From contig CP006915.1 in NCBI GenBank assembly GCA_000503915.1, positions 420,001 through 452,000 on the forward strand: a stretch of 32,000 nucleotides of DNA, read 5' to 3'. Of this stretch, positions 1 to 32,000 are shown piece by piece (the first letter of the stretch is position 1; every line of letters starts with the position of its first letter). The position numbers were made by a program, and so were the translations under genes. Below the pieces are notes generated by a model. The model saw only the letters and a list, made by a program, of their open reading frames with translations. It searched no databases and was not told where the DNA came from. This DNA is from Candidatus Saccharimonadota bacterium. GTDB lineage: Bacteria; Patescibacteriota; Saccharimonadia; Saccharimonadales; Saccharimonadaceae.

Positions 1-168
1 CGTATTGAGAATAAGCTTCCCGTATCATAGCAAAATCTGGCCTCTGGTGCAACTCCTACTCAGGACCGTTTATTTTACTTCTTGGCAATGCTATAATGAC
101 TAGTGATCTGCCACATGATGACGAGCATTGCTCTCCGGGATTCTCGTGCTTACTGGCGGAACCGTTTT

Positions 169-244
169 GCCGCCTTAGCTCAGTTGGTAGAGCGGTACTT
201 TCGTAAAGTATAGGTCGCCGGTTCAAATCCGGCAGGCGGCTCCA
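169..244 (+). tRNA. tRNA-Thr (anticodon CGU)
   Basis: Cloverleaf read by eye: acceptor GCCGCCT/AGGCGGC, D arm GCTC-AGTTGGTA-GAGC, anticodon arm GTACT-TTCGTAA-AGTAT, T arm GCCGG-TTCAAAT-CCGGC, discriminator U, encoded CCA. Extended -10 TGcTATAAT at 89-97. Confidence 0.95.
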
Positions 245-254
245 CAGGAAACGT

Positions 255-632
255 ATGAAACATATCATTCATTCAGCATTCAAACAAGTAATTGCCGACC
301 GGGTATTGATGCTATTTTGTATCGGCATTGTTGTTGCTAGTGCTGTCTATATTCTCTACGTCGCCCTGTCTCTCCACGCTAGTGACTTGCAACTTGCCAT
401 TCGGTACACCTCGTATGGCGAAACACATATTTACCGAGATAAATGGTACTACTTATTGTCATTCATTGGACTTGGTTTAGTGTTTATGGCTGTCCATATC
501 GGGGTGATAGTAAAGCTTCATATGAATGGACTTAGACAGCTTGGATATGCCGTTGGCTGGCTCAGCGTGGTGATGCTGGCTTTGATGTTTATTTACACGC
601 ATGCCGTACTCGGCATCGCGTACCTTAGTTAA
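255..632 (+). CDS. hypothetical small integral membrane protein (125 aa)
   Basis: Uninterrupted ORF with 3-4 hydrophobic helices. AGGAAA precedes the ATG. Tightly followed by the GT2 gene. No family recognised. Confidence 0.6.
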   Translation: MKHIIHSAFKQVIADRVLMLFCIGIVVASAVYILYVALSLHASDLQLAIRYTSYGETHIYRDKWYYLLSFIGLGLVFMAVHIGVIVKLHMNGLRQLGYAVGWLSVVMLALMFIYTHAVLGIAYLS

Positions 633-637
633 GCCGT

Positions 638-2269
638 ATGATTGACCTCGAAATACCGCTCGGTCGACGACAGTGGCGCTACCGGCTGTTTGAGATGGTA
701 CCAGGCCTGCTTAGCTGGGGTTCAATTATTCTTTTGGTGGCCTTATCGTTGCTTAATCCGCTGCTAGCAGGAGTTTACGTACTACTTGTCATTGTGACGC
801 TGCTTATAAAGGCAGTGGGAATCGCCATTCATACCTTGACGGGAAGCCGCCGGATTGAAAAAGCCCAAACTATCGATTGGCATGCCAGGCTCAATGACTT
901 ATCTGATCCGGAGGCGTCATATACGCACTGGCTGGAGCATCGTATGAAAGAACTTGGGCACACGGCACACGGAGAGAACCTACGCCTGATGAGCAATGCC
1001 CATGAAGTCTATCCGAAGCCTCGGGATATCTATAACGCGGTGATCATTGCTACCTACAACGAGTCGTATGACGTCCTGAAGCCGACGCTGCAGTCGCTGA
1101 TCGATACCACGTACGATCTCGGCCACCTTATCGTTGTGATCGCCTATGAAGAACGAGGCGGTGAGACGACGCGCACCACCGTAGCGCGGCTCCAGAGGGA
1201 GTTCGCAGACTCCTTCAAGGCACTTGAGATGGTCATGCATCCGAAAGACCTACCTGATGAGGTGGTGGGAAAGGGTGCCAACATCACCTATGCTGGGAGA
1301 TATTTGCAATCCTGGCTTGATAAAGAGGGGATCACGTATCAAAACGTCCTTGTTACGACGCTCGATAGCGACAATCGACCACATCGGACATACTTTGACT
1401 ACGTTACCTATGAGTACATTGTGCACGATAATCGTAAGCATCTGGCTTTTCAACCGGTATCGCTCTTCCTTAACAATATATGGGACGTACCAGCACCGAT
1501 GCGTGTTGTCGCCACAGGCAACTCATTCTGGAATATTATCAGCTCGATGCGGCCACATATGCTTCGGAACTTTGCTTCGCACTCCCAGCCGATGGATGCG
1601 CTGGTAGAGATGAACTTCTGGAGTAAGCGAACCATTGTCGAGGATGGTCACCAATACTGGCGGAGTTATTTCTACTTTGGTGGCAATTATGAGGTGGTTC
1701 CCATTTTTGTACCAATTTACCAAGACGCGGTTCTATCGGACACCTATTGGCATACTTTGAAAGCGCAATTTGTCCAGCTGCGACGCTGGGCGTATGGCGC
1801 CTCAGATGTACCCTATGTTGCCACTCGTATATTTACGAGAAAGCGTAATGTTCCGTTTTGGGCGGGTTTCACGCGGCTGGTACGCTTGATTGATGGCCAC
1901 GTTACACTTGCTTCGGTTTCCATCATCGTTACCTTTGGTGGCTGGATACCGCTCCTTATCAATAGTAAGGCCGCGCTCAGTGTAGCAGCCAATCAACTGC
2001 CCGAAGTACTGAGCGTCATCCAGCGCCTGGCAATGGTAGGGTTGATCATTACCGTCTTTTTGGCATTTAAAATGCTGCCACCCCGTCCACGTCGCTATAA
2101 GAGGCGGCGGAGCCTGGGAATGGTACTGCAGTGGGTGCTTATGCCGGTTACCTCTATCTGCTACAGTGCCGCTGCTGCTTTCTACTCTCAGACACGATTG
2201 CTGCTCGGAAAGTATCTCGATAAATTCGATGTCACCGATAAGGCGACCGTCAGATCCGACAAAGACTAG
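638..2269 (+). CDS. membrane-embedded family-2 glycosyltransferase, processive beta-glycan synthase-like
   Basis: 543 aa. N-terminal and C-terminal TM helices flank a cytoplasmic domain with TTLDSDN (DxD-type) and QLRRWAYG (the QxxRW motif of cellulose/chitin/hyaluronan synthase-type GT2 enzymes). Confidence 0.8.
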   Translation: MIDLEIPLGRRQWRYRLFEMVPGLLSWGSIILLVALSLLNPLLAGVYVLLVIVTLLIKAVGIAIHTLTGSRRIEKAQTIDWHARLNDLSDPEASYTHWLEHRMKELGHTAHGENLRLMSNAHEVYPKPRDIYNAVIIATYNESYDVLKPTLQSLIDTTYDLGHLIVVIAYEERGGETTRTTVARLQREFADSFKALEMVMHPKDLPDEVVGKGANITYAGRYLQSWLDKEGITYQNVLVTTLDSDNRPHRTYFDYVTYEYIVHDNRKHLAFQPVSLFLNNIWDVPAPMRVVATGNSFWNIISSMRPHMLRNFASHSQPMDALVEMNFWSKRTIVEDGHQYWRSYFYFGGNYEVVPIFVPIYQDAVLSDTYWHTLKAQFVQLRRWAYGASDVPYVATRIFTRKRNVPFWAGFTRLVRLIDGHVTLASVSIIVTFGGWIPLLINSKAALSVAANQLPEVLSVIQRLAMVGLIITVFLAFKMLPPRPRRYKRRRSLGMVLQWVLMPVTSICYSAAAAFYSQTRLLLGKYLDKFDVTDKATVRSDKD

Positions 2270-2709
2270 CGGACGGAGGGACGACCGCGCTGGCGGGTTG
2301 ACGTGATAAGTTCATGCTGGGCAGCGTATTGCAGCGCTGCTAACGCATCAAACCGCTGGAGAACCTGATGAGTGACGGCAGCGATATCATCGGTACTGGG
2401 TGCTCTCGACTCGCGAATGAGCAGCTGCTCGACCGTCTGAGCAAGTGAAAGTGAGTGTCGTTCACGTAGGGTAGTGTCGTGACTGCACGCCGTAGCGATA
2501 CTAAGCATCAGTTTACTTAGGCTAAAAGGGGTAGTGCCTTTTTGCGCACTCCCATAAATATCAATCTGTTCTAGAGAGAGGCGTTCGTAGGTGGTGAAAA
2601 GTGTCTCGCAGCGAGGACAGCGCCGCCGCCGCCAGACTTCACTGGTCTTTTTGGCGCTGCGAGAATTAGTGACTGTAGTGCGGGAATGAAAACAGTTTAT
2701 ACAAATCAT
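2266..2709 (-). CDS. nrdR: transcriptional repressor NrdR
   Basis: 147 aa. N-terminal zinc ribbon CINCFHSRTTVTNSR...RRRRCPRCETLFTTYE matches the NrdR signature (CxxC...RRRxCxxCxxRFTTxE). The C-terminal ~90 aa are compatible with an ATP-cone. Confidence 0.85.
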   Translation of the reverse strand: MICINCFHSRTTVTNSRSAKKTSEVWRRRRCPRCETLFTTYERLSLEQIDIYGSAQKGTTPFSLSKLMLSIATACSHDTTLRERHSLSLAQTVEQLLIRESRAPSTDDIAAVTHQVLQRFDALAALQYAAQHELITSTRQRGRPSVR

Positions 2710-2725
2710 GTCTATATATTGACAT
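2708..2725. promoter_or_regulatory. NrdR-box-like palindrome overlapping the nrdR start codon
   Basis: ATGTCTATATATTGACAT is an 18-nt imperfect palindrome (2 mismatches). Its core CAATATATAG on the gene strand fits the recalled NrdR-box core CwAtATaTwG. Confidence 0.45.
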
Positions 2726-2771
2726 ACGGCTATAAAAATAGCTAGTGGAAAACGCTGTGAATAATTCTGTC

Positions 2772-2811
2772 AAAACGAAAAACCGCCACCTACCTCGAGG
2801 GTAAGTGGCGG
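2772..2811 (-). terminator. rho-independent terminator (minus strand)
   Basis: Stem CCGCCAC (2783-2789) / GTGGCGG (2805-2811). On the minus strand it is followed by TTTTTCGTTTT. Lies 28 nt downstream of the 36-codon ORF. Confidence 0.6.
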
Positions 2812-2838
2812 AAAAGTTCGCTATAGACTTAATTCGAA

Positions 2839-2949
2839 CTATTTTTTATACTTTCGACGAGCTTCAGCCCAAGTCTCGTTAAATTCGAAGCCTAGGGTGA
2901 ACTGGTCGAGTTTTGATGGCTTTTGGTGTTTAATCTCTTGGTTAGCCAT
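2839..2949 (-). CDS. candidate leaderless small protein, 36 aa (MANQEIKHQKPSKLDQFTLGFEFNETWAEARRKYKK)
   Basis: Below the ORF-track cutoff; translated by hand. Bracketed by a near-consensus promoter whose predicted start coincides with the ATG, and by a terminator. No homology recognised; it could instead be a small RNA. Confidence 0.4.
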   Translation of the reverse strand: MANQEIKHQKPSKLDQFTLGFEFNETWAEARRKYKK

Positions 2950-2955
2950 GGTTCT

Positions 2956-2984
2956 ATACTAGCATAAGCGAGACTTTTTGTCAA
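2956..2984 (-). promoter_or_regulatory. sigma70-type promoter (minus strand)
   Basis: Minus strand reads TTGACA, 17 nt, TAGTAT. The -10 ends 7 nt before the A of the ATG at 2949. Confidence 0.5.
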
Positions 2985-3076
2985 TAGAACAGTACGGTCA
3001 TACGTATATCATAGATGGCGTTATACTCGATAGAAATCGTTGATGGACAGCGTGGAAAACTTTATCTAAAAGTGGG

Positions 3077-3109
3077 AAAATAAAAACGTCTTCGCTTTAA
3101 GCGAAGACG
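3077..3109 (-). terminator. rho-independent terminator after tRNA-Val
   Basis: Stem CGTCTTCGC (3087-3095) / GCGAAGACG (3101-3109). The minus strand continues TTTTTATTTT. Confidence 0.6.
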
Positions 3110-3115
3110 GGAACA

Positions 3116-3192
3116 TGGTGGGCGATAAGGGAGTTGAACCCCTGACCTCCTCAACGTCAATGAGGCGCTCTAGCCAACTGAGCTAACCGCCC
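3116..3192 (-). tRNA. tRNA-Val (anticodon GAC)
   Basis: Reverse complement folds as GGGCGGT-TA-GCTC..GAGC-G-CCTCA-TTGACGT-TGAGG-AGGTC-AGGGG-TTCAACT-CCCTT-ATCGCCC-A-CCA. Confidence 0.95.
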
Positions 3193-3211
3193 ATGCCTGG
3201 TAACAGCACTA

Positions 3212-3264
3212 ATCATAGCAAACAGGGGCGAGTATTGCAATCCGTCGGGGGTACGATGTATAGT
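3212..3264. promoter_or_regulatory. divergent promoters sharing a palindromic -35 (TTGCAA, 3235-3240)
   Basis: Minus strand: TTGCAA, 17 nt, TATGAT (3212-3217), driving tRNA-Val. Plus strand: TTGCAA, 18 nt, TATAGT (3259-3264), driving the T-box leader. Confidence 0.45.
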
Positions 3265-3270
3265 AAAGAC

Positions 3271-3434
3271 GAATGATGACGCGGTCTAACCAGCCGCTGA
3301 GTTCCGTCGGAGCGATCGCAGACGAACGAATCGAATGCGGTAACAGAAATAGCCAAGGTGGAACCTCCGTGAATTGAACGGACCGAGGCACGCGTAAAGA
3401 AAGTTCTTTCTTGTGAACGCGTGCTATTTATTTT
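3271..3434 (+). promoter_or_regulatory. T-box riboswitch leader, probably Thr-specific, with intrinsic terminator
   Basis: T-box-like sequence AGCCAAGGTGGAACCTCCGTG (3351-3371). Antiterminator fold with the canonical 7-nt bulge TGGAACC and stem TCCGT/ACGGA. Competing terminator GCACGCGT (3388-3395) / ACGCGTGC (3417-3424) plus TATTTATTTT. Lies upstream of thrS. Bulge UGGA complements the UCCA 3' end of the Thr tRNA at 169-244. Confidence 0.55.
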
Positions 3435-3446
3435 AAGGGAGAAGAA

Positions 3447-3746
3447 ATGTCACACCTAAAATCACTACAGACCAAAGTGCTTGCCAATAAGACCGCCAAA
3501 GGCTTTGATACAGAGGTAGAAACAGAGTTTCTGCTCCTGTATGGTGAGGTAGCTGAAGCCTACGAAGCATGGCGTCAGAAAAAGAATGATCTGGGGGAAG
3601 AGCTTGCCGATGTGCTGATTTATTTGCTTGGTCTAGCAGAAATATTAGGATTCAATCTTGATGAGGAAGTCACTGCGAAGATGGAAAAGAATGCAAAGCG
3701 TACCTATGTCACCAAAAATGGGGTTCTAGTAAAGGAAGGAGAGTAG
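3447..3746 (+). CDS. MazG-like nucleotide pyrophosphohydrolase (small all-alpha NTP-PPase)
   Basis: 99 aa. EFLLLYGEVAEAYEAWR and LGEELADVLIYLLGLAEILGFNL are the typical MazG-domain acidic helix motifs. RBS AAGGGAGAAG. Confidence 0.75.
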   Translation: MSHLKSLQTKVLANKTAKGFDTEVETEFLLLYGEVAEAYEAWRQKKNDLGEELADVLIYLLGLAEILGFNLDEEVTAKMEKNAKRTYVTKNGVLVKEGE

Positions 3747-3747
3747 A

Positions 3748-5559
3748 ATGAGCAACGAACAACTACATGCGATGCGACATAGTCTCGCACATATTACTGC
3801 GGCGGCGATTCAGCGACTGTGGCCGGAGGCAAAATTTGGCGTTGGTCCAGTGGTGGAAAACGGCTTTTATTATGACATTGACCTCGGTGAAAAGAAGATT
3901 AGCGAACAGGATTTTGCCAAGATTGAAAAGGCGATGCGGCGTATTGTTGCCGAGGCGCAGAATCTCGAGCATTTTACCATGCCAATCGATCAGGCAATTG
4001 ACTGGGCGAAAGAGAACGAGCAGCCGTATAAGGAAGAGTTGCTTAATGACTTGAAGCGTAGTGGTACTACCGTTGCCAAGGATCTCGATGTCGCAGCGAT
4101 GGGCACAATTGCTGAAGGTGATGCAGCGGTCGATGAGGTCAGTTTTTACAAAAATGGTGACTTTGTTGACCTCTGTCGCGGCCCGCATGTCGCCAACACC
4201 AAAGACGTTGGTGCGTTTAGGCTAATGCGCGTTGCTGGCGCCTATTGGCGTGGCAGTGAAAAAAATCCGCAAATGCAACGACTTTACGGGGTAGCATTTG
4301 CTACTGAAGAGGAGCTAGAAGCATATCTTACGAATCTCGAGGAGGCCAAAAAGCGGGATCACCGTAAGTTAGGTAAAGAACTTGATCTTTACACGACTTC
4401 ACCACTGGTTGGAGTTGGGCTACCAATGTTTACACCACGTGGAACGGTTCTGCGCGAAATCTTGTCGCGATACAGCAATCAACTCCGTGAGCAGGCCGGT
4501 TTTCAAAAAGTATGGATTCCGCACATTACAAAACATGACTTGTATGAAGTGTCGGGTCACTGGGCAAAGTTCGGTGATGAGCTATTTCTAGTGAAGAGTC
4601 AAGAGTCAAGTGATAAGTTTGTCATGAAGCCAATGAATTGTCCTCATCATACGCAAATATTTGCCTCGCAGCCTCGCAGTTATAAAGATATGCCTGTTCG
4701 CTACCTGGAGACGACAACAATTTACCGTGATGAAAAAACAGGAGAGCTAGGCGGGCTAAACCGGGTACGGTCAGCTACTCAAGATGATAGCCACGTTTTT
4801 GCGCGACCGGATCAGATCGGAGGGGAGGTCGACGGATTGCTTCGCTCTGCTCAGGAGCTGTATGCCAGCGTTGATCTAAAGCTACGGGTTCGCCTTAGCT
4901 ATCGGGATGACTCTGATGCCTACCTTGGTGATATATCGCTATGGGAATCGGCACAGGCGCAGCTCAAGGCGGCGGTCGAGAAAAACGGACTCGATTACTT
5001 CGAGCAGGCCGGTGAGGCGGCTTTCTACGGACCAAAAATTGATTTTATGGCGACCGATGCAATTGGTCGTGAGCATCAAGTAGCGACCATCCAGCTCGAC
5101 TTTGTGCAGCCGGAGCGGTTTAAATTACAATATGCCGATAAGGAAGGCAATTTTCAGGCACCAGTTATGATCCATTGTGCACTGCTTGGCTCAATCGAAC
5201 GCTTTCTCAGCGTCTTCATCGAGCATACGGCGGGCTGGTTCCCGCTGTGGGCGGCGCCAGAGCAAGTTCGTATTCTGACGATTAATGACACGGTACTTGA
5301 TTACGTTGAAGAAATTAAGACGGTACTGAGTGATGTTGTACTAATGAGGCCAGTCAAATATAACGAGCTCCGCTTTACCTGTGACGACCGCAATGAGTCC
5401 CTTGGCAAGAAAATCCGCGAGGCAACTGCCATGAAGATTCCAGTCCAATTGATTGTCGGGCCAAAAGACAAAGAAGCCCGCGAAGTCAGTGTTCGTACGC
5501 AAAGCGGTGAAGGGAAAATTGCCCTCGATGGACTAAAGGAATACCTTTTTAATCTGTAA
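3748..5559 (+). CDS. thrS: threonine--tRNA ligase (no N-terminal TGS domain)
   Basis: 603 aa. Editing-domain HxxxH (RHSLAH) and CxxxH (LCRGPH) are present. Class II core includes HRKLGKELDLY, FVMKPMNCPHH, YRDE..G.L.GL.RVR and FYGPKIDF. Starts 1 nt after the mazG-like stop. Confidence 0.95.
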   Translation: MSNEQLHAMRHSLAHITAAAIQRLWPEAKFGVGPVVENGFYYDIDLGEKKISEQDFAKIEKAMRRIVAEAQNLEHFTMPIDQAIDWAKENEQPYKEELLNDLKRSGTTVAKDLDVAAMGTIAEGDAAVDEVSFYKNGDFVDLCRGPHVANTKDVGAFRLMRVAGAYWRGSEKNPQMQRLYGVAFATEEELEAYLTNLEEAKKRDHRKLGKELDLYTTSPLVGVGLPMFTPRGTVLREILSRYSNQLREQAGFQKVWIPHITKHDLYEVSGHWAKFGDELFLVKSQESSDKFVMKPMNCPHHTQIFASQPRSYKDMPVRYLETTTIYRDEKTGELGGLNRVRSATQDDSHVFARPDQIGGEVDGLLRSAQELYASVDLKLRVRLSYRDDSDAYLGDISLWESAQAQLKAAVEKNGLDYFEQAGEAAFYGPKIDFMATDAIGREHQVATIQLDFVQPERFKLQYADKEGNFQAPVMIHCALLGSIERFLSVFIEHTAGWFPLWAAPEQVRILTINDTVLDYVEEIKTVLSDVVLMRPVKYNELRFTCDDRNESLGKKIREATAMKIPVQLIVGPKDKEAREVSVRTQSGEGKIALDGLKEYLFNL

Positions 5560-5585
5560 CGTTATGAAAAAATCAACGATTATTC

Positions 5586-5924
5586 ATGAGTCCAAAAGCT
5601 AGTTTTCGTCAACGGATTGAAGAGCTTATGGCTCAGGTGCCGGCTGGCGAGGTAGCCACCTATGGTGACCTGGCGGGTTTAGCCGGGCAGGCGAATGCTA
5701 GTCGAATCGTCGGCGGAATCGCTCATTTTGGAGACCCTGATCTACCGTGGCACCGGCTAGTGAATCGCTTTGGAGGACTTGCGAGCGGTTTTCATGGAGG
5801 CCGAGAGGCACAAGCACAACTACTGGAGGCAGAAGGCGTACACTGTACAAATCACATCGTTGATAATTTCGAAGCGCTTCGTTGGCGACCAGGTCAGTTG
5901 AGCGATCAGGAGCGGGCTAGATGA
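5586..5924 (+). CDS. alkyltransferase-like (ATL) / MGMT-family DNA-binding protein
   Basis: 112 aa. VPAGEVATYGDLA...IVGGIAHFGDPDLPWHRLVN matches the MGMT C-terminal domain, with the PCHR cysteine replaced by Trp (PWHR), as in ATL proteins. Confidence 0.75.
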   Translation: MSPKASFRQRIEELMAQVPAGEVATYGDLAGLAGQANASRIVGGIAHFGDPDLPWHRLVNRFGGLASGFHGGREAQAQLLEAEGVHCTNHIVDNFEALRWRPGQLSDQERAR

Positions 5925-6787
5925 TTGCTAAAATACCACTTATCGTCATCACCGGCCCTACGGGGAGTGGGAAAACTGCACTGGCCATAGAAGTTGCCAA
6001 GCAGTGTAATGGTGAAATCATCTGCGCTGATTCGCGGGCTATCTATAAAGGTATGGATATCGGTACGGCAAAACCAACTGCCAGAGAACAAGAGGTGGTG
6101 CCTCACTGGGGAATTGATCTGGTAGAGCCAGGCGATCGGTACACGGCATCGGATTTCAAATCATATGCCCTTCAAAAGATTGCCGAAATCAGAGGCCGGG
6201 GCAGAGTGCCGTTACTCGTAGGCGGGACGGGACTTTATATTGATGGCGTTGTCTTTGACTATTCTTTCGCCGGCAAGGCTGATCCGGCGCTACGTGCACG
6301 GCTTGAGGCAATGACACTACAAGAGCTATATGAATATTGCGTTTTATACAACATAAACCTACCCGAAAACAAGCGAAACAAACGGTATGTGATCCGCACT
6401 ATAGAGCGTCAAAGCGTAAGTACTATCAAGAATAAGCTGCCACTTTCAGATACGTTTATTGTAGGGATAGCAACGGATATGAAGGCACTTCGCAAGCGGC
6501 TCCAGTTGCGGAGTGAACACTTGTTTGATAATGGTGTTGTTGATGAGGCGAGAATATTGGGCAAAAGATATGGCTGGCACAGCGAAGCGATGACCGGTAA
6601 TATCTATCCGCTCATCAAACAGCACCTGGATGGAGCATTAAGTATGTCCGAGGCCAGAGAACGCTTTGTGACGCTTGATTATCAACTTGCGAAACGCCAA
6701 ATGACGTGGTTTCGTCGTAATCCATATATTTTATGGGTACGATACGAGGAAGTGCTCAGCATTCTTTCAGGAGCGATTCGCTCATGA
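5921..6787 (+). CDS. miaA: tRNA dimethylallyltransferase
   Basis: 288 aa. P-loop ITGPTGSGKT, then CADSRAIYKGMDIGTAKPT and LVGGTGLYI. ATGA overlap with the upstream gene. Confidence 0.9.
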   Translation: MIAKIPLIVITGPTGSGKTALAIEVAKQCNGEIICADSRAIYKGMDIGTAKPTAREQEVVPHWGIDLVEPGDRYTASDFKSYALQKIAEIRGRGRVPLLVGGTGLYIDGVVFDYSFAGKADPALRARLEAMTLQELYEYCVLYNINLPENKRNKRYVIRTIERQSVSTIKNKLPLSDTFIVGIATDMKALRKRLQLRSEHLFDNGVVDEARILGKRYGWHSEAMTGNIYPLIKQHLDGALSMSEARERFVTLDYQLAKRQMTWFRRNPYILWVRYEEVLSILSGAIRS

Positions 6788-6834
6788 ATACAATTTGTGC
6801 TACCATATAACAAGAAAGTTATTCGGTAGAGGAA

Positions 6835-7437
6835 ATGATTGACGCATTATTTGGCTCAAAAACACGGGTGAAATTGCTCCACCTATTTCTTAATAATCCT
6901 GGTAGGGCATTCTATGTTCGGGAGATTACCCGCCTCATCGACGAGCAGATTAATTCAGTTCGCCGAGAATTGTCAAACATGCTTAACGTCGGGATTATAA
7001 AAAGTGACACCTCGGATAATAAACTTTATTATGAAGTCGATCAGCGCTATGAGTATTATGTACCGCTGCGGGCGATTTTCGGAGACGGTGAGGATGCTCA
7101 TCAGTCTGTCGAAGTATCAAAGCCTTCAACGCTCGACTGGCAAGCGCGACTCGATGAACTCGGGAGCATCCGTCTGGCGATTATGGCCGGAGTGTTCGTT
7201 AATGGATCGGCCAGCACGATCGATCTTCTTTTGGTGGGTAATCCGGCGCCAGCCAAGCTGAAGGCGTTTATTAGGACGCTCGAGAAAAAAGAAGGCCGCG
7301 AGCTAAACTATAGCGTGCTACCGTATGACGAATTCTATTATCGCCTCAGTGTCCGTGATAAATTCATTACGGAGCTGCTGAGTAGTAAGCACGTCTTGCT
7401 ACGCGACGACGAACAAATACTGACAAGACAGAAGTAA
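6835..7437 (+). CDS. winged-helix (ArsR-like HTH) domain protein, function unknown
   Basis: 200 aa. The N-terminus LFGSKTRVKLLHLFLNNPGRAFYVREITRLIDEQINSVRRELSNMLNVGII looks like a wHTH. The C-terminal domain was not recognised. Confidence 0.5.
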   Translation: MIDALFGSKTRVKLLHLFLNNPGRAFYVREITRLIDEQINSVRRELSNMLNVGIIKSDTSDNKLYYEVDQRYEYYVPLRAIFGDGEDAHQSVEVSKPSTLDWQARLDELGSIRLAIMAGVFVNGSASTIDLLLVGNPAPAKLKAFIRTLEKKEGRELNYSVLPYDEFYYRLSVRDKFITELLSSKHVLLRDDEQILTRQK

Positions 7438-7454
7438 CAGGAGGGAGCTTTTAG

Positions 7455-8084
7455 ATGTTTGAACTCGAATATAAGGGTGGTAATACGATGGTGATTTCTA
7501 CCAGGAAATCAAAACTTATTACCGACCCGAAGCAATCAGTCGTGGGCTTAAAGGATATCGAACCAAAAGGAATGGTGTCCGTGGCGACTGAAGCGCGGTT
7601 CACTGTACACAGCGACGATGCGCTCCTGGAAGTTGAAGGACCGGGCGAGTACGAAGTCGGTGACTTTTCGATCAGAGGTATAGCTGCGCAGCGTCATCTC
7701 GATGATGGCGGGGCACTGGCTACTATTTACCGTATTGAAGTCGGCGACGTACGCATTGCCTTGCTTGGTAACATTGATCCACAGTTAAGCGAGGATCAGC
7801 TGGAAGCTCTAGGAGTGGTAGATATGATCATCCTGCCGGTTGGTGGTAGTGGCTACACTCTTGATGCGACAAGTGCCGCTCAGCTAGTACGACGGATTGA
7901 TGCCAAGGCTGTCATCCCGGTTCACTATGCGGATAAAGCCGTAAAGTATGAAGTACCCCAAGATGCCGTAGAGGTATTTATCAAAGAATTTCCTGCTGCG
8001 GTGGAGAGCATGGATAAGCTCAAGGTTAAGTCAGCCGCTTCGCTTCCGACAGTTGCGACAATCTACAAGTTGACGAGAAGCTAG
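7455..8084 (+). CDS. MBL-fold (Lactamase_B_3-like) protein with degenerate metal motif
   Basis: 209 aa. LITDP..., ILPVGGSGYTLDA and AKAVIPVHY resemble UPF0173-type MBL-fold hydrolases. The HxHxDH motif is reduced to VHSDD. RBS AGGAGGGAG. Confidence 0.5.
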   Translation: MFELEYKGGNTMVISTRKSKLITDPKQSVVGLKDIEPKGMVSVATEARFTVHSDDALLEVEGPGEYEVGDFSIRGIAAQRHLDDGGALATIYRIEVGDVRIALLGNIDPQLSEDQLEALGVVDMIILPVGGSGYTLDATSAAQLVRRIDAKAVIPVHYADKAVKYEVPQDAVEVFIKEFPAAVESMDKLKVKSAASLPTVATIYKLTRS

Positions 8085-8118
8085 ACGTACGACAGTGAAG
8101 TGAAGGGCAACAATAAAG

Positions 8119-8147
8119 ATCTCCGCCATCGAGCGGAGATTTTGTTA
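8119..8147. terminator. bidirectional rho-independent terminator
   Basis: Stem ATCTCCGC (8119-8126) / GCGGAGAT (8133-8140), flanked by an A-rich tract upstream and TTTGTTATTT downstream. Sits between convergent genes. Confidence 0.6.
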
Positions 8148-8354
8148 TTTAGTGGCCGGAGCCGAGAGCAAGCCTTTTTTCTTTAGTGTGCGGATCGCCT
8201 GGGTTGACAGTACCATCGTGACTTTCTGGCCATCGACGACAAATGTCTTTTTCTGCAGGTTAGGTTTGAATACCCGCTTGGTGCGACGCAAAGAAAAGCT
8301 CACATTGTGGCCGAATTGTTTTCCTTTACCGGTCAGTTCGCAGCGCGCTGCCAT
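8145..8354 (-). CDS. rpmB: 50S ribosomal protein L28
   Basis: MAARCELTGKGKQFGHNVSFSLRRTKRVFKPNLQKK is the L28 signature. Start moved to the internal ATG at 8354, which has AGGAG 7 nt upstream. Confidence 0.9.
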   Translation of the reverse strand: MAARCELTGKGKQFGHNVSFSLRRTKRVFKPNLQKKTFVVDGQKVTMVLSTQAIRTLKKKGLLSAPATK

Positions 8355-8467
8355 TTGATTGCTCCTTTTTTCTAAGACTCGTACAATTGTAACGGATATT
8401 CCTCTTGAGGTCAAGGGGCGTGACGATAGTGGAGTGATGTATTCGGTTCTCCTGTATAATGGAGTGA

Positions 8468-9100
8468 GTGGATATTGGTTATTTATTTATCATCCTGGTA
8501 GTTATCTTATTCTCGATGACGTTGCACGAGGCTATGCACGGCTTTGTTGCTTACTGGCTTGGCGACGATACGGCAAAACTGCAAGGAAGATTAACGCTTA
8601 ATCCAATCCGACATATTGACCCGTTTCTCACGTTGCTACTACCTCTGTTGCTTGCGCTTGCGGGTGGTCCGATCTTCGGTGGTGCCAAGCCAGTGCCATT
8701 CAATCCGGCACGTGTCAGGTATGATGAATGGGGCGCGGCTCTTGTCGCTGCTGCTGGTCCACTGACGAACTTTGTGATAGCCTTCGTACTTTTTGGAATA
8801 TATGCCATGATCGGTACACCGCAAAGTGGTTTCTTGGCGCAATTTTTGATAGCGGGTGTTTATGTAAACCTCGGCTTCTTTATCTTTAATAGCCTGCCGA
8901 TCCCTCCGCTTGATGGCTCACGGGTACTCTATGCTCTGGCGCCAGAATTTGTTCGGCGAGGTATGGAGGCGATTGAGCGATTCGGGCTAATTGTGGTATT
9001 CGCCATCGTTCTCCTTGCTGGCTCGGTTATCGGTGGTATTATGCTGGCTGCACTCAACTTCTTTTGGCAATTATTTAGCGCTATCTTTGGACTGCACTAA
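8468..9100 (+). CDS. site-2 protease family (peptidase M50) membrane metalloprotease
   Basis: 210 aa, polytopic. HExxH (LHEAMHG), then GRLTLNPIRHIDP and NSLPIPPLDGSRV, typical of small M50 proteins. GTG start; exact start uncertain. Confidence 0.8.
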   Translation: MDIGYLFIILVVILFSMTLHEAMHGFVAYWLGDDTAKLQGRLTLNPIRHIDPFLTLLLPLLLALAGGPIFGGAKPVPFNPARVRYDEWGAALVAAAGPLTNFVIAFVLFGIYAMIGTPQSGFLAQFLIAGVYVNLGFFIFNSLPIPPLDGSRVLYALAPEFVRRGMEAIERFGLIVVFAIVLLAGSVIGGIMLAALNFFWQLFSAIFGLH

Positions 9101-9122
9101 GAGGCTGGTGGTATAATAGAAG

Positions 9123-9270
9123 TGTCCCCCAGTGGACGCGACGTAAATGATTTCCTAACGTCATTTGATAGGAAGCTCGATATTCTGGACCACTGTGGTG
9201 ATCCTCTGAGAGCCTCCACCTTGCACTTACGCGGGGATATATCAAGCGTCCGTCCGTCTGGGGGTTTTGT
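9123..9270 (+). ncRNA. candidate small RNA of unknown class
   Basis: Extended -10 TGgTATAAT (9109-9117). The ends pair: CCCCCAG (9126-9132) with CTGGGGG (9258-9264), GGACG with CGTCC, and GACG with CGTC. Followed immediately by TTTTGTTTGTT. No ORF. Confidence 0.4.
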
Positions 9271-9292
9271 TTGTTATAATAAATTGCGGTAG

Positions 9293-9437
9293 CGGGGTTT
9301 GGCGCAGTCTGGTAGCGCGCACGCCTGGGGTGAGACGAGCCGGTGGCTCGTCGTAAGGAAATCTTCCGATGGCGGCTATGCTGCCAATCGTGAAGTTTCG
9401 GGGTCGCCGAAGGTGACCGTGAGGAACCTCATGCCGG
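9293..9437 (+). pseudogene. disrupted tRNA-Pro(GGG) copy carrying the 86-nt element in its anticodon loop
   Basis: 9293-9330 is identical to the first 38 nt of the intact tRNA at 9466. After the insert, CCGTGAGGAACCTCATGCCGG loosely resembles GCGTGAGGTCATCGG. There is no T loop or 3' acceptor strand. Confidence 0.75.
9331..9416 (+). ncRNA. unclassified 86-nt structured RNA element, copy 1
   Basis: Collinear with 29388-29473: 62/86 identical, no indels. Hairpins at 9336-9350, 9358-9399 (nested long hairpin) and 9404-9416. 9 compensatory pair changes between copies. Confidence 0.65.
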
Positions 9438-9465
9438 AGGACGTGTCGTATAATAGAACAAGTAG

Positions 9466-9542
9466 CGGGGTTTGGCGCAGTCTGGTAGCGCGCACGCCTG
9501 GGGGGCGTGAGGTCATCGGTTCAAGTCCGGTAACCCCGACCA
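9466..9542 (+). tRNA. tRNA-Pro (anticodon GGG)
   Basis: CGGGGTT-TG-GCGC..GCGC-G-CACGC-CTGGGGG-GCGTG-AGGTC-ATCGG-TTCAAGT-CCGGT-AACCCCG-A-CCA. TATAAT lies 11 nt upstream. Confidence 0.93.
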
Positions 9543-9559
9543 AAGCTATCTCTTCATGT

Positions 9560-9637
9560 CGGGGTGTGGCGCAGTCAGGCAAGCGCGCACCGTTCGGGAC
9601 GGTGAGGTCGCTGGTTCAAATCCAGTCACCCCGACCA
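9560..9637 (+). tRNA. tRNA-Pro (anticodon CGG)
   Basis: CGGGGTG...CACCG-TTCGGGA-CGGTG-AGGTC-GCTGG-TTCAAAT-CCAGT-CACCCCG-A-CCA. Confidence 0.95.
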
Positions 9638-9699
9638 GAGTAGGATATAATAAAGTAGATGACAACAGTAATCTTCCAATATAAACAGAGGAATAAACA

Positions 9700-10584
9700 G
9701 TGAAGCAGCTTATCTCGGTGCGGGCAATTATCCGCGACGGTGGAAAAACCCTCCTACTTCGGCGGGCAAACGGCCGCCAGACTATATTGGGTAACTATGA
9801 ATTACCCGGCGGAAAGCTTGGCTACGGAGAGCAGCCCGAAGATGCACTGGGACGGTATATCAAGAATGACCTAGGACTCCATCTTCAAACGGTTCAGCTA
9901 GCGGACGTGTTGACGTATATCGATCATGACGATCGAGACATTCAGTATACGTTCATTCTCTACCTTGCCAGTGTGGTAAACCCCGACACTATTACATTAA
10001 GTGAGAGCTATGATCGGTATCAATGGAAGAGGATAAGAGAAGTCGAGCAGGGAAGCCTTACTGAATCGGCAAAGTTATTGCTGGGTATCGCAGAACAGCA
10101 AGTTACTGGGGTGAAAGAGGGCGAACTGGTTGAAAAACCTATCACTGAAAAGTTACCCGACGACGGTAGTCATGTTATTATCTATTCCGATGGTGGGTCG
10201 CGAGGCAATCCGGGTCCTTCCGCTTCGGGTTTTGTGATTATGAATGCCCATGAAGAAGTGATTCACCAGGGTGGTATGTACTTGGGTGTCACCACTAACA
10301 ACCAGGCTGAATATCATGGTGTACGCTTAGGCCTTGAGAAGGCAGGTGAGCTTGGAGCGAAGACGGTAGATTTTCGAATGGATAGCCTGCTCGTCGTAAA
10401 CCAGCTAAATGGCGTCTACAAGATAAAAAACCGCGATCTGTGGCCGATTAGCGAACGGATTCGTGAACTAGCTAGTGGGTTTGAGAAAGTAACCTTTAGT
10501 CATGTGCGGCGTGAGTTCAACCAGCTGGCCGATGGGATGGTGAATAAGATATTGGACGCTCAAGACACCAATAGGCGTAAATAA
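9700..10584 (+). CDS. Nudix-like domain fused to RNase HI
   Basis: 294 aa, GTG start with AGAGGA RBS. N-terminal Nudix fold with a degenerate box (GGKLGYGEQPEDALGRYIKNDLGL). C-terminal RNase HI: YSDGGSRGNPGPSASGF, NNQAEY, DSLLVVNQL, REFNQLADGMVN. Confidence 0.8.
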   Translation: MKQLISVRAIIRDGGKTLLLRRANGRQTILGNYELPGGKLGYGEQPEDALGRYIKNDLGLHLQTVQLADVLTYIDHDDRDIQYTFILYLASVVNPDTITLSESYDRYQWKRIREVEQGSLTESAKLLLGIAEQQVTGVKEGELVEKPITEKLPDDGSHVIIYSDGGSRGNPGPSASGFVIMNAHEEVIHQGGMYLGVTTNNQAEYHGVRLGLEKAGELGAKTVDFRMDSLLVVNQLNGVYKIKNRDLWPISERIRELASGFEKVTFSHVRREFNQLADGMVNKILDAQDTNRRK

Positions 10585-10600
10585 TGGTATAATGGCCTCT

Positions 10601-10936
10601 AGCAGCCCGCTAGGCGATCGCCGTATCCTAACGGATAGGGAGGAAAGTCCGGGCAGCGTAGGACAAGGCAGTTGCTAACGGCAACCGGAGGAAACTCTAG
10701 GGAAAGTGCCACAGAAACAAAACAGCCCCGCCTTGGTGGAGCTACGATGAAACGAGTGCGGTAAGAGCGCACAGTCCGGCATGGTGACATGTCGGGGAGG
10801 TAAACCCAGCCTGCTGCAAGGAGGATCACACTAAAGAGTTGTCCGCTCGTGATCCGCTAACCGCTCGAATAACGTGGCAACACGCTATCTAGATAGATGG
10901 TCGCCCCAGACAGAACCCGGCTTATCGGCGCGCTGC
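10601..10936 (+). ncRNA. rnpB: RNase P RNA, bacterial type A
   Basis: Conserved blocks GAGGAAAGTCCGGGC, CCACAGAAA, GCGGTAAGAGCGCAC and AGACAGAACCCGGCTTAT. The ends pair (GCAGCCCGC / GCGCGCTGC). Extended -10 TGgTATAAT at 10585-10593. Confidence 0.9.
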
Positions 10937-10943
10937 ATCAAAA

Positions 10944-10973
10944 AATACCCTTCAATGAAGAAGGGTATTTTTC
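10944..10973. terminator. bidirectional rho-independent terminator
   Basis: Stem AATACCCTTC (10944-10953) / GAAGGGTATT (10960-10969), with an A-run before and a T-run after. Sits between rnpB (+) and rplT (-). Confidence 0.65.
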
Positions 10974-10985
10974 GTGGGGAGGGCT

Positions 10986-11327
10986 TTATTCTACGCTCTT
11001 AACGATAGCGCTGAATGCCCGTGGTTCAGTGACTGCTAGTTCAGCTAATACCTTGCGGTCGAGTTCAACACCTGCTTTCTTGAGACCGGCAATCAGCCGT
11101 CCGTAGGTGGTACCATTTTCGCGGGCAGCGGCGTTAATGCGAGTGATCCAGAGGCGACGAAGGTCACGTTTGCGGTTACGGCGATCCCGGTATGCATACT
11201 GCAACGCGCGGATAACACCTTGTTTCGCTAGGCGGAAGCTACGCGTCCGGTTGTGCTGCATACCTTTGGCCGCTTTTAGTATCTTTTTGTGCTTCGCGCG
11301 GGCGGGAACACTTCGTTTTACTCGCAT
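10986..11327 (-). CDS. rplT: 50S ribosomal protein L20
   Basis: 113 aa. [22 protein letters not shown]...[29 protein letters not shown] is the L20 signature. Confidence 0.95.
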
Positions 11328-11524
11328 TATTTTGCTCCTAGGGCTTGCTTGATATTCTTGGCGATCCGACCAGTGATTGCACCAGTAGAATTGATCGCTC
11401 GTTTACGACTTTTGCTTTTCTTGGCCAATAGGTGACCCCCGGAAGCACGTTGCCGGGTAATTTTACCGCTGCCAGTGATCTTCACTCGCTTAGCGGTGCC
11501 TTTATGCGTTTTAAGCTTTGGCAT
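11327..11524 (-). CDS. rpmI: 50S ribosomal protein L35
   Basis: 65 aa. [37 protein letters not shown] is the L35 signature. 1-nt overlaps with both neighbours. Confidence 0.95.
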
Positions 11525-12030
11525 TATTTACTCCTTACTGTAATACTCAGGTTGCGACCAGCCATTTGCGGCTGCTGTTCGACGGTGGCGTCATCTTCCA
11601 GGAGCGCAATAATACGATTAATCATATCGTAACCGAGCTCCTTATGTGCCATTTCGCGACCACGATAGAAGATCTGAATGCGAACCTTATGGCCTTCAGC
11701 GAGGAAGGCACGGATCTTTCGCAATTTGATGTCAAGGTCTCCGCTACCGATCTTGAGACCGAACCGCATCTGTTTCAGCTCACTTTGCTTACTTTTAACG
11801 CGGTTCTTCTGTTGTTCCTTCATCTTCTGGTACTGGTACTTTCCCCAGTCGATGATTTTTGCAACCGGCGGGTGCGCATTCGGAGATATCTCAACCAGAT
11901 CGACGCCGGCTTCTTCGGCTGCTTTGAGCGCTTCATTCCGGGGGAGGATACCGAGTTGTTCCCCGCTTGGCCCGATGACGCGTAACTCACTTGCTCGAAT
12001 TGCCTCGTTGATACGAATGTTTTGGCTGAT
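11524..12030 (-). CDS. infC: translation initiation factor IF-3, non-canonical AUC start
   Basis: The track shows only the C-domain (from M at 11823). Hand translation upstream gives ISQNIRINEAIRASELRVIGPSGEQLGILPRNEALKAAEEAGVDLVEISPNAHPPVAKIIDWGKYQYQK, the IF3 N-domain. No in-frame ATG/GTG/TTG lies between the upstream stop and this domain. AAGGAG lies 9 nt before ATC at 12030. Confidence 0.85.
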   Translation of the reverse strand: MSQNIRINEAIRASELRVIGPSGEQLGILPRNEALKAAEEAGVDLVEISPNAHPPVAKIIDWGKYQYQKMKEQQKNRVKSKQSELKQMRFGLKIGSGDLDIKLRKIRAFLAEGHKVRIQIFYRGREMAHKELGYDMINRIIALLEDDATVEQQPQMAGRNLSITVRSK

Positions 12031-12130
12031 GTTAGTGGTCTCCTTTATGATTACTTGACCGATGCATGGACTACATCGCTGCCTGAGTGGTTAACTCGCT
12101 AGCTATCGTACCATATTACTGGGGTATATT

Positions 12131-13660
12131 TCAAGAGGTGATGAGTCGGTACTGAAGTGCCTCTGCGACATGTTCTGGCCTAATTTGTTGGCTGCCCTCA
12201 AGATCGGCAATAGTTCGGGCTACTTTAATAATCTTGAAGTAGCTACGTGCGCTAACATTGAGCCGCTCGGCAGCTTGAGCCAGAATGGTGCGTACACTTG
12301 GTGAGAGATAAATTTGGCGATTAACCTCCCGAGAGGATAGATTACTGTTGTTTACGATACTACTTTTATACCTAGAATGCTGGAGGCTAGTGGCATTTTT
12401 TATATTTTCTACGGTCTTTTTATGTTGTATGGAAGTCATCGGTTTACTCTCCAGTAACGCTTCATTCGGTACACGCTTGACGGAAACGACCAGATCAATA
12501 CGATCAAGCAAGGGGCCAGAAAGGCGCTGTTGATAGGCAAGGATCTGGTTTGAAGTGCAGGTACACTCACGTTTCTCGTCACCTAGATAACCACAAGGAC
12601 AGGGATTCATTGTCGCTACCATCATGAAATCCGCTGGATAGACAACGTGACCGTTTGCGCGGCTGATAGAGACGCGTTTGTCCTCGAGAGGCTGTCGCAA
12701 TGACTCGAGGACGGCGCGCGGGTATTCGGGCAGTTCGTCGAGGAAAAGTACGCCGAGATGAGCGAGGCTAACTTCACCCGGCTTTGGTCGGTTACCACCC
12801 CCGATAAGAGCGATACGGCTAGCCGTATGGTGCGGGGAGCGAAAGGGCCGTTCGTTTACAATACCATCGATGACATCACCACTAAGACTGTGGAGTTTTG
12901 TAACAGCGATTTGTTCGGATCGATCGAGCGGAGGTAATAACGAAAGCAGCGTTTGGGCGAGCATTGTTTTTCCGGCACCAGGTGAGCCGGTCAAAAGGAT
13001 ATTGTGACGACCCGCCGCCGCAATGGCGATGGCGCGTTTGGCTTGTTCTTGACCGTGGATATCATCAAGGAGTGGGAGGTGCGATGCGACAGGGGTAGAA
13101 CGAGGAGGTATTGCTACCGCTGGAGTAAAAATAGGTAAGCGCTGCTCGTGCTTGAGGTGGAGAAAGAGCTCTTTTAGATTGGCAACCCCTATGACCTCTA
13201 GATCGTCAACTAGGCTGGCTTGCTCTGCATTGATCGCGGGGACGTAAATCGTATGACAACCGTGGTGGTGTGCTGTCTCGGCGATGGAGACTACTCCCTT
13301 GATAGGACGGAGAGTGCCGTCAAGCGCTAGCTCTCCGGCAAATATGGCCTCACTAACCTCGGTGGCGAGTAGCTGACCGCTGCTGACGAGGATGGCGAGC
13401 GCTATTGGCAAGTCGTAATGACTGCCGTCCTTGGGTAGCTCGGCGGGGGCGAGATTAACAACCAGCTTCTTGGTTGGAAAATCGAGCAAGGAGTTCGTGA
13501 TAGCGCTCCGGACACGTTCTTTGGCCTCATCGATCGCCTTATTTCCCATACCGACGATCTGGAGACTAGGGAGGCCGTTCTTTATATCACACTCAACCTC
13601 TATTAAAGAGCCGTCAAACCCGACGGGTGCTGCGGATAATACTTTTGATACCCCCGACAT
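12131..13660 (-). CDS. YifB/ComM family Mg-chelatase-like AAA+ ATPase
   Basis: 509 aa. N-terminal Lon-protease-like domain (GLPSLQIVGMGNKAIDEAKERVRSAI), Walker A GSPGAGKT, Walker B LFLDELPE, zinc-like CPCGYLGDEKRECTC, C-terminal Mg-chelatase domain. Confidence 0.85.
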   Translation of the reverse strand: MSGVSKVLSAAPVGFDGSLIEVECDIKNGLPSLQIVGMGNKAIDEAKERVRSAITNSLLDFPTKKLVVNLAPAELPKDGSHYDLPIALAILVSSGQLLATEVSEAIFAGELALDGTLRPIKGVVSIAETAHHHGCHTIYVPAINAEQASLVDDLEVIGVANLKELFLHLKHEQRLPIFTPAVAIPPRSTPVASHLPLLDDIHGQEQAKRAIAIAAAGRHNILLTGSPGAGKTMLAQTLLSLLPPLDRSEQIAVTKLHSLSGDVIDGIVNERPFRSPHHTASRIALIGGGNRPKPGEVSLAHLGVLFLDELPEYPRAVLESLRQPLEDKRVSISRANGHVVYPADFMMVATMNPCPCGYLGDEKRECTCTSNQILAYQQRLSGPLLDRIDLVVSVKRVPNEALLESKPMTSIQHKKTVENIKNATSLQHSRYKSSIVNNSNLSSREVNRQIYLSPSVRTILAQAAERLNVSARSYFKIIKVARTIADLEGSQQIRPEHVAEALQYRLITS

Positions 13661-13725
13661 TACACTAAGTTAACCATAGGTAGTATCTATCCGCAAACTA
13701 TGGTATAATTATAGAGGTCGATCGA

Positions 13726-14133
13726 GGGGCTGATACAGCTTTCGACAGATGGATCTTAACAACCTGCTCTGCAAGTCGCTTCAACAGACGTAATCTGTTA
13801 TATAATTGCAAACTTTATTGCAAAAGCAAAGACTGGACTAGCGAAATTAGCTGATGCTGTTCGCGTTCAGACCCTTGCGCCAGCATTGGTCTAATCTCCA
13901 ATGCCGTGGTCGTCCAGATACCTATTATGGATGGACTGCGTCATAGTAATAGGTAAACGATACGATCCAGTGCTCCAGTGGATCGTGGCGAGACTGTTCT
14001 GTAGCCCATGCTTTGTTCACGTTCGTTCCGTTTCTTGGAACCGAGCATGGCTAAAACAACAAATGGAACTAAGCTTGTAGACGAGTAGGAGGTTACCGTT
14101 TGGACGCGGGGGCAGTACCCGCCAGCTCCACCA
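13726..14133 (+). ncRNA. ssrA: tmRNA
   Basis: 5' end GGGGCTGATACAGCTTTCGACAG and 3' end GGACGCGGGGGCAGTACCCGCCAGCTCCACCA form the tRNA-Ala-like domain with G3:U. Candidate tag ORF GCA at 13808 to TAA at 13892-13894. TGgTATAAT at 13701-13709. Confidence 0.9.
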
Positions 14134-14145
14134 TGACCGCATACT

Positions 14146-14175
14146 AAATCGCCGCGAAATCGGCGATTTTTTGTT
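14146..14175 (+). terminator. rho-independent terminator after ssrA
   Basis: Stem AAATCGCCG (14146-14154) / CGGCGATTT (14161-14169), followed by a T-run. Confidence 0.7.
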
Positions 14176-14201
14176 GGCGTTTTTCTTTGACTGGCATGAA
14201 A

Positions 14202-14233
14202 AAACAACCGCCTGCGAGGAACGGTTGTTTTTG
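14202..14233. terminator. second terminator-like hairpin
   Basis: Stem AAACAACCG (14202-14210) / CGGTTGTTT (14222-14230). A-run upstream and T-run downstream. Confidence 0.5.
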
Positions 14234-15897
14234 TGTGGAGTTTTTTGGTTTCTTTTTTGTTTTTGGCTCCTGCATAATTTTTTTATTCAGAAGCTACCCC
14301 TATAATAGGCCGTGAAAACGTTTATGTCAATAACTTTTTTCAAAAAAGTTTTGGTAAAAAACACTACGTGATTTTGGCTGTGGATTGCGTAGACGGATGG
14401 CGCAAATGAGGCGTCGTGCTGGAGTGTTATGCCAGTTTTAAAAACTCGGGAATCGAATGATAACATTCAAGCTTTGGGTTGAGGTAATGATTTGGCAAAG
14501 TAGTTTTGGCTAGGCAGCCTGGCGGAGAGAAGATATAAGAGTTAACAGTTGGCGCCATCAGGATTTCCCAATGGGGCTATGGCTATGCGCGGTCACGACG
14601 AGGAGCGGTCATAGAGGCCTCTATGACGCTGCTTAGTGATGAGTTTTGCCTATCCTTGAGCGGGCTAATATAATAAGGCTAATCCTTTCCCGTAAAAGGC
14701 ACCATAAAAGAGGCAGCGCATGACATACCTCACCCTATATAGCGTAGAAATATCGGGAACCTCTACTATCTTTGAGTTGCTAGTCCGTGGTCGGGACATT
14801 AGATGGTCTAATTCGGAGTCCTAACGTCTACGCAAGACAAGTTTTGCCCTTCAGTTGTTAGTGACTTGGCATAGGGGTGAACCATCAGGGCAACCTTAAC
14901 CTTGCTTCGGGGATGGCAGGGCAGATACTATGTGGTCTGTTCCTTCTGGTGGGGCAATAACGGTATCAAGCTATATCTGATCATCTGTGCCGTATACCGG
15001 CGGGCAACTCCGGTAGGTAAAATACACGACGCAGCAGGCAATTGGCTTAATGGTACGTCAGGTTCGTCGACAGCAATCAACTACACGGTCAGGTAGTTGC
15101 CGGATCCGCCTTAATATGTGTATACACCATCAGTGAGCGTGATGAGGCTCTTGCGTGTACGTGTGCCACGTCTTAATGCAGCCACTTCTACCCGGCAAGA
15201 GCACACTATAGCTATCACAGGCCTGATGATAGTAAGTAGCCATCGCTCAGCAGCTGTACCGACAGCTATTCGACCGATTAGACTTGGAATGGTGTGGGGC
15301 AAGTAGCTCGACATTGATCAAACCACTACTGTAACGTTGCTATAAGTACATCGCTGTAATAAAACCGTCTAGACTGTTTCGGAGAGGTTAAATGTACGTT
15401 GTATATTTAACCTACAATATATACATCAAAATTATTGACCAACGAGTTAGCCTATGCTACTGTAAGGGTAAGCTTTTCACAAAAACAAAAAAAGCCAAAA
15501 ACACCTTTACAATTAAATCTGCTCCGACGGAAAGTCGATAACGGCAGAAAACCACTTTTGAACTGCTGACCTTCAGTAGCTCATGCACCTTCCTTTTATG
15601 TGGTTTATGATGGCGTTATCGATGCTCCGCCGTTCTCTCTTTCAGAGAAAACTGTGTTTGAGCGCCGGATTAGTACCGACGCGCTGAGTTAATCCTTGTT
15701 ACCATCCAAAGGTAATAGTGACTCCACTCAGCGTGTGCGTGGAACCTCCAATACATTGCCCCAGCAATTGCTGGAGCGGTCAGTTGTCTCGAGCGGCTAG
15801 CTCGTCTATCGACACACGCGTTAAATATATATTTTTGAACGGTCAGTGCTTGTCTAGACACACGGTTAGTCGCTCAGACACCAAATCTTTTATTAAA
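14234..15897. other. 1.7-kb ORF-free block: candidate large non-coding RNA(s) or decayed DNA
   Basis: No ORF over 67 aa in six frames. TAA, TAG and TGA all occur frequently in the frame I translated, and the six-frame track shows no ORF over 67 aa. Base composition looks ordinary from about 14380 to 15400. Contains nested complementary segments and several perfect palindromes. Confidence 0.5.
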
Positions 15898-15913
15898 ATG
15901 GTATAGTGGTGGT

Positions 15914-16300
15914 ATGTTGGGAAGAGTGATTGTCCTCAGTTCGGTAGCGGCGGTGATACTGCTCGTTATTATTCTCCAGACGACGACGCCATCGATGATC
16001 GGTCCAGTAGGTTTGCTGGCCGTCTTTTTTTTACTTTACATAGCAGTACTAGGGATAGTGACATGGCTTCTATGGATTACTTCAAGGGCGACGGCATACA
16101 TAGGTCGGCGTATTATGACGCGTAGTCCGCCGCAATCACTGTCGCTGTCGAAGGCATATTATTTCTCATCAGTAATTGCGCTCGCCCCCGTTATGATGCT
16201 CGCGATGCAGTCAATCGGCTCACTCGGTGTGTATGAGGTTATACTCATCAGTGTCTTTCTAGGGGTGGGAATCTTGTATATTGCAAAGCGCAGTTTATAG
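15914..16300 (+). CDS. hypothetical integral membrane protein (128 aa)
   Basis: 4 predicted hydrophobic helices. TGgTATAGT (15899-15907) ends 7 nt before the ATG, so the mRNA is probably leaderless. Confidence 0.6.
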   Translation: MLGRVIVLSSVAAVILLVIILQTTTPSMIGPVGLLAVFFLLYIAVLGIVTWLLWITSRATAYIGRRIMTRSPPQSLSLSKAYYFSSVIALAPVMMLAMQSIGSLGVYEVILISVFLGVGILYIAKRSL

Positions 16301-16326
16301 TAAGCGGCTATGCTATAATTACAGAT

Positions 16327-16746
16327 ATGGAACCAAAGCTATCTTCACCGGAATCCAGTCCACAGTATCAGCCTCCGTCACCAGAGCAATATATTGATTC
16401 AGAGCCCTCTATTGAGGTACCACAGCGTGCACCAGAGTCGGCTCCCGAACGTGGTGGTGAGCAGCTTTCAGCGGTACCATCTCCCGCTCAACCCACTCCG
16501 GATCCTTCACTGATTGCTCTACCGACACCGGTGGCTCTGCAGGGTCAAGCGGACGATGCTGCTACTTCAGATGATCTGCCCCAGGCGGCAGCGGATGACG
16601 ATCTAATCGAAAAAGAGTGGGTCGACAAAGCAAAAAAGATTATTTCAGAAACTCGTGATGACCCACATAAACAAGAGCGTGAGGTGGGTAAACTGCAGGC
16701 GGATTACTTACGGAAGCGGTATGGTAAAGAGCTAGGTGCCTCGTAG
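16327..16746 (+). CDS. hypothetical Pro/Ser/Glu-rich protein with helical basic C-terminus (139 aa)
   Basis: Low-complexity acidic N-terminal ~95 aa, then EKEWVDKAKKIISETRDDPHKQEREVGKLQADYLRKRYG. TGcTATAAT (16311-16319) ends 8 nt before the ATG. Confidence 0.55.
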   Translation: MEPKLSSPESSPQYQPPSPEQYIDSEPSIEVPQRAPESAPERGGEQLSAVPSPAQPTPDPSLIALPTPVALQGQADDAATSDDLPQAAADDDLIEKEWVDKAKKIISETRDDPHKQEREVGKLQADYLRKRYGKELGAS

Positions 16747-16776
16747 CTCATTGGGCGTAACAACGGGAGAGGGTAG

Positions 16777-19587
16777 GTGTTAGGAGTATTCATCGGAATC
16801 TTTGGCCTTGTACTGGCGGTAGCGACCGCCGGGCTGCTCGTTTTCTTTCAGTATCGTAAGACATTACGTGAAGCCAAAAATTATGAACGTGGCCTCAAAA
16901 TGGTACCAATGCTGATCCATCTGCCGCCGACTAGTGAAGACCTGGAGACTGGCGGTCGTGATGAGCGTGACGTAACCGAAGAGATCCTCTCTCAGGCACA
17001 GGTCATGTACAATATTATCGCCAGTACAGCCACGAAAGGCTTTAAGAGCAAGGTATACGGACAGAGACACTTGTCATTTGAAATCGTTGCTCGCGCTGGT
17101 TTAGTACACTACTATACCGTTGTACCGGTCGTACTGGTTGATGTGGTGCGACAAGCAGTTGCGGCAGCATATCCATCGGCTCGGTTGGAAGAAGTTGAGG
17201 AGCATACGATATTCAGTGAAGTCGGTAAGCTGAGCGGTACAATAGGCGGCGAATTCACCTTAAAGAAGGACTATGTCTACCCGATCGCAACCTACCAGGA
17301 GTCAAAGCGGGATGCCTCGCGGGCACTGCTGAACGCATTATCGGCTGCCGGACGAGAGGACGGTATTGGTGTACAGATCTTACTTCGTCCCGCTAGAGAA
17401 GGCTGGATAAAGCAATCGGTTGCCGCTGCTGAGAAAATCACCAAAGACAAAGGGAAGAAAACGACAATCACAGGATTCGGTGCGGTAAAGGATATTATGG
17501 AAGCGCTATGGAAGCCACCGGAGGCTTCGGAGGGCAAGGAGAAGCCTGAAGATAAGCAACTGACTTCACTCGAGAGGGCTCAGGTAGAAACGATTGAGGA
17601 AAAAACGCGCTACCCAGGGTACGAGACCCTGATACGCGTGGTTGTGTCTTCCAATACGGCAGCGCAGTCACAAACACTGCTTAAGAATGTCATTTCAGCG
17701 TTCTCGCTGTTTGACTCACCCAGTAATAATGGATTTAAATTTACTATCTCGCGTAATATTGAGGAATTAGTTACCTCTTATATTTTTCGCTTTTTCCCTC
17801 AGTTTGTCCGTTCTAATATTCTCAACAGTGTAGAACTTGCAACAATATTCCATCTGCCAGATCAGAAAAATATCCCTACATCCCAGGTGCAGCGACAAAT
17901 GAGCAAGCAGGTTGATGGGCCGACTCAGGTCATGGATGAAGGCTTTCTACTTGGCTACAACGAGTTTCGTGGCAGCAAGAAGCCGATTCGTCTCAGCACG
18001 AATGATCGCCGGCGCCACACCTATATTATTGGGCAGACAGGTACTGGTAAGTCGGTACTCCTAGAAAACTTAGCATTTCAGGACATGATGGACGGCAAGG
18101 GGTTTGCCTTCGTTGATCCACATGGCGATTCTGTCGAAGCGCTGCTTGGCAAGGTGCCGAAAGAGCGAGTCGAAGACGTTATTTACTTTAACCCTGGCGA
18201 CATGACGAATCCAATCGGTTTGAATATGTTTGAATTTGACCATGAAGACCAAAAAGACTTCTTGGTTCAAGAAGCGATCAATATGCTGTACGGTCTCTAT
18301 GACCCCGGACACACAGGCATTGTGGGACCAAGACTAGAGCATATCTTCCGCAACTGTGCTTTACTTTTGATGAGCGACCCAAATGGCGGTACCTTCATCG
18401 ATATTCCAAAATTACTGATTGATCAAGACTTCATGAAGAGCAAACTGAAGTACGTCAAGGATCAAAGCGTGCTTGATTTCTGGACCAAAGAGTTCCCGGC
18501 GTCGCAACGGTCCAACGAAGCAGGCGAAGTCATCAGCTGGGTGGTCTCAAAATTCGGTCCCTTTATATCGAACGATGCCATGCGTAATATTATCGGTCAG
18601 CGTCGGAGTGGCTTTAATCTACGCGAGATCATGGATAACAAGAAGATCTTGCTGGTCAATCTGTCAAAGGGTCGTATGGGTGAACTTAACTCAAAGTTGC
18701 TCGGTATTATCTTTGTGATGAAATTCCAAGCAGCAGCAATGGGAAGAGCCGACACGCCAGAGAGCCAGCGAGTTGACTTTTCGCTCTATGTCGACGAGTT
18801 CCAGAACTTTGCCACAGAAAGCTTTGAGTCTATCTTGTCCGAAGCTCGTAAATATCGCCTTAATCTAATTCTCGGTAATCAATTTATGACACAACTGACT
18901 GATAAAGTACGAGAAGCCATCATTGGTAACGTAGGAACAGTTATCGCGGGCCGTATTGGTATTACTGATGCCGAGATTCTCGTAAAGAAATTTTCGCCGA
19001 CGTTTGACACTGAAGACCTCACCAAAATGCCGAACTATCAGTCGATTACCAGCGTAATGATCAATAACGTTCCCTCGGCACCATTTAGTATGTCATTTGT
19101 GCCACCGATGGGGCACTTTAATGCGCAACTCAGCGATGCATTAAAGCGTCTGTCAGCAGCGAAGCATGGTAAACCGAGGGCAGTAGTCGAAAAAGATATC
19201 TTTGACCGTCTGGGAGCGGCAGAAAAGGCTAGGAAAGATCGTTTGGAGGAGATGCGCCGTACGCAGCAGGACGCCGCTGCTGGGGTGAAGGCTCCGGGCT
19301 CATCGTTCCTTGACGAGTGGCTAGCAAAACGCCAACAGCTTGCGAGCACAAAGCCTGCTAGTGGTATTACCCGCCAGGACGAAAGTCCAGCTGTAGGGAG
19401 CTTCAAGCCTCCTCAATCAGCTGTGCCTGCTGCAGCTTCTGCCCAAATAGATGCACCGATTACGGCACCGGAGCCTACTCGACCTGCGTCAGCTGATAAG
19501 AAAACGGTATCGAGCGCTGCCGACCATCTTCGCATTAGGGGTGACAATAAGAATAGCGAAGAAGAGGTTACTTTCAAGCTGCGATAG
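16777..19587 (+). CDS. membrane-anchored P-loop ATPase, type IV secretion coupling-protein-like (VirD4/TraG/TraD-type)
   Basis: 936 aa, GTG start with GGGAGAGGG RBS. N-terminal TM helix, a ~380-aa unassigned domain, Walker A GQTGTGKS (18031-18054), Walker B-like LYVDEFQNF (18787-18810), ARKYRLNLILGNQFMTQL, and an Ala/Pro/Ser-rich ~130-aa tail. Confidence 0.6.
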   Translation: MLGVFIGIFGLVLAVATAGLLVFFQYRKTLREAKNYERGLKMVPMLIHLPPTSEDLETGGRDERDVTEEILSQAQVMYNIIASTATKGFKSKVYGQRHLSFEIVARAGLVHYYTVVPVVLVDVVRQAVAAAYPSARLEEVEEHTIFSEVGKLSGTIGGEFTLKKDYVYPIATYQESKRDASRALLNALSAAGREDGIGVQILLRPAREGWIKQSVAAAEKITKDKGKKTTITGFGAVKDIMEALWKPPEASEGKEKPEDKQLTSLERAQVETIEEKTRYPGYETLIRVVVSSNTAAQSQTLLKNVISAFSLFDSPSNNGFKFTISRNIEELVTSYIFRFFPQFVRSNILNSVELATIFHLPDQKNIPTSQVQRQMSKQVDGPTQVMDEGFLLGYNEFRGSKKPIRLSTNDRRRHTYIIGQTGTGKSVLLENLAFQDMMDGKGFAFVDPHGDSVEALLGKVPKERVEDVIYFNPGDMTNPIGLNMFEFDHEDQKDFLVQEAINMLYGLYDPGHTGIVGPRLEHIFRNCALLLMSDPNGGTFIDIPKLLIDQDFMKSKLKYVKDQSVLDFWTKEFPASQRSNEAGEVISWVVSKFGPFISNDAMRNIIGQRRSGFNLREIMDNKKILLVNLSKGRMGELNSKLLGIIFVMKFQAAAMGRADTPESQRVDFSLYVDEFQNFATESFESILSEARKYRLNLILGNQFMTQLTDKVREAIIGNVGTVIAGRIGITDAEILVKKFSPTFDTEDLTKMPNYQSITSVMINNVPSAPFSMSFVPPMGHFNAQLSDALKRLSAAKHGKPRAVVEKDIFDRLGAAEKARKDRLEEMRRTQQDAAAGVKAPGSSFLDEWLAKRQQLASTKPASGITRQDESPAVGSFKPPQSAVPAAASAQIDAPITAPEPTRPASADKKTVSSAADHLRIRGDNKNSEEEVTFKLR

Positions 19588-19604
19588 GCTCGGGCTAGTT
19601 TGAA

Positions 19605-20180
19605 CTACGGCTTTTTACCGGTAATCATAACACGGAAATAATCGAAGAGTAGACCTAATAGCCAGCCGACAATAAACGAGCCAATACTTTCAAAGCCAGA
19701 GAGCGGGTAACCGTAGTATCGTGCAATAAGGTAGATTACTAGGGTTACTATGAAGGCGCTGACAGCCCCAGACAGCATGGCATTAGGTCGGGCGACCGTG
19801 GAGCCAACTGCATCGCTCGTCTTTTCAATTATCTTGTTGTGGATGACGTTCGAGAATGCACGGCCCGGTACCGACATATGGGCACGTGTTTCGCGCATGG
19901 TTCTCGCGTAGGCGGCTTTTTGCGCCGCTGAATTACGCTGCAATGGTGCGTCTTTGCGTCGTTCAGCAGGTGAGGCCTCCTTCTCTTTTTTGCGGTTGGT
20001 ATGGACTTCAGCAGCTTTCTCAGCTGCTTCTCTCAGTTGCTCCATGTCACGCTGAGAGGTGGCTTCACGACTACGCTCGAGTCGCTCGCGCGCTAGTTCG
20101 GCGCGTCGTTCCTCGCCAACTCGCTTCAGCTCTGGGTTGTCGTGGGAGTGTTCTGGGGTATTAGCTAGTCGTTCGCTCAT
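19605..20180 (-). CDS. hypothetical membrane protein with charged coiled-coil-like N-terminus (191 aa)
   Basis: The N-terminal ~100 aa are rich in E/R/K/A. The C-terminus has two hydrophobic helices. Directly downstream of the LPXTG protein gene on the same strand. Confidence 0.55.
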   Translation of the reverse strand: MSERLANTPEHSHDNPELKRVGEERRAELARERLERSREATSQRDMEQLREAAEKAAEVHTNRKKEKEASPAERRKDAPLQRNSAAQKAAYARTMRETRAHMSVPGRAFSNVIHNKIIEKTSDAVGSTVARPNAMLSGAVSAFIVTLVIYLIARYYGYPLSGFESIGSFIVGWLLGLLFDYFRVMITGKKP

Positions 20181-20206
20181 ATTTTTTACCTACTTATTCT
20201 GCTTCA

Positions 20207-22063
20207 CTATAATGCACCTGTATTAAGTCCGCGTCGTATCAAGCGGATTTCTTTGCCAAGTTGGCGTGAACGAGCGTAGAAATAGGTGACGACCGCGAGG
20301 AGGACGCCAGCAAAGATCATATTCTCACGGGCGCCGGTACGGGGCAGCTCACTGACGACTTGCTCGACTATTACTTTTTGGGTCGGGCAGGTGACATTAA
20401 TATCGACGCTGTTGCCGAAAGTATTGACCATACGGCAATCAAAGGAGTCCTCGTTGCTCGTGCCGGTATTGGTTGCCGGTATCGCAGAGAGGAGTTCGAC
20501 TACGATGGTGCGTGACTGCTTATTACCGCCGAAAAGAGTAACCTCTGGCCAGGAAAGAGTATTTGAGTTGCTGTCAAAAGTACCACCACCGAGATCAATC
20601 AACTTGGCGTACTCCAATACATCAGCAAGATTCTCTCGTATAGTCAGGTCTTGGGGAAGAACACCCCTGTTTTCAGCTGTTAGTGTATAGCTGATTTTGT
20701 CACTGGCCCTGGCCGTTATTGTTGTCGCATTGACATTACCCTGTGTCATATTAGTTGTTGTTTTCGTCATAATGATATTGGCGTCACAGCGTTCGTCCTT
20801 AACCCAGATATCTGGATTACCCGGACATGGCTGACAGTCGGGCGAACTCGGTGGGAGGGAAGGATTGTAGCTGCAGACTTGAGGTTTGGCGATAGTAAAT
20901 GATTTAACGCAATCTTCAGCGTCACTGACGGTGCCTTCGCTGGTCTGCACTTTCAAGGTAACTTGGTACTTTCCAACCTTGGAGAGTTCGAAGCTATTGG
21001 CGAGGACGGCCTCTTTTTGACTGGTAACAGTCATGCGTTTGACGACCTTACCAGTAGTTTTATCAGTCACGATAAATACATAGGCTTTAATCTTGGCTCC
21101 GTTGTTAGCATTCGCATAGCCAGACAACGAGACGATACTACGATTTGATATCTCTACAACAACATTTTTACAGATGACAACTGGCTTCTTAGGGACGACC
21201 GTAAATGATTCGCGGCATGAGGCGTCAGACTTCTTTCCTTCACTGGTACGTACGGTGAGCTCAACGTGGTATTTGCCTTCGGTAGTTTGCTCATAAGTAA
21301 CGCTATCTCGATTTACAGTGCTGCTAGAGTAGATGGTTTTGATATTTACTCCTCGGTTGTTGGTAATGGCGTAGGTATATCCCTTGATAACGGCACCGTT
21401 TTTGTCGGTTGAGCGTCCGACAAAACGAAACTTAGTGCGGCTGAGCTTTTCTACCGTCAAATTTTGACAAGCGGCCATGGGTTTTGGTGGTACTTGTGGG
21501 GGTTTACTCGTGATTAAGTTGCCACAGTCTTTCTTGATTGCGAACCAGCCGAATGTCTTGGAGTGACCCACTAGTACGGGGTGGACGGGTCCGCCTTGCT
21601 CAGTGAGAGCCATCGGACGATAGTAAACAGTACCTGTTCCACCCGAGGATTTCTTGAATGACCAGCTGCGCTGACCCTGCGCGTAACTGTATAAGCTTGT
21701 CAGTGACCAGTTATAGTGACCGGGTTCGCGGACAGTAGCTGACTTGGTGTCGGCAATCTCGCCCCGTGTTATACCGAGAGAAGTATAGACATCTTTTATA
21801 TTATTGATATTGCCATCGTAGTACCGGAGAAACTCCTTTGAACTGCTAACACCGCCGCGTACAAAATCAGCCGAACTAGCTGCGTTGGCCGCTTCGGGTG
21901 GCGAGAAAATGGCAAATGATTGAACGACGAGGGCAAGTGCAGTGAAAATAAGTCCCAGACGACGAGTAGCCTCTTCTTTACGTAGCCGTTTGGCATAAAA
22001 GCCAAGCTGCCCGACAAGTGCGGGGCTAAATGGCAGGTTTGAGACTAATTTACGAAACATCAC
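20207..22063 (-). CDS. LPXTG-anchored surface protein with tandem Cys-bracketed Ig-like repeats
   Basis: 618 aa. Signal/anchor LGLIFTALALVVQSFAIFSPPEAANA. Two ~90-aa repeats (C199-C283, C298-C385). DUF11-like segment ISYTLTAENRGVLPQDL. C-terminal LPRTG (20333-20347) plus a hydrophobic stretch and a basic tail. Confidence 0.75.
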   Translation of the reverse strand: MMFRKLVSNLPFSPALVGQLGFYAKRLRKEEATRRLGLIFTALALVVQSFAIFSPPEAANAASSADFVRGGVSSSKEFLRYYDGNINNIKDVYTSLGITRGEIADTKSATVREPGHYNWSLTSLYSYAQGQRSWSFKKSSGGTGTVYYRPMALTEQGGPVHPVLVGHSKTFGWFAIKKDCGNLITSKPPQVPPKPMAACQNLTVEKLSRTKFRFVGRSTDKNGAVIKGYTYAITNNRGVNIKTIYSSSTVNRDSVTYEQTTEGKYHVELTVRTSEGKKSDASCRESFTVVPKKPVVICKNVVVEISNRSIVSLSGYANANNGAKIKAYVFIVTDKTTGKVVKRMTVTSQKEAVLANSFELSKVGKYQVTLKVQTSEGTVSDAEDCVKSFTIAKPQVCSYNPSLPPSSPDCQPCPGNPDIWVKDERCDANIIMTKTTTNMTQGNVNATTITARASDKISYTLTAENRGVLPQDLTIRENLADVLEYAKLIDLGGGTFDSNSNTLSWPEVTLFGGNKQSRTIVVELLSAIPATNTGTSNEDSFDCRMVNTFGNSVDINVTCPTQKVIVEQVVSELPRTGARENMIFAGVLLAVVTYFYARSRQLGKEIRLIRRGLNTGAL

Positions 22064-22154
22064 CGGTAGTCTTTATTTTTTGTTTTTATATAAAAGTATA
22101 TCCTTTGCTTCAAGATTAGCATAAGTATTGTGTTCAACGCAAGAGCTTGAGTGA

Positions 22155-24189
<2,035 letters not shown>

Positions 24190-24190
24190 T

Positions 24191-26701
24191 ATGGATGACG
24201 ATGTAATAGATACCACACCAAATAAATATGAGCAGGTCGATAACGATATTGTTGTGCCTGGCATTGAACGCCGAACACTTGAGGATGTCATGCAGGACAA
24301 TTTCTTCCGGTACTCGATGAGCGTTATTATTGACCGCGCTCTACCGGATGTACGTGATGGCCTTAAGCCGGTTCATCGCCGTATTCTGTACTCGATGGAA
24401 GCAAATGGATGGCGAAGCGGTGGCAAGTTCGTCAAAAGCGCCCGTGTGGTTGGTGACGTCATCGGTAAATATCACCCTCACGGTGACACTTCCATCTATG
24501 ACTCTATGGTGCGCCTGGCTCAGCCATGGGCGCTACGAATGCCGCTTGTTAATGGACAAGGAAATTTCGGCTCTATGGACGGCGACGAAGCGGCCGCCTA
24601 TCGTTATACCGAAGCAAAAATGACTCGTATTGCTGAGGAGATGCTGGTTGATATTAATAAAGATACGATCGATTTTCGTGATAACTTCGATGGTTCCGAG
24701 CAAGAGCCATCGGTCTTGCCGGCAAAAATTCCCAACCTGCTTCTCAACGGCCAGATTGGTATCGCTGTCGGTATGGCTACCAATATTCCACCGCACAACC
24801 TTGGCGAGCTAGTCGATGCGTCGATTGAACTAATCGACAATGAAGAGGCGACTATTGATGATCTACTAAAGCATGTCAAAGGTCCCGACTTTCCAACGGG
24901 AGCGGTGATTTATGCGGGCGAGAGCATGAAGCAGGCATATTTGACTGGTCGTGGTAGCGTGACCATCCGAGCGGTGGCAGAAATCGAAGAGACTAAGAAA
25001 GGTCGTCATCAGATTGTTGTTACGGAAATTCCCTATGGTGTAAATAAAGCAACGCTTGTTGAAAAAATCGCCGAGCTTTACAAAGATAAGAAAATTAATA
25101 TTGCTGATCTACGCGATGAGACAGCACGTGGTAAAGTGCGTGTGGTTGTTGAAGTCAAGAAGGATGGCTATCCGAAGAAGCTCCTCAATCAGCTATATAA
25201 GCTGACTGCTCTTCAGACGAGCTTCAACTTTAATATGCTTTCGCTGGTTGATGGTATTCAGCCACGCATCCTTGGGCTTCAGGAGATGTTGCAAGAGTTT
25301 ATCAAGCATCGTCAGAAGGTGGTGCGCCGCCGTACAGAGTTCGAGCTCAGGAAAGCAAAGGAACGTGCCCATATCCTTGAGGGGTATAAAATCGCGCTCG
25401 ATCATATCGATGAGGTAATAAAAACCATTCGAGCGAGCCGAACTCAAGAGCAGGCTCAGGCAAGTCTTATGAAGCAGTTCAAGCTGAGCGATATTCAAGC
25501 CGCTGCCATCTTGGCGATGCAATTGCGGCGTTTAACCGGTCTATCGCGCGAGGAGATCGAAAATGAATTAGCCGACCTTATTAAACTGATTACCAAGCTG
25601 GAAGGTATTCTGGCCGATGAGAAAGAGATTCTCAAGATTATCAAGACCGAGCTACTCGAGATGAAAGAAAAATATGGCGACGAGCGCCGTACGAAGATTA
25701 TCAACCATGAACTTGGTAAGTTTAGCGATGAAGAGTTGATTCCCGAGGAAGATAGCGTCATCCTCCTGACAGGTGAAAATTACATCAAGCGTACATTGGT
25801 AAGTGAATACCGCCGTCAGCATCGTGGCGGTAAAGGTAAACGTGGTATGACGACAAAAGAAGAAGACGTCATCGACCAGCTGGTGCCAGCGAGTACGCAC
25901 GACTGGCTGCTATTCTTTACTAACCGAGGCCGTGTCTTCCGTCTCAAGGCATATGAGGTGCCGGCTGCATCGTTAGCAGCAAAAGGAGTGGCGGCGGTCA
26001 ACCTCCTGCAGCTACAGCCAGAAGAAAAAATTACATCGATCATTCGTCATGAGAAAAATGCCGCCGAGGATGGCTTCCTCTTTATGGCGACCAAGAAGGG
26101 CACCGTCAAAAAAACACCGCTCAAGGACTATGCCAATATCCGCACGAACGGCCTCATCGCTATTAGGCTTGACGAAGGAGACGAATTACGCTGGATAAAG
26201 AAAACTGACGGCAAGAGTGACGTGATCATCTCTACTTCAGCCGGCCAGGCAATCCGCTTTAATGAGAGTGACGCTCGACCAATGGGGCGTGCAGCTCGTG
26301 GTGTGCGTGGCGCTCGTCTTCGACCAAACGATGTCGTGGTGGGCATGGACATCGTAAGTAGTGAAGACCAAACGTTGCTTGTCATCAGCGAGAAGGGCTT
26401 CGGTAAACGAACGACGGCTGGCAACTTCCCGAGCCATAAACGTGGTGGGGTTGGTATTAAAGCGGCCGTGGTGACGGCAAAAACGGGTCCTATTATGTCG
26501 GTGAAAACCGTTGATCCAGATATGACTGATGCCATCCTGATTTCGAAGAACGGTCAAACCATTCGGCTTGGCCTAGCGGACATCAAGATGCTTGGCCGGA
26601 CAACGCAAGGAGTGACGGTTATGCGTCTCGGTGAGGGTGATGCGGTTTGTTCGGTCGGTTTGATGCCGGCACCAGCCGCGGAAGATGGTGAGGGGGAATA
26701 G
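24191..26701 (+). CDS. gyrA: DNA gyrase subunit A
   Basis: 836 aa. [34 protein letters not shown] and [10 protein letters not shown] (active-site Tyr region), with C-terminal beta-pinwheel repeats. Confidence 0.95.
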
Positions 26702-26704
26702 GCT

Positions 26705-27130
26705 ATGATTTCGCCGTATCTCGTTGCTATTGTCATCGGGTGGCTAGTCGCACAAGGTCTGAAGTATGTCTTTGACGCCATCCGGTCGCGTACATGGAGT
26801 CACCTACGACAGCTCTATCTGTCGGGCAGTATGCCAAGTGCGCACTCGGCTACCGTCGTCTCCCTAGCAACTGTAGTGGGTCTTCGTGATGGGCTCGATT
26901 CGGCCATCTTTGCCGTTGCTCTACTTTTTGCCGGCGTCGTCATGTATGACGCCATGATGGTGCGGCGTTCCTCTGGCGAGCAGGGGCTGGCTATACAGTC
27001 TCTCATAAAAGAAGCTAAAAGTAAGGTTCTGCTACCGCGATCAGCGAGGGGTCATACTCCTGTGGAGGTACTTGCTGGCGCAATTCTAGGTGTGGTCGTC
27101 GGCTCTGTTGTATTTGTAACGACAATTTAA
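26705..27130 (+). CDS. divergent PAP2 / DUF212 family membrane protein
   Basis: 141 aa. GSMPSAHSATV, MYDAMMVRR and GHTPVEVLAGAILG match the acid phosphatase/vanadium haloperoxidase-related DUF212 family. Confidence 0.75.
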   Translation: MISPYLVAIVIGWLVAQGLKYVFDAIRSRTWSHLRQLYLSGSMPSAHSATVVSLATVVGLRDGLDSAIFAVALLFAGVVMYDAMMVRRSSGEQGLAIQSLIKEAKSKVLLPRSARGHTPVEVLAGAILGVVVGSVVFVTTI

Positions 27131-27143
27131 GAGAAAACTAGTA

Positions 27144-27172
27144 TTGACGTACCTCTAGGCGTCTTGTATCAT
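27144..27172 (+). promoter_or_regulatory. rRNA promoter
   Basis: TTGACG (27144-27149), 17 nt, TATCAT (27167-27172), about 135 nt upstream of 16S. Confidence 0.55.
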
Positions 27173-27235
27173 GGATAACAGTCTGGTCGCGAAAAGCGAC
27201 GTTCAACGTGGAGTTGAAACAGATAACACAAGTAC

Positions 27236-27248
27236 GTTAACAATTTAG
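27236..27248 (+). promoter_or_regulatory. boxA-like antitermination element (also the 5' strand of the 16S processing stem)
   Basis: GTTAACAATTTAG shares TTAACAATTTA with the E. coli rrn boxA TGCTCTTTAACAATTTATCA, as I recall it. Confidence 0.5.
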
Positions 27249-27304
27249 TTGTGCAATAACATCGTCAGTCTATTTTGTAGACGTCACTTGCAATAGTGAC
27301 ATCT

Positions 27305-28909
<1,605 letters not shown>

Positions 28910-29084
28910 TAGGGAGAGTTATGCCAGAGGAACGAGAAATCTTTCTCTGAAGCTAGGTCGGTCCTGTTACTGTGATGAGCTTACATAGTAACGTTGTTCC
29001 AGCTTGCTGGAGCAGGACGAAGTTCAAAGTGGTTTATAGACACGCTTTAAGACGAGTTATTGCACAACTAAGTTGTTAACAAAA

Positions 29085-29113
29085 AGCGCTTCCTTCTTGA
29101 GGAAGCGTTTTTC
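29085..29113 (+). terminator. terminator-like hairpin after the 16S processing stem
   Basis: AGCGCTTCC (29085-29093) / GGAAGCGTT (29101-29109), then TTTTT. Confidence 0.45.
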
Positions 29114-29144
29114 GTGGGTTGATTCAACATTGGTTGAATACCCC

Positions 29145-29173
29145 TTGTAGCGAAGGGTAATTTACGCTAAAAT
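29145..29173 (+). promoter_or_regulatory. candidate internal promoter for the spacer tRNA cluster
   Basis: TTGTAG, 17 nt, TAAAAT, 30 nt upstream of tRNA-Ala. Confidence 0.4.
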
Positions 29174-29202
29174 GGGAAAAGTCTAAACGACAGCAATACC
29201 GT

Positions 29203-29279
29203 GGGGACATAGCTCAGTTGGCTAGAGCACCTGCTTTGCAAGCAGGGGGTCCAGGGTTCGAGTCCCTGTGTCTCCACCA
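29203..29279 (+). tRNA. tRNA-Ala (anticodon UGC)
   Basis: GGGGACA-TA-GCTC..GAGC-A-CCTGC-TTTGCAA-GCAGG-GGGTC-CAGGG-TTCGAGT-CCCTG-TGTCTCC-A-CCA, with G3:U70. Confidence 0.95.
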
Positions 29280-29284
29280 CGTAT

Positions 29285-29321
29285 GGGGTAAGTCGGGCTT
29301 CGGTCCGTTCTTACTCCACCA
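29285..29321 (+). ncRNA. tRNA-Ala-like acceptor/T-arm minihelix ending in ACCA
   Basis: GGGGTAAG-T-CGGGC-TTCG-GTCCG-TT-CTTACTCC-A-CCA. An 8-bp acceptor-like stem with G3:U and a 5-bp stem capped by a UUCG loop, then discriminator A and CCA. Confidence 0.5.
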
Positions 29322-29334
29322 AGAGTACATGTAT

Positions 29335-29485
29335 GGGCGCCTAGCTCAGTTGGCTCTGGTCTCTCGTTTACACCGAGAGGGTCGGGGTGAGAACTGCCAG
29401 TGGCAGTTCGCAAGGCGACTTTCCGAGGTAAGCTGTGCTTACCATCGTGAAATCGCGGGCTCGCCGAAGGTGAGTCGAGTCCCGA
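29335..29485 (+). pseudogene. disrupted tRNA-Val(UAC)-like copy carrying the 86-nt element in its T arm
   Basis: GGGCGCC-TA-GCTC... with an intact anticodon arm TCTCG-TTTACAC-CGAGA. The D arm is degenerate. The T stem TCGGG/CCCGA is split by the insert. There is no 3' acceptor strand. Confidence 0.7.
29388..29473 (+). ncRNA. unclassified 86-nt structured RNA element, copy 2
   Basis: Collinear with 9331-9416. Hairpins ACTGCC-AGT-GGCAGT (29393-29407), GTAAGC-TGT-GCTTAC (29428-29442) and TCGCC-GAA-GGTGA (29461-29473). Confidence 0.65.
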
Positions 29486-29500
29486 AGCTTAATAAATTAT

Positions 29501-29577
29501 GGGTTGTTAGCTCAGTTGGCTAGAGCATCTCGTTTACACCGAGAGGGCCGGGGGTTCGAGTCCCTCACAACCCACCA
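29501..29577 (+). tRNA. tRNA-Val (anticodon UAC)
   Basis: GGGTTGT-TA-GCTC..GAGC-A-TCTCG-TTTACAC-CGAGA-GGGCC-GGGGG-TTCGAGT-CCCTC-ACAACCC-A-CCA. Confidence 0.95.
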
Positions 29578-29580
29578 TTT

Positions 29581-29657
29581 GGGGCTATAGCTCAGTTGGT
29601 TAGAGCGCGTCACTGATAATGACGAGGTCGATGGTTCGAGTCCACCTAGCCCCACCA
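29581..29657 (+). tRNA. tRNA-Ile (anticodon GAU)
   Basis: GGGGCTA-TA-GCTC..GAGC-G-CGTCA-CTGATAA-TGACG-AGGTC-GATGG-TTCGAGT-CCACC-TAGCCCC-A-CCA, with one A:C mismatch in the T stem. Confidence 0.93.
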
Positions 29658-29665
29658 CAATAGGT

Positions 29666-29690
29666 ACCGCCTGGAAGGGCGGTTTTTATT
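29666..29690 (+). terminator. terminator-like hairpin between tRNA-Ile and 23S
   Basis: ACCGCC (29666-29671) / GGCGGT (29678-29683), then TTTTTATTT. Confidence 0.5.
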
Positions 29691-29969
29691 TACAATGCTC
29701 TACAGTGCTGTAGACGTAAGAGAGTCTGCGGATATATACGAGAGTATTTACTATTGCAGAAACTGTTCGTCTCAGGTACAATTATAACTAGTTACGCGAA
29801 TGTTCTTCATGAACCTCTGGCGATAGGGTGAAAAATTACAACAAAACCGCCTTTACAGCGCCTCTAGTGGGGTGATAGGATGGTAAGGCTGCTCTGCGAG
29901 ACCAGATAGAACGCACCATTAGTCGAATGATGACTTCGAATGTGTTCTCGCGAGGCGAGAGTACTGCAA

Positions 29970-29980
29970 TTTAACAATTA
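29970..29980 (+). promoter_or_regulatory. second boxA-like element upstream of 23S
   Basis: TTTAACAATTA matches the boxA core. Confidence 0.4.
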
Positions 29981-30058
29981 GTGATGTAAAGAAATTTTTT
30001 ATATGAGATTGACGGCCTAGTATTGGTAACTACCAACTACTAGTCAAGTCAATGCATA

Positions 30059-32000
<1,942 letters not shown>

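Follow-up and report, generated by a model that had tools for sequence, protein, structure and literature searches.

Within a window of 32,000 nucleotides of a Candidatus Saccharimonadota genome (assembly GCA_000503915.1, contig CP006915.1, positions 420,001 to 452,000; "the window" denotes this whole stretch), two short segments differ in sequence, agree in their RNA fold, and lie inside pieces of tRNA genes. This raises the question of what kind of genetic entity they represent: an RNA module used by the host, a tRNA intron, or an element that moves. To our knowledge, Saccharibacteria are episymbionts with small genomes and few known mobile elements, and we know of almost no characterized non-coding RNA from this phylum.

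Two Folded Copies in the Window

An earlier note on this DNA had described an 86-nt structured RNA element at 9331-9416 and 29388-29473. The two segments align end to end without gaps and with 62 of 86 identical positions, as claimed there. The proposed extent is correct for the 86-nt core; the true unit, however, spans 9329-9418 and 29386-29475, with 2 nt more on either side, since two additional covarying pairs close the 3′ hairpin. The element contains no ORF, again in agreement with the note. Over 88 nt, the copies differ in 26 columns, 21 of which are paired positions, and of the 12 differing pairs, nine are changed on both sides and still paired, two are wobble changes, and one is broken. 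All base pairs that had been proposed check out, including 40/56 (U:A versus G:C) and 73/87 (G:C versus C:G), and RNAalifold independently gives the same 5′ hairpin, long central hairpin and 3′ hairpin. Folded alone, each copy adopts these three hairpins at -39.7 kcal/mol (z = -3.6 and -4.0 relative to dinucleotide shuffles).

Copy 1 (9329-9418, + strand) is complete and extends from GGUGAGA to GGUGACC over 90 nt, including the G's shared with its tRNA flank; it is delimited by alignment and by a covariance model (106 bits, E 1.6e-20). Its hairpin H1 (9334-9352, + strand) has 8 bp and a 3-nt loop, and the long central hairpin H2 (9358-9399, + strand) combines a conserved internal loop (GA / AUC) with a tip that varies, both hairpins being based on folding, covariation and RNAalifold; the 3′ hairpin H3 (9402-9418, + strand; folding and covariation) comprises 7 bp, a GAA loop and a conserved G.U pair. 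Copy 2 (29386-29475, + strand), equally complete, lies in the 16S-23S spacer according to the rRNA coordinates and scores 102 bits (E 9.8e-20); folding and comparison of the copies place its hairpins H1, H2 and H3 at 29391-29409, 29415-29456 and 29459-29475, all on the + strand. The element starts with GGUGAGA, and its 3′ ends read GUGACC and GUGAGU in the window copies. With the covariance model of 115 homologues, the window contains exactly two copies, the next match scoring 13.7 bits, and the 3′-half pattern occurs twice in the window versus 0.00 times expected.

No known ribozyme or riboswitch had been recognized in the element, and this assessment holds for Rfam 15 (4227 models): no family matches either copy, whether the window is searched at gathering scores or the two loci are searched at E<=10 under relaxed filters. 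The models covered include hammerhead, twister, pistol, hatchet, HDV and hairpin ribozymes, group I and group II introns, T-box, YrlA, tmRNA, and riboswitches. A snoRNA reported by Rfam beside copy 1 (E 0.82) is a chance match. A description of the element was not found in the open-access text of the literature.

A Family of Elements in Saccharibacteria

Homologues were collected by two pattern scans seeded with the conserved blocks, which together yielded at least 136 sites and at least 118 distinct sequences, a sample biased to canonical copies. The first scan used the 3′-half pattern against one genome per species; this pattern is too GC-friendly, and the upstream TTCCGA block served as filter. 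About 110 of the 120 matches listed were chance matches in Actinomycetota and similar GC-rich genomes, and the eleven true homologues among the matches listed are all from MAGs of Saccharibacteria/Saccharimonadales. The second scan, with the 5′-half pattern in metagenomes, returned at least 120 loci. Among the matches listed by both scans, all true homologues from named genomes are Saccharibacteria. A covariance model built from 115 homologues gives about 170 matches in the fetched Saccharibacteria loci. Judged from these sequences, the element is a multi-copy family, seen here in Saccharibacteria only. Pattern scans of viral contigs (IMG/VR) returned no true copy and one chance match in a coding region (L001); the element is therefore not phage-borne in IMG/VR.

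Selection on the RNA fold had been claimed from two copies, and over 115 distinct aligned sequences the covariation is very strong: 97.3% of pair cells are standard pairs, and double changes occur at 19 of 33 pairs, over 497 cells. None of 500 shuffles matches any observed measure of pairing or covariation, and when the 3′ partners are slid as a control, pairing falls to only 24-44%. The fold is also kept in the half of the element that lies outside each search pattern. Among the 115 sequences, the three outer pairs of H1 covary with 22, 45 and 15 double changes, double changes are found in 11 of the 18 pairs of H2, and pair 82/87 alternates between GC (55 sequences) and CG (45 sequences). RNAalifold adds the previously proposed pair 40/56 (alignment columns 42/59), with 12 double changes. 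The column pairs with the highest mutual information are essentially all helix pairs, and the same mutual-information scan of the family alignment detected no tertiary or pseudoknot covariation. Of the 115 sequences, 102 have G.U at pair 80/89 and 40 have it at pair 76/93; because such G.U pairs are conserved, foremost 80/89, the + strand is the strand that folds.

The layout that emerges is GGUGAGA, H1, the junction UCGCAAGG, the long H2, GGG, and H3 with its GAA loop: a strand-specific element of about 88-90 nt without an ORF. Diverged members keep GGUGAGA-H1-UCGCAAGG and GGG-H3(GAA), while the long hairpin varies. With a closing stem supplied by the flanks, the element would form a multi-helix junction. 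The existence of a Saccharibacteria family of more than 100 copies, its embedding in tRNA fragments beside intact tRNAs, and its behavior as a mobile insertion had escaped the earlier note.

Both Window Copies Interrupt Truncated tRNA Copies

Copy 1 directly follows, after canonical position 37, a duplicated 5′ half of tRNA-Pro(GGG). The repeat search delimits this duplicate as 42 nt at 9289-9330 (+ strand), consisting of "gtag" and the tRNA-Pro(GGG) 5′ half to canonical position 37, and identical at 100% to 9462-9503. Downstream of the element, "cgtgagg" (9418-9424, + strand) matches tRNA-Pro positions 41-47, i.e., the 3′ strand of the anticodon stem and the variable loop; because the tRNA-Pro sequence resumes here, copy 1 is an insertion within a tRNA-Pro copy. 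The same heptamer is found 3′ of the element at the syntenic loci L234 and L155. The interrupted copy is without T arm and 3′ acceptor strand, and its parent is the intact tRNA-Pro(GGG) at 9466-9542 (+ strand; ARAGORN; Rfam tRNA, 60 bits). By sequence and repeat family, a TATAAT box lies 5′ of the interrupted copy (9275-9280, + strand) and a second one 5′ of the intact tRNA-Pro (9449-9454, + strand); both were noted by eye only, and a strict σ70 and terminator scan detected no full promoter or terminator around copy 1. A segment at 9427-9448 (+ strand), read by eye as cctcatgcc ggagg acgtgtcg, is partly complementary to the flanks of the element, and the MFE fold pairs it with both of them.

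Copy 2 occupies the T loop of a tRNA-Val(UAC) copy. The part upstream (29335-29387, + strand) is a diverged tRNA-Val(UAC)-like 5′ part that covers the tRNA from the 5′ strand of its acceptor stem up to the T-stem 5′ strand and is 82% identical to 29498-29553 (repeat search), and the part downstream, "tcgagtccc" (29475-29483, + strand), matches tRNA-Val positions 56-64, that is, the remainder of the T loop and the 3′ strand of the T stem; the copy is without a 3′ acceptor strand. An intact tRNA-Val(UAC) of the parent type (29501-29577, + strand; ARAGORN; Rfam) follows 27 nt downstream, and the order in the spacer is 16S, tRNA-Ala, copy 2 unit, tRNA-Val, tRNA-Ile, 23S. Given this position inside the spacer of an rRNA operon, copy 2 must be transcribed. 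Two of the seven tRNAs in the window are accompanied by such a unit, a patchy distribution.

Architecture of the Units Across the Family

The same association holds for the family at large: an intact tRNA on the same strand lies within about 100 nt at 98 of 135 sites, and the host tRNA copies are broken at positions 22-25, 37/38 or 50-55 (62-64 in long-arm tRNAs). G or GG precedes nearly all copies of the element. At sites without a nearby tRNA, the search for other hosts, such as tmRNA or RNase P, found only tRNAs. Two classes of unit can be distinguished. In class A (56 of 135 sites), the intact tRNA lies ~65-100 nt upstream, the element invariably interrupts a 3′ partial copy in its T loop, and these partial copies end exactly with CCA. 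In class B (42 of 135 sites), the intact tRNA lies downstream and the element breaks a 5′ partial copy that starts at or near +1, in the D arm (22-25) at 16 sites, in the anticodon loop (37/38) at five, in the T loop at 18, and at unplaced positions at three. The other 37 of the 135 sites are contig edges, have diverged neighbors, or concern other hairpins.

Class A units have a further component. In 45 of 48 units, an inverted copy of the trailer and the last ~32 nt of the tRNA lies between the tRNA and the element (median 52 nt, 79% identity; z 4.3), and the resulting palindrome has its center in the loop of the terminator hairpin that belongs to the tRNA. Such a unit reads tRNA, trailer, loop, and inverted copy (trailer, CCA, acceptor 3′ strand, T arm), followed after a tight turn by the T-stem 5′ strand, the element, the rest of the T loop through CCA, and a different trailer. 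The inverted copy is enriched at tRNAs with a downstream repeat (69% versus 31% with z>3). Class B units are tandem duplications of the leader and the 5′ part of the tRNA, with the element in the first copy; the duplication at L200 includes a 53-nt leader, and L155 contains a repeated unit of 189 nt. In many units, the neighboring tRNA and the duplicated tRNA part agree at 100% over 38-64 nt.

A universal guide strand complementary to both flanks of the element was considered and rejected, as across the family exact complements are not enriched (4.65 versus 4.46 nt) and the duplex energy has a z of about 0. Only the inverted copy of class A is left of this idea; the class B signal is weak (z 1.3). 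Other inserts, non-homologous or partly related, occupy the same type of partial tRNA copy in 34 of 86 repeats. Among about 50 downstream repeats, no partial tRNA copy of the same architecture was free of the element; either duplication or insertion may therefore have come first, or a single mechanism may couple the two.

Movement, Host Use, or Splicing?

Several observations point to movement. Elements that are 94-98% identical reside in unrelated tRNAs (tRNA-Lys, -His, -Glu, -Leu, -Gly, and -Ser): near-identical pairs connect Lys with His, Glu with His, the T loop of Leu with the D arm of Gly, and Glu with Ser, and the members of these pairs differ in tRNA, position and class. Pairwise similarity starts at GGUGAGA and stops at GUGACC, and the flanks are unrelated. 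The nearest relative at another locus shares tRNA type and site in only 16 of 85 cases, versus 5.8 expected by chance. Tandem units (L185, L203), two elements in one pseudo-tRNA (L140), truncated or nested modules (L128, L149, L156), a chimera (L089 versus L086), and degenerate copies are also present; at L196 the element is antisense to the neighboring tRNA, and at L239 it lies in a terminator-like hairpin. Clustering of the ORFs within 4 kb of 130 loci revealed no recurring neighbor protein, the best cluster being found at 8 of 130.

The best explanation, which we hold with moderate confidence, is that the element is a tiny, non-autonomous, mobile structured element of a new kind. It would land after G or GG in tRNA stem-loops, i.e., in the D arm, in the anticodon loop at 37/38, or in the T loop, and would survive only where a duplication leaves an intact tRNA beside the interrupted and truncated copy. 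Its fold might be a cis-acting module for an enzyme acting in trans, or might itself be catalytic. Insertion might occur into a single-stranded, folded target, as RNA or ssDNA, and be fixed by recombination or template switching, which could also generate the partial direct and inverted tRNA duplications; template switching or snap-back synthesis could give rise to their direct-inverted-direct pattern. Several observations stand against the mobile reading: no transposase, integrase or reverse transcriptase is tied to the element, it has neither terminal inverted repeats nor short target duplications, and insertion has never been caught in the act. In addition, the likeness of copies across contexts could in part reflect strong constraint instead of recent movement.

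If movement is real, Saccharibacteria carry a previously unrecognized genetic element, a protein-free 88-nt fold that colonizes tRNA stem-loops, and the phylum gains a new structured RNA family. Such an element would account for the tRNA-like pseudogenes and the unusual rRNA spacers of Saccharibacteria genomes, would offer a tractable system for the RNA- versus ssDNA-mediated movement of small elements without an enzyme of their own, and would touch on old questions of how tRNA introns and split or rearranged tRNA genes arose. The covariance model is also of practical use, as a marker of the lineage and for correcting the annotation of tRNA and rRNA-spacer regions. A bolder version, which we regard as rather improbable, is a minimal mobile RNA: a four-way-junction fold would catalyze or direct its own insertion into loops exposed on folded tRNA transcripts, the resulting RNA chimera would be copied back to DNA, and snap-back (hairpin-primed) synthesis and recombination would produce the direct-inverted-direct duplications. 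If this is true, bacteria would have their own equivalent of mobile archaeal tRNA introns or SINEs, and the element would represent a new class of self-propagating RNA.

Movement could also take place at the level of DNA, as a variant of the mobile reading. The element would then be the remnant of an ssDNA transposon, a miniature IS200/IS605-type or other HUH-type element, whose ssDNA hairpins are read by a transposase encoded elsewhere and whose targets are the hairpin loops that tRNA genes form when single-stranded at replication forks. The sharp ends, a hairpin near each end and the lack of a short target duplication agree with this proposal, as do strand specificity and the preference for insertion after G or GG; the antisense site L196 and the terminator-like site L239 fit structure-directed DNA targeting and not tRNA as such, and a missing linked ORF is expected of a non-autonomous copy. 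However, in contrast to IS200/IS605 ends, the hairpins near the two ends have unrelated sequences, and the G.U pair (G.T in DNA) kept in 102 of 115 sequences, together with covariation throughout the long internal hairpin, is more typical of RNA. It also leaves the 30-60 nt direct and inverted tRNA duplications unexplained. We give this proposal a similarly low probability. Removal as an intron, by self-splicing or by an enzyme, as for bacterial group I tRNA introns or archaeal introns, appears very unlikely. Its appeal lies in the sites, which include the canonical 37/38 and D- and T-loop positions as in Thermoproteales tRNA introns, in the resumption of tRNA sequence 3′ of the element, and in the start GUGAG, which resembles the group II 5′ end GUGYG. 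When the element was excised in silico at 132 sites with 7 x 20 boundary combinations and ARAGORN was used to detect a tRNA spanning the junction, a tRNA was restored at only 4 of 132 sites over all combinations (L218, L223, L225, and window copy 2). Excision cannot otherwise give a tRNA, because 128 of 132 host copies are without a tRNA end, and this truncation of the hosts disfavors a simple intron. Moreover, an intact, uninterrupted tRNA of the same kind adjoins most copies, group I and II introns are much larger than 88 nt, and the group I, group II and ribozyme models of Rfam remain unmatched at E<=10. Bulge-helix-bulge pairing between the ends of the element was not seen by eye in folds of the window copies, alone or with flanks.

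The remaining alternative is that the host uses the element as an RNA module. An RNA of tRNA fragment and element, expressed along with tRNA or rRNA operons, could signal processing, act as decoy for toxins or enzymes that bind tRNA, or regulate the neighboring tRNA, with the tRNA flanks giving specificity. The tRNA-Pro unit speaks for this proposal: with the element at 37/38, it keeps its place in the window and at L234, L155 and L140, a syntenic position 5′ of a NUDIX-RNase H gene whose products are only 50-61% identical. This synteny, which counts against the mobile reading, suggests long retention and possibly a host function. The interrupted 5′ half at L234 is close to the tRNA-Pro 5′ half of the window, whereas the neighboring tRNA of L234 itself differs. 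At the level of sequence, the synteny, the likeness at L234, and the 100%-identical tRNA parts suggest long retention with gene conversion, or host use. Further points in favor of a host module are the purifying selection on the fold, the presence of copy 2 in an rRNA operon spacer, where it must be transcribed, and the potential of class A units to fold as a long hairpin or as a minihelix-like stem with NCCA at its end. A host module is hard to reconcile, however, with the patchy occurrence at 2 of 7 window tRNAs and with the different tRNAs that are affected in different genomes; with the degenerate copies, tandem arrays, chimeras and antisense copy; with unrelated inserts at the same kind of site; and with similarity among elements that is independent of tRNA type. 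A conserved partner gene was not found among the ORFs near 130 loci. We consider host use unlikely, though the most credible of the alternatives to movement.

Relation to Known Elements

The element fails the defining tests of every family considered, namely of the Rfam families, of group I, group II and BHB introns, of MITEs, of integrase-borne islands, and of retrons. A group I intron requires a P1-P9 core of at least ~200 nt and ligation of the exons, which an element of 88-90 nt with three hairpins does not provide. Group II introns have six domains including domain V, a 5′ GUGYG and a 3′ AY; the likeness is confined to GUGAG, a domain V-like hairpin is absent, and the Rfam group II models are unmatched. 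Bacterial group I introns in tRNA-Leu and tRNA-fMet resemble the element in that a structured RNA breaks an anticodon loop, but they exceed 200 nt as opposed to 88 nt, whereas the element is without the group I core, is also found in the D arm and the T loop, and has hosts that are not functional genes. The BHB introns of Thermoproteales are short ORF-less inserts at 37/38 and at D- and T-loop sites, for which "intron transposition" has been described. Mobile archaeal tRNA introns share with the element the occurrence of related inserts in different tRNAs and at different positions. The element differs from them in being bacterial, in having a conserved fold of its own instead of a BHB at the junction, and in residing in truncated hosts beside intact genes, from which removal does not restore a tRNA. 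The location at 37/38 or in another tRNA loop is that of archaeal/eukaryal-type tRNA introns, but removal does not yield a complete tRNA at 128 of 132 sites, and both window hosts are without a 3′ acceptor strand.

Tyrosine-recombinase integrative elements target sublocations of the anticodon and T loops of tRNA genes. The present element uses the same sublocations, a partial tRNA duplication likewise keeps an intact gene, and successive units can stack at one tRNA in both cases. However, the whole unit measures about 150-250 bp and has no integrase or cargo, its duplicated part can be the 5′ part of the tRNA, class A has an inverted copy of the tRNA 3′ part, and the conserved portion is the folded 88-nt element and not an att core. 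MITEs, REP sequences and IS200/IS605-derived palindrome-associated elements are similarly small, non-coding, multi-copy, sharply bounded, hairpin-rich and non-autonomous. As in MITEs, multiple copies with sharp bounds occur in unrelated sequence contexts; terminal inverted repeats and a short target-site duplication are absent, the ends GGUGAGA and GUGACC being unrelated to each other and the flanks being long partial tRNA duplications and not short repeats. In contrast to all three groups, the element shows strand-specific covariation and a conserved G.U, is found almost exclusively in tRNA stem-loops, and is accompanied by long partial duplications of its target. Compared with palindrome-associated elements of the IS200/IS605 type, it has hairpins near both ends, but these are dissimilar, and G or GG lies upstream of nearly all copies.

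Fusion of tRNA-derived sequence with an unrelated body is also known from tRNA-derived SINEs and from the hybrid tRNA-plasmid cDNAs of the Mauriceville retroplasmid in Neurospora. The units described here are alike in that their duplicated tRNA parts begin with the mature 5′ end or terminate precisely with CCA; such CCA ends do not demonstrate an RNA intermediate, because CCA is genome-encoded in these bacteria. Unlike in SINEs and Mauriceville cDNAs, the tRNA part of each unit matches the local neighbor and varies from copy to copy, only the body being shared, and there is no linked reverse transcriptase. A retron (msr/msd) would need an adjacent reverse transcriptase, and no recurring ORF adjoins the element; the RVT_3/RNase H-like ORF next to copy 1 (9700-10584) is the syntenic NUDIX-RNase H gene, which is found only at tRNA-Pro loci.

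Stacked, Tandem and Displaced Copies of the Element

The structured element of about 88-90 nt (EL) occurs in several compound arrangements among the Saccharibacteria loci fetched by pattern scans (L-numbers). At two loci, L185 (1150-1860, - strand) and L203 (8180-8720, - strand), one tRNA is followed by a stack of two class A units, i.e., partial 3′ tRNA copies running to CCA with an insert in the T loop, and each stacked unit has a separate terminator. The second unit carries the canonical EL at both loci; the first unit holds a different insert in L185, an element of ~60 nt with the 3′ end GGAGCAAAGCG, and an AT-rich, decayed, EL-like insert in L203. Other loci show duplication at a smaller scale: L155 contains a tandem repeat of a 189-nt unit (oriented 4385 and 4574) consisting of a tRNA-Pro half, EL and spacer, and a single pseudo-tRNA-Pro in L140 (190-379) bears two ELs, one in the D arm and one at anticodon-loop position 37/38. 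The tRNA 5′ part is duplicated along with a 53-nt leader in L200, and in L128, L149 and L156 an EL truncated 3′ of the long hairpin is immediately followed by a new GGUGAGA-H1.

The ELs of L089 (2449-2538) and L086 (5792-5881) are nearly identical and share a 3′ flank, the tRNA-Leu anticodon stem onward, but their 5′ flanks differ: the EL of L089 is preceded by D-loop sequence from a different tRNA, that of L086 by the 5′ half of tRNA-Leu. This pattern resembles recombination between two EL copies. In L196 (1083-1172), the EL is antisense to the neighboring tRNA-Phe and lies within a reverse-complement tRNA copy. In L239 (1046-1135, - strand), a hairpin resembling a terminator (stem CGGGUG...CACCCG, then UUUUU) is located 3′ of a protein gene and carries the EL in its loop.

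Other Inserts and Hairpins

The canonical EL is absent from 34 of the 86 tRNA-flanking repeats. Further small insert families share its kind of site, a tRNA-derived partial copy (L151, L201, L136, L160, L189, L235, L241, L131, L144, L153): one example ends 3′ in ...UUUAGA and is found in tRNA-Gly 3′ repeats, another comprises ~45 nt in the D loop, followed by the reverse complement of D-loop sequence. In the tRNA trailers of L042, L127, L131, L139, L141, L235 and L242, the terminators are long palindromes that take in the encoded CCA end (CCA-N-stem-loop-stem-N-UGG).

In the window, a 37-nt hairpin (29285-29321) lies in the rRNA spacer directly 3′ of tRNA-Ala. Its sequence, GGGGUAAG-U-CGGGC-UUCG-GUCCG-UU-CUUACUCC-ACCA, looks like an alanine minihelix, with a G3.U70 pair, A73 and a CCA end; L106 and L132 carry the same hairpin with compensatory stem changes. 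Relative to the Rfam models, the 16S gene contains a 139-nt insertion (~27385-27523, near model position 79-85), and the 5′ domain of the 23S gene contains two, of about 57 nt (30343-30400) and about 74 nt (30410-30483). None of these rRNA insertions matches the EL covariance model.

Neighboring Protein Genes

An ORF at 9700-10584 encodes a NUDIX domain fused to an RNase H-like (RVT_3) domain. In L234, L140 and L155, the tRNA-Pro unit that carries EL likewise has an orthologue of this ORF (50-61% identity) on its downstream side; this adjacency probably reflects synteny, not a functional link. The 936-aa ORF at 16777-19587 matches DUF8128, DUF87 and, weakly, TraG-D_C, domain matches by which it is predicted to be a conjugation or DNA-translocation-type ATPase.

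Follow-up and report, generated by a model that had tools for sequence, protein, structure and literature searches.

We found that the spacer between the 16S and 23S rRNA genes of a Candidatus Saccharimonadota bacterium (Saccharimonadaceae) encodes a 37-nt hairpin with the complete acceptor identity of tRNA-Ala, and comparison across related genomes leaves us highly confident that this minihelix is a real, selected small-RNA gene. The window, by which we mean the whole stretch of DNA that was analyzed, is 32,000 nt long and corresponds to positions 420,001 to 452,000 (forward strand) of contig CP006915.1, assembly GCA_000503915.1; positions given without a genome prefix are positions in this window. 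An earlier note on the same DNA had left three readings side by side, a processing signal, a chargeable mini-tRNA and a tRNA remnant. The comparative data favor the chargeable mini-tRNA, as the positions that never change across relatives are exactly the set that bacterial AlaRS reads in the acceptor stem, and the minihelix may well be a small RNA that carries alanine without reading codons.

The minihelix is one member of a cluster in the interval between the 16S gene (27305–28908) and the start of the 23S gene (30058), both placed by Rfam, in the order tRNA-Ala(UGC), minihelix, tRNA-Val-like copy, tRNA-Val(UAC) and tRNA-Ile(GAU) (Table 1). The CCA of tRNA-Ala ends at 29279 and G1 of the hairpin follows 5 nt past it at 29285, the spacing that the earlier note had reported. 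The acceptor stem of this tRNA-Ala (GGGGACA/UGUCUCC) matches the minihelix at pairs 1–4 and differs from it at pairs 5–7. Given the terminator-like hairpins that bracket it, the cluster may be transcribed as a unit of its own between 16S and 23S. Reading the sequence by eye also gave a weak TTGTAG-17-TAAAAT, under the threshold of the scan, at 29145–29173.

Table 1. Features of the window that bear on the minihelix, in order of position.
Feature	Position	Strand	Basis or remark
RNase P RNA, class A	10602–10940	+	Rfam RF00010, 251.6 bits
tmRNA	13726–14133	+	Rfam RF00023, 102.9 bits
Terminator-like hairpin and T-run	29087–29107	.	Directly after 16S; upstream boundary of the cluster
tRNA-Ala(UGC)	29203–29279	+	ARAGORN and Rfam; upstream neighbor of the minihelix in the tRNA cluster
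Leader A(−2) U(−1)	29283–29284	+	Predicted RNase P context, with the cut between 29284 and 29285
Whole minihelix-Ala RNA, predicted mature species of 37 nt	29285–29321	+	Sequence, fold and covariance model
Acceptor-like stem, 5′ strand (G1 G2 G3 G4 U5 A6 A7 G8)	29285–29292	+	
Inner 5-bp stem CGGGC/GUCCG with UUCG tetraloop	29294–29307	+	
Acceptor-like stem, 3′ strand (C65′ ... C69 U70 C71 C72)	29310–29317	+	
Discriminator A73 and genomically encoded CCA	29318–29321	+	
Degenerate tRNA-Val-like copy with ~100-nt insert	29335–29500		
tRNA-Val(UAC)	29501–29577		ARAGORN
tRNA-Ile(GAU)	29581–29657		ARAGORN; starts 3 nt past tRNA-Val
Terminator-like hairpin and T-run	29666–29683	+	Directly after tRNA-Ile; downstream boundary of the cluster

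The hairpin consists of GGGGUAAG (29285–29292), a single U, CGGGC (29294–29298), the UUCG loop (29299–29302), GUCCG (29303–29307), UU and CUUACUCC (29310–29317), and ends with A (29318) and CCA (29319–29321); within it the G at 29287 pairs with the U at 29315 to give G3:U70. The structure that had been described from the letters, an 8-bp stem on a 5-bp stem with a UUCG loop and a terminal A and CCA, is exactly the minimum free energy (MFE) structure, at −19.6 kcal/mol with 98% of the ensemble and a z of −6.0, and 0 of 200 shuffled sequences were equally stable. The fold is retained when the hairpin is co-folded with tRNA-Ala and flanking sequence, and with 40-nt flanks on each side it is the MFE structure, outcompeting rival folds, in 52 of 53 loci. 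Pairs 1–4 (G-C, G-C, G:U and G-C) are common to tRNA-Ala and the window tmRNA (GGGGCUG...CAGCUCCACCA), as had been noted earlier, and A73 and CCA likewise agree. The tmRNA is an anticodon-less AlaRS substrate of this genome, and the minihelix would be the other.

The further likening of the hairpin to an acceptor-T minihelix held only approximately, since the 13–14 layers of helix are similar but the T loop is absent and the junction carries a bulge or internal loop. A strict acceptor/T-arm minihelix has a 7-bp acceptor stem, a 5-bp T stem and a 7-nt UUCRANY T loop, whereas the window copy combines 8 + 5 bp with bulges of U and UU and most relatives have 6 + 6 bp with an A-A/G-A loop. Judged by its sequence, the inner stem-loop is not a T arm: no T-loop motif was found in it, and its loop is UUCG, GAAA, UUAC or others in relatives. 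Neither ARAGORN nor cmscan, the latter even at E ≤ 10, called a tRNA at 29285–29321, and the D, anticodon and T arms of a canonical tRNA (RF00005) are absent. Against the tmRNA model RF00023, cmscan gave 9.2 bits (E 0.3), where the gathering score is 47, and the match was confined to the two ends of the model. With their defining arms absent, the minihelix is a member of neither the tRNA nor the tmRNA family.

A BLAST search with the spacer detected the hairpin in five other genomes of the same family, and in one congener the four differences from the window copy amount to two compensatory pairs. A covariance model (R1) scored the window copy at 57.2 bits, its sole match in the 845-kb genome, and detected the minihelix in 43 of 151 sampled family genomes, each time as exactly one copy. 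The 3′ end of 16S is assembled in only 71 of these 151; among the 71, 37 were positive by R1 and one more (G075) yielded a divergent extra copy, with G3:U70 retained, in a filter-free search of spacers. Conservation and covariation in related Saccharibacteria had been named as a check on the hairpin, and it is conserved, with compensatory changes, in these 38 of 71 readable family genomes. Four further families of the class (f34, f60, f74 and f84) also carry it, and the copies span more than 35 genera, 5 families and more than 50 related genomes. R1 gave 0 matches in ~144 genomes from other classes of the phylum, a specificity control which indicates that the model does not match at random. 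The minihelix is dispensable, as among relatives whose spacer is readable about half, complete genomes included, have no copy.

Several genomes were set apart by their rRNA loci. Three of them (G141, G082 and G106), each a single contig with 99% marker completeness, matched neither the 16S 3′ end nor a spacer-type tRNA-Ala; their rRNA locus is either missing from the assembly or masked, so they are not countable as minihelix-negative. In two others, G031 (C6:3011–3187) and G051 (C1:4101–4275), tRNA-Ala and tRNA-Ile lie between 16S and 23S on the opposite strand and thus are not co-transcribed with rRNA; the search found no minihelix in G031, and at locus L015 of G051 none lies directly after tRNA-Ala.

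Pairing in the hairpin is maintained through changes on both strands. Covariation was tested on 27 distinct sequences, in which 6 of 13 pairs changed on both sides, paired cells made up 91.5% as against 40–46% with the partners slid, and the covariation score was 0.242 versus 0.112, with 0 of 500 shuffles reaching 0.242. Pairs 5 and 6 covary (U-A/C-G and G-C/A-U) and positions 5–8 vary with their partners, pair 7 often being A-A or G-A. The inner stem covaries as well, pairs 10-23 and 11-22 being altered on both sides, and the tetraloop is UUCG, GAAA, UUAC or UUAU in relatives, so that a stable hairpin is kept while the loop sequence is not.

The identity positions, tallied over 53 copies (50 of them distinct), behave differently from these adjacent pairs. 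G1-C72, G2-C71, G3:U70, A73 and CCA are each present in 50/50 distinct sequences and G4-C69 in 49/50, the sole exception having G:U (U69). A change of U70 to C would strengthen the helix, yet none of the 50 distinct sequences shows one, and the uncompensated mutation of G3:U in orthologous spacers that, according to the earlier note, would tell against its proposal was not found. R1 was trained with G:U at pair 3 and therefore leans slightly to G:U; since typical matches reach 30–59 bits and the cut-off is near 24, it should nevertheless have picked up a G-C variant. With filters off, no decayed or G3:U70-mutated orthologue was found in 33 spacers of model-negative genomes, and 12 Ala-to-Ile spacers without a minihelix held no remnant of one, the hairpin being either intact or cleanly absent. 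The never-changing G3:U70 reads as the signature of tRNA-Ala itself.

The invariant positions of the minihelix correspond to the bacterial alanine determinants listed in PMC9976931, among which is G3:U70, as the earlier note had correctly stated. The AlaRS acceptor set is present, with G3:U70, A73, G2-C71, G4-C69 and a CCA end that is single-stranded. With the D arm absent, the D-loop nucleotide G20, which is a minor determinant for alanine in bacteria, is impossible here, and synthetic minihelices without G20 are still charged (PMC2175331).

Single hairpins followed by NCCA number 234 in the 845-kb genome versus ~164 in Markov-shuffled genomes, and a generic hairpin of this kind is not rare. 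The complete alanine acceptor set (GGGG...CUCC-A-CCA) occurs once in the genome and in 0 of 5 null genomes. As generic NCCA hairpins are common, the significance of the minihelix comes from its identity set, location and conservation, not from the hairpin alone. One other hairpin was considered as a minihelix for a different amino acid, a glycine-like one (G000:C1:616054–616091, minus strand) with G1-C72, C2-G71, G3-C70 and U73; it was rejected and put down to chance or mobile DNA. It is one of two long hairpins ending in NCCA in a GC-rich stretch (G000:C1:615900–616260, L150) that was found in 0 of 19 congeners. This stretch adjoins a tRNA-like remnant (42 bits, ending in ACCG and with an odd anticodon loop) and is probably the edge of a mobile element integrated at a tRNA.

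The AlaRS of this genome is encoded outside the window (G000:C1:46169–48166; L107:982–2979, minus strand) and is a 665-aa protein with catalytic and editing domains that ends at the tRNA_SAD motif, the C-Ala domain being absent. The C-Ala domain binds the tRNA elbow, and recognition by an AlaRS without it should therefore rest on the acceptor stem even more than it does in the E. coli enzyme. A separate AlaX-like protein of 245 aa is encoded at G000:C1:111391–112128. In a coupled AlaRS-FemX assay, 35–36-nt minihelices, a 24-nt microhelix and the bare acceptor duplex of tRNA-Ala all work (PMC2175331), which bears out the earlier statement that minihelix-Ala is charged in vitro. The natural hairpin, with its junction bulge or A-A/G-A loop and its tetraloop, is unlike the synthetic minihelices in that assay.

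We suggest that the minihelix would be transcribed along with its neighbors in the tRNA cluster (Ala / minihelix / Val-like / Val / Ile), that RNase P would cut after the A-U leader to make G1 the 5′ end, and that the 3′ trailer would be trimmed back to the encoded CCA. The resulting ~37-nt RNA would then offer AlaRS G2-C71, G3:U70, G4-C69 and A73, plus G1-C72 and CCA, and AlaRS would load alanine onto it. Since the anticodon, D arm and T loop are absent, the Ala-minihelix would be unable to decode and would act off the decoding pathway. Its role there may be to donate alanine to an aminoacyl-tRNA-dependent transferase, the genome having two Fem-family genes, or to serve, charged or uncharged, as a partner that modulates AlaRS. 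These steps, from RNase P cutting and 3′ trimming through alanylation to downstream use, are what we infer from sequence, and we put the chances of RNase P excision and AlaRS alanylation in vivo at about even.

The two FemAB genes (G000:C1:310314–311426, plus strand, and 315069–316100, minus strand), one of which adjoins a Mur ligase, encode proteins whose best solved relatives are FemX of S. aureus (6snr) and of W. viridescens (1ne9/4ii9). The determinants that FemX of Weissella reads are C71 and C72 of the acceptor stem (PMC2175331, PMC2655667), both invariant in the minihelix (50/50 distinct sequences). Among family genomes with a 16S 3′ end, a Fem gene is present in 35/37 RNA-positive versus 26/34 RNA-negative ones. 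Orthologues of Fem no. 1 accompany the RNA 19 to 1, but both mark one clade, and G116 (99% complete, 3 contigs) has a 58.6-bit minihelix and no Fem gene at E ≤ 1. Confounded by clade and with this counter-example, the co-occurrence suggests a link between RNA and enzyme only weakly, and we consider it doubtful that the minihelix is the alanine donor for the two Fem-type cell-wall transferases. The wider proposal, an anticodon-less alanine carrier that would be charged by the C-Ala-less AlaRS for non-ribosomal peptide bonds such as Fem cross-bridges, is likewise put forward as a tentative possibility. If there is such a dedicated carrier, its pathway would be uncoupled from the translating tRNA-Ala pool. 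Two other leads were rejected: alanyl-phosphatidylglycerol synthase as the consumer, as PF09924 is absent from the genome, and a Ddl-less wall pathway, as Ddl is present.

The sequence just upstream of the minihelix is also conserved. AU occupies positions −2/−1 of G1 in 42/45 copies versus 19–33% in neighboring tRNA genes (e.g., 6/25 and 16/49). Bacterial RNase P prefers U(−1), on which substrates with no T loop would be expected to depend. Features of an RNase P substrate are present in the acceptor-type helix of ~12 bp, the 3′ RCCA and U(−1), a class A RNase P RNA is encoded in the window, and the conserved AU leader fits RNase P cutting, which would make the 5′ end of the minihelix. The AU leader and first bases also form an AUG-GGG-UAA/UGA mini-ORF; it has no SD, is lost in GGGGCA/GGGGCG variants and was dismissed as coincidence.

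Placement of the minihelix relative to tRNA-Ala is variable. The gap between them ranges from 3 to 195 nt across copies, and in f74 and f84 the minihelix lies between tRNA-Ile and tRNA-Ala, i.e., upstream of tRNA-Ala. In three genomes it is outside any rRNA/tRNA operon: the G145 copy lies 11 nt past the end of a promoter-like TAGACA-17-TATACT (10/12) and is followed after 7 nt by a terminator, the G309 copy has its own terminator and neighbors (462 aa and 302 aa) in which no Pfam family was found, and the G023 copy is just upstream of rplU. The stand-alone copies in these three relatives indicate a small-RNA gene and not only spacer punctuation.

These observations bear on the reading of the hairpin as a cis-acting processing signal only, that is, an extra site for RNase P cutting and exonuclease stopping, e.g., one that frees the 3′ end of tRNA-Ala, with the released hairpin functionless. 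Nearly all copies lie between tRNA genes of the 16S-23S spacer, A(−2) and U(−1) are kept more strongly than in genuine tRNAs, CCA is encoded, the 5-nt gap to tRNA-Ala in this genome resembles the 3-nt gap from tRNA-Val to tRNA-Ile, and about half of the relatives dispense with the hairpin, all of which speak for such a signal. We know of no need of RNase P for G3:U70, G2-C71, G4-C69 or A73, and yet these positions are invariant or nearly so (G4-C69 in 49/50) over 50 sequences while adjacent pairs covary. The variable gap, the upstream position in f74 and f84 and the stand-alone copies, which have no neighboring RNA to process, also argue against it, so that the punctuation proposed in the earlier note, although the AU leader fits RNase P cutting, is disfavored as the sole function; we regard it as unlikely. 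The same invariant identity set also speaks for a decoy or regulator that would bind AlaRS, AlaX or another reader of the tRNA-Ala or tmRNA acceptor end and act by competition or sensing instead of carrying an amino acid, such as by buffering the activity of AlaRS or titrating a toxin or nuclease directed at acceptor stems. Co-transcription with tRNA-Ala would make its dose track that of tRNA-Ala, no partner transferase is obligatory (G116), and accessory or conflict-related functions typically show such a patchy distribution. No toxin or regulator emerged as a candidate, neither sequence complementarity nor a linked gene points to a target, and productive binding by AlaRS would yield charging anyway, which makes this reading overlap with that of a chargeable mini-tRNA; we think it quite unlikely as a separate explanation.

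The two other alternatives fare much worse. Duplication and decay of tRNAs do occur in this spacer, which has the degenerate tRNA-Val copy at 29335–29500, and the inner hairpin GGGCUUCGGUCC is faintly like a T arm (GGGUUCGAGUCC), as might be seen in a neutral, decaying remnant of a duplicated tRNA-Ala that had lost its D and anticodon arms. Positions 5–7 are identical to those of the adjacent tRNA-Ala in 0/48 loci, which rules out a fresh copy of the tRNA-Ala ends, and 50 distinct sequences argue against recent horizontal copying. Each positive genome has a single intact copy, over more than 35 genera and 5 families, and the copies show compensatory changes, an identity set invariant in 50 sequences and no half-decayed forms; on these grounds we rejected the tRNA remnant that the earlier note had listed and hold it to be highly improbable. 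Still less probable is a hairpin that terminates or attenuates transcription within the operon, although a scan flagged the inner stem (29294–29307) and the following TTCTTACT as terminator-like. What looks like a T-run is the outer stem's 3′ strand, and an intrinsic terminator has a GC-rich hairpin followed directly by a U-run, which is not the arrangement here: CCA is followed by AGAGUACA in the window and by A-rich sequence in relatives (A in 33/45 copies and a U-run in none). The stand-alone copies, moreover, need a separate downstream terminator.

The chargeable mini-tRNA that we favor resembles several known RNAs in part. Minihelix-Ala is the textbook demonstration of an "operational RNA code" read in the acceptor stem alone, and to our knowledge it has so far existed only as a synthetic substrate and a hypothetical tRNA ancestor. 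Synthetic minihelix-Ala and microhelix-Ala are reportedly the work of Francklyn and Schimmel in 1989. More recently, 35/36-nt minihelices charged by AlaRS were used by FemX of Weissella viridescens in vitro (Villet et al. 2007, PMC2175331). The synthetic minihelix-Ala and the RNA described here are alike in size (36–37 nt), in G1-C72, G2-C71, G3:U70, G4-C69, A73 and CCA, and in having no anticodon. The synthetic ones are laboratory deletions of tRNA that retain the T stem and T loop, whereas ours is encoded in the genome, conserved by selection, as far as the comparisons indicate, and closed by a tetraloop, with a junction bulge or A-A/G-A internal loop. The tRNA-like domain of tmRNA (RF00023) is an AlaRS substrate that occurs naturally without an anticodon and agrees with the minihelix in pairs 1–4, A73 and CCA; tmRNA, at ~400 nt, also has a T arm and T loop, an SmpB-binding analogue of the D loop, pseudoknots and a tag frame, all of which the minihelix lacks, and the genome has a normal tmRNA besides it.

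By analogy, the nearest functional precedent for a dedicated carrier would be the non-proteinogenic tRNA-Gly isoacceptors of staphylococci, which are donors for FemX/A/B (PMC7826273). They too are encoded among tRNA genes. Charged by the normal synthetase and reserved for the cell wall instead of translation, they resemble what is proposed for the minihelix, but each is a full cloverleaf with anticodon that escapes EF-Tu through T-stem changes, whereas the minihelix has no decoding half. Spacer tRNAs of rRNA operons, which are RNase P processing sites, likewise lie between rRNA genes and are, unlike it, complete decoding tRNAs. RNAs of the mascRNA type are released by RNase P from a tRNA-like acceptor helix, as is predicted for the minihelix, but are eukaryotic, cloverleaf-like and not aminoacylated. 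Neither spacer tRNAs nor mascRNA account for a bare hairpin whose alanine identity set never varies. We found no description of a natural bacterial minihelix-Ala in full-text literature, a search whose coverage leaves out most subscription journals.

A natural, selected, genome-encoded minihelix-Ala, if confirmed, would mean that cells really use half-tRNAs. It would open a non-decoding aminoacyl carrier to direct study, including its consumer and its avoidance or use of EF-Tu, and would bring a new class of small-RNA gene into genome annotation for ultra-small bacterial episymbionts, some of them culturable with their hosts. If the hairpin is instead uncharged and keeps the full AlaRS identity set for another reason, it would be a new kind of tRNA mimic.

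We also noted features of the tRNA complement around the minihelix. The genome (G000), a single contig at 99.7% completeness, has 43–44 tRNAs by ARAGORN with and without intron mode and by RF00005, and these searches found no tRNA-Asp or tRNA-Asn. A partial tRNA match (G000:C1:419934–419995, minus strand) is located immediately ahead of the window start. The tRNA-Val-like copy next to the minihelix (GGGCGCC...) has an anticodon arm identical to that of the genuine tRNA-Val, and its T loop holds the ~100-nt insert, which is made up of three hairpins. BLAST detected relatives of this insert in many genomes, and a second copy is present at 9327–9416 of the same window, upstream of tRNA-Pro.

Follow-up and report, generated by a model that had tools for sequence, protein, structure and literature searches.

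Analysis of a 32,000-nt stretch of a Candidatus Saccharimonadota genome (GenBank assembly GCA_000503915.1, contig CP006915.1, positions 420,001 to 452,000; hereinafter, the window), combined with searches of public genomes and metagenomes, revealed a family of short, structured RNA-like elements that lack an open reading frame (ORF) and interrupt tRNA-derived sequences. The explanation that we consider probable is that these elements enter tRNA sequences and are subsequently preserved; this assessment extends to the candidate expression of the element, its putative RNA role and its presumed route of spread.

The window includes seven tRNAs, RNase P RNA, tmRNA, 16S rRNA and the start of 23S rRNA (detected with ARAGORN and Rfam), along with housekeeping ORFs (ThrRS, MiaA, NrdR, L20, GyrB and a NUDIX-RNase H fusion) whose closest homologs are labeled Candidatus Saccharibacteria or Saccharimonadales. 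Two segments of the window, 9327-9416 and 29384-29473, form a gap-free direct repeat with 73% identity over 90 nt and correspond to two copies of the element, W1 and W2, 87 nt each (Table 1). The repeat had been noticed in the original prediction and is real, as attested by this identity and by the scores of both copies against the covariance model (CM) of the family, which are far above the background: the next best score on both strands (64 kb) is 11.8 bits. The length of 86 nt initially assigned to the two copies has to be revised to a folded unit of 87-88 nt because the outer pairs of hairpin P3 extend past GGTGA: the following base (C or G) covaries with an internal base (G or C), and the first base of the flank closes the hairpin. 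Both copies fold better than shuffled sequences (single-sequence z, Table 1), and the sequence differences between them are compensatory. A k-mer search of the remaining window sequence for complementarity to the element yielded chance matches only; one complementary 10-mer is ordinary 23S sequence. Among the window ORFs, there is no integrase, no Y1/HUH transposase and no coding partner for the element.

Table 1. Features of the two element-containing loci (coordinates in the window).
Feature	Coordinates	Strand	Evidence and remarks
TGnTATAAT-type hexamer upstream of pseudo-tRNA-Pro	9272-9280	+	Read from sequence
Pseudo-tRNA-Pro(GGG), 5' part, tRNA positions 1-37, ends CTGGGG	9293-9330	+	Identical to start of intact gene
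Element W1, TGAGA...GGTGA+C	9331-9417	+	CM 108.7 bits; fold z = -3.6; family covariation
W1 hairpin P1	9334-9352	+	Family covariation
W1 hairpin P2	9358-9399	+	Family covariation
W1 hairpin P3	9402-9418	+	Family covariation
Decayed rest of interrupted tRNA-Pro, CGTGAGG..CATGCCGG, approximately positions 40-53	9418-9438	+	Read from sequence
TATAAT hexamer, 11 nt upstream of intact tRNA-Pro(GGG)	9449-9454	+	Read from sequence
Intact tRNA-Pro(GGG), working paralog	9466-9542	+	ARAGORN; Rfam tRNA, 60 bits
tRNA-Pro(CGG), extra paralog, only in element-carrying lineage	9560-9637	+	ARAGORN; synteny
Pseudo-tRNA-Val(UAC), 5' part, positions 1-52, D-stem 3' strand damaged	29335-29387	+	82% identity to intact Val over 56 nt
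Element W2, TGAGA...GGTGA+G	29388-29474	+	CM 108.0 bits; fold z = -4.0
Rest of T loop and T stem of broken tRNA-Val, TCGAGTCCCGAA	29475-29486	+	Read from sequence; also in L205
Intact tRNA-Val(UAC), working paralog, allele GGGTTGT	29501-29577	+	ARAGORN; Rfam

At both loci, the tRNA assignments made at the outset are borne out. The 38 nt that precede W1 repeat the beginning of the intact tRNA-Pro(GGG) without a mismatch, and with the 4 nt upstream the match reaches 42 nt at 100% identity; the intact gene starts 136 nt past the end of this segment. The tRNA-Pro(GGG) copy is indeed broken in the anticodon loop, at CTGGGG. Downstream of W1, the sequence CCGTGAGG..CATGCCGG matches tRNA-Pro positions 39/40-53, a remnant that had been missed previously; CCGTGAGG is common to this locus and its counterpart in the closest relative, L192, with divergence beyond it. 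The -10-like TATAAT proposed for this locus is present as a hexamer but is not supported as a promoter: a consensus promoter scan of the locus called neither of the two TATAAT hexamers in Table 1, only 9088-9117, upstream of a 6S-like RNA. There is no terminator ahead of the tRNAs of this locus. The second locus lies between 16S and the spacer tRNAs. There, the 53-nt 5' part of a tRNA-Val(UAC)-like gene ends in four G of the T stem and, after W2, the sequence picks up as (G)TCGAGTCCCGA, with the 3' acceptor strand absent, exactly the break that had been described. The distance from the end of the repeat to the intact tRNA-Val is 27 nt, and at both loci an intact tRNA of the same anticodon comes next, as predicted. 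The acceptor of the pseudo-Val, GGGCGCC, represents a Val allele different from that of the intact neighbor; the single Val gene of L203 is the allele (GGGCGCT) from which the pseudo-Val of the window derives. Orthologs of W2 were identified in L205 (6 differences) and in L139.

Scanning of public genomes and metagenomes with sequence patterns, and subsequently with the CM, recovered at least about 40 copies of the element, with scores of 44-120 bits, and all of these among the matches listed come from Candidatus Saccharibacteria or from unnamed metagenome contigs. The first pattern, applied to the genome collection, yielded at least 8 true copies among the matches listed, and a tighter pattern yielded approximately 26 true copies among the 71 matches of the metagenome scan; decayed copies are under-sampled because most of the copies were found with a sequence pattern that requires an intact P3. 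In the genome collection, what seems to be a conserved Solirubrobacterales coding region accounted for the bulk of the matches. The architecture of the element is retained in a second subtype of greater divergence, represented by L113a, L131b, L139b, L179b and the L152 composite. The latter has the appearance of a nested insertion, an interpretation that we downgraded given that fusion at a GGG microhomology explains it just as well. None of the Rfam 15 families matches the element at the gathering threshold, and at E <= 10 the two loci produced only chance matches of 20 bits or less, with no intron and no ribozyme among them. The cores of the hammerhead, HDV-like, hatchet, pistol and twister ribozymes and the K-turn were also compared by eye, and none fits, in agreement with the Rfam models checked. 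Pattern scans and BLAST searches of viral-contig, phage and plasmid collections did not detect the element, and no description of it was found in the literature searched. The family is real and, with neither an Rfam entry nor a paper in that literature, apparently previously uncatalogued. The element is short, ORF-less, multi-copy and patchily distributed, with a conserved secondary structure, that is, RPE/REP-like in the broad sense, and is best filed as a structured dispersed repeat or a mobile intervening sequence.

The conserved structure consists of three hairpins, P1 to P3, which RNAalifold alone also yields. In the alignment of 31 distinct copies, 98.8% of the cells are paired and both sides change in 18 of the 32 pairs; this level of pairing was reached by none of the 500 shuffles, and sliding the partners by 1-3 columns reduces pairing to 26-49%. 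Hairpin P1 (GAACUGCC-AGU-GGCAGUUC) has 8 bp and a loop of 3-7 nt. P2 is long (about 17 bp) and bulged, with a freely covarying base (GNNA/UNNC), a middle conserved in sequence (UUCCGAU/AUCG-U-GAA, in which one U is bulged) and a tip that re-pairs rapidly; the most sequence-conserved part of the element resides in this internal hairpin (P2b). P3 (GGUCGCC-GAA-GGUGACC) has 7 bp, a GAA loop and an invariant G.U pair. The G.U pairs account for approximately 59 cells (including the invariant pair), far above the 12 cells with non-standard pairs, which identifies the plus (sense) strand as the folding strand.

All copies with enough flanking sequence are in the sense orientation, inside a truncated tRNA copy and beside an intact tRNA of the same anticodon; copies outside the tRNA context are absent from this set. 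For each of these copies, the intact tRNA is on the same strand, at 23-91 nt, with a single exception, the second copy inside a doubly interrupted pseudo-tRNA-Gln (L113), which is 182 nt away. With the exceptions of L079 and the chimeric L114, the flanks match the neighboring intact tRNA. The host copies represent at least 14 anticodons: Pro GGG/UGG, Val UAC, Lys CUU/UUU, Leu UAG/UAA, Gln CUG/UUG, Ser GGA, Gly GCC, Glu UUC, Ile GAU, Arg UCU and a Thr-like remnant. Two layouts are readily discernible. In class A, to which W1 and W2 belong, a tRNA 5' part is followed by the element, a few remaining tRNA bases, an AT-rich upstream region and the intact tRNA, with 41-49 nt from the element to the intact tRNA in 11 of the 15 loci. 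In class B, the intact tRNA comes first, followed by a terminator hairpin, the tRNA 3' half copied in reverse complement, and a direct copy of this half with the element in its T loop, starting 70-91 nt past the tRNA 3' end; some loci include a second terminator. Fold-back scaffolds of the class B type, free of the element, follow tRNA-Ala in L205 and L139. Inverted, element-free copies of the T arm were detected beside 13 of 32 elements versus 4 of 20 control tRNAs, for which the search window was larger; this difference may point to an association with the element. Half of the host tRNA fragments are 5' parts, and none of the approximately 35 host copies keeps both acceptor strands.

These arrangements bear on the possibility that the loci are att-site scars left by integrase-mediated integration of phages or islands into tRNA genes. 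The T loop and the anticodon loop are known sublocations of integrase crossover. Furthermore, a tRNA fragment beside an intact tRNA is a classic signature of integration (PMC9897764). However, the gap between the fragment and the intact gene is just those few tens of bases, with neither an island nor an integrase; many of the fragments are 5' parts rather than a displaced 3' identity block; the element, a conserved folded RNA, interrupts a loop instead of abutting an identity block; and viral contigs, phages and plasmids yielded no match. We accordingly give this origin almost no chance.

The junctions were analyzed with the element taken as 87 nt and the flanks aligned to the intact neighboring tRNA. 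The base 5' of the element is G in 39 of the 39 copies, preceded by another G in 35, whereas GGGG is found in only 11 of the 39 flanks. The GGGG^G target that the two window loci share is therefore not general but a special case of a looser 'G|NN' rule. Exactly two tRNA bases are absent at the junction in 17 copies analyzed algorithmically and in 4 more examined by eye. In the T arm of several tRNAs, the absent bases are either TT at positions 54-55, after G53, or GT at positions 53-54, after G52; elsewhere, these are AG or GC at positions 38-39, after G37 (Leu-UAG and Pro-GGG), GT at positions 19-20, after G18 (Gln), and CG at positions 25-26, after G24 (Gly-GCC). Thus, the absence of target duplication noted previously holds but the target does not stay intact, with two bases lost at most junctions. 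The insertion sites, then, are in the T arm, the anticodon loop (37/38), the D loop and the D stem, mostly in or beside loops. The D-stem junctions of L139a and L131a are secondary deletions, L139a being the ortholog of W2 without tRNA positions 26-52. Miniature inverted-repeat elements (MITEs) were considered and rejected: the ends TGAGAAC... and ...GGTGAC are not inverted repeats, and target bases are lost rather than duplicated.

The junction rule and the fold are also pertinent to the proposal, made originally, of an IS200/IS605-PATE-like element, and to a broader reading of it, a PATE/REPIN-like derivative moved as single-stranded (ss) DNA by a Y1/HUH transposase (IS200/IS605 TnpA or RAYT) to the 3' side of a G-rich target. 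The strict strand orientation, the hairpins at both ends, the lack of target duplication and the lack of an ORF are all compatible with such a mechanism, and in L174 a RAYT-like Y1_Tnp gene (Pfam E = 8.9e-11) is located at a distance of 3.3 kb from an element copy, with homologs (60-75% identity) widespread in Saccharibacteria. This gene, however, has a REP hairpin of its own, GTGAAAGG-ACGGA-CCTTTCAC, in three flanking copies; this hairpin is found only beside the Y1 gene, is absent from the window and, by eye, is unlike P1 and P3. The end hairpins P1 and P3 are unrelated to each other, the best-conserved sequence is internal (P2b), and no Y1 gene is present among the window ORFs. IS200/IS605 insertion leaves the target unchanged, whereas here two target bases are lost, and there is no conserved tetra- or pentanucleotide target beyond G or GG. 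This derivation fails on the dissimilar end hairpins, the internal conservation, the target loss and the minimal target, and appears very unlikely.

A decaying tRNA intron, self-splicing or protein-spliced, residing in duplicated genes, was another explanation offered at the start. The Pro and Leu sites are at the canonical 37/38 position, the orientation is always sense, and archaeal tRNA introns are known to transpose among tRNAs and positions (PMC4033280). But the element, with its 87 nt and three simple hairpins, contains no group I core (about 10 helices and over 200 nt) and shows no match to Rfam intron or ribozyme models; the termini UGAGA and GGUGAC are not visibly able to form a bulge-helix-bulge, as judged by eye only. 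Given the two missing bases, removal of the element never restores the canonical 7-nt loop, leaving a loop of 5 or 6 nt instead. The exons are truncated, with no host copy keeping both acceptor strands, and an intact paralog is found beside every host copy with enough flank. Considering the missing acceptor strands, the unrestored loops and the lack of a group I core, we find this explanation extremely improbable.

Comparison with related genomes provides another line of evidence. The Pro locus belongs to a conserved gene order (M50 peptidase, 6S-like RNA, tRNA-Pro, NUDIX-RNase H). L192 (83% protein identity) shares with the window the order pseudo-Pro, element, Pro(GGG), Pro(CGG), and this ortholog is free of pattern ascertainment bias because it was retrieved via the neighboring protein. 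In six further syntenic relatives (71-78% identity), the locus is empty, with one tRNA-Pro(GGG) and no pseudo-copy, and the CM produced no match there. In the 16S-23S region, the element is absent from L203 (Ala-Val-Ile) and from L204 (Ala-Ile-Val). Thus, the empty sites that the original prediction proposed to look for in related genomes exist at both window loci. Identical 87-nt copies (0 differences) occur in Lys(UUU) and Thr-like contexts in different species representatives, and Ile and Leu copies differ at 4 positions; orthologs show 6-9 differences. Copies within one genome can be old: W1 and W2 are just 73% identical, unlike a recently active repeat.

The element shows 91% identity between the window and L192, compared with 86% for the working tRNA-Pro(GGG) and about 30% for the post-element spacer; the sequence right beside the element is saturated. 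All stem changes between the two keep pairing; for instance, P2c GGCGGC/GCUGCC is replaced by GCAAGC/GCUUGC. The 5' part of the pseudo-tRNA-Pro is identical or nearly identical to the intact gene of the same genome, whereas 5 positions differ between the genomes, a pattern of concerted evolution or selection. Taken together, the empty sites, the identical copies across contexts and the conserved fold indicate that this is an insertion-derived ORF-less element maintained by selection. The suggestion of a site-specific, non-autonomous mobile element therefore holds in its general form, with many sites and tRNAs, empty sites and identical copies, but not with respect to the GGGG target.

An alternative that we consider unlikely is a non-mobile host module, either a small RNA or a cis-acting RNA, that spread by tRNA gene duplication, rearrangement and conversion, with the tRNA pieces serving as promoter, 5' end and processing handles. 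The strong purifying selection on orthologous copies, the evolution of the pseudo-tRNA 5' part in concert with the intact gene, the stereotyped spacing in both classes, the existence of fold-back tRNA scaffolds without the element, and the retention of a 5' tRNA fragment despite genome streamlining all speak in favor of such a module. Segmental duplication, however, cannot seed the anticodon loop, the D loop, the D stem and the T arm with one junction rule, nor can it yield identical copies in different tRNA contexts across species.

Under the insertion scenario that we favor, the element would enter tRNA-derived sequence at one of the sites named above (T arm, anticodon loop, D loop or D stem), immediately past a G and in place of two bases. 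The host tRNA copy would lose its function as a result, which would account for the element being seen only in redundant or partial tRNA duplicates. The inserted copy would then be co-transcribed with tRNA, rRNA or 6S genes as a tRNA-fragment/element chimera, and its fold would be held by purifying selection. Because the fold is under purifying selection, the RNA presumably does something; our best guess is that it could function in cis, in the processing or stabilization of tRNA-operon precursors, or as a stable small RNA. A functional chimeric RNA with a tRNA-like 5' domain had been envisaged initially, and this notion gains from the compensatory changes, the contrast in conservation between the element, the tRNA and the spacer, and the concerted 5' part, the transcript itself being predicted. 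The spread of the element would involve a single-stranded, sense-specific intermediate (RNA or ssDNA) and a factor encoded elsewhere. A single-stranded intermediate is suggested by the exclusively sense orientation and by the location of the sites in the D, anticodon and T arms, whereas the constant loss of two bases is more suggestive of an enzyme that produces a fixed stagger than of imprecise joining at microhomologies. A 2-bp deletion of the rRNA target accompanies the insertion of R2 retrotransposons, although no reverse transcriptase is implicated here. Break-induced template switching, or else the acquisition of foreign tRNA DNA, might take part in the process, as hinted by the inverted T-arm copies and by the Val and Thr loci with their mixed alleles. 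The T-arm sites could have spread by recombination through the near-universal GGTTCGAATCC instead of by transposition.

Another reading, to which we assign only a small chance, is an RNA-level mobile module, whereby the structured RNA, possibly a new self-cleaving or ligating ribozyme or else a substrate of a cellular RNA ligase, would be joined into exposed tRNA loops after a G and would then enter the genome beside the tRNA gene through reverse transcription and recombination. The sense-only orientation, the D, anticodon and T-arm sites and the invariant 5' G are consistent with this possibility, and so are the inverted tRNA copies beside the element, such as snap-back synthesis would leave. 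If this is the case, the family would mirror, in bacteria, the transposition of archaeal tRNA introns and would constitute a new kind of retro-element without a protein.

Bacterial tRNA genes are regarded as structurally uniform, and this family colonizes tRNA sequence at several positions. The host phylum consists of ultrasmall, streamlined, host-dependent bacteria in which useless DNA is not expected to persist, and the element is conserved like the neighboring tRNA. If the RNA is functional, the tRNA and rRNA operons of this phylum would be associated with a new, phylum-specific non-coding RNA; if the element is mobile at the RNA or ssDNA level, it would offer a tractable bacterial model for the interruption, duplication and replacement of tRNA genes. 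On the practical side, in genomes of Saccharibacteria the element loci give rise to pseudo-tRNA calls and may cause breaks in the assembly of rRNA operons, and the family CM can be used to annotate such loci.

Among the known systems, the partial tRNAs left by integrases (PMC9897764) resemble the element loci in that a tRNA fragment lies beside a complete copy. They differ in that the element loci involve tens of bases, with no island or integrase, and the element lies inside a loop. PATE and RAYT-REPIN elements are, like this one, strand-specific, hairpin-bearing and non-autonomous, and cause no target duplication, but the features of the end hairpins and the target that define them do not apply here. 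Rickettsia palindromic elements (RPE) and the enterobacterial REP and ERIC repeats are ORF-less, dispersed repeats of about 100 nt that can lie inside genes, with compensatory changes preserving the RNA structure, and with mobilization unknown or in trans. Unlike the present element, these repeats are not known to be confined to tRNA-derived sequence, to keep a fixed orientation relative to a host RNA gene or to be linked to an intact paralog. The intervening sequences found sporadically in bacterial rRNA, about 100 nt in length, are structured insertions that take the place of a few bases of a loop and are co-transcribed with the rRNA; the likeness to the element lies in the structure and in the replacement of a few bases of a stable-RNA gene. 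Those sequences, however, reside in a functional gene and are cut out by RNase III, the fragmented rRNA being operational, whereas the tRNA copy that hosts the element is dead, its task being performed by a separate intact gene. In bacterial tRNA genes, group I and group II introns at 37/38 are the only known interruption, according to a review (PMC4033280). The tRNA introns of the archaeal Thermoproteales, as outlined in that review, which summarizes Fujishima et al. 2010, are similar ORF-less sequences of under 100 nt found in many tRNA genes. In the same outline, these introns reside in functional hosts and are excised at a bulge-helix-bulge by the splicing endonuclease (PMC4033280); the hosts of the element, in contrast, are bacterial, truncated pseudo-copies with two bases missing, and no such motif is apparent by eye. 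The parallel with this archaeal system, so far as the outline in the review goes, is that the element, too, occurs in many tRNAs, in the D, anticodon and T regions, and always in the sense orientation (PMC4033280).

Contigs L205 and L139, which carry orthologs of the second window copy of the 87-nt element, each contain an additional scaffold 3' of tRNA-Ala that consists of a terminator hairpin followed by a reverse-complement tRNA 3' half and a direct copy of the T arm. The element is absent from both these scaffolds, which thus represent the class B layout in an "empty" state (in occupied ones, the element resides in the T loop of the direct copy). The L205 genes for RelB/ParE toxin-antitoxin components and bAvd, a diversity-generating retroelement accessory protein, lie immediately downstream of the element-bearing rRNA/tRNA cluster. 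A composite was identified in contig L152, where a type-1 copy (the main form of the element) extends up to the GGG preceding hairpin P3 and is directly followed by a complete copy resembling type-2, the more divergent subtype; this composite is present twice on the contig, adjoining two tRNA-Lys-like genes. The RAYT-like transposase gene of contig L174 has a 21-nt REP hairpin in its flanks, present in three copies. Its homologs, with 60–75% identity, are widespread among Saccharibacteria, and it looks like a domesticated, vertically inherited gene.

Features of the window and of related contigs (L-numbers), with coordinates
Feature	Position	Strand	Remark
Promoter-like site of 6S-like RNA region	9088-9117		
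6S-like RNA, divergent	9123-9268	+	Rfam 6S, sub-gathering score
tRNA-Pro(CGG)	9560-9637	+	
tmRNA	13726-14133	+	Rfam, 102.9 bits
Conserved block, ~180 nt	14198-14375		Downstream of tmRNA, within ORF-poor stretch 14134-15913
Inverted repeat around 16S rRNA, 25 nt	27236-27260 and 29056-29080		96% complementary
Helix-6 (V1) expansion, ~115 nt	about 27375-27535		Inside 16S rRNA (27305-28908)
Hairpin GGGGUAAG...CUUACUCC, then ACCA	29285-29325	+	Immediately 3' of tRNA-Ala
Terminator-like hairpin and T run	29666-29683	+	After tRNA-Ile
Promoter-like site	29852-29881		Upstream of 23S
Composite element	L152, about 2088-2290; second at 7-101	reverse	
RAYT-like Y1/HUH transposase gene	L174, 7365-8106		220 aa, HFH motif
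Element-free scaffold	L205, 13127-13300; L139		3' of tRNA-Ala
RelB/ParE and bAvd genes	L205, 14118-16120		

The tRNA-Pro(CGG) gene was found only in the lineage of the window and L192, the closest relative at this locus. Its acceptor and T arms match those of the single tRNA-Pro(GGG) of the relative L194, which suggests that the lineage in which the element was gained also duplicated a tRNA-Pro gene and altered the anticodon of the copy. The 6S-like RNA, which has an M50 peptidase gene on one side and the tRNA-Pro cluster on the other, matches the Rfam 6S model over its full length (23.6 bits, E = 0.0034, below gathering); it is retained in five relatives, with compensatory changes in 19 of the 50 predicted pairs. 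The tmRNA was called by Rfam but not by ARAGORN, which detected the ortholog in contig L200. The block downstream is 81–89% identical across five syntenic relatives and contains neither an ORF of at least 80 aa nor an Rfam match; a further non-coding RNA, as yet uncatalogued, is therefore probable here.

Within the rRNA operon region, the 16S expansion, which is unrelated in sequence to the element, is shared with L205 and absent from L203 and L204. The inverted repeat flanking the 16S rRNA is probably a processing stem. Given the terminator-like hairpin past tRNA-Ile and the promoter-like site ahead of 23S, the latter may form a transcription unit of its own, apart from 16S and the tRNAs. The hairpin following tRNA-Ala is kept in the rRNA spacers of L203, L204, L205, L139 and L168; it bears a G3.U-type wobble and resembles the acceptor minihelix of tRNA-Ala.
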